Source: a virus
Strand: one strand, 5' to 3'
IMG/VR virus record: IMGVR_UViG_3300025018_000100
DNA: 64,000 bases
Shown here: positions 1 through 64,000 of the stretch, piece by piece
Position numbering within the stretch: the first letter of the stretch is position 1
Layout of the letters: each line of letters begins with the position of its first letter
The notes under the pieces: generated by a model
Databases searched by the model: none
What the model was told of the DNA's origin: nothing
Seen by the model: the letters and a program-made list of their open reading frames with translations, nothing else
Made by a program: the position numbers and the translations under genes

Positions 1-3000
1 AACTATGATTAGAATTTGCTTTTATTTGTTCATTTTCTAACTGAGTTATAGTATTTTTAAATTCTTCTTCGTTTATCCCTATTTCTTTTCTTTTATTATC
101 TATCTTAATTTGTAATGCTGCGAGTTCTGCGGCATTTTCTCTGTTAAGATTTGATATCTTAATGTCGTTTAATTCTGCTTGTAATTTAGCTAATTCTCCT
201 ATATCAAGAATTTCATCTTGTATAGCTCTAGCTTTAAGAGACCTTAATTTGTCCTGAGTATTAGCTTCTTGTGTGGCTGCGTCTGCTTGAGTAGCTGCTA
301 AGTCCTTAGTAGCATTAATAGTACTATCTAATTGTTCAATAGAAGTTTTAATAGAAGAATTTAGTGAATCAATTTGTTCATCAAAATTAGCTACACTAAT
401 CAAACTAGGATTACTAGTTCCGTAGAATCCTGCTAATGTTTTAATAAATTCATTGAATATTCTAGCCAATTCAATAGGAAATTGAGTTAATGCTTGTATT
501 TCTTTCTGAACAGTCAATAATCTGGTTTTTTCTAATTCTAATGCAGCTAATTTATTAGTTTTATTAATATCAATTTCTTGTTTTTTTATAGCTAATTCTG
601 CGTCTGCTCTTATTTTTTCTTGATCTAATATATCTAATCTATTAATTAAATTTTTCTGTTCATTAATGCTTTTCTGCTCAGAAATTTGCTTCTCTCTTAA
701 TAAAAGAGCAGCTTTCTGGCTATTATCTTTAGCTTTAAAAGTTTTTTCCGCTTCTAAATTATCTATCTCTAGATTAATAATCCTAGATTCATTATCAAAT
801 TTTTTCTTTTCTGCTTCTATACGAAGATTAATTAGATTTAATTCTTTTTCTAAGTTACTAGCTGCTTGTTCTGCTATTAAATTTCTTCTATCTTCCCTAG
901 TACCAAAATTAGGAAAATTAGCTTGATTATCAGCAGTTCTCTGTAATCGTAAGTCTCTTAATAATGCAGCACGTTCTATTGCTAGTTCTTTTCCCTTTAG
1001 TTCTGTATCTAATAGTTTATTAGCTAAATTTAATTCTTCAACTTTATTTTCGTTTATTTGTTGTTGTTTTTTAAATTTAATATTTTGAGTTTCATTATAT
1101 GCCTTGCTTATATCTAAAAGAGCATTTTCTTTAGTTAGTAGAGCTTCTAAAGCTTTATTTCTATTATCATAAGCTTCTTGAGATAATAAAATATTATTAG
1201 ATAATTTTTGAATTTCTAATTTTTGCTTTTCAATATCTAATTGTTGTAAAGACTCCCTTAGTCTTTTTTCTTCAGCTATTGCAATTTTTTGTATTTCTTC
1301 TTTTGATTTTAGGAAAGCACCAAATAAAGCCTTTTCCGTAGTTTTTCGGAGATTTCCTAAGGCTACAATCTTAGCATTTTGTTCTAAATCTTTTTCTCCT
1401 CGACTAGCAGCTTCTTTTTGTAAAGCAGCGAGTTCTATTGATCCTTGTTTTGCTATATTAATAGCAGTTACTAAATTTTCTGCTTTGTTAGCAGCTATTT
1501 CAATACCATTTTCTGCAAATTTACCATTAAATAAGTTAATTATCCCAGAAGATTCTAAGTTATCTACTAAACTTATTTGGCTAGAAAAAGCTTTAGTAAT
1601 ATTTACAGATAATTGCTCAATAGCTTGAAGCTCTTGGGTTATTTTTCTTGCTTCTTTTCCTTGATCTTTAAGTCTATTTATAATAGCAACTAATTTAGGG
1701 TCTAACTCACCATATTCGTTAGTGTAGGCTTCTTGTAATTTAACTAATTCACTAGTGATAGTAGTTATTGCTGTAAGTTTTTGTGCTGCCTTCTCTGCAT
1801 CAAGAGAACCTGAAGCAAAAGAATCAGAGAAACTTTTACTTGCGTTTATGCTTTTACCTAACTCAGAAACTAAATTACCTACACCCGTTTTTAATTTGGG
1901 TAATCCTTTGTCGCTAATTTCAGAAATAGATGCTTGAATACCTCCAAAACCTATAGTAGCTACTTGATCATTAAATTTTATAAAACCTTGTAAAGCTAAA
2001 TCAGCTACTTGTTGAATAGGAATTCCAGCAGTTCTACTGATTTCTTCAATAATACCCGATAATTGAGTTTTACCAGATTCTAAATTTTTAACTGCTTCCT
2101 CCAAAGTAGCTACCTCTAATCGACTACTTCTTAATTCCTCTCCACTTAGTTTTGTTTGTTTATTTTTTAATCTAGTAATAGTTTGATTAAGTCTTTCTAT
2201 TTGATTTAAGACACCTAATCTTAGTACTTCTTCTTTACTTAAAGCCTGTGCCTGTTCAAATTGTTCTTTATTAGGTCTAAATTCATTTCTTCCTGCAAAA
2301 TTAGTTCCATTGTCTTTTGCTAATTGATTAGCAAATTGCTGTCTAATCCCAGAAGTGTTAGTTAATCCCTCAATAATTTGTTTATTTACATCAGAATATT
2401 TTTCCGCTAGTTTTTCTCTAGCCTCTCTATCTAAATCTAATTCTTTTGCTAACTTTTCTAAATTGCTATTTTTAGATATAAAAGTAGTAGCAGCTAAAGC
2501 TTGGGCTCCTTCTTTAGCTCTATCAATTTCTTCTGTTAAAGATTTGAAAAATTTAATTACGCTATCTAAAATATCTACACCAAATAAACTTGCGATAAAT
2601 TGAATAGTAGATCCTACAAGAAAAAACTTATTTGCTAAGGAAACTGCGGCACTAATTGCTAACCCTGTTCTTCTAAAAGCTGCACCAATAAAATCAGCTG
2701 ATCTAGCTATACCTTTAGATAGTCCAGAACTATTATTCATAACCGTATTTAGATTAATATAAGAAACCTCTAAAGCTTTAACTCTTCTTGTAGCTCTTTC
2801 AATACTTCTATTTGCTGCATCAATTTGTTCCTTAGTTCTTCCCTGTACAGTTAAATATTTTTGTTTAGTAGCGATAAACTTATTTTCTTGTTCAATTTGA
2901 GCTTTAATTAAAGGAGTTGTTTCTCTAATTTGTTGGTTAGTTAGAGAATCTGCGTTATCTATTAAGTTATTAAATTGACTGGGAGAGAGTTTACCTCCGA

Positions 3001-4069
3001 AAGCATTTTTACCTCCGGTAAAACCTTTATTACCTTCAAATTCTGCTTTTGTATTATCTAAAGTATTTAAATTATCTTTTATAGTATTTTTACCAAATAA
3101 TCTAATATTTTTAGCTTTTTCTTCAATTCGTGTAAAAAATCTATCGATACTTTGTCCGCTCTCAGTAACAAAACTAGAAATACCTGCTGATAGACTACTA
3201 AAAATCTGAACAGATAGTACCGCAGCTAGTGCTCCAATGTTTCCAGGAGTTTGACTAAAGAAATCTGCTAAACTAGACAAAGGACCGGCTACAGCTTGTC
3301 CGACTTTAGTAGCTAAATCAATAACTTTAGCAGATAATTCTTCTAGACTTTGTTGCGTAGTAGGTAAAACGGTGTTAATAATACTGAATTTACGCTCACC
3401 TTCTTCGATAACTTCATTAATGAAAGCTTGTCTTTTTTCATAATTAGTTAAACTAGATGTTGCAACATTTAATTGTCTAGCATACTTTTCTACCGCAGGG
3501 TCAATACGAGTAAAAATACCTAATTCATCTAAAAGTTCTGGTTCTAACTTAGCCGCACCTCGAACTAATCTTTGAAATGCATCTGTTAATGTTCTACCTA
3601 AGGCACGGCTAGCTTTTAGAGCAACCCCCGTAATTCTTTCTAATTGTTCACCGCCAAATCCAGCAGATAGTGCAATGTTAGCATTTTGAGCAGCTTCTGC
3701 TAAAGTTAACTGACCTTTGGTAATTTCTTGAATTTTAGCAAGAATTTTATTACCGTTAGAGCCTATTTCGTTAGCTAATGTAATAGTACCACGTACAATT
3801 TCTTCTGATTGAGTTGCTCTTTGTAATGCCGCGAATGCCTGTTGCAATGCGAATACGCTAGCAGCCGCACCAGCATAAGCACCAACTAACCCACCTAAGC
3901 CTCTAGCTTGTTGAGAAAAAGCTCTACCTGCACTAGCTTGAGTAGTAGTAAGACGATTACTTTTACTATCAAGTTTATCTACTTCGTTAGATACACCTTT
4001 AATAGCGCTTTTTGTCTTATTACTACCATTAGCTTTTACATTAACATTTACATTAGCATTAGTTGTCAT
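1..4069 (-). CDS. Tape measure protein (T5 pb2-like), partial, runs off the left edge
   Basis: Not in the ORF track because it has no stop in the window. ATG at 4069 reads MTTNANVNVNVKANG...GLGGLVGAYAGAAASVFALQQAF...FQRLVRGAAKLEPELLDELGIFTRID, typical of T5-type TMP N-termini; long coiled-coil-like frame; lies downstream of the tail chaperones. Confidence 0.9.
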   Translation of the reverse strand, partial: MTTNANVNVNVKANGSNKTKSAIKGVSNEVDKLDSKSNRLTTTQASAGRAFSQQARGLGGLVGAYAGAAASVFALQQAFAALQRATQSEEIVRGTITLANEIGSNGNKILAKIQEITKGQLTLAEAAQNANIALSAGFGGEQLERITGVALKASRALGRTLTDAFQRLVRGAAKLEPELLDELGIFTRIDPAVEKYARQLNVATSSLTNYEKRQAFINEVIEEGERKFSIINTVLPTTQQSLEELSAKVIDLATKVGQAVAGPLSSLADFFSQTPGNIGALAAVLSVQIFSSLSAGISSFVTESGQSIDRFFTRIEEKAKNIRLFGKNTIKDNLNTLDNTKAEFEGNKGFTGGKNAFGGKLSPSQFNNLIDNADSLTNQQIRETTPLIKAQIEQENKFIATKQKYLTVQGRTKEQIDAANRSIERATRRVKALEVSYINLNTVMNNSSGLSKGIARSADFIGAAFRRTGLAISAAVSLANKFFLVGSTIQFIASLFGVDILDSVIKFFKSLTEEIDRAKEGAQALAATTFISKNSNLEKLAKELDLDREAREKLAEKYSDVNKQIIEGLTNTSGIRQQFANQLAKDNGTNFAGRNEFRPNKEQFEQAQALSKEEVLRLGVLNQIERLNQTITRLKNKQTKLSGEELRSSRLEVATLEEAVKNLESGKTQLSGIIEEISRTAGIPIQQVADLALQGFIKFNDQVATIGFGGIQASISEISDKGLPKLKTGVGNLVSELGKSINASKSFSDSFASGSLDAEKAAQKLTAITTITSELVKLQEAYTNEYGELDPKLVAIINRLKDQGKEARKITQELQAIEQLSVNITKAFSSQISLVDNLESSGIINLFNGKFAENGIEIAANKAENLVTAINIAKQGSIELAALQKEAASRGEKDLEQNAKIVALGNLRKTTEKALFGAFLKSKEEIQKIAIAEEKRLRESLQQLDIEKQKLEIQKLSNNILLSQEAYDNRNKALEALLTKENALLDISKAYNETQNIKFKKQQQINENKVEELNLANKLLDTELKGKELAIERAALLRDLRLQRTADNQANFPNFGTREDRRNLIAEQAASNLEKELNLINLRIEAEKKKFDNESRIINLEIDNLEAEKTFKAKDNSQKAALLLREKQISEQKSINEQKNLINRLDILDQEKIRADAELAIKKQEIDINKTNKLAALELEKTRLLTVQKEIQALTQFPIELARIFNEFIKTLAGFYGTSNPSLISVANFDEQIDSLNSSIKTSIEQLDSTINATKDLAATQADAATQEANTQDKLRSLKARAIQDEILDIGELAKLQAELNDIKISNLNRENAAELAALQIKIDNKRKEIGINEEEFKNTITQLENEQIKANSNHS

Positions 4070-4081
4070 TATATAACTCTC

Positions 4082-4435
4082 TTATTGTTTAGATTTTTCA
4101 TGAGCATATTTCATATATAAATTAGTACAAATACTTAGTAATTCAAAAACTCTGTATTTATCCTCAATTTTTAATAGGTCCATTATAAATTCTAAACTTG
4201 CATAATCTTTACCATACCAACCAGCACCCATACCGTCAATTTTATCGGGTAAGGTATTAAATAGCATTAAACTTTGTTGGGCTTCTATAGTAAGTTTACT
4301 CGCATCTAAATTATTTTCTCCAAAGTCTTCTGGGATATCCCAGCCCATTTGTTCAAATATAGCTAATTCTTTATCAACATCTATATTAGAGTCACCTGAG
4401 TCTCTTAACCAACTTTGGAAGTATTCTTTAAATTT
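4082..4435 (-). CDS. Tail assembly chaperone, -1 frameshift extension (gpGT-like)
   Basis: The -1 frame from slippery AAATTTAAAG (4435-4426) is open (KFKEYFQSWLRDSGD...EQMGWDIPED) and continues into ORF 4082..4348; located just before the TMP. Confidence 0.8.
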   Translation of the reverse strand, partial: KFKEYFQSWLRDSGDSNIDVDKELAIFEQMGWDIPEDFGENNLDASKLTIEAQQSLMLFNTLPDKIDGMGAGWYGKDYASLEFIMDLLKIEDKYRVFELLSICTNLYMKYAHEKSKQ

Positions 4436-4860
4436 TTCTCTTCTTCCTTTTTAGCAGCTTCACTAAATAATTCTAAGTCATTCATAGAATCAGTAATAAA
4501 CTGATCAAAAACAGTGCTATCAGATAATAAATCTAAAGCATCTTCAGGAGAGTAAGGAATTTCATCATTAGGATTAACATTACTTAAATCAACAGCCATT
4601 AACTCAGAAAGATGCTTAAACTTTAAGCCCTTCCAACCTTTGATAACCGCGTCACAATAAAGTGATAAGAATTTTTCATTATCAATTTCTTCTTCTCTTT
4701 GTTTGGTTGATCTATTAAATTTCATTTTTAAACATTTATTACGAATCTTAATTAATTCGTCTTTAGGTAGATAAGCTAAGGTGATTACAAATCCCTCAAT
4801 ATCAGGAAACTCAACATCTACTAACTTTTCTTTAATTTCTAAACTTTTGATTAAACTCAT
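4405..4860 (-). CDS. Tail assembly chaperone (gpG-like)
   Basis: Between major tail protein and TMP; IKGWKGL motif; slippery heptamers near the 3' end. Confidence 0.85.
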   Translation of the reverse strand: MSLIKSLEIKEKLVDVEFPDIEGFVITLAYLPKDELIKIRNKCLKMKFNRSTKQREEEIDNEKFLSLYCDAVIKGWKGLKFKHLSELMAVDLSNVNPNDEIPYSPEDALDLLSDSTVFDQFITDSMNDLELFSEAAKKEEEKNLKNTSKVG

Positions 4861-4882
4861 TTCTTTTTTCCTTTTTTTAAAT

Positions 4883-4982
4883 AAAAAGGGTGCTTACTCT
4901 TTTCAACGCGCGCTTGGTGAGGGGGACCAATTGCTTGTTACAGAGTAAGCACCCATATGATTAATTTTTTAGTCCCCTCAGA
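4883..4982 (-). promoter_or_regulatory. Structured terminator/attenuator between major tail protein and chaperone genes
   Basis: 13-bp perfect stem (4888-4900/4942-4954) followed by a U-run on the minus strand; internal hairpin loop complementary to 4973-4980. Confidence 0.55.
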
Positions 4983-4996
4983 CTATTTTCAGTTAA

Positions 4997-6256
4997 TTAC
5001 TTAACCGCAAAGATTGTTACTTCGTCACCATTACCACAGTTATCAACACTCTCTTGTGCCTGGAAAGCAGCAGAAACTGAAATCACATCCTCAATTGCAT
5101 GAGTTGGAAAATCGAATTGAACAGCTGGGTGGTAGAAAGCTACGTATGGAACACTTGTTCCACCAACCTGTAGGTTGGCATTAGCAGCAGTACTATGACT
5201 TACTCTGCTATCTTCAACAATATTCTTTAAGAATGTTGCTGATTGGGCAGTACCATGACGTAGATAAGCACTGAACGTACCACTAATTGTTCTGCTTCCG
5301 GCAAAATTACCGATAGGAGCATTAAGGGTAGATAATTCTTCTGGTGTTAAGTATGTAATATTGTTATTTAGACTCCAATTCATAGCAGTTACTGGGAATG
5401 TATAATTCACAGGAGAACCGCTAGCAGGTGTATGAAAAGCACTAAGAGTAGTAAGTCTATTCTTAATAAAACTTGCAGAAGCTATGCTTGATGCTACGTT
5501 ATAAGAATTCCAAGGCTGATAAGCGCTTTCTGCTGTTACAGCATATGCATTACTATTAGCACTAGTTTCTACTCCAGAATTAAGAACTCCACCGAATACA
5601 CTAACAGCGTTATTTCTAGGACCATTTCTTAGTTCAACTAAGTTAGTTCCAAAACCTGTCCAAGTAGTAGTAGCAATACTATCAATAGCGGAATCTACAG
5701 ATGCTTCATTAACCGCAGCATTAGATACCTGATAGTATACGTTATCCATAACAATATATAGATGATTTTCTTGAGCAACAGCGAAATTAGGTGTATGCGC
5801 TGCAACGTTAGCTGAAGCGACTCTAGATACACTACGGAAAATTCCGCCATTCTCCCAAACACTTTGTTCTTCTGATCCAACTGCAGGGGCTGTATTAGAT
5901 AAGGCAGCCTGCCATAAGAACCAATCAGCCACAGGTTTAGCATTAGATGTTGCAGATACACCATCCGTGTTAGCTTTTGTGTTTGTGATTCCTGTTGGTT
6001 TTAGATAGCATTGAAAATTCCATTCTACAGGGTTGATAGCAGTGTTAAATCTAGTTACAGCACGATCAGGAGTAAGACCACTTTCTAAAGTAGTAATATC
6101 CTGAGTAGCAGCAGCCTGAGATACGGCATAACCGGCTAATACTTCTACCTGCCAAGTGTTGGCAGGTACCATATCAGTTACGGGGTCGCCTGATGCTAAG
6201 TCAATAGTAGAATAGAAGATTTTGGTATTACGCTGTAAATTTAGATTGCAGCTCAT
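4997..6256 (-). CDS. Major tail tube protein (T5 pb6-like)
   Basis: LQRNTKIFYST, EVLAGY, FNTAINPVEWNF and NNITYLTPEEL...GSRTISG motifs resemble T5-type tail tube proteins; synteny. Confidence 0.9.
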   Translation of the reverse strand: MSCNLNLQRNTKIFYSTIDLASGDPVTDMVPANTWQVEVLAGYAVSQAAATQDITTLESGLTPDRAVTRFNTAINPVEWNFQCYLKPTGITNTKANTDGVSATSNAKPVADWFLWQAALSNTAPAVGSEEQSVWENGGIFRSVSRVASANVAAHTPNFAVAQENHLYIVMDNVYYQVSNAAVNEASVDSAIDSIATTTWTGFGTNLVELRNGPRNNAVSVFGGVLNSGVETSANSNAYAVTAESAYQPWNSYNVASSIASASFIKNRLTTLSAFHTPASGSPVNYTFPVTAMNWSLNNNITYLTPEELSTLNAPIGNFAGSRTISGTFSAYLRHGTAQSATFLKNIVEDSRVSHSTAANANLQVGGTSVPYVAFYHPAVQFDFPTHAIEDVISVSAAFQAQESVDNCGNGDEVTIFAVK

Positions 6257-6272
6257 TTAATAAACTCCTCTA

Positions 6273-6716
6273 TTAGCTCAAAACGTATTGAACACTTAAA
6301 ATTATTTCTCCAAAACCGTAAGGTTCTAATAGTCCCTCATCAGTAGAAATTGCGTCTATAGTTATATCTTCAATTCCTAATATTGGGCTATCAGTGAGAT
6401 TATAAATTACATGCTCTATATCGTCTATTACGTTTTGTAATTCGTTTTGAACATCACTGGACTTATGATATATTCTTAAGGTTATAGGGAGTCCAGCCTC
6501 CGTAAATTCCTGTGAATTATAGGTTCTGGTTTCTCTACCAGCAACAATATAAACAGAGGGAAAATCGTTGATACTATCAAAAAATTTAAAACCTCTATCT
6601 ACATTACCAAATAAATTACTATTATAAGTGTACGAACTGTCAAAAGACGATACCTGACCGTTAATTAACTTTAGTTCTGTAATTATTCTTGTAGTAATTT
6701 CTTTTCTTATACTCAT
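6273..6716 (-). CDS. Tail terminator protein (T5 p142-like)
   Basis: INDFPSV and ISTDEGLLEPYG motifs; directly upstream of the major tail protein. Confidence 0.8.
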   Translation of the reverse strand: MSIRKEITTRIITELKLINGQVSSFDSSYTYNSNLFGNVDRGFKFFDSINDFPSVYIVAGRETRTYNSQEFTEAGLPITLRIYHKSSDVQNELQNVIDDIEHVIYNLTDSPILGIEDITIDAISTDEGLLEPYGFGEIILSVQYVLS

Positions 6717-6771
6717 TATTGTATACCATCTGAAAAATTTTATCCAATTTTATTTTTAAAAAATATAATTG

Positions 6772-7917
6772 CTAAAACGTGGATTTAAATACTCTTACTT
6801 GCCCACCCGTAAGCCTACCTACTACTGTTCTAATACTACCTTCAATAGTATTTCTAGGGTCTCTGGATGTACTTTCATGAGAAAAGTAACGAGGGTTATA
6901 AAAATATTTAACAGCATTTAATTTTCTATCATAAAACACATCAATACTTCTTGCAAAAGTACCTGATCTATATGTTAGTATTTGTGCCGATAAAGGCGGG
7001 CCTCTTGGAGGACCTTTGGGCATTTTTAAAGTAACTGAAGCTCTTACTCTTCTTGTTAGTTCTGCATCCGATAACCTAGTCATTAAAGTATTAAAACTTT
7101 CATTAGCTGTTTGTACTATACTCTTATTTTGATTTTCTACTACAGCGTTAATATCAACATCATTTACTAAAGTATTTAGTCCAATTCTTATTGAAGAAGG
7201 CTTTAATGATATAATCTGCCCTATAAAGTCTAATTCTGATTTAGTTTTGTTTCTAAAAATAGTTATTACTTCGTCAGGATTACTTTCTAGAGTACGTTGT
7301 AAATTTATAATGACTTTATTTAATCCATTTCTTGACAAACTTAACTGAACTTTAACAATAACATTATTATCTTGTATGATTACATTTGTTAGTTTCATAT
7401 TAAAATCTCTTGCAGAGAATTTAATATTTGTAGCCGTAACTAGGAAATTAGAACCATCTGGAAATAATAAAGGTAAAGTTAGCATAGATAGTCTAGTTTG
7501 TAATTCTTTAGTTTTAATTAAGTCATTTATAAACTGAGTTTTACTACCTTGTATTCTTTTCTTAGCCTTAGAAATTAATAATGAAGTGTTATTAAAATCT
7601 GCCGGATTTTGCGATAAATCAGCAAAAGATTGTGTAGATTCTGAATTTAGTAATATTTGACCAGAATTAATAGGTAAATTATTATTTTTAAAAATTTCAT
7701 CGTTAATAGGTTTAATAAGAGGATTAGATTTAGAATTTTTAACATTGACTATTAGGTTACCTGTTTTTGCTTTCGCTCCAATACTTTTTCTTTTTAAAAA
7801 AGTAGAAACAGAACTAGTCATATTTTTATTGGCTAAAATACTATTAGATGATTTATCAATAGTGTCAAATAGATTTTTAGCTTCTTTAGTGTCGATACTT
7901 AATATAACAAAAGCCAT
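6772..7917 (-). CDS. Tail completion protein (T5 p143-like)
   Basis: C-terminal LTYRSGTFARS...RDPRNTIEGSIR motif; synteny. Confidence 0.65.
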   Translation of the reverse strand: MAFVILSIDTKEAKNLFDTIDKSSNSILANKNMTSSVSTFLKRKSIGAKAKTGNLIVNVKNSKSNPLIKPINDEIFKNNNLPINSGQILLNSESTQSFADLSQNPADFNNTSLLISKAKKRIQGSKTQFINDLIKTKELQTRLSMLTLPLLFPDGSNFLVTATNIKFSARDFNMKLTNVIIQDNNVIVKVQLSLSRNGLNKVIINLQRTLESNPDEVITIFRNKTKSELDFIGQIISLKPSSIRIGLNTLVNDVDINAVVENQNKSIVQTANESFNTLMTRLSDAELTRRVRASVTLKMPKGPPRGPPLSAQILTYRSGTFARSIDVFYDRKLNAVKYFYNPRYFSHESTSRDPRNTIEGSIRTVVGRLTGGQVRVFKSTF

Positions 7918-8540
7918 TACATTAATAATCTATACATTTCTAATATTCTTCTAATATGAGAAGGGAAATTAGCAGAAGTAGGAAATGAGGTTTTAGATTC
8001 TCCTTGAAAACTCATTGTCTCTGAACTACTTTCGTTCTTATGTAATAATTTTATATAATCTAAAGTTGCTAATTTTAAATCACTAGGTATAGTAATATAG
8101 CCGCCACCGTATACTACCTTTACACCCTTAGGGTAGTTATTAAACTTAGTATACTGACCTAGGTCTAAGTCAACAGTATAAGCCCTATTAGTTCTCACAA
8201 TTTCTCCAGTATCTTCATACCACATATATTCTATAGAGCCACTAGAACTCGATAAATTATTTGGTAAACTACCATCACTATTTGGCCCTGCTAAATTAGC
8301 ATAATCTGATCCATCGTATTCTGCAACTACAGTTACGTTATTAATAGGTATTCTTTTAACAAATACGGAAGGTAATCCACCGTTGTGATATTCTGTGTAA
8401 GTATTAGCAACTAATTCTCGACCACAGTATGTCTCTATAGCTTGAGAAGCATACTCAATTATATTTGAAAGTCTACCATCAGACTTCGTACTAGTTACTT
8501 CTAAATAATTTTTTACTTCCTCAAGACTAACTAAAGACAT
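7917..8540 (-). CDS. Head completion / head-tail connector protein
   Basis: LVSLEEVKNYL...IETYCGR...YGGGY.TIPSDLKLA...FPSHIRRILEMYR, a gp6/T5 p144-like pattern. Confidence 0.85.
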   Translation of the reverse strand: MSLVSLEEVKNYLEVTSTKSDGRLSNIIEYASQAIETYCGRELVANTYTEYHNGGLPSVFVKRIPINNVTVVAEYDGSDYANLAGPNSDGSLPNNLSSSSGSIEYMWYEDTGEIVRTNRAYTVDLDLGQYTKFNNYPKGVKVVYGGGYITIPSDLKLATLDYIKLLHKNESSSETMSFQGESKTSFPTSANFPSHIRRILEMYRLLM

Positions 8541-8555
8541 ACTGTGACCTCCTTA

Positions 8556-8825
8556 TTATTTACTAGTGATAGCAGGAGTTGTTACTGTGCTAACAGTAGA
8601 AGTTTTTTTAGCTACGATAGGTTTCACTGTTTTAGGTGTCTCTACCTTTTTCTTTTCAACTTTAAGTAAAGTACGAGTCTCCCAATCATCTAAATATTCT
8701 TGTATTAGGCCTAAACTAACCCCGCGCTTAAACGCCCAATTAGTAGCTTCTACTTCGTCTGTAATAGAAACTGGAATTTCTAAACGTGTTTCGATTTCAA
8801 AACTTTTATTTTCTCTTACTCCCAT
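8556..8825 (-). CDS. Hypothetical protein in the head module
   Basis: ORF with GGAG RBS before ATG 8825. Confidence 0.6.
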   Translation of the reverse strand: MGVRENKSFEIETRLEIPVSITDEVEATNWAFKRGVSLGLIQEYLDDWETRTLLKVEKKKVETPKTVKPIVAKKTSTVSTVTTPAITSK

Positions 8826-8913
8826 TATAGTATCTCCTTTTAAAAACAAAGGGAGACCGACTGTACCTTCGGCCTCCCACTAAGTGTACTAATTAACCTT
8901 GATTATAAATCAA

Positions 8914-9540
8914 TTAGCTAATTAAAGCACGAACTGTTTCAACAGTGTTACCAGTGTTTGAGCCGCCAGATTGTGCAGCAGTAACGGTTACTGTTGCTTT
9001 ACCTGTATTACCCCCACCTGTGGCGAAGTATGCGTTAGAACTAGTGTTAAGAACTGAGAAACTAATTGAGGTGTTAGCATTTGCACTAACAGCCTGATCG
9101 ACTCCGCTTAAATCAGAGTAACTAATTGATAAAGCACCAGTAGAGCCGTGATGAATAACACCGTACTCTGCGTTACTTAATTTAACATCACGAATAGCTA
9201 AGGTAACACTACCACTAGCATCATCAGGTGATCCTACTTCGATAGCTGTGGTTAAACTATGTGCGGCAGCGTTACTACCTTTAATAGTTAAGTTTTTAAC
9301 AGTAACTGTATTAACAGCTGTATTACTTAAGGTTAAACCATTAACGATAACATCGTCTACATCACCAACACCAATAAGTGCGACATCATTCCAGCTTGCA
9401 CTGATTGCGTCATACGTACCTGGATATAGTAAAATGGTTGTACCCTGAGTAAGAGCAGAACTATCAATTTCGCTTACACTTTTGTATTGAGCATCGTCAG
9501 TAAGTTCTGGACTGACTTTATGGATAAATTTTTGTGCCAT
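8914..9540 (-). CDS. Putative capsid decoration / head fibre protein (beta-helix-like)
   Basis: Immediately after the capsid gene, strong RBS, own terminator (8851-8878); LYPGTY followed by beta-helix-like repeats. Confidence 0.55.
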   Translation of the reverse strand: MAQKFIHKVSPELTDDAQYKSVSEIDSSALTQGTTILLYPGTYDAISASWNDVALIGVGDVDDVIVNGLTLSNTAVNTVTVKNLTIKGSNAAAHSLTTAIEVGSPDDASGSVTLAIRDVKLSNAEYGVIHHGSTGALSISYSDLSGVDQAVSANANTSISFSVLNTSSNAYFATGGGNTGKATVTVTAAQSGGSNTGNTVETVRALIS

Positions 9541-9559
9541 AATTTAATCTCCTGTATTA

Positions 9560-9579
9560 GGGGGAGACTAAGTCTCCCC
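9560..9579. terminator. Hairpin after the capsid gene
   Basis: GGGGAGACT-A-AGTCTCCCC. Confidence 0.55.
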
Positions 9580-9592
9580 CTATATTTTCAAC

Positions 9593-12580
9593 TTAAGCGC
9601 TACGTAATACAGACGCTAGGCTGTACTGGCTACTTAGGGTTGGAGCAGTTGAAGTACCTACAGTTGTAAGTGGCTTCATATCGAAACGAGTGCTCATGTA
9701 AACCGCAGTTACCTGCTGACGAGGATTATACTCGCTTTCAATTTCCATTGCACGACGTTCTGCAATCATAAATCCTGGCTTGTATAATAATAGACCAATA
9801 TGATCATCATTTGCACCTGCAGCGTCTAAGAACTCTGTAATCATTACAGGCATTCCATAAACAGCACCGATGCTACCAGTTAGATAGGTTGCGTTTGGTC
9901 CGTACTTATCAACGGTACGGAAATCAGAGGTCTGAACAAGTTCATTATAACCTTCGATTGTTGTTAAGTAAACTAAATCGTCACCTAACTGTAATCCGTA
10001 CTTACCAAGTTTAGCGCGTGCAGCAGCAATATTTGCTGGAGTAGCTGCTGTAGAAGCTCCACAGTTAACTCTTAATCCTGCAACATCATTAGCAAGAGTA
10101 ACAAGACCCTTCATAACAGATGCATAACCAGCACCAGGAGTAATTGCGTTAGTTGGGCTAGCATTAAACCCTGTTAGGGTTCCATCACCACGAAGTAGTG
10201 ACTTATCGATAGCACGAGCAACACGACGAGCAGCATCAGCTCTTAGGAAGTCAATAAGAGGAAGAACTGTATCTTCCTGCTCATCTTTCGCTAAATGAGT
10301 GGTCGCCATCCATTTGTGTGGAGTAAAGCGAACTGATGATATAGTATTCTGGTTACTAGTTGGAACACGAGTAGCATCATAAGCACCAGTCGCAAAGGTT
10401 CCGTTGGCAAACTGTGCTACATCACCGTCAACATCTTCATTAGTTACAGGAACATCGAAGCTCTTAGCATCTACTTGAATGCGTCGGAACATGGGCACGA
10501 TAACTAATTGCTGTTGCATTTCTTCATAGACAGTGCTAGAAAAGTTGCTTAAGAACTGGTCAACAGTTGTAATGGCTTTCATTTTAGAACCAAAATTGGT
10601 GTCAAAAACTTGCTCGTTATTCTTACCAAGAGCCTTAGCAAGAAATACAGCATTAGCCATTTCTTTATCTGTGAATTGAGCCTTACGTGAAGGATCGTTA
10701 TTTTGATTGTAGACCATCTTAGAATTTTGTAAGGCATTAACAAGCTCTTTCTGCTTCTTAATTTCTTGCATTAGTTCTTCAACTTGGTCGGATAAGCTTG
10801 TATCACCACGAATTTCTTCGTTATCAGCAGCTTTATTCATTGTTTGTTCGGTCTTATTTAGTAAGTCCTGAACTTGAGGTTCCTTAACTTGAGCTACAGA
10901 ATTTGGAGCATTCTCCGCTTTAGCGCCGGTGTTAACTACCATTGGTTCATCAACATTTTGAGTAGGCATATCTTTTTTCTCCTCTTGACTCTCTGCCTTA
11001 TGACCGTTTAAGATTAACTGTAAATTACGGTCGTCAGACTCGGGTAATCCCTTGAGAGCCTTAATTTTTTCAACTACTCTATTTGCTAGAGCGTAGTTAG
11101 TATCATTCCAATCTTTAAAATTGGTTGCAATTAAATTGTATGTGTTGTTTAAAGTAATTTGCTGTTCTTGTGTAGTAGCAGAAGACTTTAAATTATTTAG
11201 ATCGATTTCTTTTAGATTTACATGTTCTACGAAACCTTTCTTAATTTCTTCTCTTTGTTTGTCTGTTAGGTTAGTTACTTTAGCGTGTTTAACCATTTTA
11301 ATATCAAACTTAGTACCAATATCCCAGGTGTTAATTACAGAAAGATCAGTTGCTTTGATAGAAACAGCCTCTCCAATAACTTCACCTTCTACACTTACAG
11401 GTTCAACAATAAAGTTAGGGTTTGTTTGAGTAGCAATATTTTTAATCTTGTGTCGAGAACCATCAAGTTTGACAAAATCATCAGCTTTAAGTTCTCCGGT
11501 TGACATACTTAGTAAGTTAACAAAAGGAATAGCCTTATATGGGTCTGCTTGAGTCTCTTCATCTACGGTTTCTTTGATATTAGAATCTGTAGGAACAGAA
11601 GTATCAGTTTTAGTATTAGGTTGTTCTACTGCTGAGTTTTCGTTTTTATCTTCAACGTCAGCTTTTGTAGATTCACTATCATTAGTTTTTCCTTCTGTAG
11701 GAATTTCTAATTTAACTGTTTCTTCTGCCTGATTCATATCTTTAACTTCTGTTTCAGAAGCTTTATTTTCGGAATTAGGCATATTTTTATTCTCCTCGTC
11801 GGTAAGTAGTTCTTCAATATTATTGAAATTACTTTCAATTTCCATTTCTGGTAGTTTTGAAGAGTCCTTCCAAATTTGAACATCATGACTATGACCATCT
11901 TCAGCAGATTTAATTTCATAATTAACTACATCGTGGTTATGTTTTTGGCCATGAGAGGTGTAAGTTGCGGTACCGTTACCATCCGCATCTACTTCAAATG
12001 TATGATAGTGACCATCTTTATGAATTTCAGAAATTCCGGCCTTAACTACTGTTGTATCTTCGTTTTTATCAACAACTTCTTCTAAGAATGATTTATAATC
12101 CTCATTGTTGTCAAAACTTTTACGAACACTAAACAGACTATCTTGATTACAAGGTACACTTACTATACTAATTTCTAGTAACTCTAGTTCTGTAATATAA
12201 GTGGTATCTGTTTTTCTATCATATCTAGCACGTTTTGGTCGAAATCCTACACTAAAAGCTTTTAAAGCACCGTCTCGAACTAATGTTCTAGTACCGTACT
12301 GTTTTTCAGCAGCTTCGCTGATATCAGCTTCTACGTGAATGCCCTTGTTATCAAGACGCATTTTTGTAACTTTACCAATCGGTTGATCGTGTTTATGTTG
12401 AAGAAGAAGCACAGGGTTTTTTAAGTATTCCTGAGCACCTTTTGTCCAAGCGGAAGGAACAATGACGTCACCGGTTCTATCTCTTGAGACAGTATTTGCA
12501 TATCCTGAGATACTTAAACCTTTACTTTGTTCAGTAGATTTAATTTCCATACTATCTAAATAGAGGGTTTTCTTTGACAT
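9593..12580 (-). CDS. Prohead protease - linker - major capsid protein fusion (HK97 fold), with internal starts at 11782 and 10969
   Basis: N-terminal HK97-type protease (GYANT..DR.GD, NPVLL.QH, LKAFSVGF, LLEISIVSVPCN); C-terminal T5-like capsid; GAGGAG-9nt-ATGCCT at two internal sites. Confidence 0.9.
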   Translation of the reverse strand: MSKKTLYLDSMEIKSTEQSKGLSISGYANTVSRDRTGDVIVPSAWTKGAQEYLKNPVLLLQHKHDQPIGKVTKMRLDNKGIHVEADISEAAEKQYGTRTLVRDGALKAFSVGFRPKRARYDRKTDTTYITELELLEISIVSVPCNQDSLFSVRKSFDNNEDYKSFLEEVVDKNEDTTVVKAGISEIHKDGHYHTFEVDADGNGTATYTSHGQKHNHDVVNYEIKSAEDGHSHDVQIWKDSSKLPEMEIESNFNNIEELLTDEENKNMPNSENKASETEVKDMNQAEETVKLEIPTEGKTNDSESTKADVEDKNENSAVEQPNTKTDTSVPTDSNIKETVDEETQADPYKAIPFVNLLSMSTGELKADDFVKLDGSRHKIKNIATQTNPNFIVEPVSVEGEVIGEAVSIKATDLSVINTWDIGTKFDIKMVKHAKVTNLTDKQREEIKKGFVEHVNLKEIDLNNLKSSATTQEQQITLNNTYNLIATNFKDWNDTNYALANRVVEKIKALKGLPESDDRNLQLILNGHKAESQEEKKDMPTQNVDEPMVVNTGAKAENAPNSVAQVKEPQVQDLLNKTEQTMNKAADNEEIRGDTSLSDQVEELMQEIKKQKELVNALQNSKMVYNQNNDPSRKAQFTDKEMANAVFLAKALGKNNEQVFDTNFGSKMKAITTVDQFLSNFSSTVYEEMQQQLVIVPMFRRIQVDAKSFDVPVTNEDVDGDVAQFANGTFATGAYDATRVPTSNQNTISSVRFTPHKWMATTHLAKDEQEDTVLPLIDFLRADAARRVARAIDKSLLRGDGTLTGFNASPTNAITPGAGYASVMKGLVTLANDVAGLRVNCGASTAATPANIAAARAKLGKYGLQLGDDLVYLTTIEGYNELVQTSDFRTVDKYGPNATYLTGSIGAVYGMPVMITEFLDAAGANDDHIGLLLYKPGFMIAERRAMEIESEYNPRQQVTAVYMSTRFDMKPLTTVGTSTAPTLSSQYSLASVLRSA

Positions 12581-12582
12581 AT

Positions 12583-13863
12583 TTATCCTCTCTTTGAAAT
12601 TGCCTTTCCATCTCCAGATTGGGGAGTAGTTGTACTAGTGCCTTCCGGCTTACCCCCTAAGGATGGATTGGTTGCGCTCCCTGTTATATTTTGAGGAACA
12701 CGTAATTTATCACATTCTCCGTCTACCATACACTCAAGCCTGAGTTGTTCTCTAGCCTCATTAATGGTAGCTATACCAGTATTAACAAGAGTAGCCCAAT
12801 ATTGAGCTTGTGTTTTAGCATCAGGACGTAATGCATTTACTTCTAATTTATCTGGTTCTATATTCATATCAGGACCAAAAAAGTGCTCAAAAGAACTAGC
12901 AATCATGTTACAAATAGGTAAAATGGTGTGTTCATAAAGTAATTTTTGGTTTTGAGTAATATTTGCATTATTACCAGATTTTAACAGAACATAAGGAACG
13001 CCAATAGCCTTACTCATATCTTGTTGTAGTCTTTCAACACTATTTTCAAAATCCATTTCTCTGAAATTAATGTTACTAAATTTATCAATTTTTAGCCCAC
13101 CATCTAAGATGGCTGGATTTCTAGCACCATCGAAAATCGTAGTGTGAGTCATTTTCCATTGTTGAAGTAGTCTTTCTTTGATTTTCGTACTTAATACGTT
13201 TTCACTAGTTAAAACTACTCCAGGTACTGCATTGTTTTTAAAGAATTGTTGTTGAAATTTAATTAATTCGTAATATAATTTAATTAACTGATCTACGCTT
13301 CTTAATCTACTAGCACCTCTATATATACTGTTTTGATTATCAAGTTTAATATGAATTATTTCATCTGGATTAAACATGACACGTCTTGACTCTCGGGTTC
13401 TTGGAGCTCTACCAAACACTTGAGATACTGCATCATTAGGATCACTAATTAAATATTCATAATGATGAATGTAAGTAGTTGGGTCGGGTATAATTTCTAC
13501 ATCGTTAGCAGGTAATATATAAATATGATTACCGTCATAGTAGAAAAATATATTTCCGTCTAGCATTAAATCTAATATAGCTCTTCTATAGAATTTGTCT
13601 CTATCTTCAAAAGGGTTTGGACGTTTATTAATAAGTTTTGAAACTTTCTTAGTAGGTCCGTTACCTTCTACTCTGAAGGGGATATCTACGACAGCACTAA
13701 TAATAACTTCGATTGCTCTATGAATAACATCAATTTCTTCGTAGGCAATTTCATAATCGGTAATACTTTCAGGCCCTGCTGAAGGTTCTTTACCAAAAAT
13801 TGAACTTTGTGCTGGATTGAGTTTATCAATAGTCCACAATCTAAAATTTTCAAGCATTCCCAT
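12583..13863 (-). CDS. Portal protein (HK97 family, T5 pb7-like)
   Basis: KLNPAQ, RPNPF, FFKNNAVPGVVL, ILDGG, GIATINEAR motifs. Confidence 0.95.
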   Translation of the reverse strand: MGMLENFRLWTIDKLNPAQSSIFGKEPSAGPESITDYEIAYEEIDVIHRAIEVIISAVVDIPFRVEGNGPTKKVSKLINKRPNPFEDRDKFYRRAILDLMLDGNIFFYYDGNHIYILPANDVEIIPDPTTYIHHYEYLISDPNDAVSQVFGRAPRTRESRRVMFNPDEIIHIKLDNQNSIYRGASRLRSVDQLIKLYYELIKFQQQFFKNNAVPGVVLTSENVLSTKIKERLLQQWKMTHTTIFDGARNPAILDGGLKIDKFSNINFREMDFENSVERLQQDMSKAIGVPYVLLKSGNNANITQNQKLLYEHTILPICNMIASSFEHFFGPDMNIEPDKLEVNALRPDAKTQAQYWATLVNTGIATINEAREQLRLECMVDGECDKLRVPQNITGSATNPSLGGKPEGTSTTTPQSGDGKAISKRG

Positions 13864-14242
13864 CTTGGTTTTGTCCTCTTTTTAACTCTATCCAATTCTT
13901 GACTTTTTTAGCCATAGTATTAGGATAAGTTTGTCCATAAATTGTATGAAGACGCAGATGGTGTGCTTTGCATAAAGTATAACAATGTTCTGGCGCTAAC
14001 GGTTCTCTATTATCCTTGTAAAAGGCAACCCTAATAGAGTTCATTCCGTCTACTGTTTGCGTTTGCTCAACAGTAATATTATTCTGTTTACACCAAGTGT
14101 GAAATAAATCAGACACACTATATAAATGATGAAGTTCTAAATTATCAAGCGTCTTACAGATATAACACTCAGAACCTTTTTCATAATCTTTCTTTATATA
14201 ATCCCTGATCATTTTTACAGGTATTCTTTTAAGTTCTGTCAT
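13850..14242 (-). CDS. HNH nicking endonuclease (packaging-associated, T5-like)
   Basis: CYIC...LELHH...TLCKAHHLRLH; adjacent to the portal as in T5. Confidence 0.85.
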   Translation of the reverse strand: MTELKRIPVKMIRDYIKKDYEKGSECYICKTLDNLELHHLYSVSDLFHTWCKQNNITVEQTQTVDGMNSIRVAFYKDNREPLAPEHCYTLCKAHHLRLHTIYGQTYPNTMAKKVKNWIELKRGQNQDGNA

Positions 14243-14255
14243 ATTTCTAACTCAT

Positions 14256-14284
14256 ATTATGCCACAATATAGTAATCTCGGCAA
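14256..14284 (-). promoter_or_regulatory. Sigma70-like late promoter
   Basis: TTGCCG-17-CATAAT upstream of HNH/portal. Confidence 0.5.
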
Positions 14285-14319
14285 TTTTTAAAATTTTATA
14301 AAAATGTCCTTACTACTTA

Positions 14320-14589
14320 TTATTTCTTTTTAAGAGTTGCTCTGTTTGTTTTAGGGTTATAGGAATATTGAGAAGGTTTACTTCCCTTACTATACTTAGC
14401 TGCTCTATCTTTAGCCCTAGCAGCTGGAGTCATTTTCCCTCTAGCTAAACCTTTCTTAGTAGGTTTAACAGTACCTTTTTTTAAATTACCACTTTTTTGT
14501 AGACTAGAAGTAGCTATGGCTCTAGCTGAGCCAGCACTAAAACCTTTAGCTTTAAGCTGTCTTACTAATCTATCTAGAATTGCGGGCAT
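14320..14589 (-). CDS. Small highly basic protein
   Basis: Lys/Arg-rich 89 aa ORF with AGGAG RBS. Confidence 0.7.
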   Translation of the reverse strand: MPAILDRLVRQLKAKGFSAGSARAIATSSLQKSGNLKKGTVKPTKKGLARGKMTPAARAKDRAAKYSKGSKPSQYSYNPKTNRATLKKK

Positions 14590-14653
14590 TATTTTTTTCT
14601 CCTAATATTTATATATATTACCAAAATTTTTGAACCACCGCAAATTTGATTTT

Positions 14654-15319
14654 TTAAAATTTATGAATCCTTCTGAAACTTTTTATAACATCCCATCTTT
14701 TTTTATAATGAGCTGGATTGTCAGATAAAGACACATCTCCTTCAGGTAACATCTCTACTACCGCATATTCTACTTTATGTTTAACATTGTATTTTTCTGA
14801 TAATGATAAACTAATTAATATATCATCACCCCTGTCTGCATATCCAAAAGGTTTAATATACGTATCATATATAGATTTTATATTTTCAGTTCTAGTAACA
14901 ATACAACTTCCTACAACTATATCTACGTCTTTTTTCACGCACCATACGTCTTGTAAGTCTTCATAACATGAAGCAGTTTCTATATTATTTTTACCATATA
15001 TTCCTACTAGAGAATGTGGATTATTTTCAGCAACATTTTTTAAATGCTCTATACTATCAATATCTACTAATAAATCATCATCCAATAAACATATATAATC
15101 AGAAGTTATGTTCATAGCTTGATGCCACCTTTCAATGCACCATTTATTTTTACTATTATTAATTACGCGTTCTACATGAGTAGGCTTTTTCATAATAATA
15201 GTGGGATTATTATTTATAATATGTATTTTTATTTTAGTTGAATAATAGTTTACTATTTTTGCTATATTAGCAAATCTTTTGTAATTTAAAACTACTAAAG
15301 TTATATTATCTAACTCCAT
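14654..15319 (-). CDS. Glycosyltransferase (GT-A fold)
   Basis: ITLVVLNYKR, YICLLDDDL (DxD) and RGDDI motifs. Confidence 0.75.
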   Translation of the reverse strand: MELDNITLVVLNYKRFANIAKIVNYYSTKIKIHIINNNPTIIMKKPTHVERVINNSKNKWCIERWHQAMNITSDYICLLDDDLLVDIDSIEHLKNVAENNPHSLVGIYGKNNIETASCYEDLQDVWCVKKDVDIVVGSCIVTRTENIKSIYDTYIKPFGYADRGDDILISLSLSEKYNVKHKVEYAVVEMLPEGDVSLSDNPAHYKKRWDVIKSFRRIHKF

Positions 15320-16634
15320 ATATACCTACACCTGATCTGGAGTGAGAGTACATAGCATACCTAACTGCGTCATTATAGTGAGAGCTCCAGTCATGTAAAG
15401 GTTTTTGTTTTTCTGTTTTATCATTCCATCTATATGCGGCCATAGCAATAAATACTTGTTCACAGTTTTTATGGATTTCTAAATTATTTGCTTGAATTAA
15501 TACCTGGACATAGGCGATACTTTCTAGAACACTATGTTTAACCGCTGACTCACAATAAATATCATAGTCATAAGCTAAATCGGCTTTAGTTTGTGCCGCA
15601 GCCGCATCAATATAGATAGTTTCTATATTCCATTTATTTATTAATTCTTGTATTAATTCTGCGTGAACAGAAGTAGCACTTCCAGAACCTGTATAATGAT
15701 CTACAATCCTATATGTATCTCCCTTCACAGCTATAACTACGAAAGCTGTATGATCTCGAAACCCCATATCTAATCCAGCAATAATATCCCAGCTTAAATC
15801 ATAGTCGTCTGGATCACTATCAGTACTAATTAAGTGTACATCTTCGTCTAATTCATATATCTGCCCTTCGAATATTGTCCATTCACAAAAATATTCTTGC
15901 TGGAAAATATTATTAGGAAGAGTTTTTCTAGCTTCTTCAATATCTTTTTCTCTAAGTAATGGATTAGCTTTCCAAGTATATCTAGCACTGCCCCAATCAG
16001 GATATTCAGATCCAAACTCAGGCTCTCCACGTAAAAAGTATTGATATAAATAATTCGATTTACCGCGTGGAGTACTAATAAATAAAGCTCTACTACCTTC
16101 ATAAGTAGATAGGGCAGGACGTAAATCACGAGTAAAATATTCATCATCATCAATAATTGCAGCCTCGTCAACTATTAATAAATGAGCACCACGACCGATT
16201 AGAGAGTCTCTGTTATTAGCTGATAGCAAACGAAATACGCTGCCATTAACTAATTGTACGACTTTGTCTTTTACGTTAAATCTAACACATTCAATATCTA
16301 ATTCTCTAATAAATTCAGTCACATAATCCCAAATAATACTAGATAGGGTAAAATTAGGAGCAACTACGGTTACATATTGTCCAGGTTCTAATAATTTAGC
16401 TAATGCAATGATAGCAGCGGCAAAACTCTTACCAGTACGGCGAGCACTTATATGTACCCAAAATCTTTTAGTTTCTAATCCTTCAACCATAGCCCACTGA
16501 CTTTCGTTAAATGATATTTTACCTTGTTTATCTTTATACCTAGCTGGTAACTTATCTAATAATTTTTCAATAGGAATTTTTATAAACCTATCTTTAGGGT
16601 TATTTGGTATTGCTAAAACGTTACTATGCTCCAT
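15306..16634 (-). CDS. terL: Terminase large subunit
   Basis: SARRTGKS Walker A, LLIVDEAA Walker B, FISTPRG, GLDMGFRD nuclease, SHYNDAVRY. Confidence 0.97.
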   Translation of the reverse strand: MEHSNVLAIPNNPKDRFIKIPIEKLLDKLPARYKDKQGKISFNESQWAMVEGLETKRFWVHISARRTGKSFAAAIIALAKLLEPGQYVTVVAPNFTLSSIIWDYVTEFIRELDIECVRFNVKDKVVQLVNGSVFRLLSANNRDSLIGRGAHLLIVDEAAIIDDDEYFTRDLRPALSTYEGSRALFISTPRGKSNYLYQYFLRGEPEFGSEYPDWGSARYTWKANPLLREKDIEEARKTLPNNIFQQEYFCEWTIFEGQIYELDEDVHLISTDSDPDDYDLSWDIIAGLDMGFRDHTAFVVIAVKGDTYRIVDHYTGSGSATSVHAELIQELINKWNIETIYIDAAAAQTKADLAYDYDIYCESAVKHSVLESIAYVQVLIQANNLEIHKNCEQVFIAMAAYRWNDKTEKQKPLHDWSSHYNDAVRYAMYSHSRSGVGIYGVR

Positions 16635-17190
16635 TAATTAATATTCCTCTCACTTCTGATGCCTTTATTTTTAAATATTCAAGCATTTCATTATCTGATG
16701 CTTTAGGCTTATGATTATCATCAATAACAATAGCTATTTCACCAATTAAATGTGGTGCAAATACAGGACAAGTAATTGAATAAGTATTAAGCTTAATTTT
16801 ATCCTTTGATACTATTGCGTACTGGTTAGCACCTTTTTTGGTGCATTTATTTTTTAAAAACTCTAAATAATAAGGCTGTTCAATGTTAGCCAAAACATTA
16901 ACAAAGTCAGGTAAAATAGGATTCACATCTGAAAAGTAAGTTTCTGCTATCGCAGTAAAATAAATTTGTCCTATACCGTGTTTATCTTTAGAATATAGTA
17001 TAAAAACTGTTCTTTTAATCCCTGAAAATTTATTATATATATCGTCAGTTATCTTTTGAATACTATGAACTTCTTTATGTGCTATATTAAGTGTTCCATC
17101 TTCTATACTTCTTAATACAAGAATTCCTGCTATGGAAAGAGCAATTCCCCAGATAAATCCTATTGTTATTCCAAGTATTAGTCTATTCAT
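16624..17190 (-). CDS. Membrane-anchored protein, T4-T/T5-holin-like paralog
   Basis: N-terminal TM helix; C-terminal TCPV...IGEI similar to the neighbouring gene. Confidence 0.4.
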   Translation of the reverse strand: MNRLILGITIGFIWGIALSIAGILVLRSIEDGTLNIAHKEVHSIQKITDDIYNKFSGIKRTVFILYSKDKHGIGQIYFTAIAETYFSDVNPILPDFVNVLANIEQPYYLEFLKNKCTKKGANQYAIVSKDKIKLNTYSITCPVFAPHLIGEIAIVIDDNHKPKASDNEMLEYLKIKASEVRGILINGA

Positions 17191-17879
17191 TAGAATACTT
17201 TCCTATCGTTAGAAACATAAGGGGCTAAGTTTTTTCCTACTTTTAATAATTTCTTTTCGATTTCTTCTTTAATTTCTGTTACATTACCGGCATTAGTTAT
17301 AAAATCTACTCCTACAAATCCTATTAATATATTTTCTTTATTATATAAAGGGCAGGTGTAAGTACTGGATATTCCTTGTTCTAATAAAGAATTGTTATAA
17401 GCATTATTTATTTCCTGCATATTAGTTATATAACTATAACATCTATGATTTATATATGCAGATGCTTTATCAGTATTAATGGAAATTGGTAGTTGTTGTA
17501 AATCCTGTATAGAATTAACTATACCAGGTCTAGTTATCATATGTGTTGCGCTTTGAAAAATAAAACTTAACCCATCTACACCTCTAGTACCATTATGAAA
17601 CTTAAAAACATAAGTTCTGGCAGAGTTATTTACATCTCTCAATAATGTTTCTAAAATAACATTAATTCTTACACTATTTTCTATATCCTTAATTAAATCC
17701 TGTTGGGATATATAAGGATCTTTCAATAAAGAATATTGTCTAGAAAGATAATCAAAATTATCTACAGATAAATAAATTATAGACAAACATAAACATGTTA
17801 ATATAATAATAACAGCTTGTGCTAGCATTGTCATAATATGTGTCTCAGTAAGATAATTTAATAGTTTTTCCTTAAACAT
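17190..17879 (-). CDS. Putative holin (TM + GAF-like domain, T4 T-like)
   Basis: Single TM segment, then YTCPLYNKENILIGFV, resembling the YSCPYFNLDNIYAG end of T4 holin as recalled. Confidence 0.5.
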   Translation of the reverse strand: MFKEKLLNYLTETHIMTMLAQAVIIILTCLCLSIIYLSVDNFDYLSRQYSLLKDPYISQQDLIKDIENSVRINVILETLLRDVNNSARTYVFKFHNGTRGVDGLSFIFQSATHMITRPGIVNSIQDLQQLPISINTDKASAYINHRCYSYITNMQEINNAYNNSLLEQGISSTYTCPLYNKENILIGFVGVDFITNAGNVTEIKEEIEKKLLKVGKNLAPYVSNDRKVF

Positions 17880-17890
17880 GTTTTTTTCAA

Positions 17891-18541
17891 CTAGTTAAGG
17901 TATTTTAGTATATCCTTAACTAATTCGCTCCTAACTACATCGGTCTCACTAAACCCGACTATATTTACGCTTGAACATTCTCGTAATTTACTTACTGCCC
18001 AAACTAATCCGTTGTCTGATCCTACTATATCTGATTGGGTTGGGTCACCGTTAATCATAACCTTAATATTTTCACCAAATCTAGTAAGAAACATTTTCAT
18101 TTGGTCAACTGTGCTATTTTGAGCTTCATCAAATATTACTGCACAATTATTTAATGTTCTTCCTCGCATAAACGCTAAAGGAGCAATTTCAATTTCACCA
18201 GTACTAATCATTTTATCTACTTTTTTAGGCCCCCACCTAGATTGAAGAGCATCAAATAGCGGTCTCATATAAGGATCCATTTTCTCTTCTAAGGTGCCAG
18301 GTAAGAATCCTAAGTTTTCTGTGGCTACATGTGGTCGTACTAATACCAATTTATTAATTTTGTTAGCTTCAAACTCTTTAGTAGCTCTATATACAGCTAA
18401 AAAACTTTTTCCTGTTCCAGCATGTCCAATACCTATTGTTACAGGAAATTCTTTCATACTCTCTAAGTAAAATGCTTGTTTATCATTTCTTGGACGGATA
18501 TTCTTAACAAAATTAGTATTCTCATAATCTTTTTGATTCAA
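17891..18541 (-). CDS. phoH: PhoH family ATPase
   Basis: GHAGTGKS, LGFLPG.LEEKM.PY, PLAFMRGRT, DEAQN, GDPTQSD, DVVRS. Confidence 0.96.
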   Translation of the reverse strand: MNQKDYENTNFVKNIRPRNDKQAFYLESMKEFPVTIGIGHAGTGKSFLAVYRATKEFEANKINKLVLVRPHVATENLGFLPGTLEEKMDPYMRPLFDALQSRWGPKKVDKMISTGEIEIAPLAFMRGRTLNNCAVIFDEAQNSTVDQMKMFLTRFGENIKVMINGDPTQSDIVGSDNGLVWAVSKLRECSSVNIVGFSETDVVRSELVKDILKYLN

Positions 18542-18553
18542 TTAATTATCCTT

Positions 18554-19192
18554 TTAACTAGGCCACCCAGAGTATATATCTAAGTTTAGTAGTTCCTCTA
18601 TGGAAGCAGAATCTATAATATCTTTAAGATTCCATGAATATTTATATATTTGTGATATTTTATTACTAACAGATAAACTCATAGTTAACATTTCTTGGGG
18701 AGTTAATTTATGAGTTATATTATTACTGTCTCTAAAATCAATATGATTATTACTATTAATATTAGATAAGAATAAAGCATTAGCCCCCATAGCAGTAATA
18801 TTTATAATATCTCTATCTGTAGCAGTATCTAAAATAGCAGTATTATTAGCAGTGGTAGAAGCTTCTACTCCTCTATTCAATAACTCTGTCCTATAATTAT
18901 TAACTTTTTGTTTTAAACTATTTCGAATAGTTATCAAAGGTTTATATTGTTGAGTATGTGTCTTTATTACCTTATCGTTTTCTTCGTTATATGTTACAGA
19001 TACTAAAGTATCAATAAAATCAGACTCAATGAAAGTACCAATAACTTCCTCTTTATAGACGTTTAAAGATCGTAATTTTTCTATACTAATATCTTCAAAA
19101 TTATATCTAGTATTAGTATCTTTAAATATCTCTTTCAGTATACCTGATTTAGAGCTAGCTACTATTTTTTTATTTTTCACGTAGTGAAACAT
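18554..19192 (-). CDS. Tail fibre assembly protein (DUF4376-like)
   Basis: FRDSNNITHKLTPQEM...LKDII...GWP C-terminus; follows the fibre gene. Confidence 0.65.
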   Translation of the reverse strand: MFHYVKNKKIVASSKSGILKEIFKDTNTRYNFEDISIEKLRSLNVYKEEVIGTFIESDFIDTLVSVTYNEENDKVIKTHTQQYKPLITIRNSLKQKVNNYRTELLNRGVEASTTANNTAILDTATDRDIINITAMGANALFLSNINSNNHIDFRDSNNITHKLTPQEMLTMSLSVSNKISQIYKYSWNLKDIIDSASIEELLNLDIYSGWPS

Positions 19193-19195
19193 TTT

Positions 19196-21628
19196 TTATC
19201 TCCCTAAAATAGGTGGAAGTTCGCCACCGCCTGCGATGTCAGCCATTGCGAGGTAGAGGTAAAGACCACCAGAGGCGTTCTTTCCAGAATGGGTTGTGCG
19301 AATTTTCACGCTGTCACCCAGCACGTCGATGTGGAACGCCGTGTTGTTTAGCTGCTCGTCCGCCGACGAGTTGGCGTAGATGGCGTCGTCGATCACATTG
19401 AACGGATTGCGAGCGGTGTCCTGCACTTGCCAGTCTTCCGTACCGCTATCCACCCGCTTAATAAGCACCCACCTTGGCGTGAACCCTAGCCAAATCATTG
19501 GCCCGTCAGCACTGCCGTTGCCCGTATACGAGCCAACCTTGCAGAGACCAGGGACGGAGCGGAAGGCGTAAGCTATGTGATTATTAGTGTTCTGATTGTT
19601 GTTACTATCAGTACCTAGCGTGATGACTGACCCATCTGGGGCGGTGGTGTTTAACCAACTAATGGCCCCGGCAAACCCCTTTGCCCCTGCCTGATCCAGC
19701 ATTAAATAATCGGAATTACCGGCCCCTAATAAGATACAATAGACCACCCAATTTCTGGAAGTATCTCTGTTTTTGAAAATTATTAAATCTGGTGCACCAG
19801 GTAAATCGTGCCCGATTGTGGCCCCCGCAGTGGCGTTGCCTTGATAACCAATTATACTGAAATGGCCCGCCACCGCTGCACTAACTGTACTGGTGATCGT
19901 TCCGTCGTTGTTGGTGACGCCAGCACCACCGGCTCGGAAGCCCCATCCGACATAAGTTGCGGCGCTATCATTGGCGTTGTTCGCATTGTTGATTGTAAAC
20001 CCATCCGCGTCGTCGATGCTATCAAACCCGCCCTCAACTTGTTCGGCATTGGTCGAGTCTGAGTATATGACGTTGTTCACACCACGGATCACGTCTTGGA
20101 GTTTATGGGACAATGCGGCAGATCGTTTTTTGTACCAGAGCAAGTCGCTGGCGAAACCCATTCCGGTAATGCCTCGGTCGTTTGTCGCGTTACCAGTCAA
20201 CAGCAAGGAGTTGAACCAATCCGCACCTTGAGGGTCTGTGGCGAGACGACCGTTGTTCGCAACGCGCAAAGCCGAATACCCAGAACCAATAGGGTAAGTA
20301 AATTCGTCTTCAAAAACCAAGAATGTCCAATCATAGTTATTAAAACGTGCCACAACCGGAAAAAATTCAAGGGACGTATCAACGCCGGTTGAGGTGGTCT
20401 CAAGAACATTATTAATAAGCCACTGTATTTCTCCCGCATCTGCGTCATACCGAACAGTGACAACATCGTTTGCACTAAGTGCGGTGCCCCCAGTGTAAGG
20501 GGTAAGACTGGCGGCAGCAGTTACGTTCTGGACACTACCATTTTCACGATAAGCCCAAGCCTCATTAAACCCCACTGAAGACCCCCTTAATGCGTTATTC
20601 GAGGGGTTGGAAACCGCAAGCGCGGCATCATAGCAACAGATACCGACTGAGCCGTCACCGTTATTGGTTTTCACTTGAAATTCATACTTACCTGTCTTGG
20701 GTAATGGGACGGACAAAAATGCGCCACCATCGCCACCGCCTGAACCTGTAACCCTGCGACCGCCCTCTAATGTTGTGATGGTCGATGAACTGGGCTGGAT
20801 CAATATATCAACAACAGGCCCCAGTCTCGAAGGCGTGTCCGACGATCCATTGGCGGCATGGCTCATGCTTGTTGGCGTGAAGTCGTTCCCGTTCGCGCTT
20901 GCATCGGTGCCGTCGCCAATCTCGGAAGTCTGGCAGAAGCTATTCCCACCAGCCGTGTTAGCCTGAGCCACTAGTTTGGTGTCTGGTTGGGCGGCCCAGA
21001 TAAGACCGTTATCACCCGCCGCCCACCACTGGCCTAAATCCTCAATAGTGAAATCTGCGCCTTGAATGGAAACACCGTCCAGGTAGGTGGCTTGGCTTAT
21101 TCGGGCTGGGATTGGTTGGAAAGCTGCCCCGGCGCTATCAGGCCAAGCGCCCACAAACATATTCTGACCAGAAAGAGATATAGCCGCGCTAAAACCCAAG
21201 GTCGGGTAGGTTGCGGTATCAAAGACAGTCTCTTGCTCACCATTGATAAAAACTTTGATGCGGTCTGATGCAGTAGCTTGGTTAGTATCTACGCTAACCA
21301 CAATATGATACCAGTTAGTATCGCGGAATAGTCGTGTGGTGGTGAGCTGAAAACTAGTTGCGTTGAATTGAGCAAACTCAAACTTTTCATTGAAGAAGCG
21401 AGCCGTCACAGAAGATGGAACGTTTGCTGATCCAAAGAATGCAACATTGTTTCCAAAACCGGTGCGGCGCACCCAAAATGATAAGGCAAACTCCTGCCTG
21501 TTGCCGGTTGACCCTGGAGTCCATGATAAATAATCAGCCGATCCATCAAACCATGCGGATTGATCCACAGTTAAAGGGTTCCAACTATTATTTGAAGCAG
21601 CTAAAACATTACTATTAAAAATACTCAT
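19196..21628 (-). CDS. Tail fibre / receptor-binding protein with LamG- and SPRY-like domains
   Basis: FDGSADYL, RLFRDTNWYHIVV (LamG), GKYEFQV (SPRY-like), GSYTGNGSADGP repeats; much more GC-rich than its flanks. Confidence 0.8.
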   Translation of the reverse strand: MSIFNSNVLAASNNSWNPLTVDQSAWFDGSADYLSWTPGSTGNRQEFALSFWVRRTGFGNNVAFFGSANVPSSVTARFFNEKFEFAQFNATSFQLTTTRLFRDTNWYHIVVSVDTNQATASDRIKVFINGEQETVFDTATYPTLGFSAAISLSGQNMFVGAWPDSAGAAFQPIPARISQATYLDGVSIQGADFTIEDLGQWWAAGDNGLIWAAQPDTKLVAQANTAGGNSFCQTSEIGDGTDASANGNDFTPTSMSHAANGSSDTPSRLGPVVDILIQPSSSTITTLEGGRRVTGSGGGDGGAFLSVPLPKTGKYEFQVKTNNGDGSVGICCYDAALAVSNPSNNALRGSSVGFNEAWAYRENGSVQNVTAAASLTPYTGGTALSANDVVTVRYDADAGEIQWLINNVLETTSTGVDTSLEFFPVVARFNNYDWTFLVFEDEFTYPIGSGYSALRVANNGRLATDPQGADWFNSLLLTGNATNDRGITGMGFASDLLWYKKRSAALSHKLQDVIRGVNNVIYSDSTNAEQVEGGFDSIDDADGFTINNANNANDSAATYVGWGFRAGGAGVTNNDGTITSTVSAAVAGHFSIIGYQGNATAGATIGHDLPGAPDLIIFKNRDTSRNWVVYCILLGAGNSDYLMLDQAGAKGFAGAISWLNTTAPDGSVITLGTDSNNNQNTNNHIAYAFRSVPGLCKVGSYTGNGSADGPMIWLGFTPRWVLIKRVDSGTEDWQVQDTARNPFNVIDDAIYANSSADEQLNNTAFHIDVLGDSVKIRTTHSGKNASGGLYLYLAMADIAGGGELPPILGR

Positions 21629-22539
21629 TAAACCATATCCTTAGCAGCAGTCAAATATACAGCTGTTCCATTAGATAAATAACTTAATAAAGTTATTCCA
21701 CTTGATAAAGTTAAACTACTTGTTTTAATGTTCCCGTCAATGCTAATATTATTAGCAGAAGTATTAATTAGCTCAATCCACCCAGATTGTCCTATAGCAT
21801 TAGAAATATTTGTAAAATTGATAGTTATATCTTCTGATACTACGCAAGTAAAATTTTGAGCAACATCTAAATTAAAATAACCTTGATTATTGCTTGTAAT
21901 GTTTACTCTTCCTTTATTTGCATACACAGTGCCCCACCTACTAGCTTCATTACCAAAATTAGAAGTTAGATTATTAGTAGGATTAACGTTTCCTCCGATA
22001 TTAATGTTATTCCCAATAGTTACATTCCCGTCAGAGGATAAATTGTTAGCAAAGTATCCTTCTCCTAGAGTATTAACCCAGAAAGTAGTATTATTTGTAT
22101 CGTTCCCAATAAATCCAGAATAAAAATATGCATTTTGACTATACGTGTTAGACCCAGCACCAATTATTGTATTCGAAAAAGTAAAAGAAGGTGCGTGGAA
22201 TACCGCGGCCATATTATGGTCTTGCTTAGGCTGAACAAATAATCTTTCGGCATCTAAACTAGCAAATCCAAAAATTCCTGTTCCTAAAGTCCATACAGCA
22301 TCATTATCAAAATATACAAACCCAGAGTCTGATATTACAGTAGACCCTGTAATATTTAAATCCCCGACGGTAAAATCATTAGTAGATATAGAGGTTGAAA
22401 AAGTGTTACCTGTTACATGTAGATTAGCAGCAGGCGTGACTGTACCAACACCTACACGAACATTAGTTCTATCTACGTGTAGAATACCTGTATTGTCAAC
22501 ACCGGTACCACCCATCTGTGTACTAATTCTCTGTACCAT
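21628..22539 (-). CDS. Tail fibre-like structural protein
   Basis: RVGVGTVTPAANLHVTGN fibre motif; Asn/Thr/Gly-rich. Confidence 0.7.
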   Translation of the reverse strand: MVQRISTQMGGTGVDNTGILHVDRTNVRVGVGTVTPAANLHVTGNTFSTSISTNDFTVGDLNITGSTVISDSGFVYFDNDAVWTLGTGIFGFASLDAERLFVQPKQDHNMAAVFHAPSFTFSNTIIGAGSNTYSQNAYFYSGFIGNDTNNTTFWVNTLGEGYFANNLSSDGNVTIGNNINIGGNVNPTNNLTSNFGNEASRWGTVYANKGRVNITSNNQGYFNLDVAQNFTCVVSEDITINFTNISNAIGQSGWIELINTSANNISIDGNIKTSSLTLSSGITLLSYLSNGTAVYLTAAKDMV

Positions 22540-23006
22540 TAATTACCCTCAAAAAGATCATTCATTAGCTTATCATAATTATTAATCTGAATAGCTACTC
22601 CAGGACCTTGTTCTTTCTTAGGCTTGATATTTGTTTCCACATCGTTAAGATGTTTTAACCAATCAAGTAAATCTTTTTTACTATAAACACCAGTCTCTAG
22701 TGCTTCTTCTAGTTTGTGCTCAATTACTTTGTTTATTACTTGTAATCTCTTACTTCTATTAAGATAGCCCTGATTTAAAATTACACCATTAATATAATTT
22801 TGAACCTCTTTCTTATCTAAAACTGTGGTAACTAAGTCTGGAGATATATCATATTCTTTAGCTATAGCAGAGACGTCTTTTCCTGCCAAACTATCGTTTG
22901 CAATACTTAAATATACTGGATCAAGTTTAGGAGCTTCTAAACTTTTAGTTAAAGCATTATCGCCAGTATCTGGTTCATATACTTTTACATCTGTAGTTCT
23001 AGACAT
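22539..23006 (-). CDS. terS: Terminase small subunit (T5-like)
   Basis: HTH-like N-terminus, GYLNR, KLEEALETGVYSKKDLLD and IQINNY motifs of T5-type TerS. Confidence 0.8.
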   Translation of the reverse strand: MSRTTDVKVYEPDTGDNALTKSLEAPKLDPVYLSIANDSLAGKDVSAIAKEYDISPDLVTTVLDKKEVQNYINGVILNQGYLNRSKRLQVINKVIEHKLEEALETGVYSKKDLLDWLKHLNDVETNIKPKKEQGPGVAIQINNYDKLMNDLFEGN

Positions 23007-23470
23007 TATACTGTTACCTCATACGAAATTTCTAGTGTAACTTCGGCTATACCAAACGGAGCAAATAAACCTTCATCTGTCTCAACGCTAGTAACTCGTA
23101 CATCTACTATATCTTGAGCGCAACCTTCATATCGCATACCACCAATTACAAATTCAATATCATCTAATAAGTTATCAGCAGCAGCTATACTATCGTCACC
23201 ATCTCGGATATAACCTCTTAAATTTACTGTATAGTTTCCGTATTTTACACCAGCCCCGATGTGAATACGAGATTCAGTCGCATTGTAAACACAGATTGTG
23301 GGGAAATCATTAATTTCGTCTACATATTTAAAGCGGCTGAATACTCGATCGTCTACGTTATTAACAAAAGTATGTGGGCTGTTAGGATATCTAACTTCCT
23401 CTAATGTTAACCCGTTTATTTTTTTTAATTGAGTTACAAGTAACTCAGTAATTTCTCTTTTACGTGCCAT
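23006..23470 (-). CDS. Second tail-terminator-like protein
   Basis: Clear paralog of 6273..6716 (REIT..L..LK.ING, INDFP, TDEGL..P.G). Confidence 0.75.
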   Translation of the reverse strand: MARKREITELLVTQLKKINGLTLEEVRYPNSPHTFVNNVDDRVFSRFKYVDEINDFPTICVYNATESRIHIGAGVKYGNYTVNLRGYIRDGDDSIAAADNLLDDIEFVIGGMRYEGCAQDIVDVRVTSVETDEGLFAPFGIAEVTLEISYEVTV

Positions 23471-23849
23471 AGATTAATTCTTTAAACTTTTCTATACTAC
23501 CACACTCTAAAGCTTTTCGAGTACAATAGGTTTTTATTATGTGATTTGGATTTTTTAATAACCAATATATGATATACTTTTTAACTTGGTCGTCAGTAAT
23601 ATCAAAAAAATTTTTTGTAAACCAGCTTTTAGTAGTCTTTAGACTAGGTATTTGAATAGATAGATATTCGTTATATTCTGTAGCCGTTGGAATATGGTGA
23701 GGATGGAGTATACAATCTAAACTTAATAGTTGTTTACCAGCACTATCTACGGGTATTCCTATATCATCATAACCTGCCGGTTCTAATGGGTATATCATAT
23801 TACCTTCTGGTCCCCATACAAAAGGCCCATAAGAATAATTAACCATCAC
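23460..23849 (-). CDS. Hypothetical protein
   Basis: ORF translationally coupled in the late operon. Confidence 0.65.
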   Translation of the reverse strand: MMVNYSYGPFVWGPEGNMIYPLEPAGYDDIGIPVDSAGKQLLSLDCILHPHHIPTATEYNEYLSIQIPSLKTTKSWFTKNFFDITDDQVKKYIIYWLLKNPNHIIKTYCTRKALECGSIEKFKELIYGT

Positions 23850-24285
23850 TAATTGCTGTGTTAACGTATTTATTCCCTAAGAAAGATACTTGTTCTGTAC
23901 TATCTAATTTACTAATGTGATCTAAAATATAACTATCAACTTGCTCTGTAAAAACAGAAGCGTTGACGTTTTCTCTAATACCACTTTCTTGCTCTACAAC
24001 TACTTGTACGTTATCTATTAATATATTATTCATAGTAGGGAATTGACTATTTAGTGTTACCCAATAGTCTTTTGCATCTAATAAATTCACAGCATTAAAC
24101 GACACCAAAATATTATTATTGGCATCTCTAATATCAGCATCTGTAAACCAAGTAAAACTGGTTTCTTCTTTATAAGGAATATAAAGAGTAGTAATTAAAT
24201 CAACATTAGCTCTTTGATAATAAGCGACCCAAGCGTTGAAGCGACCGTTTTGGTACTCTCGCTCAGCACTTAAAAGTGTATACAT
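23839..24285 (-). CDS. Hypothetical protein, first gene of the late operon
   Basis: ORF downstream of promoter 24331-24359. Confidence 0.65.
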   Translation of the reverse strand: MYTLLSAEREYQNGRFNAWVAYYQRANVDLITTLYIPYKEETSFTWFTDADIRDANNNILVSFNAVNLLDAKDYWVTLNSQFPTMNNILIDNVQVVVEQESGIRENVNASVFTEQVDSYILDHISKLDSTEQVSFLGNKYVNTAISDG

Positions 24286-24330
24286 TCTAGCTTCCCCGCA
24301 ATTAAAAAGTTATTTATCATTATTCTATGT

Positions 24331-24359
24331 ATATTAACATATTAAAATTGACATGTCAA
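24331..24359 (-). promoter_or_regulatory. Sigma70-like late promoter
   Basis: TTGACA-17-TAATAT. Confidence 0.65.
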
Positions 24360-24459
24360 AAATAAAAGTATTAGAAAAGTTTTAAGGCTTCAAGTATGTG
24401 GTAGTAGAAAATTTAAAATAATCTTGCTACCATTATGGTATCGAAATTTTAAAATTATA

Positions 24460-24488
24460 TTGATGAATACAATTTTATATGTTATAGT
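24460..24488 (+). promoter_or_regulatory. Divergent sigma70-like promoter
   Basis: TTGATG-17-TATAGT upstream of 24578. Confidence 0.5.
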
Positions 24489-24577
24489 ATAGTTACGAAA
24501 TAATTGGAAAAAGGTATAAAATATTAAAATTTCCACTAAAATGAAAACTTATTTTAAGATATAGGAGTTATATAATA

Positions 24578-25126
24578 ATGACATGTATAGTTGGGTTACG
24601 TAATGATAAAGGAGTTATACTGGCAGGAGATAGTGCCGGAGTTGAGGGATTCAACGTAACCATTAGAAAAGATAGTAAAGTTTTTAAGGTAAATAACATA
24701 TTAATTGGATATACTAGTAGCTTTAGAATGGGACAAATTATACGTTATCATTTAGATATAACGTATAGTGGGGACGAAGATGAATATGATTGGATGGTAA
24801 CTGTTTTTATTCCTCATATAAGAAAAATTCTACAAGAGCATGGATTTACTAAAATAAATAATAACGAAGAGTCCGGAGGTGTCTTTCTCGTAGGAATTAA
24901 TAATAGGTTATTTATAGTAGAATCAGATTTTCAAGTGGGAGAAAGTAATTTAGTATATGAGAGCGTAGGTTGTGGAGAAAAATATGCTAAAGGATATATT
25001 TATGCGGCTCTAGGAAATATTAATAATACAAGAACAGAAGAACAAATAGTAGAAGGTGCATTATACTGCGCTACTAACTTTAGTGCAGGTGTAAGACCTC
25101 CTTTTAACTTTATCAAGAACTATTAA
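24578..25126 (+). CDS. HslV/proteasome-beta-like Ntn-hydrolase protease
   Basis: N-terminal MTCIVG (catalytic Thr), AGDS, SKVF, SVGCG..YA.G. Confidence 0.8.
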   Translation: MTCIVGLRNDKGVILAGDSAGVEGFNVTIRKDSKVFKVNNILIGYTSSFRMGQIIRYHLDITYSGDEDEYDWMVTVFIPHIRKILQEHGFTKINNNEESGGVFLVGINNRLFIVESDFQVGESNLVYESVGCGEKYAKGYIYAALGNINNTRTEEQIVEGALYCATNFSAGVRPPFNFIKNY

Positions 25127-25137
25127 AGGAAAAATTA

Positions 25138-25383
25138 ATGTTAAAAAAGAAAGATGTTATTCATAGATTAGCCGATAGAATTGATGTTGACAAGAAAGGT
25201 AACGATCTAGTTATACATAGAGGCTATACAAATAAAGTTTATAAATCATTAAAAAATGATTATTCTCGTTATCGAAGCGGTAAGTGGTTTCAAGGCAATC
25301 ATAACGAATTTTATAAAGCAACCTTAGAGGACTTATTTGTTGTCTACCAAACTTTTAAGAGAATTAACTACAATAAGTATTAA
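25138..25383 (+). CDS. Hypothetical protein
   Basis: ORF with AAGGA RBS. Confidence 0.55.
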   Translation: MLKKKDVIHRLADRIDVDKKGNDLVIHRGYTNKVYKSLKNDYSRYRSGKWFQGNHNEFYKATLEDLFVVYQTFKRINYNKY

Positions 25384-25591
25384 TTATCATTTATCTTTAG
25401 CAGCTCTTGGTAATAATAAAAACTCTGCATTTGCTAGAAAAAGCAGACTCAGAGAGCTAGAGCTATTATCAGGTGCTTATAGTAAAAAAATACATGAAGT
25501 ATTACGTTATTTAATTGAAACTAAAAATATATCTAACGAAGAACTAACGGACTTACTAACATTAATGATAGAAATATCAGATGGACAGTAA
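25337..25591 (+). CDS. Hypothetical protein
   Basis: ORF in operon; start uncertain. Confidence 0.45.
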   Translation: MLSTKLLRELTTISINYHLSLAALGNNKNSAFARKSRLRELELLSGAYSKKIHEVLRYLIETKNISNEELTDLLTLMIEISDGQ

Positions 25592-25811
25592 CTATTTGAC
25601 AATAAAACCTAACGATCAAATAGATGCGCCGTATCCGCCATATAACTTCGTTATAGTAGGAGAACGATTAGATAATAAGTTCAAGTTTGATAAGCGCCCT
25701 AAAGAATATGAAGAATGGAGTGCTAACAAAAACGTACATCTTCGTATAGGTATTAGAGATGATTACTATAGCATCTATGAAATGTTTATGATATTTATTG
25801 TAATTAATTAA
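25581..25811 (+). CDS. Hypothetical protein
   Basis: ORF overlapping the previous stop. Confidence 0.5.
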   Translation: MDSNYLTIKPNDQIDAPYPPYNFVIVGERLDNKFKFDKRPKEYEEWSANKNVHLRIGIRDDYYSIYEMFMIFIVIN

Positions 25812-25838
25812 GCAGAAAAGCTTTTCTGCTTAATTAAT
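25803..25838. repeat. Perfect 36-bp palindrome
   Basis: ATTAATTAAGCAGAAAAG|CTTTTCTGCTTAATTAAT. Confidence 0.9.
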
Positions 25839-25993
25839 CTTGCATTATGCTATACAATATAGTATTTTATATAAAAGGGAAAAAATGAAATCAATAAGTT
25901 TAGAAGAAATAGCAAATTTAGCCTAAATAATTTTAGATTAGGCCGGCTACTGCAATATTTAGACAAAAATAATATTAAAAAAAGGAATTAAGA

Positions 25994-26341
25994 ATGCTAA
26001 TTAAAAAATTGATAGATATGTACTGGGAATTTAGAAGGGGTTTTACGATAAGACCTGTTGACAAAGAGTGGGATAGTCTTCTAAATAAACTAATGGATGA
26101 AGGAAAACTATTAGAGACACAAAGCAATTTTACTTGTGTTTTTGAATATGATAATTTACATTATTATGTATGGGTAGGTAACTGGCCCTTTGCTTATGGT
26201 TATTTATGGGGCTCTACTCCTAAACAAGAGAAATACCCTAACTTTATTGATAACAATAATAGTCACAATGAGGTATTACCTAAAGCAGTAACGGCGTTTA
26301 AATTAAGGAATTTTTTAAAAGATGCTAGAGCAAATAATTAA
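25994..26341 (+). CDS. Hypothetical protein (paralog of 26413..26778)
   Basis: W..L....GKL.E...VW.GN...AYG pattern shared with the next ORF. Confidence 0.7.
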   Translation: MLIKKLIDMYWEFRRGFTIRPVDKEWDSLLNKLMDEGKLLETQSNFTCVFEYDNLHYYVWVGNWPFAYGYLWGSTPKQEKYPNFIDNNNSHNEVLPKAVTAFKLRNFLKDARANN

Positions 26342-26412
26342 GCATATTATAAAAAGTCAAGAAACTCGTAAACAGACTAGAGAACAACAAAAAAAATCAG
26401 CTCAACAGATTT

Positions 26413-26778
26413 ATGTCTAGTTTAAAAGACAGCAAAGAAAAAGAGCATCTAAATAAAATAGCTATCTCTCAAGGCATCAAATATAAAGATTCTAGCATTT
26501 GTCAACAATGGTCAGACCTTGTTAAACTATATTTAACACATGGAAAACTAATAGAAAATGACGGTAGAACAATTGTTTTTGATGTAGGTGGACATAAAGT
26601 AGAAATATGGACGAGTAATTTCGGTTACGCTTTTGGAAAACCTTGGAATACCCCACCGTTTGATGGAGATGAAAGACCTGAAAGATATGTTGGTTACGCG
26701 TTAAAACTCTATATAGATAGCTTAACAACAAATTTTGTAGACGATATCTATAAGGAAGTATATGATGATAAACTTTGA
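26413..26778 (+). CDS. Hypothetical protein (paralog of 25994..26341)
   Basis: GKLIE...IWTSNFGYAFG. Confidence 0.65.
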   Translation: MSSLKDSKEKEHLNKIAISQGIKYKDSSICQQWSDLVKLYLTHGKLIENDGRTIVFDVGGHKVEIWTSNFGYAFGKPWNTPPFDGDERPERYVGYALKLYIDSLTTNFVDDIYKEVYDDKL

Positions 26779-27250
26779 AGATGATAATTTTAAGTTTTCG
26801 CCTAGAGTAAAAATTGTAGAAGCAGCTAGAAGAACAGGAAAAACTAAAGCTATTAAAGAAAGAATTAGTAAAATTAATGAACAAGATAGTGTATTAATAG
26901 GAAGTTCCGGGTATTCATTAAGAGTATCGTCATCCGAAGCAATAAGTAGAATAAAAGAGAGATTTGCAGGAACAACTTATAAGAAAATAGGCATTTACGC
27001 AGATGATTATTTTGGCGATATTCATATTATAGACACGATAAGTAAAATTATTCACCATAAATCTTTAGAAACTATAGAAATTTGTGTAGCTTATACTCCT
27101 ATAGATGCTTGTCAAATATATAATGGCATCTTCGATAGCACTAAAATAAGACATAAACATAATAAAGATATTATTAGTGAAGAAGCTATTAAACTAATTC
27201 AAACTATTGGTTGGGAAAATTTTAAGAAAAATTACTTGTTATGCGATTAA
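26762..27250 (+). CDS. Hypothetical protein with P-loop-like motif
   Basis: AARRTGKTK. Confidence 0.55.
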   Translation: MMINFEDDNFKFSPRVKIVEAARRTGKTKAIKERISKINEQDSVLIGSSGYSLRVSSSEAISRIKERFAGTTYKKIGIYADDYFGDIHIIDTISKIIHHKSLETIEICVAYTPIDACQIYNGIFDSTKIRHKHNKDIISEEAIKLIQTIGWENFKKNYLLCD

Positions 27251-27543
27251 ATACTAGATATACAAATATACACAAACAAATCTGGTACATAAAAAATTCT
27301 TTTTATACTAGGCAACAAAGATATTTAAGTACTACGCTATTAAACTATGATATCAGAAAATCGATATTTGTTAATAGTATACTAGCCTATCCTATGGCTA
27401 GAAACGTTACCCATTATAGGCTATGGACATATCCAGAGATATTAGTCTTTCCTCTTAGAAAAAAGGAAAAAATAAAGTTTAATATGGGTAAAGAGTTACA
27501 CAAATTATATAGAGGAAATCTTTATACTAAAAGGAAAAAATAA
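27241..27543 (+). CDS. Hypothetical protein
   Basis: Coupled ORF. Confidence 0.45.
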   Translation: MRLNTRYTNIHKQIWYIKNSFYTRQQRYLSTTLLNYDIRKSIFVNSILAYPMARNVTHYRLWTYPEILVFPLRKKEKIKFNMGKELHKLYRGNLYTKRKK

Positions 27544-27819
27544 ATGGTTAAAATAGAAGGTAATGATATAGTTATTCGAATACCTATTGAGACATTAGAT
27601 ATATCTGTTAATGATGGGTATGATCTTGGTTATTTAGATTATAATGTAAGATTAGTAGACAAAAATGTTTTTGCTAAAGATTTAGTTACTGAATTAGAAA
27701 GAGAAAGCGAAGACGGATCAACACTAATAAATGAAATGTTAGATCAAGCTTGTAATCAAGTTATAGAAAATGGTTCACTAGGCGTTGAAGAAATTGGAGA
27801 AAATGTAGATTATGCTTGA
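27544..27819 (+). CDS. Hypothetical acidic protein
   Basis: RBS, coupled ORF. Confidence 0.65.
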   Translation: MVKIEGNDIVIRIPIETLDISVNDGYDLGYLDYNVRLVDKNVFAKDLVTELERESEDGSTLINEMLDQACNQVIENGSLGVEEIGENVDYA

Positions 27820-27978
27820 GCAAAAAGTAGTTAGTATTATAGAGATAGCAACAGCTATTTATATCAGAAAAGCAGGAGATAGTAGTTACTCTTTAAAAGA
27901 TAGTGATATCTCAAGAGCAATTAATGATGCAACTAAATTTGTAGAAGCTATCCACGAATTTAAAAAGACAGTAAAATA

Positions 27979-28614
27979 ATGTTTGCTTATCATAATGATC
28001 CACGTACTAAAGAAGATATTATTAGTCAGTTAGAATTTCATAAACTTGCTGACCAATTGGAACAAGGTGCTTATTGGGATAACCATTTTAAAAAAGGCTG
28101 TGCAGTAGGTTGCACAATTTACAGTAACAACCACATAGAGTATGAGCATAGATTCGGTATTCCAGCCAATCTAGCTATGATAGAAGAGGGTATTTTTGAA
28201 GGTCTAAGTGTAGAGGCATCTAAAAATTGGCCTATAGATTTTATGAAAGCTATTAACGTAGGAAGTAATTTAGAAGGAGTAGATTGGATTATTTGTAGAT
28301 ATGCTTTTAGTTTAAGAAAAGATAATTATCCTAAACTTATTTATGATATAATAGATGATATGCTTGCTAGTTTGTCAGAAGGCGTAGAAGACAAAAAAAT
28401 AGAAAAATATGCTAGACCGATGTTATATGAAGTCATCGAACAATCTCATCGTATAAATTATAGAAAACCTAGTTACGTAAAACTAATAACTCTTGACTGT
28501 TATCTACATGCGATAATTCATAGATGGTGCGATAGTATTTTCTATAAGTATACTACCGATGAAGTTAAAAAAGTAGCAGATTTTACTATTAACCTATTAA
28601 AGGATATTAAATAA
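27979..28614 (+). CDS. Hypothetical phage protein
   Basis: 211 aa ORF; KGCAVGCT...GIP..LA..EEGIFEGL motif. Confidence 0.75.
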   Translation: MFAYHNDPRTKEDIISQLEFHKLADQLEQGAYWDNHFKKGCAVGCTIYSNNHIEYEHRFGIPANLAMIEEGIFEGLSVEASKNWPIDFMKAINVGSNLEGVDWIICRYAFSLRKDNYPKLIYDIIDDMLASLSEGVEDKKIEKYARPMLYEVIEQSHRINYRKPSYVKLITLDCYLHAIIHRWCDSIFYKYTTDEVKKVADFTINLLKDIK

Positions 28615-28830
28615 ATGTTTTTTCATAATTTTATAGCTCATCCCGTAATGGCTATACTACAATTAATTGGACTGAAAGACTTAGCAGCAAAGATTCATGA
28701 TAGTACTTGTCCACAAAAAACTGATAAATACGCTCAATATATTTTAAACAATAGTGAGTCATATAGGCAAGAATTATTGCAAAAAATTAACGATAGCGAA
28801 AGAGGAAAAATAATTGACAAAAAAATCTGA
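28615..28830 (+). CDS. Hypothetical protein
   Basis: HNFIAHP...IHD.T.P motif; coupled. Confidence 0.65.
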   Translation: MFFHNFIAHPVMAILQLIGLKDLAAKIHDSTCPQKTDKYAQYILNNSESYRQELLQKINDSERGKIIDKKI

Positions 28831-29056
28831 GATCGAAGAATATCTTCAGTCTGAATTACATAGTCTATGTTCTGATGCTACTGTCTGTTATTATTTCTGT
28901 AAATATAAGAATGAAGATATGTCTATAGAAAAAGCAGTAATTGAGGCACTTCGTATTAAAGTGAAGGAAAACGAATCAATAACTAATGATCTTATAGAGC
29001 TTAAATCAAGAACTCTTGGTAATATGTTGGTCGGAAATAAAGTTTGCTCAAGTTGA
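28814..29056 (+). CDS. Hypothetical protein
   Basis: GAGGA RBS, TTG start. Confidence 0.55.
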   Translation: MTKKSEIEEYLQSELHSLCSDATVCYYFCKYKNEDMSIEKAVIEALRIKVKENESITNDLIELKSRTLGNMLVGNKVCSS

Positions 29057-29373
29057 TATGATTTGCTTATACGTTTGCTCATACGTTTGCTCGGAGAGCA
29101 ACAACGCCGGTAACGCTGAGTAAATTTTATAACTACTATAGGTAAATACTTGTTATTCCTTCAAGGAATAGTTAAACAGTCTTAGATTTTTTGGAAAAAA
29201 TCCCAAATAAAGTTCCTGGGCAGGGGACACATGAAAGTCAAGGTTGTATAGTCTCCATAACCGCCCCCCATGGTTGTATATTATTTCTATAGAAATATAA
29301 AAATAATGCTTGCATTAATAAGATTAAGTGTTATCTTACTTATAGACAATAACCAACGGAAAAGGACTGAAAA

Positions 29374-29691
29374 ATGTTGCAAAGCAAAACGATTTACCTG
29401 AATGACACAACAAAGAAAGATGACAATACCGTGATTTCTTTCGCATATACCGTCCTGGGAGTGGCTCATGGCTCGGTCGCGTTCTTTGCCCTATCACTTG
29501 CGGCGCTTATTCCAGGGCAAGCTATCCCTTTCTTGTTGATTACCTTGGCGGCGGCGCTAATGTCCTATTGGTTCCTGCTGCTGAAAGATGGTTTGGAACA
29601 AGAAAAGAAACCTTTTTATTCTAAGAAAGGGGGGTTGCATTTTTTCCGGGTCGGTCGGTACGGTGCAACGTTCTACCGCACAAAAAAATAA
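29374..29691 (+). CDS. Membrane protein, probably the first pre-early gene
   Basis: Two hydrophobic helices; AAGGA RBS; own promoter and terminator. Confidence 0.7.
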   Translation: MLQSKTIYLNDTTKKDDNTVISFAYTVLGVAHGSVAFFALSLAALIPGQAIPFLLITLAAALMSYWFLLLKDGLEQEKKPFYSKKGGLHFFRVGRYGATFYRTKK

Positions 29692-29697
29692 CAACGT

Positions 29698-29725
29698 AAA
29701 AGGGGAAGCAATTGCTTCCCCTTTT
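29698..29725. terminator. Bidirectional intrinsic terminator
   Basis: AAAAGGGGAAGCAATTGCTTCCCCTTTT. Confidence 0.75.
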
Positions 29726-29781
29726 CTTTATTCTTATTCTACACAAAACTTGTGTATTAGCACCGCCAGGAAACCTTCTCC

Positions 29782-29796
29782 TACCCCTGTAGGGTA
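29782..29796. promoter_or_regulatory. CsoR/RcnR-family-type operator
   Basis: TACCC-CTGTA-GGGTA: TAC/GTA flanking C- and G-tracts. Confidence 0.4.
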
Positions 29797-29880
29797 ACAC
29801 GGTTTTACCATACTTGTAAAGCTAATTTTATTTCGTTGTTTATATTATTTGAGAAATATTATTAGCCAATAAAGGCACCG

Positions 29881-29895
29881 GAACAAAACGTGAAC
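29881..29895. promoter_or_regulatory. Alphaproteobacterial LexA box
   Basis: GAAC-AAAACGT-GAAC matches GAAC-N7-GAAC exactly; a second near-match GAAC-N7-AAAC at 29971-29985. Confidence 0.6.
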
Positions 29896-29915
29896 AAACA
29901 GGGTGCAGCGCAATA

Positions 29916-29949
29916 TGGCATGATAATTGCATAAGCAATTTATATGCCA
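29916..29949. promoter_or_regulatory. Two inverted sigma54 (-24/-12) sites
   Basis: TGGCATGATAATTGCA (+) and TGGCATATAAATTGCT (-), both with GG-N10-GC spacing, 2 bp apart. Confidence 0.65.
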
Positions 29950-30185
29950 TTAAGAATAGATCGCATTAGAGAACAAAAGATAAACATAAAGCATTACTAA
30001 ACTATAGGAATAAGCCTATTTTACACAAAAAATATGGGTTAAAATGAATAGAATATAGATAAACCCAAACTATGCTAAGAATAGATTAACCCATTAATTT
30101 TATTAAATAATATTTTAGTGTTTACATACCTATTAAATGCCTCTATTATAATGCCAGGTAAACAAAACTGGAAAGGACCAAAACA

Positions 30186-30836
30186 ATGGCAATTAAGAGC
30201 AACCACGCATTTTCCCGCACATTACGTAATCAATTGCGAGAAACCTTTAACAACGCGCAATGCGTTTATAAGGATATCCAGGACCAAGTACCGGCGCTCA
30301 TTACCTTAGACAATGGGGAATTTGACCATATACTAGCGCGGGAATTTGCCTATTTGGAAAAGGATATGCAAGCGGCGATTAAGAATGCCGGTTATCCAAA
30401 AACACTTTGGCAAAATTTCGCTATCAATAGCCATGTTAATTGCGCGCGTGTTAGCGCGTCTGGGAATTGGCTAAAAGGACAACAAGAAAAGTCTTTGATG
30501 GTTATCAAACAAGATAACGCGGTGATTGTTCACGCCATGCGATATTTTGCGCGTGTATGGGGTCTTAACGGGAAAAGAAAAATTGTTCTCAAATCCGTCG
30601 CCAACAAAACAAAACATCTTGCAATCAAAGCAAACGAATATGAAGCGCTTTCCGTTCGTGCGGTACGCTTGGAACATACTAAAGGGGATTTAGATAAATT
30701 TAGTATGTCTCACAATTGGATTAAAGAGGGGAAGGAATATAAAAGGCAAATTTTAAAATTCGGGGATGAAACTCCAGAAGCGAAAGCGCATTTAAAGAAA
30801 ATGAAACAGACCATAAAGGAATACATGGTTTACTGA
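30186..30836 (+). CDS. Pre-early protein, possible HNH-like nuclease
   Basis: EFDHIL...VNCARVSASGNWLKG resembles an HNH motif; own promoter, RBS and terminator (30841-30866). Confidence 0.5.
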   Translation: MAIKSNHAFSRTLRNQLRETFNNAQCVYKDIQDQVPALITLDNGEFDHILAREFAYLEKDMQAAIKNAGYPKTLWQNFAINSHVNCARVSASGNWLKGQQEKSLMVIKQDNAVIVHAMRYFARVWGLNGKRKIVLKSVANKTKHLAIKANEYEALSVRAVRLEHTKGDLDKFSMSHNWIKEGKEYKRQILKFGDETPEAKAHLKKMKQTIKEYMVY

Positions 30837-30873
30837 AAAATATGGGGGGAAGCAATTCCCCCCATATACCTAC

Positions 30874-31006
30874 CTGAATTGCGAATGATTATCATTCCTG
30901 ACTGAATTGCGAATGATTATCATTCCTGACTGAATTGCGAATGATTATCATTCCTGACTGAATTGCGAATGATTATCATTCCTGACTGAATTGCGAATGA
31001 TTATCA
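30874..31006 (+). repeat. Tandem array of 28-bp units (4 full + 1 partial), each with a Fur-box-like site
   Basis: CTGAATTGCGAATGATTATCATTCCTGA at 30874, 30902, 30930, 30958 and 30986 (21 nt). Confidence 0.95.
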
Positions 31007-31224
31007 AGAGAAAAATAGTTAAAAATTTTTCTGCACCTGTACGAAATCGAAATAAAAAAGTGAGAAAGTAAGTGCCAAATTTAGATTTAGCACCTGTATG
31101 AAAACGACTAATTTTTGTATTAATTCTATCTCAAAAATAATGATATAAAATGAAAAATAATAGTTGACTAGTATTAATATAAAGACTATATTATATTTAT
31201 TGAAACACTCAAAGGAGATAGAAA

Positions 31225-31428
31225 ATGTTTTACGAAAGAGTTACCAAAGTCACACAAGACTGGTTAAACACTCTCAGAAACAATGCTTCAAGAAAAGACT
31301 TTGTAGTTGGTTCTATGTGCGCTAAAATGGGACTAGCTTTAGCTACAGCGGAGAGAGCCCAAAAAAGTGACGATCTTAAGACAATACAAGAGGATTTAGA
31401 AAGGATTATTAAAATCTTAGAGAAGTGA
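31225..31428 (+). CDS. Hypothetical protein (cassette)
   Basis: TTGACT promoter, AAGGAG RBS, terminator. Confidence 0.75.
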   Translation: MFYERVTKVTQDWLNTLRNNASRKDFVVGSMCAKMGLALATAERAQKSDDLKTIQEDLERIIKILEK

Positions 31429-31606
31429 CCAGGGAAACCCTCTAGCGAAAGTTAGGGGGTTTTTTTGTGTATAAATCAATTAATTATATTATTACCCGCC
31501 GTAGGCGAGTTATCAGTTAAGTTGTTAAAAATAAACGATAATTTAGTTGTTGACATTGCTTTATTTTACCGATACAGTCTATATATCGAAACAAAGGAGA
31601 AAGACT

Positions 31607-31840
31607 ATGTCACGTCACAGCAAACAAGAAACCTTGATCGCTACATCTTTTGTAAAAGAAACAGAAAAAAGTTGGGTGGTCATGTTTTACGGTACTAAAG
31701 CAGTCCTAGCCAAGAGCATGTGCGAACATGATGGGGGTTTGCAATTTTCCATCCCTAAATGGTTGTACAAGAAAATCATGGAAGCAGAAGAAAAAAATAC
31801 AGATAACTTCTATGAAGAACAAGCTTTGTTGCTGGCTTAA
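31607..31840 (+). CDS. Hypothetical protein (cassette)
   Basis: Start re-called at the AAGGAG-preceded ATG; promoter TTGACA-17-TACAGT. Confidence 0.75.
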   Translation: MSRHSKQETLIATSFVKETEKSWVVMFYGTKAVLAKSMCEHDGGLQFSIPKWLYKKIMEAEEKNTDNFYEEQALLLA

Positions 31841-32047
31841 CATAAAAGTCTCTTAGAGATATCCAGGCTCTAAGAGACTTTTTTTGTTTAATTTTCAATA
31901 GGTTAGCTGGCGACCCGCCGTAGGCGGGTTAGCGGCTAACACGTTGATAACAAACAATAATTATTTTGTTGACACACTAAGGGAAAAATCTTATATTATT
32001 TATATCAAGACGAGGCAATAATGCCACATAGGAAAAGGAGAATTACT

Positions 32048-32260
32048 ATGCTACGCCGGATTGAGAATGTTAACTGCAAAGATGAAAATGGCCTGTCAAG
32101 CACAATTGCTGTTATTCAAAAAGCGGTAGACAATAAGGGTAATACCCTTGCTTATAGCGTTGCTTTCGCAGACGGCACAACCGTTGGCAATATTCCCCGG
32201 CTGGGAGAGGCTCGCGCTATCGCAGTCAAAGGTAAGGTTCAACAGCAAGAAGCTGCATAA
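32048..32260 (+). CDS. Hypothetical protein (cassette)
   Basis: AAGGAG RBS; TTGACA promoter. Confidence 0.7.
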   Translation: MLRRIENVNCKDENGLSSTIAVIQKAVDNKGNTLAYSVAFADGTTVGNIPRLGEARAIAVKGKVQQQEAA

Positions 32261-32558
32261 TTCCACAATTTCCAAAGGGTAAGAGATATGACACATAATT
32301 CAAGAGACTCCCCTTAAAAAGAAGACAAGGGTTGTGGGATTTTGGTAAAGCAACCGTTAATTTAGATAGATATATAAGAGAAAATAAAAAAACGTCCAGC
32401 ACATGCTGGACGTTTTTTTATTTATTTTTCAATAGGTTAGGTGACGACCCGCCTACGGCGGGTTAGCGGCTAAACCATTGTTTTTAAACAATAATTTAGT
32501 TGTTGACGTAATACTTTTTAAGACTTATATTAATAACATAATTATTAGGAGAAAAAAT

Positions 32559-33116
32559 ATGCGAAGCCCTTTAGAATTAGTTAGCATGCTTAATAGATGT
32601 GGTCTTATTAAGATCGGGGAAGGGTCTTATGCTGAGGTCTATGCTAAAAAGACAAAAGACTTTGCTTATAAAGTAGGTAATATGTACCTTGATGAAAATG
32701 ATGGTTGGTTTCAGTATGCTAAATTAGCAAAAAAGCATAGTGCTAATAATCCGTACTTCCCTGAAATTAGTTTTATTAGGGGATCTGCAAGGGCTTATAT
32801 AGCTAAAATGGAATTTATTCCAAAAACGTTATTTGATATTAGAGACGGTGTTTATAATAAGTCATATGAAATTGATGATAGTTTATGGCAAGTATTTTAC
32901 GAAGACAAAAATTCAACACTTGTACAAAAATTATATGAACAGAACCCAGAATTTTTTAAATTTTTAAAAGATGAAAAATTCTGGGAAGCTGTATCACTTA
33001 TCAAGGAATATATGAAAGATTTTCCCGATATGGATTTAGATATACACGACCGTAATATAATGATAAGAGAAAACGGGCAAATAGTAATTACAGACCCTTA
33101 CCTAGAAGGGTATTAA
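32559..33116 (+). CDS. Ser/Thr protein kinase, T7 gp0.7-like
   Basis: IGEGSYAEVY, YKVG, NPYFPEI, DIHDRNIM, ITDP; start re-called at the AGGAG-preceded ATG. Confidence 0.8.
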   Translation: MRSPLELVSMLNRCGLIKIGEGSYAEVYAKKTKDFAYKVGNMYLDENDGWFQYAKLAKKHSANNPYFPEISFIRGSARAYIAKMEFIPKTLFDIRDGVYNKSYEIDDSLWQVFYEDKNSTLVQKLYEQNPEFFKFLKDEKFWEAVSLIKEYMKDFPDMDLDIHDRNIMIRENGQIVITDPYLEGY

Positions 33117-33144
33117 ACACTGACACCAAAAACAGGAGATTTCT

Positions 33145-33609
33145 ATGTTGTTGAATAGTATGAAAATAGAAGACTTTGTCGATATCATTAAAAATGATAT
33201 CGATAATTCTGGAGAAACTATGGGCGATATTCACATTAGCCTTGTGAAAAATTTGCTTAAAGTTTCAACAAGTACTATTGATAGTAGTAAAACTATCAAT
33301 ATGCTTATTAAGTATTCAAAAGTTATCGGGTCTGAAATTGTGAACAGGGCCGTCTACGAAACTATCTTGGCTTCTGAAAGTCAGAAAGTGTATAAGTGGA
33401 GTATTATCGGGTATAAAAACGATTTGCTTACTGATAAGATTAAAGCAATCGTCGCTATTCGCAAAACTATTAGCGATATGTCTTTGATGGAAGCTAAGGG
33501 AATTATGGAAAATGACAAGTACCTTTTTGCTAATGTGAGTACTGTCACAAAACTTAATAAGGAAATTATGCCTTACGGTTTTATTGCGGTTCCACAAAGT
33601 AGCTATTGA
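33145..33609 (+). CDS. Protein with ribosomal L7/L12 C-terminal-like motif
   Basis: KIKAIVAIRKTISDMSLMEAKGIME. Confidence 0.6.
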   Translation: MLLNSMKIEDFVDIIKNDIDNSGETMGDIHISLVKNLLKVSTSTIDSSKTINMLIKYSKVIGSEIVNRAVYETILASESQKVYKWSIIGYKNDLLTDKIKAIVAIRKTISDMSLMEAKGIMENDKYLFANVSTVTKLNKEIMPYGFIAVPQSSY

Positions 33610-33778
33610 CTCATATATTAATTAGAGTAGAAAAAGCCAGTTAAGTCAACAACTTAGCTGGCGACCCGCCGTAGGCGGGTTATCAGTTAAGTTACTGATA
33701 ACAAACTATAATTTAATTGTTGACTATATAGTAGTGTAAGACTATATTATTTTTACTGAAAAACAGAAAGGATACGTT

Positions 33779-33967
33779 ATGCACAGGGCAAGAAAAGATT
33801 ATGTAATTATGGAAGCAAAGAAACAAGCTAAGTACGACCCTTGGAGTAGTAAAATCAGGGAATTGTTGACAGGGGAAGAAATTAATGTTATAAACAGGCA
33901 TTGGCAAAAAATGAAAGGAATTGCTAGCTGGTTTGATGCGTTTATGGATTTACCTGTTGATAGCTAA
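33779..33967 (+). CDS. Hypothetical protein (cassette)
   Basis: Promoter and RBS after an element copy. Confidence 0.6.
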   Translation: MHRARKDYVIMEAKKQAKYDPWSSKIRELLTGEEINVINRHWQKMKGIASWFDAFMDLPVDS

Positions 33968-34011
33968 TATAAGTTATTGACTTAGTAACAAAACGATTAT
34001 ATAGTATGTTA

Positions 34012-34141
34012 TCGAAATAAAATTACCCTGTGGGGAAAGGGGGAGTTAATACCTCCGGAATTTCGCAGCATAAGGGTTTTTCTCCTTCTTACCTTGTGCG
34101 CGGTACTAGTCTCTCAGGTCAGAAACCTGAGAGACTTTTTT
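34012..34141 (+). ncRNA. Putative small RNA with an anti-SD-like loop
   Basis: TTGACT-17-TATAGT (33977-34005), no ORF, hairpins, strong terminator 34108-34141. Confidence 0.55.
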
Positions 34142-34217
34142 GTTTATATTTCAACGACTTAAGTGACGACCCGCCTACGGCGGGTGAGAGGCTAACCTGT
34201 TGATTAACCTCACTTTT

Positions 34218-34610
34218 TTACACTGTAAGTTCAATAATTTCTACAAATTGTTGCAATTCTTCTTTATTCCAACCCCCAGCACTTTTAGCATCCGAAGTGT
34301 CTGTGCCGTCTACAAGATGATTTAAGAGTGTAATAAAAAATTTTTCAATAAAGTCTTTATCCTCTTGATAAATAGCCTTAAGGATAAATTCCCAAGAATT
34401 GATACGTTTTGTTAGAGGCAGTTTATCAACCTCATCAAAGCACCACTTTAACATATCATAATGTAAAGAACCAGTATTCTCAATTTTCACCTTAAAAAGT
34501 CCGTGAGCCAAAGATTTGATAGCTACTTCTTTTTTTATTTCAGATGAAAGATTTAAACTTTCAATATAATTTCTGTAATCTTGCAAATCCTGCTTAGAAC
34601 AATAATCCAT
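34218..34610 (-). CDS. Hypothetical protein (cassette)
   Basis: AAGGA RBS; stop abuts an element arm. Confidence 0.7.
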   Translation of the reverse strand: MDYCSKQDLQDYRNYIESLNLSSEIKKEVAIKSLAHGLFKVKIENTGSLHYDMLKWCFDEVDKLPLTKRINSWEFILKAIYQEDKDFIEKFFITLLNHLVDGTDTSDAKSAGGWNKEELQQFVEIIELTV

Positions 34611-34667
34611 GATGTATCCTTTCTTAAGAAATTGTTGTTACATATAATAACAAATATCTACTTTATG

Positions 34668-34997
34668 TCAATAGACTTCCTTACGAAAATTATACATATA
34701 AGTAAAATCAGAACACTCGATAGAAAAAGACTCTTGGTTTAGTTCGTCCTTCAATAAAATTCCTAAACGGCAAGCGTGTATTTTAATATCCTTAAATTTT
34801 GATGGAAATCTGGGATAATTAATAAAATCTACTCTTATACCTTTTTCTTGCCCATGAGTATATACGTATTCTGTTGTAGATATAGAAACACACAACCCAA
34901 CATTATCGCAGTAATCACGACATACTACAGTAGCTTTGTCAATATCCCCCGCAATCCAAATTGTTGCATGAAAGCTGTTTGAACGAATAACTTGCAT
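34668..34997 (-). CDS. Hypothetical phage protein
   Basis: Start re-called (MQVIRS); CRDYCD.VGLCV...INYPRFP. Confidence 0.7.
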   Translation of the reverse strand: MQVIRSNSFHATIWIAGDIDKATVVCRDYCDNVGLCVSISTTEYVYTHGQEKGIRVDFINYPRFPSKFKDIKIHACRLGILLKDELNQESFSIECSDFTYMYNFRKEVY

Positions 34998-35205
34998 TAT
35001 ATAATTTCCTTTGTTGATTAATAAGAATATATCACATTTTGCATGAAATGCAACAAATAAATTAATCAACGTTTTCAACAGTTTAGCTGGCGACCCGCCG
35101 TAGGCGGGTTAGCCGCTAACCCCTTGTTTTTAAAAGATAATTTAGTTGTTGCATTTATTTATAAACTAGCTATACTAGCTATAGCAAATTTAAAGGAGAC
35201 ATTAA

Positions 35206-35802
35206 ATGAGTGTACGAAAAATAGTGAAACGACTAAGAAAAACAGGATTAGTACGTATTGGTGAAGGCTCTTTCGGAGTAGCAGTTGCACCTGAAAGTAG
35301 AGAATATGTGTACAAAATTGGAAGTATTAATAATCTCTTAGATGGTTGGTACTATTTTGGACAATTAGCTATGTTGCATAGTGATAATCCTTATTTTCCT
35401 AAAATTGAAAAACTCCAAGGAACCTCACAAGCATATGTTGCTAAAATGGAATATATACCCTCAGAAGTTACAACATCGGCGTCAATAAAGTGGGAATTAG
35501 GAGACTATATTAAAAACTGGTTATCTCCTACGGATGAATATAGTACAGAATGGTATAAAAAAGACAGTGATTTTATAAAAAGTTTTCCATTCACTGCTGA
35601 TCCACTATTTTGTGACGCACTTTCAATTATGAGTTTTTATCTTGAAGATATTAAACGTGAGTTAGGAATAAATATATACTTTGATATACATGAAGGTAAT
35701 TTTAGATGTAGGGAAGATGGACAGTTAGTAATTATTGATCCATTTGCTATTGAAGAAACAGATAGCTACTCAGGAATGTCTGAGTCTTGGTTCTGGGCCT
35801 AA
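35206..35802 (+). CDS. Ser/Thr protein kinase, T7 gp0.7-like (paralog 2)
   Basis: IGEGSFG, YKIG, NPYFPKI, FDIHEGNF, IIDPF. Confidence 0.8.
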   Translation: MSVRKIVKRLRKTGLVRIGEGSFGVAVAPESREYVYKIGSINNLLDGWYYFGQLAMLHSDNPYFPKIEKLQGTSQAYVAKMEYIPSEVTTSASIKWELGDYIKNWLSPTDEYSTEWYKKDSDFIKSFPFTADPLFCDALSIMSFYLEDIKRELGINIYFDIHEGNFRCREDGQLVIIDPFAIEETDSYSGMSESWFWA

Positions 35803-35934
35803 AAAGTTAGCTAAGTCAATGACTTAGCTGACGACCCGCCGTAGGCGGGTTAGAGGCTAACACGTTGATTTTAAACGATAATTATTTTTAAAATAGTTGT
35901 TGACACTAAATCTAAAATAATCTATATTAGTTAA

Positions 35935-36100
35935 ATCAAGAGCGGATAGAATACCTTACCGCTAGGTTTTAGTCGCTTACATATTAGATAACGTGTTTGA
36001 TACGTAAGATAGAGAGACCAGAAAACGGGCGAAGTTTAATGCCCCCTAGAGAAACTATAATAAAACAGAGAGGGCGTCCGACGGGGCGTCCTTTTTCTTT
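35935..36100 (+). ncRNA. Putative small RNA
   Basis: TTGACA-17-TATATT (35900-35928), no credible RBS/ORF, ends in a GC hairpin plus U-run before the next promoter. Confidence 0.4.
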
Positions 36101-36173
36101 TGACAAGTGCTTAAACTTAGATTATAATAATTATATTAAAAGGCACGATCGCCCAAATTGGAAAGGAAAAAAA

Positions 36174-36449
36174 ATGAAAGTTTTTGTATTAACCCCCGAG
36201 TTTGAAACATTTACAACATTTGAGTCGGTTAAAGAAGCGCGAAAGTATGTTAAACAATGTATTCAAGATGAATATGAAGACCATGAATGTATTGTAAAAG
36301 ACTTAGAAGACAAATACACTATTATTGTTGGGGAAAAAATCCCCCTATTCATTGAAGTCAAAATCTCAGTAACAATCGATCAGGACGCCCTATCAGAGAT
36401 TGGAAGTGAATTAATAGATCGAGTTGGAAAGGGAGATTATTATGCGTAA
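36174..36449 (+). CDS. Hypothetical protein
   Basis: Start re-called at the AAGGA-preceded ATG, downstream of a TTGACA promoter. Confidence 0.7.
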   Translation: MKVFVLTPEFETFTTFESVKEARKYVKQCIQDEYEDHECIVKDLEDKYTIIVGEKIPLFIEVKISVTIDQDALSEIGSELIDRVGKGDYYA

Positions 36450-36669
36450 ACTGTTTTTTGGTATGTTGCTTGTGGTTATGACATTAGTCATGACCGCTTG
36501 CGACGTGGAAGGGAAAGAAAACGAATATTATATTAAATGTATATTTGATGGTAGTGAAGAAATCTATCTTGTAGACACCTATACATTTAAATACGGGGCT
36601 AGAGGATGGCTACGAAGAGAGCTAATTTTCGATTATACTGCAGGGGTTCCTTGTAAATTGATGATTTAA
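36442..36669 (+). CDS. Putative lipoprotein
   Basis: MRKLFFGMLLVVMTLVMTAC lipobox; GGAG RBS. Confidence 0.65.
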   Translation: MRKLFFGMLLVVMTLVMTACDVEGKENEYYIKCIFDGSEEIYLVDTYTFKYGARGWLRRELIFDYTAGVPCKLMI

Positions 36670-36809
36670 AAAAGTTAGCTAAGTCAATGACTTAGCTGAC
36701 GACCCGCCGTAGGCGGGTTAGAGGCTAACACGTTGATTTTAAACGATAATTTAGTTATTGACTATAATGATTTTATATATATACTAATAAAGTAACAAAG
36801 GAGAAAAAC

Positions 36810-37085
36810 ATGAAATACGGACTAATCGCTATTGATTACGATAAAAAAGTTATTTTGTGTGAGTCCCCACTATCAGGTACTCACTCGAAAAAAGTAACTG
36901 CCACAGATATTGCTAATATCATTAGGTGGGAGAAAAAAGAAGCCCGACTTGATAATGCACTATATTACTGGACAGAGCAAGAAAGAGTACAAATTTTAAC
37001 AGGGTATACAGAACAAGAGTATCAGGATTTTTTAGCTGACCCTAGAAAAAATTTAACTTGCTTGTTGACACTTGCAGAAATTTAG
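36810..37085 (+). CDS. Hypothetical protein (cassette)
   Basis: Promoter and AAGGAG RBS. Confidence 0.7.
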   Translation: MKYGLIAIDYDKKVILCESPLSGTHSKKVTATDIANIIRWEKKEARLDNALYYWTEQERVQILTGYTEQEYQDFLADPRKNLTCLLTLAEI

Positions 37086-37123
37086 GTTATTATATAAAAT
37101 AACTTCAGAAAAGGGGAATAAAA

Positions 37124-37261
37124 ATGACTAAGATTGTAAAGTGCTCCTGTTCTCATGACTATCAGGATAAGAAATATGGGAAAGGTATGCGGGTAGCAAA
37201 TCAGACACGAAAACAAACTGGTTTAGTTCATCGTTGCACTGTTTGTAAAAAGGAGCATTAA
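37124..37261 (+). CDS. Small Cys/His protein (45 aa, putative Zn-binding)
   Basis: MTKIVKCSCSHDYQDKKYGKGMRVAN...RCTVC; below the ORF-track cutoff. Confidence 0.65.
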   Translation: MTKIVKCSCSHDYQDKKYGKGMRVANQTRKQTGLVHRCTVCKKEH

Positions 37262-37264
37262 TAA

Positions 37265-37516
37265 ATGATTACCGCTAAAGAATGGGCTTTTGCAACTACA
37301 ATCGTTCCAGGTCAAGAAACCGTTAAAGATAAAGAGGCAAAACTTGTCGCGCAAGAGACAAGAGAATATTTTGCTAATGGCGGTATTATGACCCGCCGCG
37401 AAAAAGATGGTGGTTTGTCTTTTTGGGCTATGCGCGACGAAAAACTTACTCGTATTCCTCTAAAAGATGCAACTGCAATTAAAAAAGCACAACGTGAAGC
37501 TAAAACAGCGGAATGA
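37265..37516 (+). CDS. Hypothetical protein
   Basis: AGGAG RBS; stop abuts an element. Confidence 0.7.
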   Translation: MITAKEWAFATTIVPGQETVKDKEAKLVAQETREYFANGGIMTRREKDGGLSFWAMRDEKLTRIPLKDATAIKKAQREAKTAE

Positions 37517-37697
37517 AAAAGTTAGCTAAGTCAATGACTTAGCTGACGACCCGCCGTAGGCGGGTTAGCGGCTAAGTCATTGTTTTTAAACAATAATTTA
37601 GTTGTTGACTGTTTAATAAATTAAAGGTATCTTTAAACAACAAAGAAAAGAAATTATGATTTATATTTATCTTGAAACCCGAGCAAAAGAGTAAAAA

Positions 37698-38069
37698 ATG
37701 GAATGTTTAGACGTAGAAAAACCCAATAAGTTTCTAAAAAACGCTTGTAGAGCGTCTATTGAATTTAATTGCAGTAGATATTTATTAGCTATTTCTAGGA
37801 ATGACGGAGCAGCAAAAGCAATTCAACATAAAAATTTAGTTGAATTTTATGTGGCCTTAGCTACAGGGTGTAGTATAGATAATGCTCAGATTTTTGCTTT
37901 TCCTTTATATCGTCATATTCATTATACTACACAAGAATTGACTAATGATCTGGATGTGAAAATAGGATTTAAGCGGGATCAATATATCGATGAAGTAATG
38001 ATCTTGAAATTTTTTGATAGTTTTCATAACATAGCTATGAAATCTATCTTGACTTTTAATAAGAAATAG
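37698..38069 (+). CDS. Hypothetical protein
   Basis: 123 aa ORF after an element promoter. Confidence 0.6.
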   Translation: MECLDVEKPNKFLKNACRASIEFNCSRYLLAISRNDGAAKAIQHKNLVEFYVALATGCSIDNAQIFAFPLYRHIHYTTQELTNDLDVKIGFKRDQYIDEVMILKFFDSFHNIAMKSILTFNKK

Positions 38070-38085
38070 CTATAATAAAAATATA

Positions 38086-38170
38086 GCGGGCGTGGTGGAA
38101 TTGGTAGACACGCAAGACTTAAAATTTTGTGGATTATTCCGTGTCGGTTCGAGTCCGACCGCCCGCACCA
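38086..38170 (+). tRNA. tRNA-Leu(UAA)
   Basis: GCGGGCG acceptor, GGTAGACACG D-arm, CTTAAAA loop, long variable arm, GTTCGAGTC, CCA end. Confidence 0.92.
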
Positions 38171-38192
38171 ATATTTTTAAGGAGAAAAGATT

Positions 38193-38390
38193 ATGATTTT
38201 CACTATACTTTATTATGATAGAAGTTTACATGAAGCAATCGTAACAGACCTGTCCTCTTTACCTAACATACTGGAAAAAGCAAAAATTCCATTTAAAGTT
38301 TATAGGCAGGATATTTTGATTAGTCAGAAAGATGTAGGAAAGGGTGATTTTGACTACTGGCTAAATAAAGGCGACACTTTTTCGTATTAA
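38193..38390 (+). CDS. Hypothetical protein
   Basis: AAGGAG RBS, between two tRNAs. Confidence 0.65.
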   Translation: MIFTILYYDRSLHEAIVTDLSSLPNILEKAKIPFKVYRQDILISQKDVGKGDFDYWLNKGDTFSY

Positions 38391-38397
38391 AAATTAT

Positions 38398-38474
38398 GGT
38401 CCTATAGCTTAGATGGTCAAAGCTATCCGCTCATAACGGATTGATCGTAGGTTCGAGCCCTACCGGGATCACCA
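38398..38474 (+). tRNA. tRNA with CAU anticodon (Ile2-like or elongator Met)
   Basis: ATCCG-CTCATAA-CGGAT anticodon arm, GGTTCGAGCC T-arm, CCA end. Confidence 0.85.
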
Positions 38475-38509
38475 CCAACCTTATAAGAAACTTAAAAAAG
38501 GTATTAATT

Positions 38510-38647
38510 ATGAGTGATAAGCCTTCAGAATTAGAAAGATTTATTATCTATCTTTACATAGAATGTAATAATAGATTTTCTGATATTTCTTATGAGGATT
38601 TATTTAAGAAATATTATGAATTTAAGGAAACTGAAGCAGCGGAATGA
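38510..38647 (+). CDS. Small hypothetical protein
   Basis: Start re-called downstream of the tRNA. Confidence 0.5.
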   Translation: MSDKPSELERFIIYLYIECNNRFSDISYEDLFKKYYEFKETEAAE

Positions 38648-38789
38648 AAAAAGCCAGTTAAGTCAATGACTTAGCTGGCGACCCGCCGTAGGCGGGTTAG
38701 GGGCTAACTTATTGATTTTAAAAGATAATTTAGTTGTTGACTTATACCTAAAAAAGATTTACTATAGAAATCTAATTAGGAGATAGAAA

Positions 38790-38942
38790 ATGAAAAAGAC
38801 AAAAAAGAAAATTCCAAAATTGCGCGATTATAACGCTGCAAAATTAGCTGCTAATAGAAAGGCTTTTGGACAAGCTGGACCTATTACAGATAAAAGAAAA
38901 GAGCAGAATAAAAAATGGGCGCGAAATAAAAACAGTGAATAA
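38790..38942 (+). CDS. Small basic protein (50 aa)
   Basis: AGGAG RBS directly after an element promoter; MKKTKKKIPKLRDYNAAK... Confidence 0.6.
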   Translation: MKKTKKKIPKLRDYNAAKLAANRKAFGQAGPITDKRKEQNKKWARNKNSE

Positions 38943-38965
38943 TCAATGTATAGAAAGGTAGTAAA

Positions 38966-39223
38966 ATGACTAATCAAAACCCCTATCAAGTAAACGGTAC
39001 TTACAGAAGTGAAGATGGTGAAGCTGAAATTCACGTTAAAACTGTAAGGAACGATATGATGATTGCGGATATTTTTCTGTATGATTTCGATCAGAAAACT
39101 TATATATTTCAAAACACTAAACTTGCTCACTTTTCTTTTTTCGCTGATTTATTGAATGAAGAGGAAGAAGAAGAATTTATGATAACTTTTACACCCTGGG
39201 TTGGTCCTATGGATGGAGCATAA
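38966..39223 (+). CDS. Hypothetical acidic protein
   Basis: AAGGT RBS. Confidence 0.65.
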   Translation: MTNQNPYQVNGTYRSEDGEAEIHVKTVRNDMMIADIFLYDFDQKTYIFQNTKLAHFSFFADLLNEEEEEEFMITFTPWVGPMDGA

Positions 39224-39225
39224 TT

Positions 39226-39546
39226 ATGTTTATTGTTAGTTCTTCTGACGTAGAATACACTTTTGATATGTTAGATAATAAATTTTTCGGAGGACAGTTA
39301 CCTGGATTGCTTATCAAGCGTAATGCAAAATTAATAGAGTATGGGAATTTTTGGATTTGGGGAGATAAAACTGGTATAGAATTAAGAAAAGAATATGATA
39401 CTTTCTCAGTTTTTGTTGGAACATTAGCGCATGAATTAATTCATGCTTTTCAATATCATGAACTGAAAAGTGAACCAGACCATAATTTAACTTTTTACCG
39501 CAAAGCAAAAGAAATTCAAGATGAGTTAGGTATCTTGGTAGCATAA
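39226..39546 (+). CDS. SprT-like zinc metalloprotease
   Basis: FD.LDNKFFGG.LP, TLAHELIHAFQ, H...F. Confidence 0.8.
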   Translation: MFIVSSSDVEYTFDMLDNKFFGGQLPGLLIKRNAKLIEYGNFWIWGDKTGIELRKEYDTFSVFVGTLAHELIHAFQYHELKSEPDHNLTFYRKAKEIQDELGILVA

Positions 39547-39692
39547 TAAAAAGCCAGCTAAATCAACAACTTAGCTGGCGACCCGCCGTAGGCGGGTTAG
39601 CGTCTAACTGATTGTTTTTAAACAATAATTTAGTTATTGACTATATTAAATAAATATCGTACTATATAAAACAACAAATAAAAGGAACCTAT

Positions 39693-39983
39693 ATGTCGGA
39701 CATGAAAGCAATTCAAAGACAGTATAAAGATAAGGAAGTTGGAAAATGTCCTATTTGTGGGATAAATACCTACGGTAGTAACAAAACGGAATATAATGGT
39801 GCTATTATTAATGGTGTACCCATTGTGTGGCCTTGTGGTGTTAGTGGGCCACAGCCTACCGGACAAAAGATAGGAAAAGATGCACGTTTTCAGTGTCCTT
39901 GGGAAACTGTGCAGCGTCAAAATAGAATTAACGTAGACGCTGCAAAACTGGTTCTAGGTATGCGAAAAGGTATTGAAGACTAA
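39693..39983 (+). CDS. Hypothetical Cys-rich protein
   Basis: CPICG...WPCG...CPW; own promoter and terminator. Confidence 0.7.
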   Translation: MSDMKAIQRQYKDKEVGKCPICGINTYGSNKTEYNGAIINGVPIVWPCGVSGPQPTGQKIGKDARFQCPWETVQRQNRINVDAAKLVLGMRKGIED

Positions 39984-40235
39984 TAATCATCTATACACTA
40001 AAAAATAGTCTCCGTGTTATTACACGGAGATTTTTTTGTTTACTTTTCAATAGGTTAGTTGACGACCCGCCGTAGGCGGGTTAGCGGCTAACACATTGAT
40101 TTTAAACAGTAATTTAATTGAAAAAAAGTGAAAATAGTTATTGACCGAACCACTTAATAACTGTATAACTATATACATCAGAGGGGGCGAGGTGCTCACT
40201 CTTACAAGCCAATTAAAAGCGAAAAGGACGTTATT

Positions 40236-40568
40236 ATGGCACAAGCAAAGTTTAAGTGGACGCAGGATGCTTCTCAAAAAGCTGTTTCCATGTATGTCGA
40301 AGCTGACAAGTCTCAAAATTCTCTGGACGATATCGCACGGGCGCTGTCTACAGAAGAGGTGCAAGTCTCTCGGCGGCAGGTTATCGCCAAGCTGACCAGT
40401 GAAAAAGTATATATTCGGCCGGAACCGGCTCCGAAGGCTCCCAAGGACGAGGGTCCGACTAAGGCTGAAATTATGGCACGTATCTCTGCGACCGGTTTTG
40501 ACACAGAGGGTTTTGAAGGTGCTACTAAGCCCGCTCTGACCCGTCTGGCTGTTATGCTGGAGGGCTAA
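40236..40568 (+). CDS. A2: T5 A2-like DNA-binding protein
   Basis: KFKWTQDASQKAVSMY...AKLTSEKVY resembles T5 A2 (KFAWNEENTQKAVSMY...SKLTSAKAY) as recalled. Confidence 0.75.
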   Translation: MAQAKFKWTQDASQKAVSMYVEADKSQNSLDDIARALSTEEVQVSRRQVIAKLTSEKVYIRPEPAPKAPKDEGPTKAEIMARISATGFDTEGFEGATKPALTRLAVMLEG

Positions 40569-40697
40569 TAGTTAAGTCATAAAATTAAAACAGGCAGGAA
40601 ATTTCCTGCCTGTTTTTTTTTGTTTATATTTCAATGACTTAAGTGACGACCCGCCGTAGGCGGGTTGGAGGCTAACCTATTGATTAGCCTCACTTTT

Positions 40698-40965
40698 TTA
40701 GTAGTCTTCTTCATTTTCTACTAAATCATCGTAGCAATCATCGCAAACCAAATCACTCTTAAAATCATTCTGTTCACTAGAGTCACACCACCAACCGCAA
40801 CAATTGCAAGAAAAAAACGGAAGTTTCAATGTAGTGCCAGTCATCCGCCGTCAAATCATCTATATCAAATCCTAAACTTTCGGCGGTACTTTCATCATAA
40901 ATACCAGAAGACCCTAACACTGTAGAAGTAAATTCGTCTAACTTTTGATCGGATACACTACGCAT
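40698..40965 (-). pseudogene. Zn-finger-like gene with a frameshift at a T7 run
   Basis: The +1 frame after GTTTTTTTC gives CNCCGWWCD...CDDC and a stop at 40698 abutting the element. Confidence 0.65.
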
Positions 40966-41537
40966 TAATTTTTTCCTTCAAAAAAAGGTTCTGTATATAA
41001 GCCCATATTTGCAAGTTTACAAATTAGGCTCCTAACGGTACGGCCTACCGCTTGTGCGGCTTTTTCTAAACTTTTTTTACCGTACCATATCCACATACGA
41101 ACAATAAACAATACATGCTTAACTGTCCAGCGAATATTTGCATCACTTACAAATCTTTCGGAGTAATTCCTAACATCGCGCACAAATTGAGGGGCTTTCA
41201 CAATCTTAACCTGTTTTTTCATCAAACGATTGTAATGGTCTAAAGCCAGTGCATAGTTTTTCTTGTGACGGCGTATAAGCAAATCATCATAAGAAAAACA
41301 ATTACGCGCACGATTTAAGCGGGACCATACTGGAACAAGATTTTCAATTTCATTTTTCCCACCTTGTGCAACAGGTTTAATATGATCAATATCCAAAGTA
41401 ACTACAATTTTTTCTTGTGTTACTGGGTCAATAATAATCGCCCCCTCTTTCAATTTAGTTAAGGCACAAACACGCCCATGACCTTCATATACAGCCATTA
41501 ACATTTTCTCAGGAATTGGTTCACGCTTATTAGTCAT
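40965..41537 (-). CDS. HNH endonuclease
   Basis: LDIDHIKPVAQGGKNEIENL...LNRAR. Confidence 0.8.
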   Translation of the reverse strand: MTNKREPIPEKMLMAVYEGHGRVCALTKLKEGAIIIDPVTQEKIVVTLDIDHIKPVAQGGKNEIENLVPVWSRLNRARNCFSYDDLLIRRHKKNYALALDHYNRLMKKQVKIVKAPQFVRDVRNYSERFVSDANIRWTVKHVLFIVRMWIWYGKKSLEKAAQAVGRTVRSLICKLANMGLYTEPFFEGKN

Positions 41538-41755
41538 TACAAGTCCTGCCAGTCATTCCAAGCGTGTAACGCACCAGTCACAAATACCGTTTTCCAAGGT
41601 GTTTCGCTTAATTGTTGTTCATCCATAACTTGGTCTACACTATCCCAAATAGATTTAGTGTACCCTACATTAGAAATATAAGAATTTTCCCGTACTTCTA
41701 AAATACGATTATGAATTTGTTTAATTTGCTTGCATGTTAAAGGTCTATCGTTCAT
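41537..41755 (-). CDS. Hypothetical protein
   Basis: Coupled ORF; start re-called. Confidence 0.55.
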   Translation of the reverse strand: MNDRPLTCKQIKQIHNRILEVRENSYISNVGYTKSIWDSVDQVMDEQQLSETPWKTVFVTGALHAWNDWQDL

Positions 41756-41759
41756 TGTC

Positions 41760-41981
41760 TTAACCCCCCCATTCATAAAAATCAACATCAAGATTTTTAG
41801 AATGATTTTCAACTTGGTTTAGAAGTGTAAGATAGCTATCACTAAAGTTTTTCCAAGCCTCTTGTAATTCAGGAAATTTTTCAATATTTGGGGGATCACC
41901 ATAATTAACCATAGGACCCCATCCACCCTCATGCTCAACTTTTTGCATAAGGTCAATAAATTGTTCTTTCTTACTATTCAT
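41760..41981 (-). CDS. Hypothetical protein
   Basis: GGAG RBS after a TTGCAT-17-TATATT promoter. Confidence 0.65.
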   Translation of the reverse strand: MNSKKEQFIDLMQKVEHEGGWGPMVNYGDPPNIEKFPELQEAWKNFSDSYLTLLNQVENHSKNLDVDFYEWGG

Positions 41982-42126
41982 AATATTCTCCATTGCTTAT
42001 CTAACTATAATGAATATAACACATTTTGCATGAAATGCAACAATTAAATTTATCAACGTTTTCAACAGGTTAGGTGACGACCCGCCGTAGGCGGGTAGGA
42101 GGCTAACCCATTGATTAGCCTCACTT

Positions 42127-42480
42127 TTACTTGTCTCCCTGCTCTTTCCAGAAAGACTTAGCATCTAAATAATCAGAATAATTGACGAAAATACGTTCAT
42201 CTTTATATTTTTTCCAATAGTTGCTTAGACCAAACCCAATATCTGACTTATTTTGATAAGTCTCAATTACACCACTCATAATAACACAGAGAAGGGTAAT
42301 TACAATCATAAAAGGATACGAAAAGGGGTTCCAATAATTCCAATTCATAGAAAGCCCGTCCCCATCACACCAAAAACGGCCAATTTTCAAAAACAACATA
42401 AGCCTTGATAACGTAGTTACACTTCTTAAAGAGCGTCTTTTAGTTTGAAGCGGATTAGGCAAATTATTTAACTTATACAT
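42127..42480 (-). CDS. Hypothetical membrane protein (single-gene cassette)
   Basis: GAGGA RBS, one TM segment; bounded by two elements. Confidence 0.7.
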   Translation of the reverse strand: MYKLNNLPNPLQTKRRSLRSVTTLSRLMLFLKIGRFWCDGDGLSMNWNYWNPFSYPFMIVITLLCVIMSGVIETYQNKSDIGFGLSNYWKKYKDERIFVNYSDYLDAKSFWKEQGDK

Positions 42481-42634
42481 ATCAGTTCCTCTATTTGTCT
42501 TATTGATACTACTAATATATAGAATAAAATAAAAAATGCAACAACTAAATTTATCAACGTTTTCAATAGGTTAGGTGACGACCCGCCGTAGGCGGGTGGG
42601 AGGCTAACCCTTTGATTAGCCTCGTTTTTTACTC

Positions 42635-43039
42635 CTATAAATTCACCTCATAAATGATCCCGTATTCGTTAGTTTTGGACACAAGAATTTGATCAAGTTT
42701 AGTATATATAGTCTTAATTGTGTTATCAGTGAAGTTAATTACGTCACGATCATAAGGGGTAATACCGTAAAACAATACTGTTGTAGCCCCCTCATTAGCT
42801 AAAAGATATTCTTCTACATAAACGTCCCAAAATACATAAGGCAAATTTTCTTTTTCTTTTATATGCTCAATAATAAGAGAATGAGGAATAAAAGCCTTAA
42901 GCACATAGTCTGAAGCATCAGGGTCGTCATGACCGTAAACTATAAAAAATTTCTCTTCATTAGCTTGTTTCATTTTTGCTTGCAGATTTTTTTTATCTGT
43001 TGCGGCCTTCTCTAAAACTAAATACTGGACAGGTGTCAT
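42635..43039 (-). CDS. Hypothetical protein (single-gene cassette)
   Basis: AGGAG RBS; bounded by two elements. Confidence 0.7.
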   Translation of the reverse strand: MTPVQYLVLEKAATDKKNLQAKMKQANEEKFFIVYGHDDPDASDYVLKAFIPHSLIIEHIKEKENLPYVFWDVYVEEYLLANEGATTVLFYGITPYDRDVINFTDNTIKTIYTKLDQILVSKTNEYGIIYEVNL

Positions 43040-43248
43040 TTTGTATCTCCTGAGATTTTGTTATGTTTATAATATATCATAATAAAAACCACCAAGCAAC
43101 AACTATTTTAATTAATAAAATCAACAACTTAGGTGACAACCCGCCGTAGGCGGGTTGGAGGCTAACCTATTGAAAAGACTGTATAATTTAATTATTGACT
43201 TTTATATTGGCTATGCTATTATCAGGCTACCAAAAGAAAGGATAATTC

Positions 43249-43524
43249 ATGGAATGGATTAAAGAACAGATTAAGGCAGTCAATCTATGTGGGTGGGTTG
43301 GTATGCTTTTAATTCATGGAAGCACAATGCCTCTTACAATACGGGCTATTTTTTTTGATAGTGTATCTTTACCACCGTTAGATATGGTAGTAATGCTATG
43401 GGCGGGACTAGCTTTATTTAATATACGAGCAATTATACAACGTGATGCAGTATACTTTGCCAGCAACACTATAGGTTTTATTCTGCAAAGTATTGTATTA
43501 TACTTGCATTTAGCTAATACATAA
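43249..43524 (+). CDS. Small 3-TM membrane protein (PQ-loop/SemiSWEET-like)
   Basis: GWVGMLLIHGSTMP...D.VY..SN.IGF. Confidence 0.6.
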   Translation: MEWIKEQIKAVNLCGWVGMLLIHGSTMPLTIRAIFFDSVSLPPLDMVVMLWAGLALFNIRAIIQRDAVYFASNTIGFILQSIVLYLHLANT

Positions 43525-43684
43525 AAAAGTCAACTAACTCAATAGGTTAGTTGACGACCCGCCGTAGGCGGGTTAGCGGCTAACAGGTTGATTTTAAACG
43601 ATAATTTATTTTTCTTTTTTTCTTGCTATACTTAAGTAAACATAGTATAAATAATCATCAACACAACAAAGGAAATAAGAATTT

Positions 43685-44413
43685 ATGGCAAAAAAACAGT
43701 ATGTACTAATTATCGACACAGAAACCACTATGCAAAATAATGTAGCAGATTTCGGTGGGGTTCTAGTCGATAAAAAAGGGCGCGTTGAAAAATCTTGTGG
43801 TGTCTTAGTAAAAGAATTTTACGAAAATGAAGAATTGTTTTGGGATAAGGCATCAGAAAAACACGACCCAGAAGGTATTTGGTCTCGAAAGGGGTTAGAG
43901 CGTCGCCAAGCGCAATATAAAGATATGATTGAAAAAGGTACTAGGTCTATTGTAAGTGTTAATGCTATTAATCGCTGGATTGATAAAGTTATCGCCGAAT
44001 ACGACCCTTATGTTACAGCCTATAACTTTCCTTTTGATAAGGATAAGTGTAATAAAAGCGGAATTGACCTAACATCTTTTAAACGGTCTTTCTGTTTGTG
44101 GCGTGCTGCAACTATGCAATGGGGTAAAACAAAATCCTATAAACAATTCATTTTAGATGGTCATAGTTTTAATGCGCCTACAAAACACGGTAATATGACC
44201 TATAAAACTAATGCGGAGACTATGGCACGTTTTGTGCTAGCGTTGCCAGATTTAGAGGATGAACCGCATACCGCTTTAGAGGATGCTTTATATTATGAAA
44301 AGCCAATTCTTGACAAGCTATGGCGTCAACATTCGCGCGATAAAATTTGCGATATGGATTTAGCCTATAGCTGGCGAAATTTTCAAGTTAGAGATAACTT
44401 TACAGTAAAATAG
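43685..44413 (+). CDS. DEDDh 3'-5' exonuclease
   Basis: IIDTETT, AYNFPFD, HTALEDA. Confidence 0.85.
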   Translation: MAKKQYVLIIDTETTMQNNVADFGGVLVDKKGRVEKSCGVLVKEFYENEELFWDKASEKHDPEGIWSRKGLERRQAQYKDMIEKGTRSIVSVNAINRWIDKVIAEYDPYVTAYNFPFDKDKCNKSGIDLTSFKRSFCLWRAATMQWGKTKSYKQFILDGHSFNAPTKHGNMTYKTNAETMARFVLALPDLEDEPHTALEDALYYEKPILDKLWRQHSRDKICDMDLAYSWRNFQVRDNFTVK

Positions 44414-44601
44414 TAAAGGATTAGGCCCCGTGAAAACGGGGTCTTTTTTTGCTTATTTTTCAATAGTTTAAGTGACGACCCGCCGTAGGCGGGTTATCAG
44501 CTAACACGTTGATTTTAAACGATAATTATTTTTAAAATAGTTGTTGACTAAATAGGTTAATAAGGGTATAAATAGGAACTAAAACAAAACGAGGGAAACC
44601 A

Positions 44602-45156
44602 ATGTTTAAACGAGTTACAATTTTTGACCTTGATATGACTATCGTGGATAGTAGTCACCGTACACCTAACAAGCCGGACGGGACACTAGACTTGTTTGGT
44701 TACTTTGAGCGGAAAACCCGGCAACATATTTTCAGTGACCGTTTATTGCCGCTTGCTGTTGTTATGCGTGACCTATTTTATTCGGGTGAAACCTATGTTG
44801 TAATTTGTACCGCCCGCGACATGAATGATGATGATTTTGACTTCCTTAACGCTAAGGAAATTCCTTATCATAAAATTCTTAATCGCAATCTGGTGCGGGA
44901 TGCTACAGAAATTACTTGTCCGGTTCAACTTTTTCAATATATTTCCGAGGGTAAGATTAAGACTAAACCTTATTATATGAAAAGCGATCATTTATATAAG
45001 GCCCATGTTTTGTCTTACTTAGATCAACTAAAGCAATTCAAAAACTTGCCTAAGTTTTTCTGGGATGATGCTCGACCTGTTATTTCTCATTTTAGGAAAC
45101 ATCCTAATTATACTATGATGAATGCGGTTACATATAACCAACGCCTAGCAGCTTAA
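44602..45156 (+). CDS. dmp: Deoxynucleoside-5'-monophosphatase (HAD family, T5 Dmp-like)
   Basis: FDLDMTIVDSSHR...G.LDL...LLPL...ICTAR...WDD, paralleling T5 Dmp. Confidence 0.8.
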   Translation: MFKRVTIFDLDMTIVDSSHRTPNKPDGTLDLFGYFERKTRQHIFSDRLLPLAVVMRDLFYSGETYVVICTARDMNDDDFDFLNAKEIPYHKILNRNLVRDATEITCPVQLFQYISEGKIKTKPYYMKSDHLYKAHVLSYLDQLKQFKNLPKFFWDDARPVISHFRKHPNYTMMNAVTYNQRLAA

Positions 45157-45259
45157 GAATAGACCCCGCGAAAGCGGGGTCTTTTTTTGTTTACTTTTCA
45201 ATAGGTTAGATGACGACCCGCCTACGGCGGGTTAGCGGCTAAACCATTGAAATATAGAC

Positions 45260-45455
45260 AAAAAATAACGCCATGAGGAGGCCAATTCCCCACGGCGTTA
45301 TCCCCTTTGATTACCTTGCCAAGGTCATTTCCTTTTACCGTGAGAGGACACGGATTAACAGGAAACGGATTAGGTGGTTTCCAATACCCGACAACGCTAA
45401 TGAGGCTATCGAACCCAGCTAGACGGGAAGGATTGGCTTTTCCCTCTGATCTAAC
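45260..45455 (-). ncRNA. Putative structured small RNA occupying a whole cassette
   Basis: TAGACA-17-TATATT (45490-45462), no ORF, several hairpins, terminator at 45260-45301. Confidence 0.6.
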
Positions 45456-45698
45456 TTAAACAATATACATGTTTTTTACACGCTTGTCTATATAAAAAGT
45501 TAAATAATCAAAAAAATAAAAGCGAGTAAAAACAATAGGTTAGATGACGACCCGCCGTAGGCGGGTTAACTGTTAACCTATTGATTTTAAACGATAATTA
45601 TTTTAAAAATAGTTGTTGACGAGCGATAGCAATAACTGTATAACTATAGGACTGAAAACGGCAATGGTGCTGTGAAGTTTAACACGAAGAGGCTAAAC

Positions 45699-46103
45699 AT
45701 GGCTAAGAACAATGTTTATGATAAGGTTATCATCAATGGTTCGACTTTGATTTCGATGATTGTATCAGCATATAATGCAAACCGTGAAAGCGGCATGAAT
45801 AATACCCAGAACATGGAAAATATTCTGGAAACCTATGAAGCCGAATTGGACGGCAAAAATGAACGGTCTATTCGGGCAAAACTTTTGCGGGAAAAGAATG
45901 CAGACGGAACCCCTGTATATGTGGCTGATCCCAAAGTAACCAAACAAAAGACTAATGATGGTCCTTCAAAGAAAGAACTGGCTTCAGAATTGCGGGAATT
46001 GACGGGCCATGATTTGGAAGGTTTGGAAGCTACTACCAAGGGGGTAATTTCTGAATTGATTGAGGCTTGGCAAGACAAGGAAACTACTAAACAAGTTGCG
46101 TAA
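45699..46103 (+). CDS. A2-family paralog
   Basis: KNERSIRAKL...DGPSKKEL...LEGLEATTK. Confidence 0.65.
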   Translation: MAKNNVYDKVIINGSTLISMIVSAYNANRESGMNNTQNMENILETYEAELDGKNERSIRAKLLREKNADGTPVYVADPKVTKQKTNDGPSKKELASELRELTGHDLEGLEATTKGVISELIEAWQDKETTKQVA

Positions 46104-46233
46104 ATAAAATACACATTTTAACCTTAGAACAGGCGGAATTAATTCCGCCTGTTTTTTTGTTTATTTTTCAATAGTTTAAGTGACGACCCGCCGTAGGCGG
46201 GTTAGCGGCTAACCTGTTGATTAGCCTCACTTT

Positions 46234-46425
46234 TTACCAGCCAATATTTTTAGATGCTGATACCGCTTCACTTTGAGAAATTTCAGACTTTTTACGCCAC
46301 ATAACTTCCTCATAGTAGGCCCCTAATTCGCCCGTAAAAATTTCATCGTTAAGAGGTGCAAATCTCCACCTTTGCAGTAATTCTTGATAAGTAGCTTTAT
46401 CTATCCATTCCTTAGAATTATTCAT
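46234..46425 (-). CDS. Hypothetical protein
   Basis: WIDKATYQELLQRWRFAP...ASKNIGW; stop abuts an element arm. Confidence 0.7.
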   Translation of the reverse strand: MNNSKEWIDKATYQELLQRWRFAPLNDEIFTGELGAYYEEVMWRKKSEISQSEAVSASKNIGW

Positions 46426-46774
46426 GATTTTTTTTCCAATTCTTGTTGCAATTCATAAAAGAGTTGATAGCAACTATTATTACAATATCCATTAATACAG
46501 CAATAATGCCAGCTACCCAATGAACGTTAATAAAAAAATGTAGAGTAATAGCAACTATTGATAAAATACCTGCTAAAACAGTTACACAAAAAAGCAAAAA
46601 CATAGATACACACCAAGAGCTATAAGCTACATCTAAAAGATTTGCATAGAAGGTATATTTACAAGCCTCTCGTTTGCTTTTTGCTTGTTTAATTTTGACT
46701 CTCAAACTATCAGATAAATTTTCAACAAAATCATCCAATCTATATAATACTTCTAGCGGTGAAAACATAACCAA
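46418..46774 (-). CDS. Hypothetical membrane protein
   Basis: AAGGAG RBS, two TM segments. Confidence 0.65.
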   Translation of the reverse strand: MVMFSPLEVLYRLDDFVENLSDSLRVKIKQAKSKREACKYTFYANLLDVAYSSWCVSMFLLFCVTVLAGILSIVAITLHFFINVHWVAGIIAVLMDIVIIVAINSFMNCNKNWKKNHE

Positions 46775-46899
46775 TTATCTCCTTATTTAAGATACGTATA
46801 CTATAATACATTTTGCATGAAATGCAACAACTAAATTAGTCAACTATTTCAATAGGTTAGGTGACAACCCGCCGTAGGCGGGTGGCCAGTTAAGCAACT

Positions 46900-56184: not shown

Positions 56185-56496
56185 TTAATCCCAGTACCAC
56201 GCGAAACCGGAATATTTTTTCTCATAATTAATGAAATCAAAGTACTCTAAATCATACTCTTTTTTAATATTATTAATCTGTTCACGGTTGTCTTGACGAC
56301 GTTTTCGATCAGCTTGATGTTTCCAATTATGGGTGTGTCTTTTTCCATAACAAGAAAAGTCTCCATGATATTTCCAACTAGGAATTTTTGGATATTTTAT
56401 CATTTCATCAGAGAAAATGCTGGTAGCTTTAAGGCTACAGTATCCATAGTTAACCCAGTCGGGATTAAATTTATTTCTTCTATATGTTCTGCTCAT
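56185..56496 (-). CDS. Hypothetical basic phage protein
   Basis: MSRTYRR start, AGGAG RBS. Confidence 0.7.
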   Translation of the reverse strand: MSRTYRRNKFNPDWVNYGYCSLKATSIFSDEMIKYPKIPSWKYHGDFSCYGKRHTHNWKHQADRKRRQDNREQINNIKKEYDLEYFDFINYEKKYSGFAWYWD

Positions 56497-56722
56497 TTGT
56501 ATCTCCTAAGTAATTAGCTTAGAAAATACTCATTCCTTCATAAAACATTAAGATGCTCCTAATATAATTGGTACGAGAACAATTGCAAGTATTAATAGTG
56601 TTCCTATTGCTACGTATATTTCATACTTTATTTCGTCTGATAATCTTGCCCACTTTTTAATCACTTTTTAGTCCACCTTTAGAAAATGTTGGAGCAGGTT
56701 CATACTACTACTCCTTAGTATT

Positions 56723-57571
56723 TAAAAGGTTGAGATTACACCTTTTAGTGAGTTCCTCTTCAAACCGTACCCAAACTACTGCGATATAGTTGGTTAATTT
56801 GACATCCACAGGAAGTATTCCTGTAAGGCCCAAAGCCGCCTTTTAAAGAGTGGCATTTCTCTTAACACGTTATACTACTCATCGAGTCTATTGTCCGTCT
56901 GCTTCGCGAGCAGTTCAATTCCGCTAAGAATTTACGAAGTCTTCCTCGATAACACTCTTAACTTTGCGAGTTTTGAGTGCCCTCATTCTATACAGTGAGG
57001 GATTAGGCTTTTTTCGTACAACGCTGAAGTAGACTTTTGCGTTTTTAATTGGATAACAGGAGTCGAACCTGTGACTTTCTGTGTTGTAAACAGACGCTCT
57101 ACCTACTGAGCTATATCGCTAAAATCTACCGAGATGTGCTACTTCTTTGCTGCTTCGTATATTGTTAGATACGAAATACAACACACCTCCTGTTTTTCGG
57201 CTTGCGGCCTAATTAACCGTTTTTTCGGACAACGTCTCACTACAATAGCGTGAGCCATTCTCGTTAAAACTGCAACCCGCCCTTATGCGCTAACATTCGG
57301 ACTATTTGTTGCTATCCATCAGCTATACATAATAAGCAAGGTTGCGTATTAGATGAGAAGCTGCTACACACCTCTTAGTCCTCAGCGTTGCCCTGGACCT
57401 ATTCTCTTACGAGAACCTAATCTTGCCGTCTTACTTACCACCTAAATCAATAGATGGCCCCTCGCGGGGAAGCCTGGACTTTTATGGTGGGACCATTTCT
57501 GGCGAAAGTTAGTAGAATATACTTTCTTTAGACTACTTACGTAGTTTACCCCATACGACGCCATACCGCCA
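56723..57571 (-). ncRNA. GOLLD-like large ncRNA (~850 nt)
   Basis: ORF-free; 5' GGCGGTA...GTCGT...TAAACTACGTAAGTAG, internal GAGTAGTATAA, 3' AAGGTGTAATCTCAACCTT, matching GOLLD features as I recall them; phage tRNA-cluster context. Confidence 0.65.
57050..57119 (-). tRNA. Degenerate tRNA (Val-like) embedded in the GOLLD-like RNA
   Basis: TAGCTCAGTAGGTAGAGC D-arm and ACAGGTTCGACTCCTGT T-arm; aberrant anticodon loop and acceptor stem. Confidence 0.55.
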
Positions 57572-57909
57572 TTTTTTTAAATAATAGTTTTTATTTTGTA
57601 ATTAAACCCATTTTGGGCCTCGTTTTCTATATTAAAATATAGAAATTTGAATTAGGGAGAGGAAAGCCTCAACGTAGTGGGCTAAAAACGGAAGCTCTCA
57701 ACTCTATCCCTAAACTTGTAAGCAGAGATTTATATCTGCATGAATTAGTATAAGAGGTAAGTATTTAGGGACCGCCTCTTCTCGGTCTAAATTATAATAA
57801 ATGTGTATCGTAACTGTTTTTTATTATAAAGTAAGCAGAGTAAAGTCAATAATAGTTTATACTAAATCCGAAGTAACTACTATTTACGCAACTGCTATTA
57901 TTAATATTT

Positions 57910-58180
57910 CTTTTACCAAGCACTGGCCCCCAACACTCGCCGTACCTGCGAACACTCCACTTAACCACTGGTCGAAGCCAAGATAATGTGTCCTTTCCTT
58001 GTCAGTCTTTATTAGGCATTGACTTCCTTAATTAGGGGGTATTCATATCTACACTTATGAATACCTGTATCTTTCGCGGTGTAGTGCGCTTGAAATCTTG
58101 TTCAAGTCAAAGATAAGAGCGAAAAGCGATAAAAACTTATCTTTTACGTTTTTGGTCCGAAAACCTCACTCGCTTTTTTT
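57910..58180 (-). ncRNA. Unassigned structured RNA candidate
   Basis: Directly downstream of promoter 58191-58219; ORF-free on the minus strand; multiple stems. Confidence 0.4.
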
Positions 58181-59069
58181 ATTATTTCTAATTTTAACAA
58201 ACTTTTAAGTAACAAGCAAGTTAGAAGTTAAATTTTTTAATTACTAAAACATTCAGGATAGAACTCGTTTAAACTTTCAGAGTACCAATCCCAGTTATCA
58301 ACTCCACCCTTTTCTAGAGCTTCGAGCATCTTAGATGCATGAATTAGCCGGTCATACTCAGTTTTTGAAATAGTTACTGTTTCTTCGAGGCCCATATTAA
58401 TCTCTTCATCATTTTATAATTATAACAATAAATTAAGTAACAAGCAAGAATTAATTTAAATTTTTATAAGTCTCTTAATCCACATACGATAGGCTCTAGC
58501 CATAACAAAACCATTACGTTGTGTAATAAATTCTTCGTTTGTTTCTGTACCTTTTATTATTTTAAGGATTTGCTTGCCAGGTAGTGGATGCAAATGTATT
58601 ACTTGGGTTATTTATAATTACAAAGGATAGTATTAATAATACTAATAGTGTTCGCATAGTACTTCCTTTATTAAATATCTGCATTCTCTATCGTCATAGA
58701 GCGATACCTTGTTAATTCAAGGACCATAGTATGCTTCATTGAGAGGCAAGGGCAGATTTGTTTATGTTTTAGATTTTACATCTTCTTCAAGAGTATGCAT
58801 TCTTGTATAGAAATCAATAGGATTAACTATTTTAAAAACATAACATCCATCTTCTTGGACTTTTTCTAATGTTAATTCAGTAACTCCTACAAGAATTGTA
58901 TCGCCCACTTTAACTTCCGACATTTATTTACCCTTTCATATGTTTAACTCACTATAGTCTCGAAGTGATATTATTTAGATCAACACTCAAAGTATATCTT
59001 TCCAAATGATCAATACAACGATAAAATTACAAACTTTAAGATATCGGTAATAACTATAGTAAGTTAAAT

Positions 59070-59146
59070 TGGTTGCGGAAGTAGGATTTGAACCTACGTC
59101 CTTTAGCTTATGAGGCTAACGAGCTACCTGACTGCTCCATTCCGCG
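59070..59146 (-). tRNA. tRNA-Met(CAU), initiator-type acceptor
   Basis: CGCGGAATGGAGCAG...GGTAGCTCG...CTCATAA...GGTTCAAATCC...CCGCAACCA; C1:A72 mismatch. Confidence 0.88.
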
Positions 59147-59305
59147 TTAATTATAACTAGTTGGTAAGCGCATTACCTTGCCTGCTATACTAGTAAATAG
59201 CGCCTTCGGTTCCATGCGATATATAATTATAAGGCAGTATAACTATATACCCGAAGCGTAGTAAATCACTTACAAAACTCTGCCAAGTTTTCACGTAAGA
59301 TTTTT

Positions 59306-59614
59306 TTAGATACGGCTCACGATTTCTGAGAGTTTTACTAATTTTACTCTATCTGGATATTTTTTAAAAAGAGCGTCCCATATAGGAGAAATATTCATTC
59401 TCATTATTTCAGAATTTTTATTAAGACAATATATAGAACCTGAATAACCTTCAACATAATAATAATCATTGTTTTCGGTAATTTTTTTAATACCAGAATT
59501 AACTCTCCAACTATTCCCATAAAGATACCCACCAGACCAGCCAGCTAGTATTTTATAGACTACTACATCATCTTCTTTAACCGAAAAGACAACCCAGTTA
59601 TCTGGTGTTTCCAT
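59306..59614 (-). CDS. Hypothetical phage protein
   Basis: PDNWV...YKILAGWSGGYL.G.SWR.NSGI...G.SGS.Y motif. Confidence 0.8.
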   Translation of the reverse strand: METPDNWVVFSVKEDDVVVYKILAGWSGGYLYGNSWRVNSGIKKITENNDYYYVEGYSGSIYCLNKNSEIMRMNISPIWDALFKKYPDRVKLVKLSEIVSRI

Positions 59615-59967
59615 TTTTTAAGCCCTTTAACGTAGTTAAAAAATATTTGATAGAACGATTAGAATTTCTAGAATGCCATAGACACTAATCTTGTTCCCTG
59701 CAAGCTTTCTCTATAACACCAATACGGTGCGTCACCTTAGCTTATAAGTTTATACCTTTGGGAGTCACTAAGGTTATCGTATTCTAAAGATTGCCGTTAA
59801 GCAACCTTAGTTAAAAAATTGATACTAGGCCGACGATCCATTAGTATCATTATTCAAGTTAGTCAACCATTTAACTCTCCACCGAGAGCACTTATCAAAA
59901 GCTGGTTCTTGAGCCTATTATAGCATTGTATTAGACATATCTGCCCATTCCGGTTTGCTATTATATA

Positions 59968-60135
59968 TTTTTTTATTAAACAAGTCATCCCCACATAGCT
60001 GGCCAGTTATGTTGTTTCCCAAACTGTCTTAGGGTGTGGCGTATATCGCGACCCGACAAACCACTGCTAAGTTAATAAGTCATATTTAATCGGTCTTTCT
60101 TAATACAGGGCAGGATGACTTGTTTAATAAAAAAA
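59968..60135. repeat. 23-bp perfect inverted repeat enclosing ~120 bp
   Basis: TTTTTTTATTAAACAAGTCATCC ... GGATGACTTGTTTAATAAAAAAA. Confidence 0.9.
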
Positions 60136-60674
60136 TGCTAGTATAAGGGCAAAACAACTAGCCTGAAGCATTGTCCCTTTGATTAAAAGGGAGCCTTTTA
60201 TAAGCCAACGGGGGAGGGACCTCATTTTCATCCACACGCTAAATCCTGAAGGGTATAAAATCTCGGTCTCTTTTAACCCGCTTCTTTTAGTTTACGCACT
60301 TCTGTCGCAAACCCGAAAAAAATAGAGCTGAGCGGTACTAAACCCAATCAAGTTCTCTCCAGAACACTCCTACAACATCAGCCCCAGTCACCCGCTATGT
60401 TGCTTCTCCTTCGCTCCAACCGCCGGAAATTTTGGCTCCCAGAATATGACTCGAAGGCTTACCTATCTTCATCCTCTACAATCGAACCCCGCAGGAATAA
60501 GTCATAGAGAATATTAGGACAAAAAATAACGCGACTAAAATCCTTCTTTTTCAAAAATCTTTTTATCACGTTTTCTTATTATTTTATGATTATACCAAAC
60601 TTTTGAGTAAGAAGCAAACATAAAGTTAAAGTTTTTTATATTCACTAATTACAAACGGCTTATGTAATTTTATA

Positions 60675-60743
60675 TGGTGTTCAGAATAGGGTATGAACCT
60701 ATGCTTCGAGTTGCTCCGTGTACTACTTTTATACGATCCGAAC
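60675..60743 (-). tRNA. tRNA-like RNA with truncated anticodon arm
   Basis: GTTCGGA/TCTGAAC acceptor plus ACCA, ATAGGTTCATACCCTAT T-arm; only a 3-nt loop at the anticodon position. Confidence 0.55.
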
Positions 60744-60750
60744 ATAAACT

Positions 60751-60827
60751 TGGTGGAATGAGTAGGGATTACACCTACGACCTCTTTGTTTAACCAAAGC
60801 GCTCTCTTATTGCTGAGCTACCATACC
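60751..60827 (-). tRNA. Degenerate tRNA-like RNA
   Basis: TAGCTCAG D-arm, CTTTG-GTTAAA-CAAAG (6-nt loop), TGTAATC T-loop, CCA end. Confidence 0.55.
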
Positions 60828-61061
60828 AAAAAATCGTGAAAAACGAGGCTGTGGAGTGCCTACCACCATTGCTACAGTTGACTCTTATGAGGTTGGTGTA
60901 GCCCGTTCTTCAATCTTTATATATTATATCAAACTTTCCACATCGAAGCAAAAAAAAAAAAGAATAAGTAGTTGATGTTTCCTAGCGAGACATTAAAAAA
61001 TGATTGGCCTAAAAACTTTTAATCGGACTGAGCACCGTCAACTACAGTTTGTTTGCAAAAT

Positions 61062-61137
61062 TGGTGTTTCAGGTGGGACTTTAACCCACACGCGAAACGC
61101 TTTAGAGGCGCCTGCTCTAATATTGAGCTACTGAAAC
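61062..61137 (-). tRNA. tRNA with CUA anticodon (amber suppressor)
   Basis: Perfect GTTTCAG/CTGAAAC acceptor plus ACCA; GGCGC-CTCTAAA-GCGTT anticodon arm; own promoter at 61169-61197. Confidence 0.7.
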
Positions 61138-61464
61138 AAAATGATCGTCTTTATTACTATCTTTATATATTATATCAAACTTTTAAGTAAGTAGCAATAA
61201 TAAAGTTAAAGTTTTTCTCTTTTCCCGTTAATAATACTTACAATAGAAGCACTATGAAAATTATTTTCTTCTGCCCATTCTTCAGCATCTTTAAGAGATG
61301 ATGTTTCATAAGCAATATAATCTGTTAACGCTTCGTCACCATAGTCATCAATAACTGCGTATCTTTTAATTAACTTATTTCTCATAGCTTCTTTTTTCTT
61401 TATTATTTTATAATTATAACAGAGAGAAGAGCAACCAGCAAGAATAAAATTATTTTAAATTACT

Positions 61465-61734
61465 CTATTGCTCTCTATTATTTAGAATAAACACGTTTTT
61501 CAGTGTAACTTCTGGAGTAATACTATTTTCATTAATAAAAAACTCAAATTCACCTGTAATATGGTTAATACTGACACTATTCCAGATATCTTCCTTTTGC
61601 ATACAATCAGGGAATGCATTAATAAAGTCACTAGAAGGTACAAAATCAGTAAAAACTAGTATACTATCAAATTCGTCATACCCACTAGAGTAACCGATAC
61701 ATATACCATAAATATTAACTGGAACCTGTTTCAT
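61465..61734 (-). CDS. Hypothetical protein
   Basis: Coupled ORF. Confidence 0.6.
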   Translation of the reverse strand: MKQVPVNIYGICIGYSSGYDEFDSILVFTDFVPSSDFINAFPDCMQKEDIWNSVSINHITGEFEFFINENSITPEVTLKNVFILNNREQ

Positions 61735-62020
61735 TTGCTTTCCTAATTTTTTCTAGAGTTTCTTTTTTGGCCTTTAAACATTTTTCAGCATATAGATAGG
61801 CATCTGATGGATTTAATTTACTTAATCTACCTGAAATATAAGCATTTGCAGCTCTTTCAAGAGCGCATTCCTTTGTCCAGTCCCGATCATATTCTAACAT
61901 AGTTAATGCGCGAGCACATCTATTTAAATATTTTTCATACTCTTTAGGTATATCTTCTTCAATATCTACTAGAACATGATTTCTAAGTAGAGTAATTCTA
62001 TTATAGTCTGAAATAGTCAT
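61715..62020 (-). CDS. Hypothetical protein
   Basis: GGAG RBS; coupled. Confidence 0.65.
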   Translation of the reverse strand: MTISDYNRITLLRNHVLVDIEEDIPKEYEKYLNRCARALTMLEYDRDWTKECALERAANAYISGRLSKLNPSDAYLYAEKCLKAKKETLEKIRKANETGSS

Positions 62021-62296
62021 TTAATCTTCTCCCGCAGCACAAGGTAAACAGAGTTGACAAAAATCATCTAGTTCTGCTTTTTCTACTTGATCAAAAGGAT
62101 GCCCGCAAGCATCACAAATAAAATAATCATTTTCATAGGTAGTTATAAAATCATGCCAATTAAGAATATCAAAACTTTGTATACCATAAGGTAATCCAGC
62201 TTTTTCACCTAAATATTCTAAACAATCGTCAGGAGAAAACAGACTTCCACCCATGTCTAATAAAATATCTATTTGTTCGTCTGTTAGTTTAATCAT
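62021..62296 (-). CDS. Zn-finger-like hypothetical protein
   Basis: CDACG...CQLC. Confidence 0.65.
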   Translation of the reverse strand: MIKLTDEQIDILLDMGGSLFSPDDCLEYLGEKAGLPYGIQSFDILNWHDFITTYENDYFICDACGHPFDQVEKAELDDFCQLCLPCAAGED

Positions 62297-62300
62297 TAAT

Positions 62301-62618
62301 TTATTCCTTTACAAGTCGAACTTTATAATCCAGCCAAAACTCGCATTCGTACTCGAAATCTTCTCTAGATAATTTTCCATTCCCACTACAAGAAGGACAG
62401 TTTTCTAAATCATCCTCTTCTTCACTTGAGGGATCATATCCAGTTCCATCATAAGGAAGTCCGTGTAACCCACCATAGCTTTCAATCTCATCAATACCTA
62501 TATTAAAGACTTCACGACAAGCCTCGTCCTCAGTTTCGGCATATACGAGATTAGCTTCATCCCATTCTTCCTGAGAACAGTTTCCCCAAATGTTAAGTTT
62601 ATATTCCCACTTTTTCAC
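62301..62618 (-). CDS. Acidic hypothetical protein
   Basis: GGAG RBS, GTG start; CPSCSGNG. Confidence 0.65.
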   Translation of the reverse strand: MKKWEYKLNIWGNCSQEEWDEANLVYAETEDEACREVFNIGIDEIESYGGLHGLPYDGTGYDPSSEEEDDLENCPSCSGNGKLSREDFEYECEFWLDYKVRLVKE

Positions 62619-62684
62619 TTATTTTCTCCATTTCTTTATTATTATGTATTATAACTTAGAAAATAGTAGAAAGCAATAATAAAA

Positions 62685-63164
62685 TTAAAGCAACCCGTTA
62701 TCAAACTTATTAATTGAATTGAATCCTTCTACTAATTTAGGGGGTTCGTAATTTTTCTTTATACTATTAATAGCTATCCAAGGAACTTTTTTGTCACGCA
62801 TAGCTACTCGACGTTTGTACTCATTCCAGTTACTCCAAGGAAACACAATTACGTCTTTAGTATAAGTACGAAACATTTCTGCATTCTTAGCCCTACTTTT
62901 AACATTAATATTTGTCATATCGATAATTACATTAAAACCTTTATTAAAGGCGAACTTACTATGACAAATTAATGCTTTGTTTGCTTCCTTTTTATAAAGA
63001 TCAAAAGCTTTTAAATAGGAAATATTATTAACTTTAGCCATATTTTCTAAATAACTATCAAAACTAATACGTAAATATTCTGGGTTATTTTTTAGAAATT
63101 CGTCACACCAGGTACTTTTACCGACACAAGGAATCCCTACTAAAATAATGCAATGTTTTTTCAT
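62685..63164 (-). CDS. P-loop kinase (AAA_33 / polynucleotide kinase-like)
   Basis: GIPCVGKSTW, IIDMTN..K.R, PP...EGF. Confidence 0.8.
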   Translation of the reverse strand: MKKHCIILVGIPCVGKSTWCDEFLKNNPEYLRISFDSYLENMAKVNNISYLKAFDLYKKEANKALICHSKFAFNKGFNVIIDMTNINVKSRAKNAEMFRTYTKDVIVFPWSNWNEYKRRVAMRDKKVPWIAINSIKKNYEPPKLVEGFNSINKFDNGLL

Positions 63165-63472
63165 TATTTAGCGTGCTTTCTAATATCCTGTATATTTTTA
63201 TCTGATAGTCCAAAATATAAAGGATTCCTATTACCTATACAGTGTTCTAATTGTTCTTTTAACTCACCCATAAACTTAATATCGTCCCATTTAGTATCAT
63301 GAGCAGGTTTAGTAGTAAATTTAGTTACCCTGGTCGGTAATCCATTAATGTCAGAGAATACCCAGTATTCCCCCCCATTAGCTTTTAATTGCTTATGACT
63401 AAACCAACCATATTTACGGTTAGAAGGTTCCTCTTTTTTAGTTTTAAAATAGTTGAATAATTTATTTAACAA
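63164..63472 (-). CDS. Hypothetical protein
   Basis: Coupled ORF. Confidence 0.55.
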   Translation of the reverse strand: MLNKLFNYFKTKKEEPSNRKYGWFSHKQLKANGGEYWVFSDINGLPTRVTKFTTKPAHDTKWDDIKFMGELKEQLEHCIGNRNPLYFGLSDKNIQDIRKHAK

Positions 63473-63570
63473 GTAGTATTATCCCTAGTATAATTATTGA
63501 AATAATGCCGCCATAAAGCAGTATATCTAATCCTGAACCTATAGGTATTGCGTGTCGTAATATTGCATAA

Positions 63571-63933
63571 TTAATTATTATCTCCATAGCTTTCAGCTAC
63601 CTCACGGTCCAATAAAGTAACTGAATACTCTAAAGGAACCTCGATAAAGATATGCACGTCAGCTTCCTCCGGAAGCACGTCTCTAGCATATTCATATCGA
63701 GTGAATACATCATACTCATCTTCATCACCATGAACGATAAGCATATCTTCGTCAATACCACCATAGTATTTAATCTCACTAGTATCATACCAACGATATA
63801 ATTGGCATTTACCCGCTTCTTTAGCGTAAGATAGACGATAACGCAAATAGACCTCTGCGTCATCTAGATCATTAAAAGGTAGATAAGCATCCTCTACTTT
63901 ATCATATATTAAAAAATTATTCATCGTTGTCAT
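63571..63933 (-). CDS. Hypothetical acidic protein
   Basis: 120 aa ORF. Confidence 0.65.
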   Translation of the reverse strand: MTTMNNFLIYDKVEDAYLPFNDLDDAEVYLRYRLSYAKEAGKCQLYRWYDTSEIKYYGGIDEDMLIVHGDEDEYDVFTRYEYARDVLPEEADVHIFIEVPLEYSVTLLDREVAESYGDNN

Positions 63934-64000
63934 CTTTTCTAGTTATTAGATACGTAATACCTAAAGCGCTAACAGCAACAAAAGCTACCATTCCAGCGAT

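What the first reader, a model, noticed from the sequence alone, without database searches (positions are those of the whole stretch)
29730..30110. ORF-free block of packed binding sites for several different host regulators (candidate decoy/sponge DNA)
Seen within ~380 bp between a terminator and the next promoter: TACACAA-N3-TTGTGTA (29740), TACCC-N5-GGGTA (29782), TTTAC-N7-GTAAA (~29804), GAAC-N7-GAAC (29881), TGCAGCGCA (29904), two inverted TGGCA..TTGC sites with GG-N10-GC spacing (29916-29949), GAAC-N7-AAAC (29971) and ATAGG-N6-CCTAT (30004). Known consensus matches: alphaproteobacterial LexA (GAAC-N7-GAAC), sigma54 -24/-12, CsoR/RcnR-type operator and, more weakly, PhaR (TGCRNYGCA). Two sigma54 sites facing each other 2 bp apart would be poor promoters, and most sites are far from any -35/-10. 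Inference: the first-injected DNA carries a sampler of host operators. It could titrate regulators once the genome is amplified, coat the DNA end with host proteins (protection or a ratchet for DNA entry), or sense host state. I know of no described phage system like this.
Basis: partly seen in the sequence, partly recalled or inferred. Interest (0 to 1): 0.85.

Follow-up and report, generated by a model that had tools for sequence, protein, structure and literature searches.

The report
Host LexA site in T5-like phage spacer
This gene-free spacer in a distant T5-like phage of an alphaproteobacterium carries a genuine docking site for the host's DNA-damage repressor LexA, next to a sigma-54-type promoter and a DnaA box. 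It looks like the counterpart of the known repeat regions in T5's first-injected DNA, and most of the other "operators" listed look like chance.

Summary
Window 29692-30185 has no ORF under codes 11, 4 or TAG=Q. It lies between a terminator (29698-25) and a sigma-70 promoter (30121-49), and every listed motif is present.

Only part of it exceeds chance.
- **LexA box.** GAACAAAACGTGAACAAA (29881-98) is the alphaproteobacterial LexA box. The 18-mer occurs in at least 119 IMG/VR contigs, against 13 for a shuffled control. In Alphaproteobacteria it lies upstream of imuA and umuD-like genes. In 38 relatives it is about 11-fold enriched on the early-gene side.
- **Sigma-54-type palindrome (29915-50).** It is non-random, and similar -24/-12 sites follow LexA boxes in other phage contigs.
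- **DnaA box (30019).** It keeps a spacing of about 140-150 nt from the LexA box in three lineages.
- **CsoR-, PhaR-like and other 5-bp palindromes.** They are not conserved and not above chance.

The phage is T5-like (A2 homologue, T5-type small terminase). The next gap holds a Fur-box-like array homologous to T5's injection-stop repeats. T5's repeat regions (Davison) are therefore the closest described system.

This scan had already noted LexA and Fur-like sites in T5 on other DNA. New here is that the LexA site is of the host's own type. A decoy function is not shown.

The parts
29698..29725 (+). Rho-independent terminator ending the upstream + strand genes (bidirectional hairpin)
   Evidence: 12-bp stem, 6 G-C pairs, T run; inverted repeat I2, 14 nt, 100% complementary
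29740..29756 (.). Palindrome TACACAA-N3-TTGTGTA. Both halves are one mismatch from a DnaA box. Not conserved in relatives.
   Evidence: no homology; fold z -1.2
29755..29774 (+). TATTAGCACCGCCAGGAAAC: probable decayed copy of the 'TATTAGCACCGCC-T-GGAAC...' left flank that precedes LexA boxes in other phage contigs (L106, L116, L122)
   Evidence: contexts; direct repeat D4 (29760 / 29875)
29782..29820 (.). TACCC-N5-GGGTA and TTTAC-N7-GTAAA, the 'CsoR-like' and neighbouring 5-bp palindromes. No support beyond their presence.
   Evidence: z -1.2; not conserved
29875..29906 (+). Host LexA operator of alphaproteobacterial type: GAACAAAACGTGAAC(AAA) at 29881-29898, bracketed by the 5-bp inverted repeat GCACC / GGTGC
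   Evidence: unique in the window; at least 119 against 13 control hits in IMG/VR; upstream of imuA, umuD-like and dnaE genes in Alphaproteobacteria; enriched in relatives; only conserved segment of the block; motif per PMC3091678 and PMC8565304
29915..29950 (.). 16-bp imperfect inverted repeat. Each arm reads as a sigma-54-type -24/-12 element: + strand TGGCATGATAATTGCA (11 of 12 consensus positions), - strand TGGCATATAAATTGCT (10 of 12).
   Evidence: I3, 81%; z -3.9; unique in the window; the same promoter type follows LexA boxes in other phage contigs; L036 has TGGCATGATTATTGCA; L183 has three TGGCATG-N4-TTTKC copies, one with the -12 GC
29971..29991 (+). Degenerate second copy of the GAAC repeat (GAACAAAAGATAAACATAAAG), 90 bp after the first
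   Evidence: direct repeat D3, 76% identity
30019..30027 (+). Perfect DnaA box TTTTACACA, 138 nt after the LexA box. The same orientation and a spacing of 149-150 nt occur in two other lineages.
   Evidence: consensus TTWTNCACA as quoted in 10.1101/866236
30027..30101 (.). Lineage-specific repeats: GGGTTAA / TTAACCC inverted repeat, ATAGATWAACCCA x2, TAAGAATAGAT x2. No function assigned.
   Evidence: I5, D5, D6; fold z -1.5
30121..30149 (+). Sigma-70-type promoter (TTTACA-17-TATTAT) for the next gene
30186..30836 (+). 216-aa gene with no sequence relatives, its own promoter and its own terminator (30840-30867). Possibly a His-Me/HNH-type nuclease. It separates this block from the Fur-like array.
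   Evidence: no relatives; Atlas leads to HNH/GmrSD_C, TM 0.35-0.49, a lead only; weak match, E 0.028, to the syntenic protein of L183, which carries an HNH-like CHCG...DH motif; Pfam HNH only E 0.47
30874..31006 (+). 28-nt x 4.8 tandem array. Each unit holds the Fur-box-like palindrome GAATGAT-T-ATCATTC. It is homologous to direct repeat C and palindromes E-I of the T5 injection-stop region. It lies outside the finding but belongs to the same system.
   Evidence: blastn to T5-like phages HMD-P4 and KEY only and to T5 9508-9630; T5 annotation

Best explanation
The block is the untranslated control ("repeat") region between two transcription units in the early arm of a distant T5-like phage that infects an alphaproteobacterium.

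Its working core is short, 29875-30027:
- a consensus operator for the host SOS repressor LexA
- about 20 bp further on, a sigma-54-type -24/-12 promoter element that sits inside a 16-bp imperfect palindrome
- a DnaA box 138 bp downstream of the LexA box
- then the ordinary sigma-70 promoter of the next gene.

Together with the Fur-box-like tandem array in the next gap, this reproduces the LexA / DnaA / Fur-like set found in the injection-stop repeat region of T5. The difference is that the LexA site is of the type its own host's LexA reads.

Most likely mechanism (inferred, not shown). Pre-existing host LexA, and probably DnaA and the sigma-54 holoenzyme, dock on this DNA soon after entry. 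LexA bound at about -45 to -60 of the sigma-54 element keeps that promoter shut or marks the DNA. LexA is then cleaved when the infection or prior damage triggers SOS. On this reading the block is a host-state-sensing hub rather than a passive decoy.

The remaining small palindromes are chance or lineage-specific.
For: Shown.
- The region is ORF-free and bounded by a terminator and a promoter.
- In genome contigs about 15 of 50 hits are Alphaproteobacteria. There the motif lies upstream of ImuA (3 loci, NF033429), upstream of a UmuD-like S24 peptidase and upstream of dnaE; in two of these loci it follows a promoter-like -35/-10.
- GTTC/GAAC-N7 direct repeats are the published alphaproteobacterial LexA motif (PMC3091678, PMC8565304).
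- In 38 non-redundant relatives found through the small terminase there are 34 boxes in 139 kb on the early side. The structural side has 2 in 149 kb, and shuffles give 3.1 +/- 1.8. Of the 34 boxes, 20 lie outside long open frames.
- The LexA box is the only part of the block with detectable homology elsewhere.
- The palindrome folds far better than shuffles (z -3.9).
- Sigma-54-type sites are about 11-fold enriched near LexA boxes. In all but two distinct contexts the LexA box lies 25-250 nt upstream on the same strand. In the contigs inspected an RBS and ATG follow 100-170 nt later.
- The DnaA box lies at +138, +149 and +150 nt in three lineages.
- T5-likeness: capsid/protease about 29% and TerL about 40% identical to T5-like phages. 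There is a T5-type small terminase. The A2 homologue is 32% identical to T5 A2, E 4e-8, and matches phrog_1725.
- The Fur-like array matches only T5-like phages in the phage collection, in their injection-stop region.
- T5 palindrome D (9330-9349) reads TACTGTATAAATATACAGTA, an E. coli-type CTGT-N8-ACAG SOS box, next to the DnaA boxes. HMD-P4 has the same arrangement.

Inferred: binding of LexA, DnaA and the sigma-54 holoenzyme, the gating action, and the timing.
Against: - No sigma-70 promoter overlaps the LexA box. The geometry is therefore not the classical operator-over-promoter one.
- Box-to-sigma-54 distances in other phages vary from 25 to 250 nt.
- In the closest relative with comparable motifs (L183), two of three TGGCATG copies lack the -12 GC.
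- It is unknown whether the host has rpoN or an activator protein for such a promoter.
- The next gene already has a good sigma-70 promoter.
- Relatives carry up to 5-8 tandem boxes at 11-bp phasing, plus mirrored arrays. That is more than simple repression needs and fits avidity or titration models better.
- T5 membership features are only partly met. There is a single perfect DnaA box, no 40-bp inverted-repeat pair, and no A1-sized ORF in the window. The A2 gene lies 10 kb further right.
Confidence: 0.5

Rival explanations
1. Decoy or sponge. The sites exist to titrate LexA, and Fur next door, once the genome is amplified. That would switch on host SOS and iron regulons without damage or starvation.
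For: - The LexA box does not overlap a sigma-70 promoter.
- Relatives carry arrays of 5-8 boxes at 11-bp phasing and mirrored sets.
- The neighbouring gap has 4.8 Fur-like units with no gene to regulate.
- Multicopy Fur boxes are known to titrate Fur in vivo (the Fur titration assay; my own knowledge).
- Other first-reader notes report tandem alphaproteobacterial LexA boxes in apparently lytic phages (unchecked).
Against: - This phage has only one strong LexA box in 64 kb, so titration would need hundreds of genome copies late in infection.
- No experiment bears on it.
- Copy number differs widely between close relatives, which argues against a tuned stoichiometric sponge.
- The conserved LexA-to-DnaA-box spacing and the adjacent sigma-54 element suggest an organised complex or promoter.
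Confidence: 0.15
2. DNA-entry pause site of the T5 type. Host proteins (LexA, DnaA, Fur) bound to this and the next gap hold or pause the entering genome at the end of a first-transferred segment, as Davison proposed for DnaA at the T5 injection stop signal.
For: - The phage is T5-like and has an A2 homologue.
- The Fur-like array is homologous to the T5 repeats that end at the 7.9% nick.
- The same triad of site types is present.
- The block lies 5-7 kb from the strand-switch point at about 24.4 kb. That point would be the left end if the terminal repeat were collapsed in the assembly.
Against: - The genome ends and any terminal repeat are unknown (contigs only).
- A2, which must be expressed from first-transferred DNA in T5, lies at 40.2 kb, beyond this block.
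- No A1-sized gene was seen.
- T5's paired DnaA boxes and long inverted repeats are absent.
- The pause mechanism is unproven even in T5.
Confidence: 0.15
3. Replication origin. The DnaA box, an AT-rich stretch (29820-29870) and repeats form a phage origin, and the GAAC repeats are iterons for an initiator.
For: - There is a perfect DnaA box.
- All four perfect DnaA boxes of the 64 kb lie between 30.0 and 33.8 kb.
- Relatives have tandem repeats with 11-bp phasing.
- The core is flanked by AT-rich DNA.
Against: - The same 18-mer lies upstream of SOS genes in bacterial chromosomes, so LexA explains it better than a phage initiator.
- DnaA boxes overall are at or below the chance rate in the window (4 found, about 10 expected by base composition, my estimate). 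In relatives their rate is about what base composition predicts (my estimate).
- No replication genes lie nearby.
- T5 origins map mid-genome (10.1101/866236).
Confidence: 0.07
4. The GAAC arrays are enhancer sites for a sigma-54 activator rather than LexA sites.
For: They lie 25-250 nt upstream of sigma-54-type promoters on the same strand, often in multiple copies. This is the usual enhancer geometry.
Against: In two of the bacterial loci the identical sequence directly follows a promoter-like -35/-10 upstream of imuA, and in a third it overlaps the start of a umuD-like gene. That is repressor geometry and a LexA regulon signature. It also matches the published LexA motif.
Confidence: 0.06
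5. Nothing beyond a terminator, a spacer and a promoter; the motif matches are coincidence.
For: Most short palindromes are not above chance and not conserved.
Against: There is an exact LexA 18-mer, its enrichment in relatives, the non-random palindrome and the conserved DnaA-box spacing.
Confidence: 0.05

Closest known systems
Untranslated Repeat Regions 1-3 of the phage T5 left terminal repeat, including the injection stop signal (Heusterspreute 1987; Wang 2005; Davison, bioRxiv 10.1101/866236)
   Same: - Gene-free blocks in the early arm of a T5-type genome, packed with palindromes, inverted repeats and direct repeats.
- A DnaA box.
- A LexA-type box: T5 palindrome D reads as an E. coli SOS box.
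- A Fur-box-like repeat array that is alignable between T5-like phages and this window.
- Blocks split by a small inserted gene. In T5 an HNH endonuclease separates RR1 and RR2.
- Host-protein binding (DnaA) has already been proposed for T5.
   Different: - The LexA box is the alphaproteobacterial direct repeat, not CTGT-N8-ACAG.
- There is one DnaA box instead of eight paired ones.
- There are no 40-bp IRC/IRD arms with a 52-bp spacer.
- A sigma-54-type element is present.
- The order of repeats is not conserved among relatives.
- The position relative to genome ends is unknown.
- A2 lies 10 kb away and no A1 was seen.
LexA-controlled phage promoters (GIL01 P1 with gp7, PMC4551915; CTXphi and coliphage 186 tum from my own knowledge)
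   Same: The phage uses the host's own LexA operator to read SOS status.
   Different: Those are temperate phages in which the box overlaps a defined promoter of the lytic switch. Here the phage looks virulent (T5-like), the box overlaps no sigma-70 promoter, and relatives carry tandem arrays.
Host CtrA-binding sites in phages of Alphaproteobacteria (PMC9437464; seen, abstract only)
   Same: Phages of the same host class carry binding sites for a host global regulator, so as to time their own expression.
   Different: It is a different regulator with a different proposed logic (lytic deferment tied to the cell cycle). I did not test for CtrA boxes beyond one consensus pattern, which gave no hit.
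Fur titration by multicopy Fur boxes (FURTA; my own knowledge)
   Same: It gives a precedent that cloned operator arrays can sponge a global repressor.
   Different: It is a laboratory assay, not a described phage strategy, and it concerns the neighbouring array rather than this block.

Membership tests
T5-type untranslated repeat region / injection stop signal | Lies in the terminal repeat (first-step-transfer DNA) of a T5-like genome | not testable with these tools
   Only assembled contigs are available for the source runs. The record could not be searched whole. The strand-switch point at about 24.4 kb is compatible with a collapsed repeat start, but this is not shown.
T5-type untranslated repeat region / injection stop signal | The phage is T5-like and encodes the pre-early proteins A1 and A2 | tested here: inconclusive
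   The A2 homologue at 40236-40568 is 32% identical to T5 A2 (E 4e-8). There is a T5-type small terminase. TerL is about 40% and the capsid about 29% identical to T5-like phages. No ORF over 250 aa exists between 24.5 and 64 kb that could be A1.
T5-type untranslated repeat region / injection stop signal | Gene-free block dense in palindromes, inverted repeats and direct repeats | tested here: met
T5-type untranslated repeat region / injection stop signal | Paired DnaA boxes inside long inverted repeats (IRC/IRD) with a 52-bp spacer | tested here: not met
   There is one perfect DnaA box (30019) and two one-mismatch halves in a 7-bp palindrome. There are no 40-bp arms.
T5-type untranslated repeat region / injection stop signal | Direct repeat C / palindrome E-I type units (GCGAAT-ATTATCATTC) | tested here: met
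   They are present in the adjacent gap (30874-31006), not inside the finding. blastn matches only T5-like phages, in their stop-signal region.
Alphaproteobacterial LexA operator (SOS box) | Direct repeat GAAC-N7-GAAC (GTTC-N7-GTTC) | tested here: met
   29881-29895; motif as published
Alphaproteobacterial LexA operator (SOS box) | The same sequence lies upstream of SOS genes in the host class | tested here: met
   The 18-mer lies upstream of ImuA (L135, L159, L144), a UmuD-like protein (L168, SAR116) and dnaE (L160, L133) in Alphaproteobacteria.
Alphaproteobacterial LexA operator (SOS box) | LexA binds it and represses a promoter | not testable with these tools
   No binding data exist. No sigma-70 promoter overlaps it. 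It abuts a sigma-54-type element.
Sigma-54 promoter | TGGCAC-N5-TTGCW with GG and GC 10 nt apart | tested here: met
   + strand 29916-31 matches 11 of 12 positions; - strand 29950-35 matches 10 of 12.
Sigma-54 promoter | Kept in relatives, and used with an activator in an rpoN+ host | tested here: inconclusive
   The same promoter type recurs after LexA boxes in about 5 phage lineages. In L183 only 1 of 3 related copies keeps the -12 GC. The host, rpoN and any activator are unknown.
CsoR/RcnR-type and PhaR-type operators | Operator-like palindrome kept under selection | tested here: not met
   Pattern matches only. They are absent from relatives. The hairpins are no better than shuffles. TGCAGCGCA overlaps the arm of the inverted repeat around the LexA box and a lineage-specific motif.

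The most novel reading that the evidence does not exclude
T5-like phages of different host classes keep a landing pad for pre-existing host DNA-binding proteins on their early-entering DNA: LexA, DnaA, a Fur-like binder, and here perhaps the sigma-54 holoenzyme. The LexA site is re-written to match each host's LexA. The bound complex controls DNA entry (the unexplained T5 injection pause) or sponges the host's SOS and iron repressors, rather than regulating a phage gene.
Probability: 0.2. Interest if true: 0.85.

Novelty: new variant of a known kind. Interest (0 to 1): 0.55.

Why it matters
T5's two-step DNA injection has lacked a mechanism for about 60 years. Its stop region is known only as a thicket of repeats with DnaA boxes.

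Here a very distant T5-like lineage keeps the Fur-box-like repeats but carries a different LexA box, the one its alphaproteobacterial host reads. This argues that LexA binding itself, and not merely an inherited sequence, is under selection.

That turns a sequence curiosity into cheap tests. One is gel shifts with LexA, Fur and DnaA. Another is infection of lexA(non-cleavable), fur or dnaA hosts with T5.

The work also shows that the alphaproteobacterial SOS box is widespread in aquatic phage contigs, often in tandem arrays and often just upstream of sigma-54-type promoters. I could not find this pattern described.

Tried and rejected
- **Rfam.** Only sub-threshold terminator-like hits fall in the block.
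- **Alternative genetic codes.** No ORF appears.
- **Relatives through the flanking genes.** The 216-aa protein has no relatives. Homologues of the 211-aa protein lie in non-syntenic phages.
- **L002.** It is 100% identical to the window and so uninformative.
- **The 36-nt palindrome.** It has no exact match in IMG/VR.
- **Whole-record search of L001, L193 and L238.** The records are not held.
- **Sequencing runs.** Aquifer metagenomes, kept as contigs only. Read depth and molecule ends could not be examined, and I did not lay the reads.
- **'TTGCGAATGATT' in relatives.** The count of 29 loci is mostly a coding coincidence inside the small terminase gene (IANDYL). Only about 8 hits are non-coding.
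- **DnaA boxes as a class.** They are not enriched in the window and occur at about the composition-expected rate in relatives (my estimate). Only the conserved spacing of one box is notable.
- **The local Pfam copy.** It lacks the T5_A2 model quoted by the look-up of encoding contigs, so I verified A2 by BLASTP and PHROGs instead.
- **HNH assignment of the 216-aa protein.** It rests on Atlas leads and an E 0.028 pairwise match only, so it is not claimed.
- **blastn of the 30-nt LexA segment against cultured phages.** It gave only borderline hits (E 8), though two are roseophages with matches in unannotated DNA.
Full report
**What the window is**

The 64 kb comes from a phage. Structural genes fill 1-24285 on the minus strand. 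They include a fused prohead protease/HK97 capsid, a portal, a terminase and a DUF7483 fibre. Small genes with their own promoters and terminators follow on the plus strand from 24578.

- The capsid/protease is about 29% and TerL about 40% identical to T5-like Demerecviridae.
- Precomputed Pfam hits name a T5-type small terminase (22539-23006) and a T5 A2 protein (40236-40568).
- I confirmed A2 by BLASTP against T5 A2 (32% over 95 aa, E 4e-8) and by phrog_1725.
- The same DNA is seen on a 200.7-kb metagenome contig, and the runs that hold it are aquifer metagenomes.
- The window also holds a GOLLD RNA and a CTA-anticodon tRNA.

**Checking the observation**

29692-30185 has no credible ORF under three codes. 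It begins after a strong terminator (29698-25) and ends at a TTTACA-17-TATTAT promoter (30121-49).

Statistically the picture is mixed.
- 5-bp-arm inverted repeats are about twice the shuffled count (19 against 8.8 +/- 3.9), but 6- and 7-bp arms are not in excess.
- Only 29870-29960 folds better than shuffles (z -3.9). The left and right thirds do not.
- The GAAC-N7-GAAC site, the TGGCA-N6-TTGC pair and two of the palindromes are unique in the 64 kb.
- A 20-pattern consensus scan ranks this region first of all 381-bp windows. I built that library after reading the finding.

**The LexA site is real**

A shuffled 18-mer of the same composition gives 13.

The contexts are non-coding: after terminators and before genes. 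The motif is often in tandem at 11-bp phasing, in contigs of 24-63% G+C.

In one-genome-per-species bacterial DNA it occurs 50 times. About 15 of these are in Alphaproteobacteria. There it lies upstream of ImuA (three loci), of a UmuD-like S24 peptidase in a SAR116 genome, and of dnaE; in two of the loci it directly follows a promoter-like -35/-10. These are classical SOS genes.

GTTC/GAAC-N7 direct repeats are the published alphaproteobacterial LexA motif (PMC3091678, PMC8565304).

**Relatives**

The flanking genes gave no syntenic relatives. The small terminase gave 236, mostly marine.

- In 38 non-redundant loci there are 34 GAAC-N7-GAAC boxes in 139 kb on the early-gene side. The structural side has 2 in 149 kb, and shuffles give 3.1 +/- 1.8.
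- Of the 34 boxes, 20 lie outside long open frames, although such frames cover 78% of that DNA.
- Copy number ranges from 1 to 11.
- In the L007/L183 phage, five to eight tandem boxes in one gap and five inverted ones in the next gap bracket an HNH-like gene.
Two other lineages have one in the same orientation at +149 and +150. The sequence in between does not align.

**The sigma-54-like palindrome**

Its arms match the -24/-12 consensus at 11 of 12 and 10 of 12 positions.

- In L183 a related motif (GCAATATGGCATGA...) occurs three times, but only one copy keeps the -12 GC.
- Across all fetched phage loci, TGGCAY-N5-TTGCW is about 11-fold enriched within 300 nt of LexA boxes (12 near, 8 far; control words give 0.6-fold).
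- In all but two of the 13 distinct contexts the LexA box lies 25-250 nt upstream on the same strand. In the contigs inspected an RBS and ATG follow 100-170 nt downstream.
- One contig carries TGGCATGATTATTGCA, almost the window's sequence.

I therefore treat the rightward element as a plausible real promoter and its mirror as a by-product of the palindrome. This is not proven.

**What is not supported**

The CsoR-, PhaR-like, TTTAC-N7-GTAAA and ATAGG-N6-CCTAT palindromes are absent from relatives and are not structurally unusual.

TGCAGCGCA overlaps the right arm of a 5-bp inverted repeat (GCACC...GGTGC) around the LexA box. 29755-74 looks like a decayed copy of a LexA-box left flank seen in other contigs.

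**Link to T5**

The next gap (30874-31006) holds 4.8 copies of a 28-nt unit with the palindrome GAATGAT-T-ATCATTC.

- In the 50,697-record phage collection, the 2-kb query containing it matched only T5-like phages, through this array. In HMD-P4 the match lies in a 1.8-kb gene-free stretch.
- It aligns to T5 9508-9630, that is direct repeat C and palindromes E-I, just left of the 7.9% nick.
- Davison describes three conserved untranslated repeat regions in the T5 terminal repeat, with eight DnaA boxes. He proposes that DnaA binding stops injection. He mentions neither LexA nor Fur.
- In T5 and HMD-P4, palindrome D reads as a near-perfect E. coli SOS box directly beside the DnaA boxes, and the direct repeat C units look like Fur boxes.
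- Earlier follow-ups in this scan reached the same reading on coliphage windows. That part is a repeat, not independent support.

New here is that a lineage with about 30-40% protein identity to T5, infecting another bacterial class, keeps the Fur-like repeats but has the LexA box of its own host.

**How it probably works**

I commit to a host-state-sensing control region. LexA, and probably DnaA and the sigma-54 holoenzyme, dock on this DNA early. LexA at about -45 to -60 of the sigma-54 element shuts it or marks the DNA until SOS cleavage.

This is inference. The tandem arrays in relatives, and the lack of a promoter over the box, leave room for the sponge reading and for the T5-style pause reading, and I keep both as rivals.

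Whether this DNA enters first cannot be decided. A2 lies 10 kb further right, no A1-sized gene is present, and no reads were available to map the ends.

**Verdict**

This is a new variant of a known kind, the T5 repeat regions, with one clearly functional-looking host operator and two moderately supported partners. The 'sampler of many operators' is overstated.

Noticed in passing
window 30874-31006: A 28-nt x 4.8 perfect tandem array of a Fur-box-like palindrome. Its unit is 18 of 19 identical to the repeat unit of T5-like phage HMD-P4 (TGCGAAT-T/G-ATTATCATTCC).
   Followed up: partly
L004 (T5, AY587007) 9330-9349 and 9468-9640; L003 (HMD-P4) about 3760-4150: T5 'palindrome D' is a near-consensus E. 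coli LexA SOS box next to the DnaA boxes. Direct repeat C and palindromes E-I look like Fur boxes. Neither is mentioned in Davison's preprint.
   Followed up: partly
IMG/VR loci L012-L130: The alphaproteobacterial SOS box 18-mer is widespread in aquatic viral contigs, often as 11-bp-phased tandem arrays of 3-8 copies. It is often preceded by a conserved flank (T)AGCGCCAGCTG after a G+C-rich hairpin.
   Followed up: partly
L183 2600-4400 (same phage as L007): Two gene-free blocks with oppositely oriented LexA-box arrays bracket an HNH-like gene. The second block also has four copies of a 17-nt repeat (GCAGTGCAGCAAATGGT) and three TGGCATG-N4-TTT motifs. The mirror layout recalls T5 IRC-IRD / IRD'-IRC'.
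   Followed up: partly
window 29374-29691: A 105-aa ORF with two hydrophobic helices and clearly higher G+C than its surroundings. The metagenome gene caller did not call it, so the uncalled stretch there is 1.13 kb (29057-30185).
   Followed up: no
window 56727-57189 (-), 57052-57117 (-): A GOLLD RNA (188 bits, full length) with a tRNA-like element embedded in it.
   Followed up: no
window 61062-61137 (-): A tRNA with anticodon CTA, which reads TAG (ARAGORN calls it Pyl). It may be a suppressor tRNA. TAG recoding did not open an ORF in the block studied.
   Followed up: partly
window 30019, 31466, 33243, 33777: All four perfect DnaA boxes (TTWTNCACA) of the 64 kb fall within 3.8 kb. The total count is below the composition expectation of about 10.
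   Followed up: no
window 29062-29092: A tandem repeat TTTGCTCATACG x 2.6 at the start of the preceding 317-bp gap.
   Followed up: no
L006 8060-8440 (IMGVR_UViG_2029527006_000001, 153 kb): A cluster of five Fur-box-like sites (GAGAATGATT..., GCGAATGATTATCATTCC) in a gene-poor stretch of an unrelated, higher-G+C viral contig.
   Followed up: no
L019 4520-4640, L036 1750-1880, L072 8760-8850: Other phage contigs place their own tandem repeat families (for example CACAGTGTTGCA x5, CATGACTGCAATAGTTAG x5) between LexA boxes and sigma-54-type promoters. These may be enhancer sites.
   Followed up: no

What the first reader, a model, noticed from the sequence alone, without database searches (positions are those of the whole stretch)
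30874..31006. Five tandem Fur-box-like sites with no gene to regulate
Seen: 28-bp unit x4.75. Each full unit contains the perfect 7-1-7 palindrome GAATGAT-T-ATCATTC, and ATTGCGAATGATTATCATT matches AATGATAATNATTATCATT at 16/19. The TGCGA half resembles alphaproteobacterial Fur boxes. The array follows a terminator and lies ~160 bp from the next -35. Known: multicopy Fur boxes titrate Fur (the FURTA principle), and T5-type phages often use iron-uptake receptors. Inference: a DNA decoy that derepresses iron uptake, or an iron-sensing platform on the first-injected DNA. A further single Fur-like box (TGATAACGAGTCGCA, 46937-46951) lies at the other end of the cassette array.
Basis: partly seen in the sequence, partly recalled or inferred. 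Interest (0 to 1): 0.85.

Follow-up and report, generated by a model that had tools for sequence, protein, structure and literature searches.

The report
Fur-box array in T5-like phage
A distant, uncultured relative of phage T5 carries, in gene-free DNA with no promoter over it, five head-to-tail copies of a sequence that scores like a top-grade binding site for the bacterial iron regulator Fur; T5 has the same kind of array in its unexplained "injection stop" region, so Fur is a host protein that can be tested there.

Summary
Window 30874-31006 is a perfect 28-bp x 4.75 tandem array.

- **Fur-box match:** each unit holds the 19-mer ATTGCGAATGATTATCATT. It gives the best hits in the 64 kb with two Fur matrices. 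One I learnt de novo from E. coli Fur promoters. The other I built from published Caulobacter Fur sites. One native Caulobacter site is 18/19 identical.
- **No promoter:** the array overlaps none. It sits between a hairpin and two short repeats.
- **Phage type:** a distant T5-like phage (TerL about 40% identical) with homologues of the T5 pre-early genes A2 and dmp. I found no A1.
- **Same kind of array elsewhere:** 19-bp Fur boxes at a 28-29 bp period occur in the T5 injection-stop region, in phi92- and phAPEC8-like phages, and in an unrelated rIIA/rIIB phage contig.
- **Copy number:** two assemblies give at least 4.4 units, one gives 1.75, and short-k contigs break inside the array.
- **Limits:** Fur binding and function are untested, the host and genome ends are unknown, and the best complete relative lacks the array.

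This scan has noted Fur-box arrays at T5 injection-stop regions many times on other DNA. My literature searches found no published report. The decoy idea is unsupported; a cis-acting Fur platform fits better.

The parts
30840..30867 (.). GC-rich 12-bp-stem hairpin directly after the stop codon of ORF216. The T-run lies on the minus-strand side, so it is a better intrinsic terminator for leftward transcripts.
30874..31006 (.). Perfect 28-bp x 4.75 tandem array. Fur-type 19-mers start at 30878, 30906, 30934, 30962 and 30990, separated by 9-bp linkers CCTGACTGA. The last box ends at 31008, 2 bp past the array.
31033..31107 (+). Two copies of the 18-bp direct repeat GCACCTGTAYGAAAWCGA (31033-31050 and 31090-31107) in AT-rich DNA. 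Function unknown. It does not match the T5 DRD repeat.
31164..31428 (+). Sigma-70-like promoter (TTGACT-17-TATATT, 31164-31192) and the first single-gene cassette (67 aa, 31225-31428).
30186..30836 (+). ORF216, the gene just upstream of the array. It is an orphan: the only match in the 5.8-billion-protein search was itself. No Pfam or PHROG family, and only a weak His-Me/HNH lead.
29730..30110 (.). Gene-free spacer one gene upstream. It holds GAAC-N7-GAAC (29881-29895), TGGCAT-N5-TTGCA (about 29917-29932, located by eye) and one DnaA-box match (30019-30027). None of these is above chance by count.
40236..40568 (+). Homologue of the T5 pre-early DNA-binding protein A2 (phrog_1725, the same family as T5 A2).
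44602..45156 (+). Homologue of the T5 pre-early 5'-deoxyribonucleotidase Dmp (phrog_415, the same family as T5 Dmp).
46935..46953 (.). Single Fur-type box AATGATAACGAGTCGCAAC at the left edge of a 1.25-kb gene-free hub.

Best explanation
The array is a cluster of five operators for the host's Fur-family metal regulator (Fur, or Mur if the host is a Rhizobiales or Rhodobacterales type). It lies in promoter-free DNA between two early transcription units of a distant T5-like phage.

I read it as the counterpart of the DRC repeats and palindromes E-I in the T5 injection-stop region. On that reading, metal-loaded Fur dimers load side by side on 19-bp boxes set 28 bp apart. They build a nucleoprotein block that acts in cis on the phage DNA, as a boundary, roadblock or anchor on early-entering DNA that depends on host iron status. 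It does not act as a repressor of a particular promoter.

Shown: the sequence match, the promoter-free position, and the recurrence of this architecture in other phages.
Inferred: that Fur binds.
Speculative: what the bound complex does.
For: 1. A palindromic 19-mer learnt blind from 13 E. coli Fur promoter regions ranks the four full units as the top four hits of the window. They score 18.3 bits against a shuffle maximum of 17.4, or 21.1 bits flat. The training sites score 12.6-24.5.
2. A matrix from the top 8 C. crescentus sites ranks all five units as the top five, at 16.9 and 16.5 bits.
3. The native CC_0028 TonB-receptor site is 18/19 identical to the unit, differing only at the centre. 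The CC_0710 site is 17/19.
4. A weaker second hit lies 6 bp away (5.9 bits), as in footprinted Fur clusters.
5. blastn with 3 kb around the array hit only the array itself. The matches were T5-like phages, at two places per record, inside the gene-free terminal-repeat region.
6. The homologous stretch of T5 is annotated 'injection stop signal' and is kept in 621 phage records.
7. The T5-like arrays hold 6-12 boxes of 19-26.6 bits, mostly 29 bp apart. Their linkers are unrelated to this one, so the box and the period recur while the linker does not.
8. The same architecture occurs in unrelated phages: phi92- and phAPEC8-like phages, and an rIIA/rIIB-TerL contig with nine boxes at 28-29 bp. This favours a host ligand over a lineage-specific phage protein.
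9. The phage is T5-like and encodes A2 and Dmp homologues in the same rightward block.
Against: - There are no binding data of any kind.
- The host is unknown. The alphaproteobacterial hint (GAAC-N7-GAAC) is at chance frequency: 1 found, 0.97 expected.
- The only complete relative I could scan (TerL 63% identical, 173.5 kb) has no such array. The array is therefore dispensable in this lineage, or recently gained.
- All units are 100% identical and copy number differs between assemblies, which is what a young, unstable repeat looks like.
- The paired DnaA boxes, LexA box, DRD repeats and A1 gene of T5 were not found.
- The order array-A2-dmp relative to the late and early blocks differs from T5.
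- The blastn similarity to T5-like arrays is no higher than to unrelated phi92-like phages. It may be convergence on the Fur box rather than common descent.
- With the small Caulobacter matrix, a single unit (16.9 bits) is not above the best shuffle (19.8).
Confidence: 0.55

Rival explanations
1. Decoy or sponge. The boxes titrate holo-Fur away from host promoters and derepress iron uptake or other Fur-regulon genes for the phage's benefit.
For: - The units are strong Fur boxes and overlap no promoter.
- Multicopy Fur boxes do titrate Fur; this is the FURTA principle (my knowledge).
- After replication, hundreds of genomes with five or more boxes each could approach the size of the Fur pool (my estimate).
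Against: - At entry, one genome offers only 5-10 sites against thousands of Fur molecules (my knowledge).
- The best-studied carriers, T5-like phages, degrade host DNA within minutes. Derepressing host genes would then have no effect.
- The conserved 28-29 bp spacing and the position near genome ends or module boundaries in several phage groups point to a cis role.
- A sponge would not need either property.
Confidence: 0.12
2. The real ligand is a phage protein, for example the A2-family DNA-binding protein or the orphan ORF216 next door. The Fur-box likeness would then be mimicry or coincidence.
For: - An A2 homologue is kept in this distant phage together with the array.
- In T5, A2 is a DNA-binding protein needed for the second transfer step.
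- ORF216 lies directly upstream of the array, as initiator and repressor genes often lie beside their sites.
Against: - The unit is 18/19 identical to a native bacterial Fur site and tops two Fur matrices.
- The same box arrays occur in unrelated phages. In the rIIA/rIIB contig, tblastn with the T5 pre-early proteins, A2 included, found nothing.
- ORF216 has no detectable DNA-binding fold or family, and its AlphaFold model has pLDDT 40.
Confidence: 0.15
3. Iteron-type replication origin: direct repeats beside an AT-rich stretch, with ORF216 as the initiator.
For: - Five direct repeats are followed by about 150 bp of AT-rich DNA.
- One DnaA-box match lies about 850 bp upstream.
Against: - Each unit is palindromic. 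A 28-bp period is 2.7 helical turns, so successive units are not on one face of the helix, whereas iterons are usually about 22 bp apart (my knowledge).
- DnaA-box matches are below chance: 4 found against 8 expected.
- The equivalent T5 arrays lie far from the T5 origins.
- Better iteron candidates lie at 47045-47247.
Confidence: 0.06
4. A young, functionless tandem duplication of one Fur-like site, with its copy number inflated or deflated by assembly.
For: - The units are 100% identical.
- Assemblies give 1.75, at least 4.4 and 4.75 units, and contigs break at the array.
- The array is absent from the 63%-TerL relative.
Against: - More than two units are required by the k=31 contig breaks, and at least 4.4 are present in a second assembly.
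- Multi-box arrays at the same period recur with diverged units and linkers in other phages. That argues for selection on multiplicity.
Confidence: 0.1

Closest known systems
T5 'Repeat Region 3' / injection stop signal: direct repeat C copies 1-4 and palindromes E-I (AY587007 9468-9637; Heusterspreute 1987; Wang 2005; Davison bioRxiv 10.1101/866236)
   Same: - Both are a promoter-free cluster of AATG(A/C)GAAT...ATCATT boxes in gene-free DNA of a T5-type phage, after a terminator-like hairpin (putative rho-independent terminators are annotated upstream in T5) and before short direct repeats.
- Box spacing is mostly 29 bp in T5-like phages and 28 bp here.
- blastn links the two directly.
   Different: - Here the array is a perfect tandem of one unit.
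- It has no adjacent paired DnaA boxes in IRD'/IRC', no CTGT-N8-ACAG box and no DRD repeats.
- I detected no A1 gene, and A2 and dmp lie on the other side and in the other orientation.
- The terminal repeat is not mapped.
- The published descriptions I read do not mention Fur.
Chromosomal Fur operators (E. coli ryhB, fhuF, entC and others; C. crescentus CC_0028, CC_0710, sdhC; Chen 2007 PMC2189734; da Silva Neto 2009 PMC2724300)
   Same: - The same 19-bp 9-1-9 motif.
- Scores lie within the range of native operators.
- 18/19 identity to a native site.
- A secondary site offset by 6 bp.
   Different: - Native clusters overlap promoters, and their sites overlap at 3- or 6-bp offsets.
- Here, discrete boxes are spaced 28 bp apart with no promoter.
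Fur-box clusters in gene-free regions of phi92-, phAPEC8- and rV5-like coliphages
   Same: Four to five strong Fur boxes (17-26.6 bits) in gene-free, repeat-rich DNA of strictly lytic phages.
   Different: - The phage family is unrelated.
- The boxes are irregularly spaced and not a perfect tandem.
- I found no publication on them.
FURTA (Fur titration assay) and regulator-sponge DNA
   Same: Multiple Fur boxes that are not tied to a gene.
   Different: FURTA relies on high-copy plasmids. Nothing here shows titration, and the regular spacing and position argue for a cis role.

Membership tests
Fur operator (Fur box) | 19-bp 9-1-9 inverted repeat matching the Fur matrix within the range of proven sites | tested here: met
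   - 21.1 bits flat, against 12.6-24.5 for the E. coli training sites.
- Top five hits with the C. crescentus matrix.
- 18/19 identical to CC_0028.
Fur operator (Fur box) | Metal-dependent binding by Fur (EMSA, footprint, FURTA) | not testable with these tools
Fur operator (Fur box) | Overlaps or closely flanks a promoter that it controls | tested here: not met
   No sigma-70-like promoter lies in 30874-31006 on either strand. The nearest -35 is 158 bp downstream.
T5 injection-stop region (Repeat Region 3) | Lies in a gene-free stretch of a T5-like (Demerecviridae-type) genome among the pre-early genes | tested here: inconclusive
   - The phage is T5-like.
- A2 and Dmp homologues lie in the same rightward block.
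- They are 9-14 kb away and in a different order from T5.
T5 injection-stop region (Repeat Region 3) | Inside the long terminal repeat, near its inner end | not testable with these tools
   I had no reads, and no whole genome is held. This needs coverage and read-end analysis.
T5 injection-stop region (Repeat Region 3) | DRC/DRE-type repeats with palindromes (AATGNGAAT...ATCATT cores) | tested here: met
   Direct blastn matches to those repeats in HMD-P4, KEY, phiR2-01 and AAS21, with the same box.
T5 injection-stop region (Repeat Region 3) | Paired DnaA boxes in the IRD'-spacer-IRC' inverted repeat, and DRD repeats TGTGCRAATCCGAC | tested here: not met
   - DnaA-box matches: 4 in 64 kb against 8 expected, none paired.
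- No DRD matches; the only hits fall inside the tRNA genes.
T5 injection-stop region (Repeat Region 3) | A1 and A2 proteins that restart DNA transfer | tested here: inconclusive
   - The A2 family is present (phrog_1725).
- A1 (phrog_1745) was not found in the window by tblastn, nor in the ORFs I scanned.
- The rest of the genome was not available.
Iteron replication origin | Non-palindromic direct repeats in helical phase, an adjacent initiator gene, DnaA boxes and an AT-rich unwinding element | tested here: not met
   - The units are palindromic and the period is 28 bp.
- DnaA boxes are not enriched.
- ORF216 has no recognisable initiator family.
- Only the AT-rich flank fits.

The most novel reading that the evidence does not exclude
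Regularly spaced Fur-box arrays (19-bp box, 28-29 bp period) are a general module of virulent phages, placed at genome ends, terminal repeats or module boundaries. Holo-Fur would be the unknown host factor that builds a nucleoprotein structure there. In T5-type phages that structure would set or stabilise the pause between first-step and second-step DNA transfer, or mark the terminal-repeat boundary, so making infection depend on host iron status. This phage keeps the Fur array but not the DnaA, LexA or DRD elements, which would point to the Fur array as the conserved core.
Probability: 0.2. Interest if true: 0.85.

Novelty: new variant of a known kind. Interest (0 to 1): 0.55.

Why it matters
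The T5 injection stop signal has been mapped to a repeat-rich region for decades with no protein assigned to it. The pause is described as preceding pre-early gene expression, so a host or virion factor is expected.

Its repeats are strong Fur boxes by sequence. The same box-and-period architecture turns up in a far-diverged, AT-rich T5-like phage from a metagenome and in unrelated phages. That makes Fur a concrete candidate, and standard tools can test it in T5 itself.

It also links phage entry or early control to host iron status. This is relevant for phages that use iron-regulated outer-membrane receptors.

For this window the added value is evolutionary breadth. It also gives a natural minimal version: the Fur array without the DnaA, LexA or DRD elements.

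Tried and rejected
- **Close relatives carrying the array.**
  - An exact-pattern scan of IMG/VR found no contig with three or more exact-pattern matches.
  - The upstream ORF216 has no relative in IMG/VR or in 5.8 billion proteins.
  - TerL relatives of 60-66% identity were fetched. Five records, including a complete 173.5-kb one, have no array. Apparent hits at the syntenic place were coding repeats.
- **Whole genome.** None is held, and the ENA record could not be searched.
- **T5 elements.** I searched for a DnaA-box cluster, an E. coli-type LexA box and T5 DRD repeats. All are absent or at chance level.
- **Alpha-type LexA box.** It is present once at 29881, but one is expected by chance. 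I therefore do not rest the host call on it.
- **ORF216 as the binding protein.** No Pfam hit even at E=10. The AlphaFold model is too poor to use, at pLDDT 40. The Atlas gives only weak HNH/GmrSD_C leads.
- **Structured RNA.** No Rfam family reaches its gathering score. The strong single-strand fold merely reflects the palindromes.
- **Published Fur-T5 link.** None found in four full-text searches and two T5 papers. Davison 2015 is not held.
- **Rejected alternatives.** An ArgR box, because the half-site spacing is wrong (my reading), and the ICE/Irr and RirA boxes, because their consensus sequences do not match.

Full report
**1. The observation**

Window 30874-31006 is a perfect tandem array: period 28, 4.8 copies, 100% matches, TRF score 266 (sequence). 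The unit is CTGAATTGCGAATGATTATCATTCCTGA.

Each full unit holds the perfect palindrome GAATGAT-T-ATCATTC. At 2 or fewer mismatches this 15-mer occurs only in the array. At 3 or fewer mismatches there are 14 matches against 4.06 expected, and no shuffle of 100 reaches 14.

The array follows a 12-bp-stem hairpin at 30840-30867, directly after the stop codon of a 216-aa ORF (30186-30836). It ends 158 bp before the -35 box of the next promoter (31164-31192), which drives a 67-aa gene at 31225-31428. No sigma-70-like promoter overlaps the array on either strand.

**2. Is the repeat an assembly artefact?**

The same locus occurs in other public assemblies with 100% identical flanks.
- An ENA MEGAHIT contig of 200,719 bp has only 1.75 units. 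That is exactly 84 bp, or three units, fewer. There are no mismatches in the other 6.6 kb.
- A JGI contig of 33,139 bp starts 10 bp into unit 1 and carries 4.4 units.
- Two Logan contigs (k=31) stop exactly 30 periodic bases into the array from either side. This happens only if a 31-mer recurs, so those reads hold more than about 2.1 units.

The repeat is therefore real and multi-copy. The number 4.75 should be read as "at least about 4.4, exact count unsettled".

**3. Is it Fur-box-like beyond chance?**

I fetched 13 promoter regions of classical Fur-repressed E. coli K-12 genes: fepA-fes, fepD-entS, fepB-entC, fhuA, feoA, ryhB, fiu, cirA, tonB, exbB, fecI, fecA and fhuF. I then ran a blind palindromic 19-mer search on them.

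With this matrix:
- The four full units (19-mers starting at 30878, 30906, 30934 and 30962) are the four best hits in the 64 kb. They score 18.3 bits against the window's AT-rich background.
- The highest maximum in 100 Markov shuffles is 17.4.
- The truncated fifth unit scores 11.6.
- On a flat background the unit scores 21.1 bits, inside the 12.6-24.5 range of the training sites.
- A weaker hit lies 6 bp downstream (5.9 bits). Footprinted Fur clusters show the same 6-bp offset (Chen et al. 2007).

As an independent check I used the published C. crescentus Fur sites (da Silva Neto et al. 2009, Table 3).
- The CC_0028 TonB-receptor site ATTGCGAATAATTATCATT is 18/19 identical to the unit. It differs only at the uninformative centre.
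- The CC_0710 site is 17/19.
- A matrix from the top eight rows ranks all five units as the five best hits of the window, at 16.9 bits and 16.5 for the fifth.
- That small matrix has a noisy null, with a shuffle maximum of 19.8.

**4. What phage is this?**

- **Late genes.** The minus-strand block 1-24285 encodes tape measure, major tail protein, a protease-capsid fusion, portal and large terminase. The terminase's best database matches are all Demerecviridae, at about 40% identity.
- **Rightward block.** From 24578 onward, small rightward genes follow.
- **Pre-early homologues.** tblastn with the T5 pre-early proteins finds a Dmp homologue at 44602-45156 (E 4e-13) and an A2 homologue at 40236-40568 (E 3e-5). 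They fall in the same PHROG families as T5 Dmp (phrog_415) and T5 A2 (phrog_1725).
- **A1.** This protein (phrog_1745) was not found in the window.
- **Relatives and host.** Environmental relatives with 60-66% terminase identity are common in IMG/VR. The host is unknown. I see that box, but one such match is expected by chance in 64 kb. I treat the host call as a hint only.

**5. Counterparts elsewhere**

blastn with 3 kb around the array matched only through the array itself. The hits were Salmonella phage HMD-P4 and Erwinia phage KEY, at two places per record. With the array alone as query it also hit Yersinia phage phiR2-01 and Pantoea phage AAS21.

In these phages the match lies in the 1.1-1.8 kb gene-free stretch at the end of the pre-early genes. 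In phiR2-01 it lies inside the annotated terminal repeat. This stretch is T5 "Repeat Region 3".
- In T5 (AY587007) the stretch carries direct repeat C copies 1-4 and palindromes E-I.
- Record AY692264 labels it "injection stop signal".
- It is conserved in 621 phage records.

Scored with the E. coli matrix, these regions hold 6-12 boxes of 19-26.6 bits. That equals or exceeds the best chromosomal operators in my training set.
- The commonest spacing is 29 bp. Here it is 28 bp.
- The linkers between boxes are unrelated.
- The best unit in phiR2-01 differs from the window's unit by one base.

The same query also hit phi92-, phAPEC8- and alia-type myophages, which carry 4-5 such boxes in gene-free DNA.

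Among IMG/VR contigs fetched by exact pattern, one stands out (L026, with the same array in L039). It has nine diverged boxes at 28-29 bp, in the gap between primase-helicase, rIIB and rIIA genes on one side and terminase and portal genes on the other. It shows no protein similarity to T5 pre-early genes.

So the architecture of 19-bp Fur boxes at a 28-29 bp period recurs in unrelated virulent phages. That favours a shared host ligand. It also means the similarity to T5 may be convergence rather than descent.

**6. How far the T5 analogy holds**

Features that fit:
- The phage type.
- The gene-free, promoter-free setting after a hairpin.
- Short direct repeats just downstream (two copies of GCACCTGTAYGAAAWCGA).
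- A2 and Dmp homologues in the same rightward block.

Features that do not fit:
- No paired DnaA boxes, no CTGT-N8-ACAG box and no DRD repeats.
- No A1.
- A2 and Dmp lie 9-14 kb to the right and are transcribed away from the array. The array is therefore nearer the late genes than the early, tRNA-bearing block, the reverse of T5.
- The terminal repeat cannot be mapped without reads.
- The one complete relative I could scan lacks any Fur array.

**7. Mechanism**

- *Shown:* sequence identity with Fur operators, absence of a promoter, regular spacing, and recurrence in other phages.
- *Inferred:* metal-loaded Fur, or Mur in a Rhizobiales or Rhodobacterales host (the two motifs resemble each other), occupies the five boxes.
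- *Speculative:* the complex acts in cis as a boundary, roadblock or anchor on early-entering DNA, and makes that step depend on iron status.

I rank the decoy idea lower, for three reasons.
- One entering genome offers few sites compared with the size of the Fur pool (my knowledge).
- T5-type phages destroy host DNA early.
- Regular spacing and position are not needed for a sponge.

A phage ligand, an iteron origin and a functionless young duplication remain possible. I give them 0.15, 0.06 and 0.10.

**8. Novelty**

The T5 repeats have been annotated for decades, but their function is unknown.
- Davison's comparative paper names DnaA and never mentions Fur or iron.
- Full-text searches pairing T5 or T5-like phages with Fur found nothing relevant.
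- A 2026 T5 preprint still describes the stop signal only as repeats and palindromes.
- Within this scan, the Fur reading of T5 injection-stop repeats and of phi92-type genome ends has been reached many times on other DNA. My own tests agree with it.

New in this window:
- A far-diverged, uncultured T5-like lineage.
- The array as a perfect tandem.
- A box that fits the alphaproteobacterial variant as well as the enterobacterial one.
- The array present without the other T5 elements.

Noticed in passing
window 46780-48050: A 1.25-kb gene-free hub at the right end of the rightward gene block. It holds five iteron-like copies of ACTAGTAGAWAAYCGAAC (47045-47247), other short repeats, and the single Fur-type box at 46935. 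It could be a replication origin or a genome-end region.
   Followed up: partly
window 40236-40568 and 44602-45156: Homologues of the T5 pre-early proteins A2 (phrog_1725) and Dmp (phrog_415). A minus-strand HNH/endonuclease VII gene (40965-41537) lies between them. No A1 homologue was found in the window.
   Followed up: yes
window 30186-30836: ORF216 is an orphan; the 5.8-billion-protein search found only itself. The ESM Atlas gives weak HNH/GmrSD_C leads. If it is a homing endonuclease, it may have split an originally continuous gene-free region (29730-31220), as an HNH gene splits T5 Repeat Regions 1 and 2.
   Followed up: partly
L026 7820-8230 (IMGVR_UViG_3300030382_001539), same array in L039: Nine diverged Fur-type boxes at a 28-29 bp period, in the gap between primase-helicase/rIIB/rIIA genes (minus strand) and an unknown gene plus terminase and portal genes (plus strand). 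This phage is not T5-like.
   Followed up: partly
L001 about 4781-4800 and L002 about 4671-4690: Read by eye: a near-perfect E. coli-type LexA box (CTGTATATTTATACAG) sits just before the paired DnaA boxes and the Fur-box cluster in T5-like injection-stop regions. These regions therefore stack sites for three host DNA-binding proteins.
   Followed up: no
window 35874 and 44518: The same 19-mer AACGATAATTATTTTTAAA (13 bits with the E. coli Fur matrix) occurs twice, with a close variant at 45590. It is probably part of a repeated cassette element rather than a Fur site.
   Followed up: no
window 61062-61137: ARAGORN calls a tRNA with anticodon CTA (labelled tRNA-Pyl), which would be a possible amber-suppressor tRNA. 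It lies in the minus-strand block that also holds a tRNA-Met.
   Followed up: no
window 24578-25126: The first gene of the rightward block resembles an HslV/proteasome-type peptidase (phrog_1040, E 9e-18; Pfam Proteasome just above its cut-off).
   Followed up: no

Follow-up and report, generated by a model that had tools for sequence, protein, structure and literature searches.

A GOLLD RNA of an aquifer T5-like phage contains a tRNA-like insert with an eroded acceptor stem

The window analyzed in this study is a single stretch of viral DNA of 64,000 nucleotides (IMG/VR record IMGVR_UViG_3300025018_000100). An earlier note, made from its sequence alone, had described an open reading frame (ORF)-free region of ∼850 nt at positions 56723-57571 as a GOLLD-like giant noncoding RNA with a degenerate tRNA embedded in its middle. 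GOLLD RNA is a family that is reportedly to be credited to Weinberg et al. (2009). The locus raises the question of why a large phage RNA holds a tRNA-shaped element that seems unable to decode: the element might be a stored tRNA, a decaying relic, a signal for processing, or a part of the RNA that is maintained for something other than decoding.

A full-length GOLLD RNA within a phage RNA island

A search with the Rfam GOLLD model (RF02032) returned a significant match at 56727-57189 on the minus strand (188.1 bits versus a gathering score of 150; E = 2.2e-51). The match spans model positions 1-416 of 416, that is, the whole model, which represents the conserved 3′ domain of GOLLD only. Since it is both significant and full length, the locus is a GOLLD, and not the new large-RNA candidate that the earlier note, which gave no strand, had kept as an alternative. 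Upstream of this domain, a variable 5′ domain of ∼380 nt (57190-57571, minus strand) was recognized by nhmmer homology to other GOLLD loci (L100, E = 3.8e-12; L035, E = 9.6e-10; L094, E = 7e-6). The confident alignment starts at GGCGGUAUGGC (∼57570-57571), and L035 aligned with positions 6-854 of the 854-nt query, i.e., with nearly the whole RNA. The Rfam match of the 3′ domain and the homologous 5′ domain together define an RNA of ∼845 nt extending from 56727 to ∼57571 on the minus strand (5′ end approximate), with metatranscriptome contigs lying between 56750 and 57554; its coordinates agree with those originally proposed. In line with the GOLLD-like terminal motifs of the earlier note, 56727-56746(-) carries the 3′ terminal motif AAAAGGUGUAAUCUCAACCU and matches the conserved GOLLD 3′ terminal hairpin motif AAAAGGuGUAAUCUCAgcCU. 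No ORF of >41 aa overlaps 56708-57564 on either strand, and a scan for promoters and terminators at the GOLLD ends revealed nothing convincing.

With its CM score, 3′ motif, long-range helix, large 5′ domain, and phage location near tRNAs, the full-length RNA at 56727-57571(-) can be assigned to the known GOLLD family. It has in common with the GOLLDs of RF02032 the 3′-domain model, the large variable 5′ domain, the phage site beside tRNAs, and a tRNA-type insert in the linker that follows the first 3′-domain hairpin. However, it has diverged strongly in sequence (the closest relative found can be aligned by profile only), and its insert is without a functional acceptor end.

The structural genes of the window code for large terminase, portal, protease/major head fusion, major tail, and tape-measure proteins, and the terminase shares ∼40% identity with its counterparts from T5-like Serratia, Pectobacterium, and Erwinia phages. 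Judged by these genes, the GOLLD-bearing DNA is that of a tailed phage, a distant T5-like siphovirus. The phage is uncultivated; the window DNA was found in public aquifer metagenome runs. A megablast search of 40000-64000 against 50,697 phage records gave no match, and blastn of the GOLLD matched only tRNA-sized or first-hairpin-sized pieces.

The GOLLD belongs to a run of RNA genes on the minus strand (55.9-61.2 kb) and would be transcribed from this strand within an island of tRNAs and other noncoding RNAs. The same strand encodes a tRNA-Met (59070-59146), a weak tRNA recognized by Rfam with 35.8 bits but not called by ARAGORN (60754-60827), and a tRNA with anticodon CUA and an encoded CCA (61062-61137), which ARAGORN labeled as "Pyl." The anticodon region of the weak tRNA, CUUUG-GUUAAA-CAAAG, forms a 6-nt loop with UUA, and this element may represent another tRNA of aberrant or suppressor-like type. 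The anticodon CUA is of the amber-suppressor type, which prompted us to consider stop codon recoding. This was rejected, since TAG serves as stop in 6 of the 47 long ORFs and table 11 gives intact long structural genes; the phage thus shows no evidence of recoding. About 550 nt downstream of the GOLLD, a manA-type RNA (RF01745; 55967-56175, minus strand) matched the full model (positions 1-192) near threshold (55.0 bits versus a gathering score of 55.2; E = 4e-12). An ORF of 102 aa without a PHROG match (59306-59614, minus strand) shows 39% identity in two other phage contigs, where its relatives sit in tRNA/GOLLD islands as well (L035, 4704-4970; L095, 8932-9204). The ∼1.5 kb between the GOLLD and tRNA-Met (57572-59069) contained no ORF of >61 aa on either strand, no Rfam match, and no nhmmer match in other GOLLD loci; this segment possibly represents another unclassified RNA or small genes. 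The GOLLD/tRNA islands of three compared loci also include tmRNA genes, one of them permuted (L064, 2638-2985, minus strand; L093, 995-1393, plus strand; L098, 3984-4136, minus strand).

The tRNA-like insert and closure of its linker

The insert was located in the GOLLD linker at 57049-57120(-) by the Rfam tRNA model and a cloverleaf scan. The Rfam match (57052-57117, minus strand; 56.5 bits; E = 1.6e-9) is local and covers model positions 4-67 of 71, and the cloverleaf scan found 14 of 14 pairs in the core and 4 of 7 in the acceptor. Pairing is perfect in the D arm (GCUC-AGUAGGUA-GAGC, 57096-57111), the anticodon arm (UCUGU-UUACAAC-ACAGA, 57078-57094), and the T arm (ACAGG-UUCGACU-CCUGU, 57056-57072), all on the minus strand. 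The nucleotides that make the elbow and tertiary contacts of the L shape are present (U8, A14, G18, G19, U54, U55, C56, and A58); positions 8 and 9 are UA, position 26 is G, and the variable region reads AAGUC. The anticodon loop, UUACAAC, comprises 7 nt with U33 and a purine (A37) and displays the anticodon ACA (57085-57087, minus strand). To our knowledge, ACA is not a normal bacterial anticodon, A34 being abnormal in bacteria outside tRNA-Arg.

The acceptor is what sets the element apart from a canonical tRNA. Its strands, AGCGAUA on the 5′ side and UAUCCAA on the 3′ side, read directly from the sequence, form only a 4-bp remnant (GAUA/UAUC, pairs 4 to 7; 57114-57117 with 57052-57055, minus strand), while pairs 1-72, 2-71, and 3-70 are the mismatches A.A, G.A, and C.C. 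No CCA is encoded after the insert. Instead, both the sequence and the Rfam GOLLD alignment place there an A-rich stretch of 11 nt, CAAUUAAAAAC (57041-57051, minus strand), which interrupts the 3′ acceptor strand and continues into the conserved GOLLD motif AAAAAnGCAAAAG (also given as AAAAACGCAAAAG). A GC beyond this stretch could extend the acceptor helix, but only across the intervening 11 nt. Such a bulged 7-bp acceptor (UAUC...GC) is conceivable on paper only, with no known processing route, and was dropped. ARAGORN did not call the insert as a tRNA and at a relaxed threshold gave only an aberrant, nonstandard 86-nt fold. The insert therefore has the arms, loop, and elbow of a canonical tRNA but neither a 7-bp acceptor with a CCA-addable end nor recognition by a gene finder. 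Since three acceptor pairs are lost, CCA is missing, and the anticodon is ACA, the insert cannot be a normal aminoacylated decoder. Both the tRNA-like fold with an interrupted acceptor strand, proposed in the earlier note at 57050-57119, and its apparent inability to decode normally were borne out by these data.

Closure of the linker probably differs from what had been proposed. The first hairpin of the 3′ domain, here labeled P14 (57131-57189, minus strand; model positions 1-63 in the Rfam alignment), contains an internal loop, and comparison of 12 GOLLDs with a linker insert revealed that a strand in this loop (GAAGUAG, 57139-57145, minus strand) pairs with CUACUUC (57026-57032, minus strand), which directly follows the conserved GCAAAAG motif at the end of the linker. 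This long-range pairing, here labeled helix b, is complete (7 of 7 pairs) in all 12 GOLLDs, and 11 different strand sequences occur among them. The mean number of pairs was 7.0 of 7 for own partners versus 4.1 for crossed partners. The conserved closure of the linker is thus helix b. In contrast, the earlier note had the acceptor extended by an outer helix between GGUAGAUUUU (57121-57130, minus strand) and AAAAGUCUAC (57029-57038, minus strand). These strands are indeed complementary, and they dominate the minimum-free-energy fold of the isolated segment (-27.9 kcal/mol; z = -3.3). Across the 12 GOLLDs, however, the outer helix averaged 4.7 of 7 pairs versus 4.2 for mismatched partners and exhibited no covariation. 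Its 3′ strand shares 4 nt with helix b, whose pairing is perfect and covarying in 12 of 12 GOLLDs. The outer helix therefore probably does not provide the native closure, and comparison of the sequences suggests that it is at best a lineage-specific alternative. When the helix b strand was removed before folding, the insert was closed by GCG/CGC plus AUUUU/AAAGU, and the 4-bp acceptor remnant was not formed. Kissing contacts between the anticodon loops and other GOLLD segments were also considered and dropped, as we found only AU-rich complementarities of 5 to 7 nt at inconsistent places.

Contigs from four aquifer metatranscriptome runs (X2 to X5), each from another study, matched the GOLLD with 100% identity: 56755-57292 (538 nt) and 57369-57554 in X2, 56750-56917 and 57085-57325 in X3, 57069-57269 in X4, and 56795-56979 in X5. 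The 538-nt contig extends beyond the insert by >170 nt on either side, and contigs from X3 and X4 cross the 5′ end of the insert. A form in which GOLLD and insert are joined is present in RNA libraries. Such contigs reveal neither strand nor ends nor level, and DNA may be carried over into RNA libraries, so excision from some molecules is still conceivable. In the 14 kb compared, the four RNA runs gave no pieces of >22 nt outside 56750-57554, which is not proof of selective expression.

Inserts in related GOLLDs

A 16-mer scan of viral contigs gave 90 stretches, 4 of which were GOLLD and the others chance matches; three viral-contig GOLLDs were confirmed by Rfam. The 3′ terminal 20-mer retrieved 21 metagenome stretches, of which 20 were scanned and 12 scored at or above the GOLLD gathering score, the remaining ones being below it, cut off, or not GOLLD-like. 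As the 12 lineages compared share one exact 20-nt 3′ motif, which was the retrieval key, they sample one part of the family. These GOLLDs have diverged to the point that their 3′ domains are barely alignable by BLAST. Three GOLLDs (L093, L107, and L091) lack an insert and have short, AU-rich, unstructured linkers, whereas the other GOLLDs compared carry a tRNA-type insert at the same linker position. One metagenome contig, L096, apparently contains two GOLLDs, at 6215-6668(+) and ∼7600-8045(+). Of these, one exceeds the Rfam threshold; the second was recognized by its 3′ motif and has an Arg(UCU)-type tRNA embedded at 7627-7698.

Among ∼200 Rfam tRNA matches listed, all 7 that were locally aligned were GOLLD inserts. 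The match covered model positions 4-67 in the window, L094, and L102, 3-68 in L064/L101, and 7-64 in L016 and L095, the last two having no 3′ acceptor strand at all. In contrast, the free-standing tRNAs among these matches all aligned over positions 1-71. An alignment of 12 inserts revealed that loss of pairing is concentrated in the acceptor: paired cells amounted to 100% in the D arm, 98% in the anticodon arm, and 93% in the T arm versus 61% in the acceptor, where pair 1 is formed in 4, pair 2 in 5, and pair 3 in 6 of the 12 inserts. Changes on both sides were seen in 11 of the 14 arm pairs, and G10, A14, G18, G19, C25, the G53-equivalent, U, C56, A58, and C61 were invariant. As a control, elements from all loci were picked solely for perfect arms. 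A complete acceptor (7 of 7 pairs) was present in none of 8 embedded elements versus 61 of 78 free ones (Mann-Whitney P = 3.6e-6), a contrast that is conservative because several of the low values among the free elements are register errors of the scanner. The same pattern was found within a single cluster (L035, L102, and L094), in which anticodon and D stems vary by compensatory changes while the acceptor drops from 6 to 4 pairs.

The nearest insert to that of the window is found in L098, with 82% of the core positions outside the loop being identical. The anticodon stem UCUGU/ACAGA is common to the window, L098, and L100, and the loops are UUACAAC, an 8-nt loop, and AUUUACA, respectively; in these three, loops drift while stems stay. 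The loop of L100 corresponds to UUA with C37. Inserts with 8-nt anticodon loops are located at 1485-1557(-) in L098 and at 477-548(-) in L108, the latter having a 6-nt T loop in addition. Lys-type loops (UUU or CUU) were present in 6 of the 12 aligned inserts, from at least 4 separate clusters. The idea of a single ancestral tRNA-Lys was examined by core identity, and the neighbors of the inserts were found intermixed with free tRNAs. GOLLDs with intact inserts, such as L035 with tRNA-Lys(UUU) and a Mycolicibacterium GOLLD with tRNA-Phe, resemble the window in linker position and in D-arm and T-arm consensus, but have 6 to 7 acceptor pairs and standard anticodons, compared to 4 pairs and ACA in the window.

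We considered whether the insert might be a neutral relic, i.e., a once-functional linker tRNA in decay that acts only as linker filler. The existence of insert-free GOLLDs and the aberrant anticodon loops of several lineages are compatible with such a relic, and the graded erosion of the acceptor (6, 5, 4, and 2 pairs) can be read as ongoing decay. Decay should, however, strike all four helices, whereas in these highly diverged GOLLDs pairing is kept at 93 to 100% in three arms, compensatory changes are numerous, and the elbow nucleotides do not vary. We therefore regard a neutral relic as unlikely. The pattern of conservation suggests instead that selection maintains the body of the insert for a purpose other than decoding.

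Possible roles of the insert

The reading that we consider probable is a full-length GOLLD that carries a tethered, nondecoding tRNA look-alike. The tRNA-derived module in the linker would keep the L-shaped body, with D, anticodon, and T arms and the elbow nucleotides, and would most likely stay covalently tethered within GOLLD. The loop that holds it would be closed by helix b, between the internal loop of P14 and the segment after GCAAAAG. The look-alike might bind a tRNA-recognizing factor of the host or the phage, or might only stabilize the fold; of the roles suggested in the earlier note, a structural or decoy role appears plausible.

Two further explanations survive less well than that of a relic. 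Very unlikely, in our opinion, is that the tRNA-like body acts as a processing signal at which RNase P (possibly RNase Z) nicks the precursor while helix b holds the halves together: the insert largely retains the T/D elbow and the acceptor/T stack recognized by RNase P, but there are only 4 acceptor pairs before the expected cleavage site and contigs from three RNA runs span the 5′ junction. Least probable of all is that the insert functions as a phage tRNA (nominally tRNA-Cys, anticodon ACA) that is stored by GOLLD and released by RNase P and 3′ processing to serve in translation, since the Rfam score of 56.5 bits, the perfect D, anticodon, and T arms, the 7-nt loop with U33 and A37, and the ARAGORN-callable inserts of related GOLLDs (Lys-UUU in L035 and Asp-GUC in L064) are set against three consecutive acceptor mismatches without CCA, the missing ARAGORN call, an A34 anticodon that is abnormal in bacteria outside tRNA-Arg, RNA contigs bridging both insert junctions, and recurrent acceptor loss in independent GOLLDs, up to the missing 3′ strand in L016 and L095. 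The idea of storage as such is in print (PMC12990946), and release of a usable tRNA is possible in the lineages with near-intact inserts of 6 of 7 acceptor pairs (L035, L096, L100, and L098).

How a tethered look-alike might be presented is suggested by the GOLLDs with solved structures. Cryo-electron microscopy revealed a 14-mer for env-38 GOLLD and a 12-mer for Streptococcus agalactiae GOLLD, the only two for which self-assembly into a symmetric RNA-only cage is known (PMC12286853, PMC12990946), and the linker, sometimes with tRNAs, lies inside the cage (PMC12286853). By analogy, the RNA of the window, a divergent member to which cage and interior linker are transferred from these two structures, most likely self-assembles into a 10- to 14-mer cage with its linker pointing inward. 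A cage with an interior linker would display the look-alike in multiple copies inside.

That tRNAs reside in GOLLD linkers is already known, and a pseudo-tRNA in GOLLD has been reported as well. The Mycolicibacterium tRNA-Phe is located in J13/15, according to work cited in PMC12990946, and the earlier note's statement that some linkers contain tRNAs and that the function of GOLLD is unknown agrees with the two cage studies (PMC12286853, PMC12990946). The GOLLD of Mycobacterium aubagnense contains a nested pseudo-tRNA for which no separate RNA was detected (Behra et al. 2019, PMC6582537). Like the window, it combines a predicted nonfunctional tRNA in GOLLD with a location in a tRNA cluster, and the lack of separate expression there has its counterpart in the RNA contigs that bridge the insert here; host phylum and GOLLD subfamily are different, and that study contains no comparative analysis of the tRNA parts that are retained. 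The contrast between kept arms and an eroded acceptor appears to be new, as it is apparently not stated in the literature searched, and it applies to one subfamily defined by a single 3′ motif.

Taken by itself, the locus is nothing unusual for this known family, to which it adds one divergent GOLLD from an aquifer T5-like phage. Folds of tRNA shape that serve recognition rather than decoding are found in other large RNAs, such as the tRNA-like domain of tmRNA and the 3′ tRNA-like structures (TLS) of plant viruses. Both keep a chargeable acceptor end, whereas the insert of the window has lost this end and kept the anticodon arm. Conservation of the tRNA body with compensatory changes, together with an eroded acceptor in 12 lineages, argues against linker tRNAs as merely stored decoders. 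We tentatively put forward, as a possibility about which we have considerable doubt, that linker inserts in general are selected tRNA mimics and not stored tRNA genes, with a chargeable end that is dispensable.

The function of GOLLD has long been debated as a question of its own, and with the cage structures interest has turned to the contents of the interior. If linker inserts were indeed selected mimics, each cage would display 10 to 14 tethered tRNA look-alikes on its inside, and these could capture or occupy a host anticodon nuclease, a modification enzyme, or the ribosome. Lys-type loops would fit a bait for Lys-tRNA-directed defenses, with the qualification that the inserts may share ancestry and that the loop of the window has ACA.
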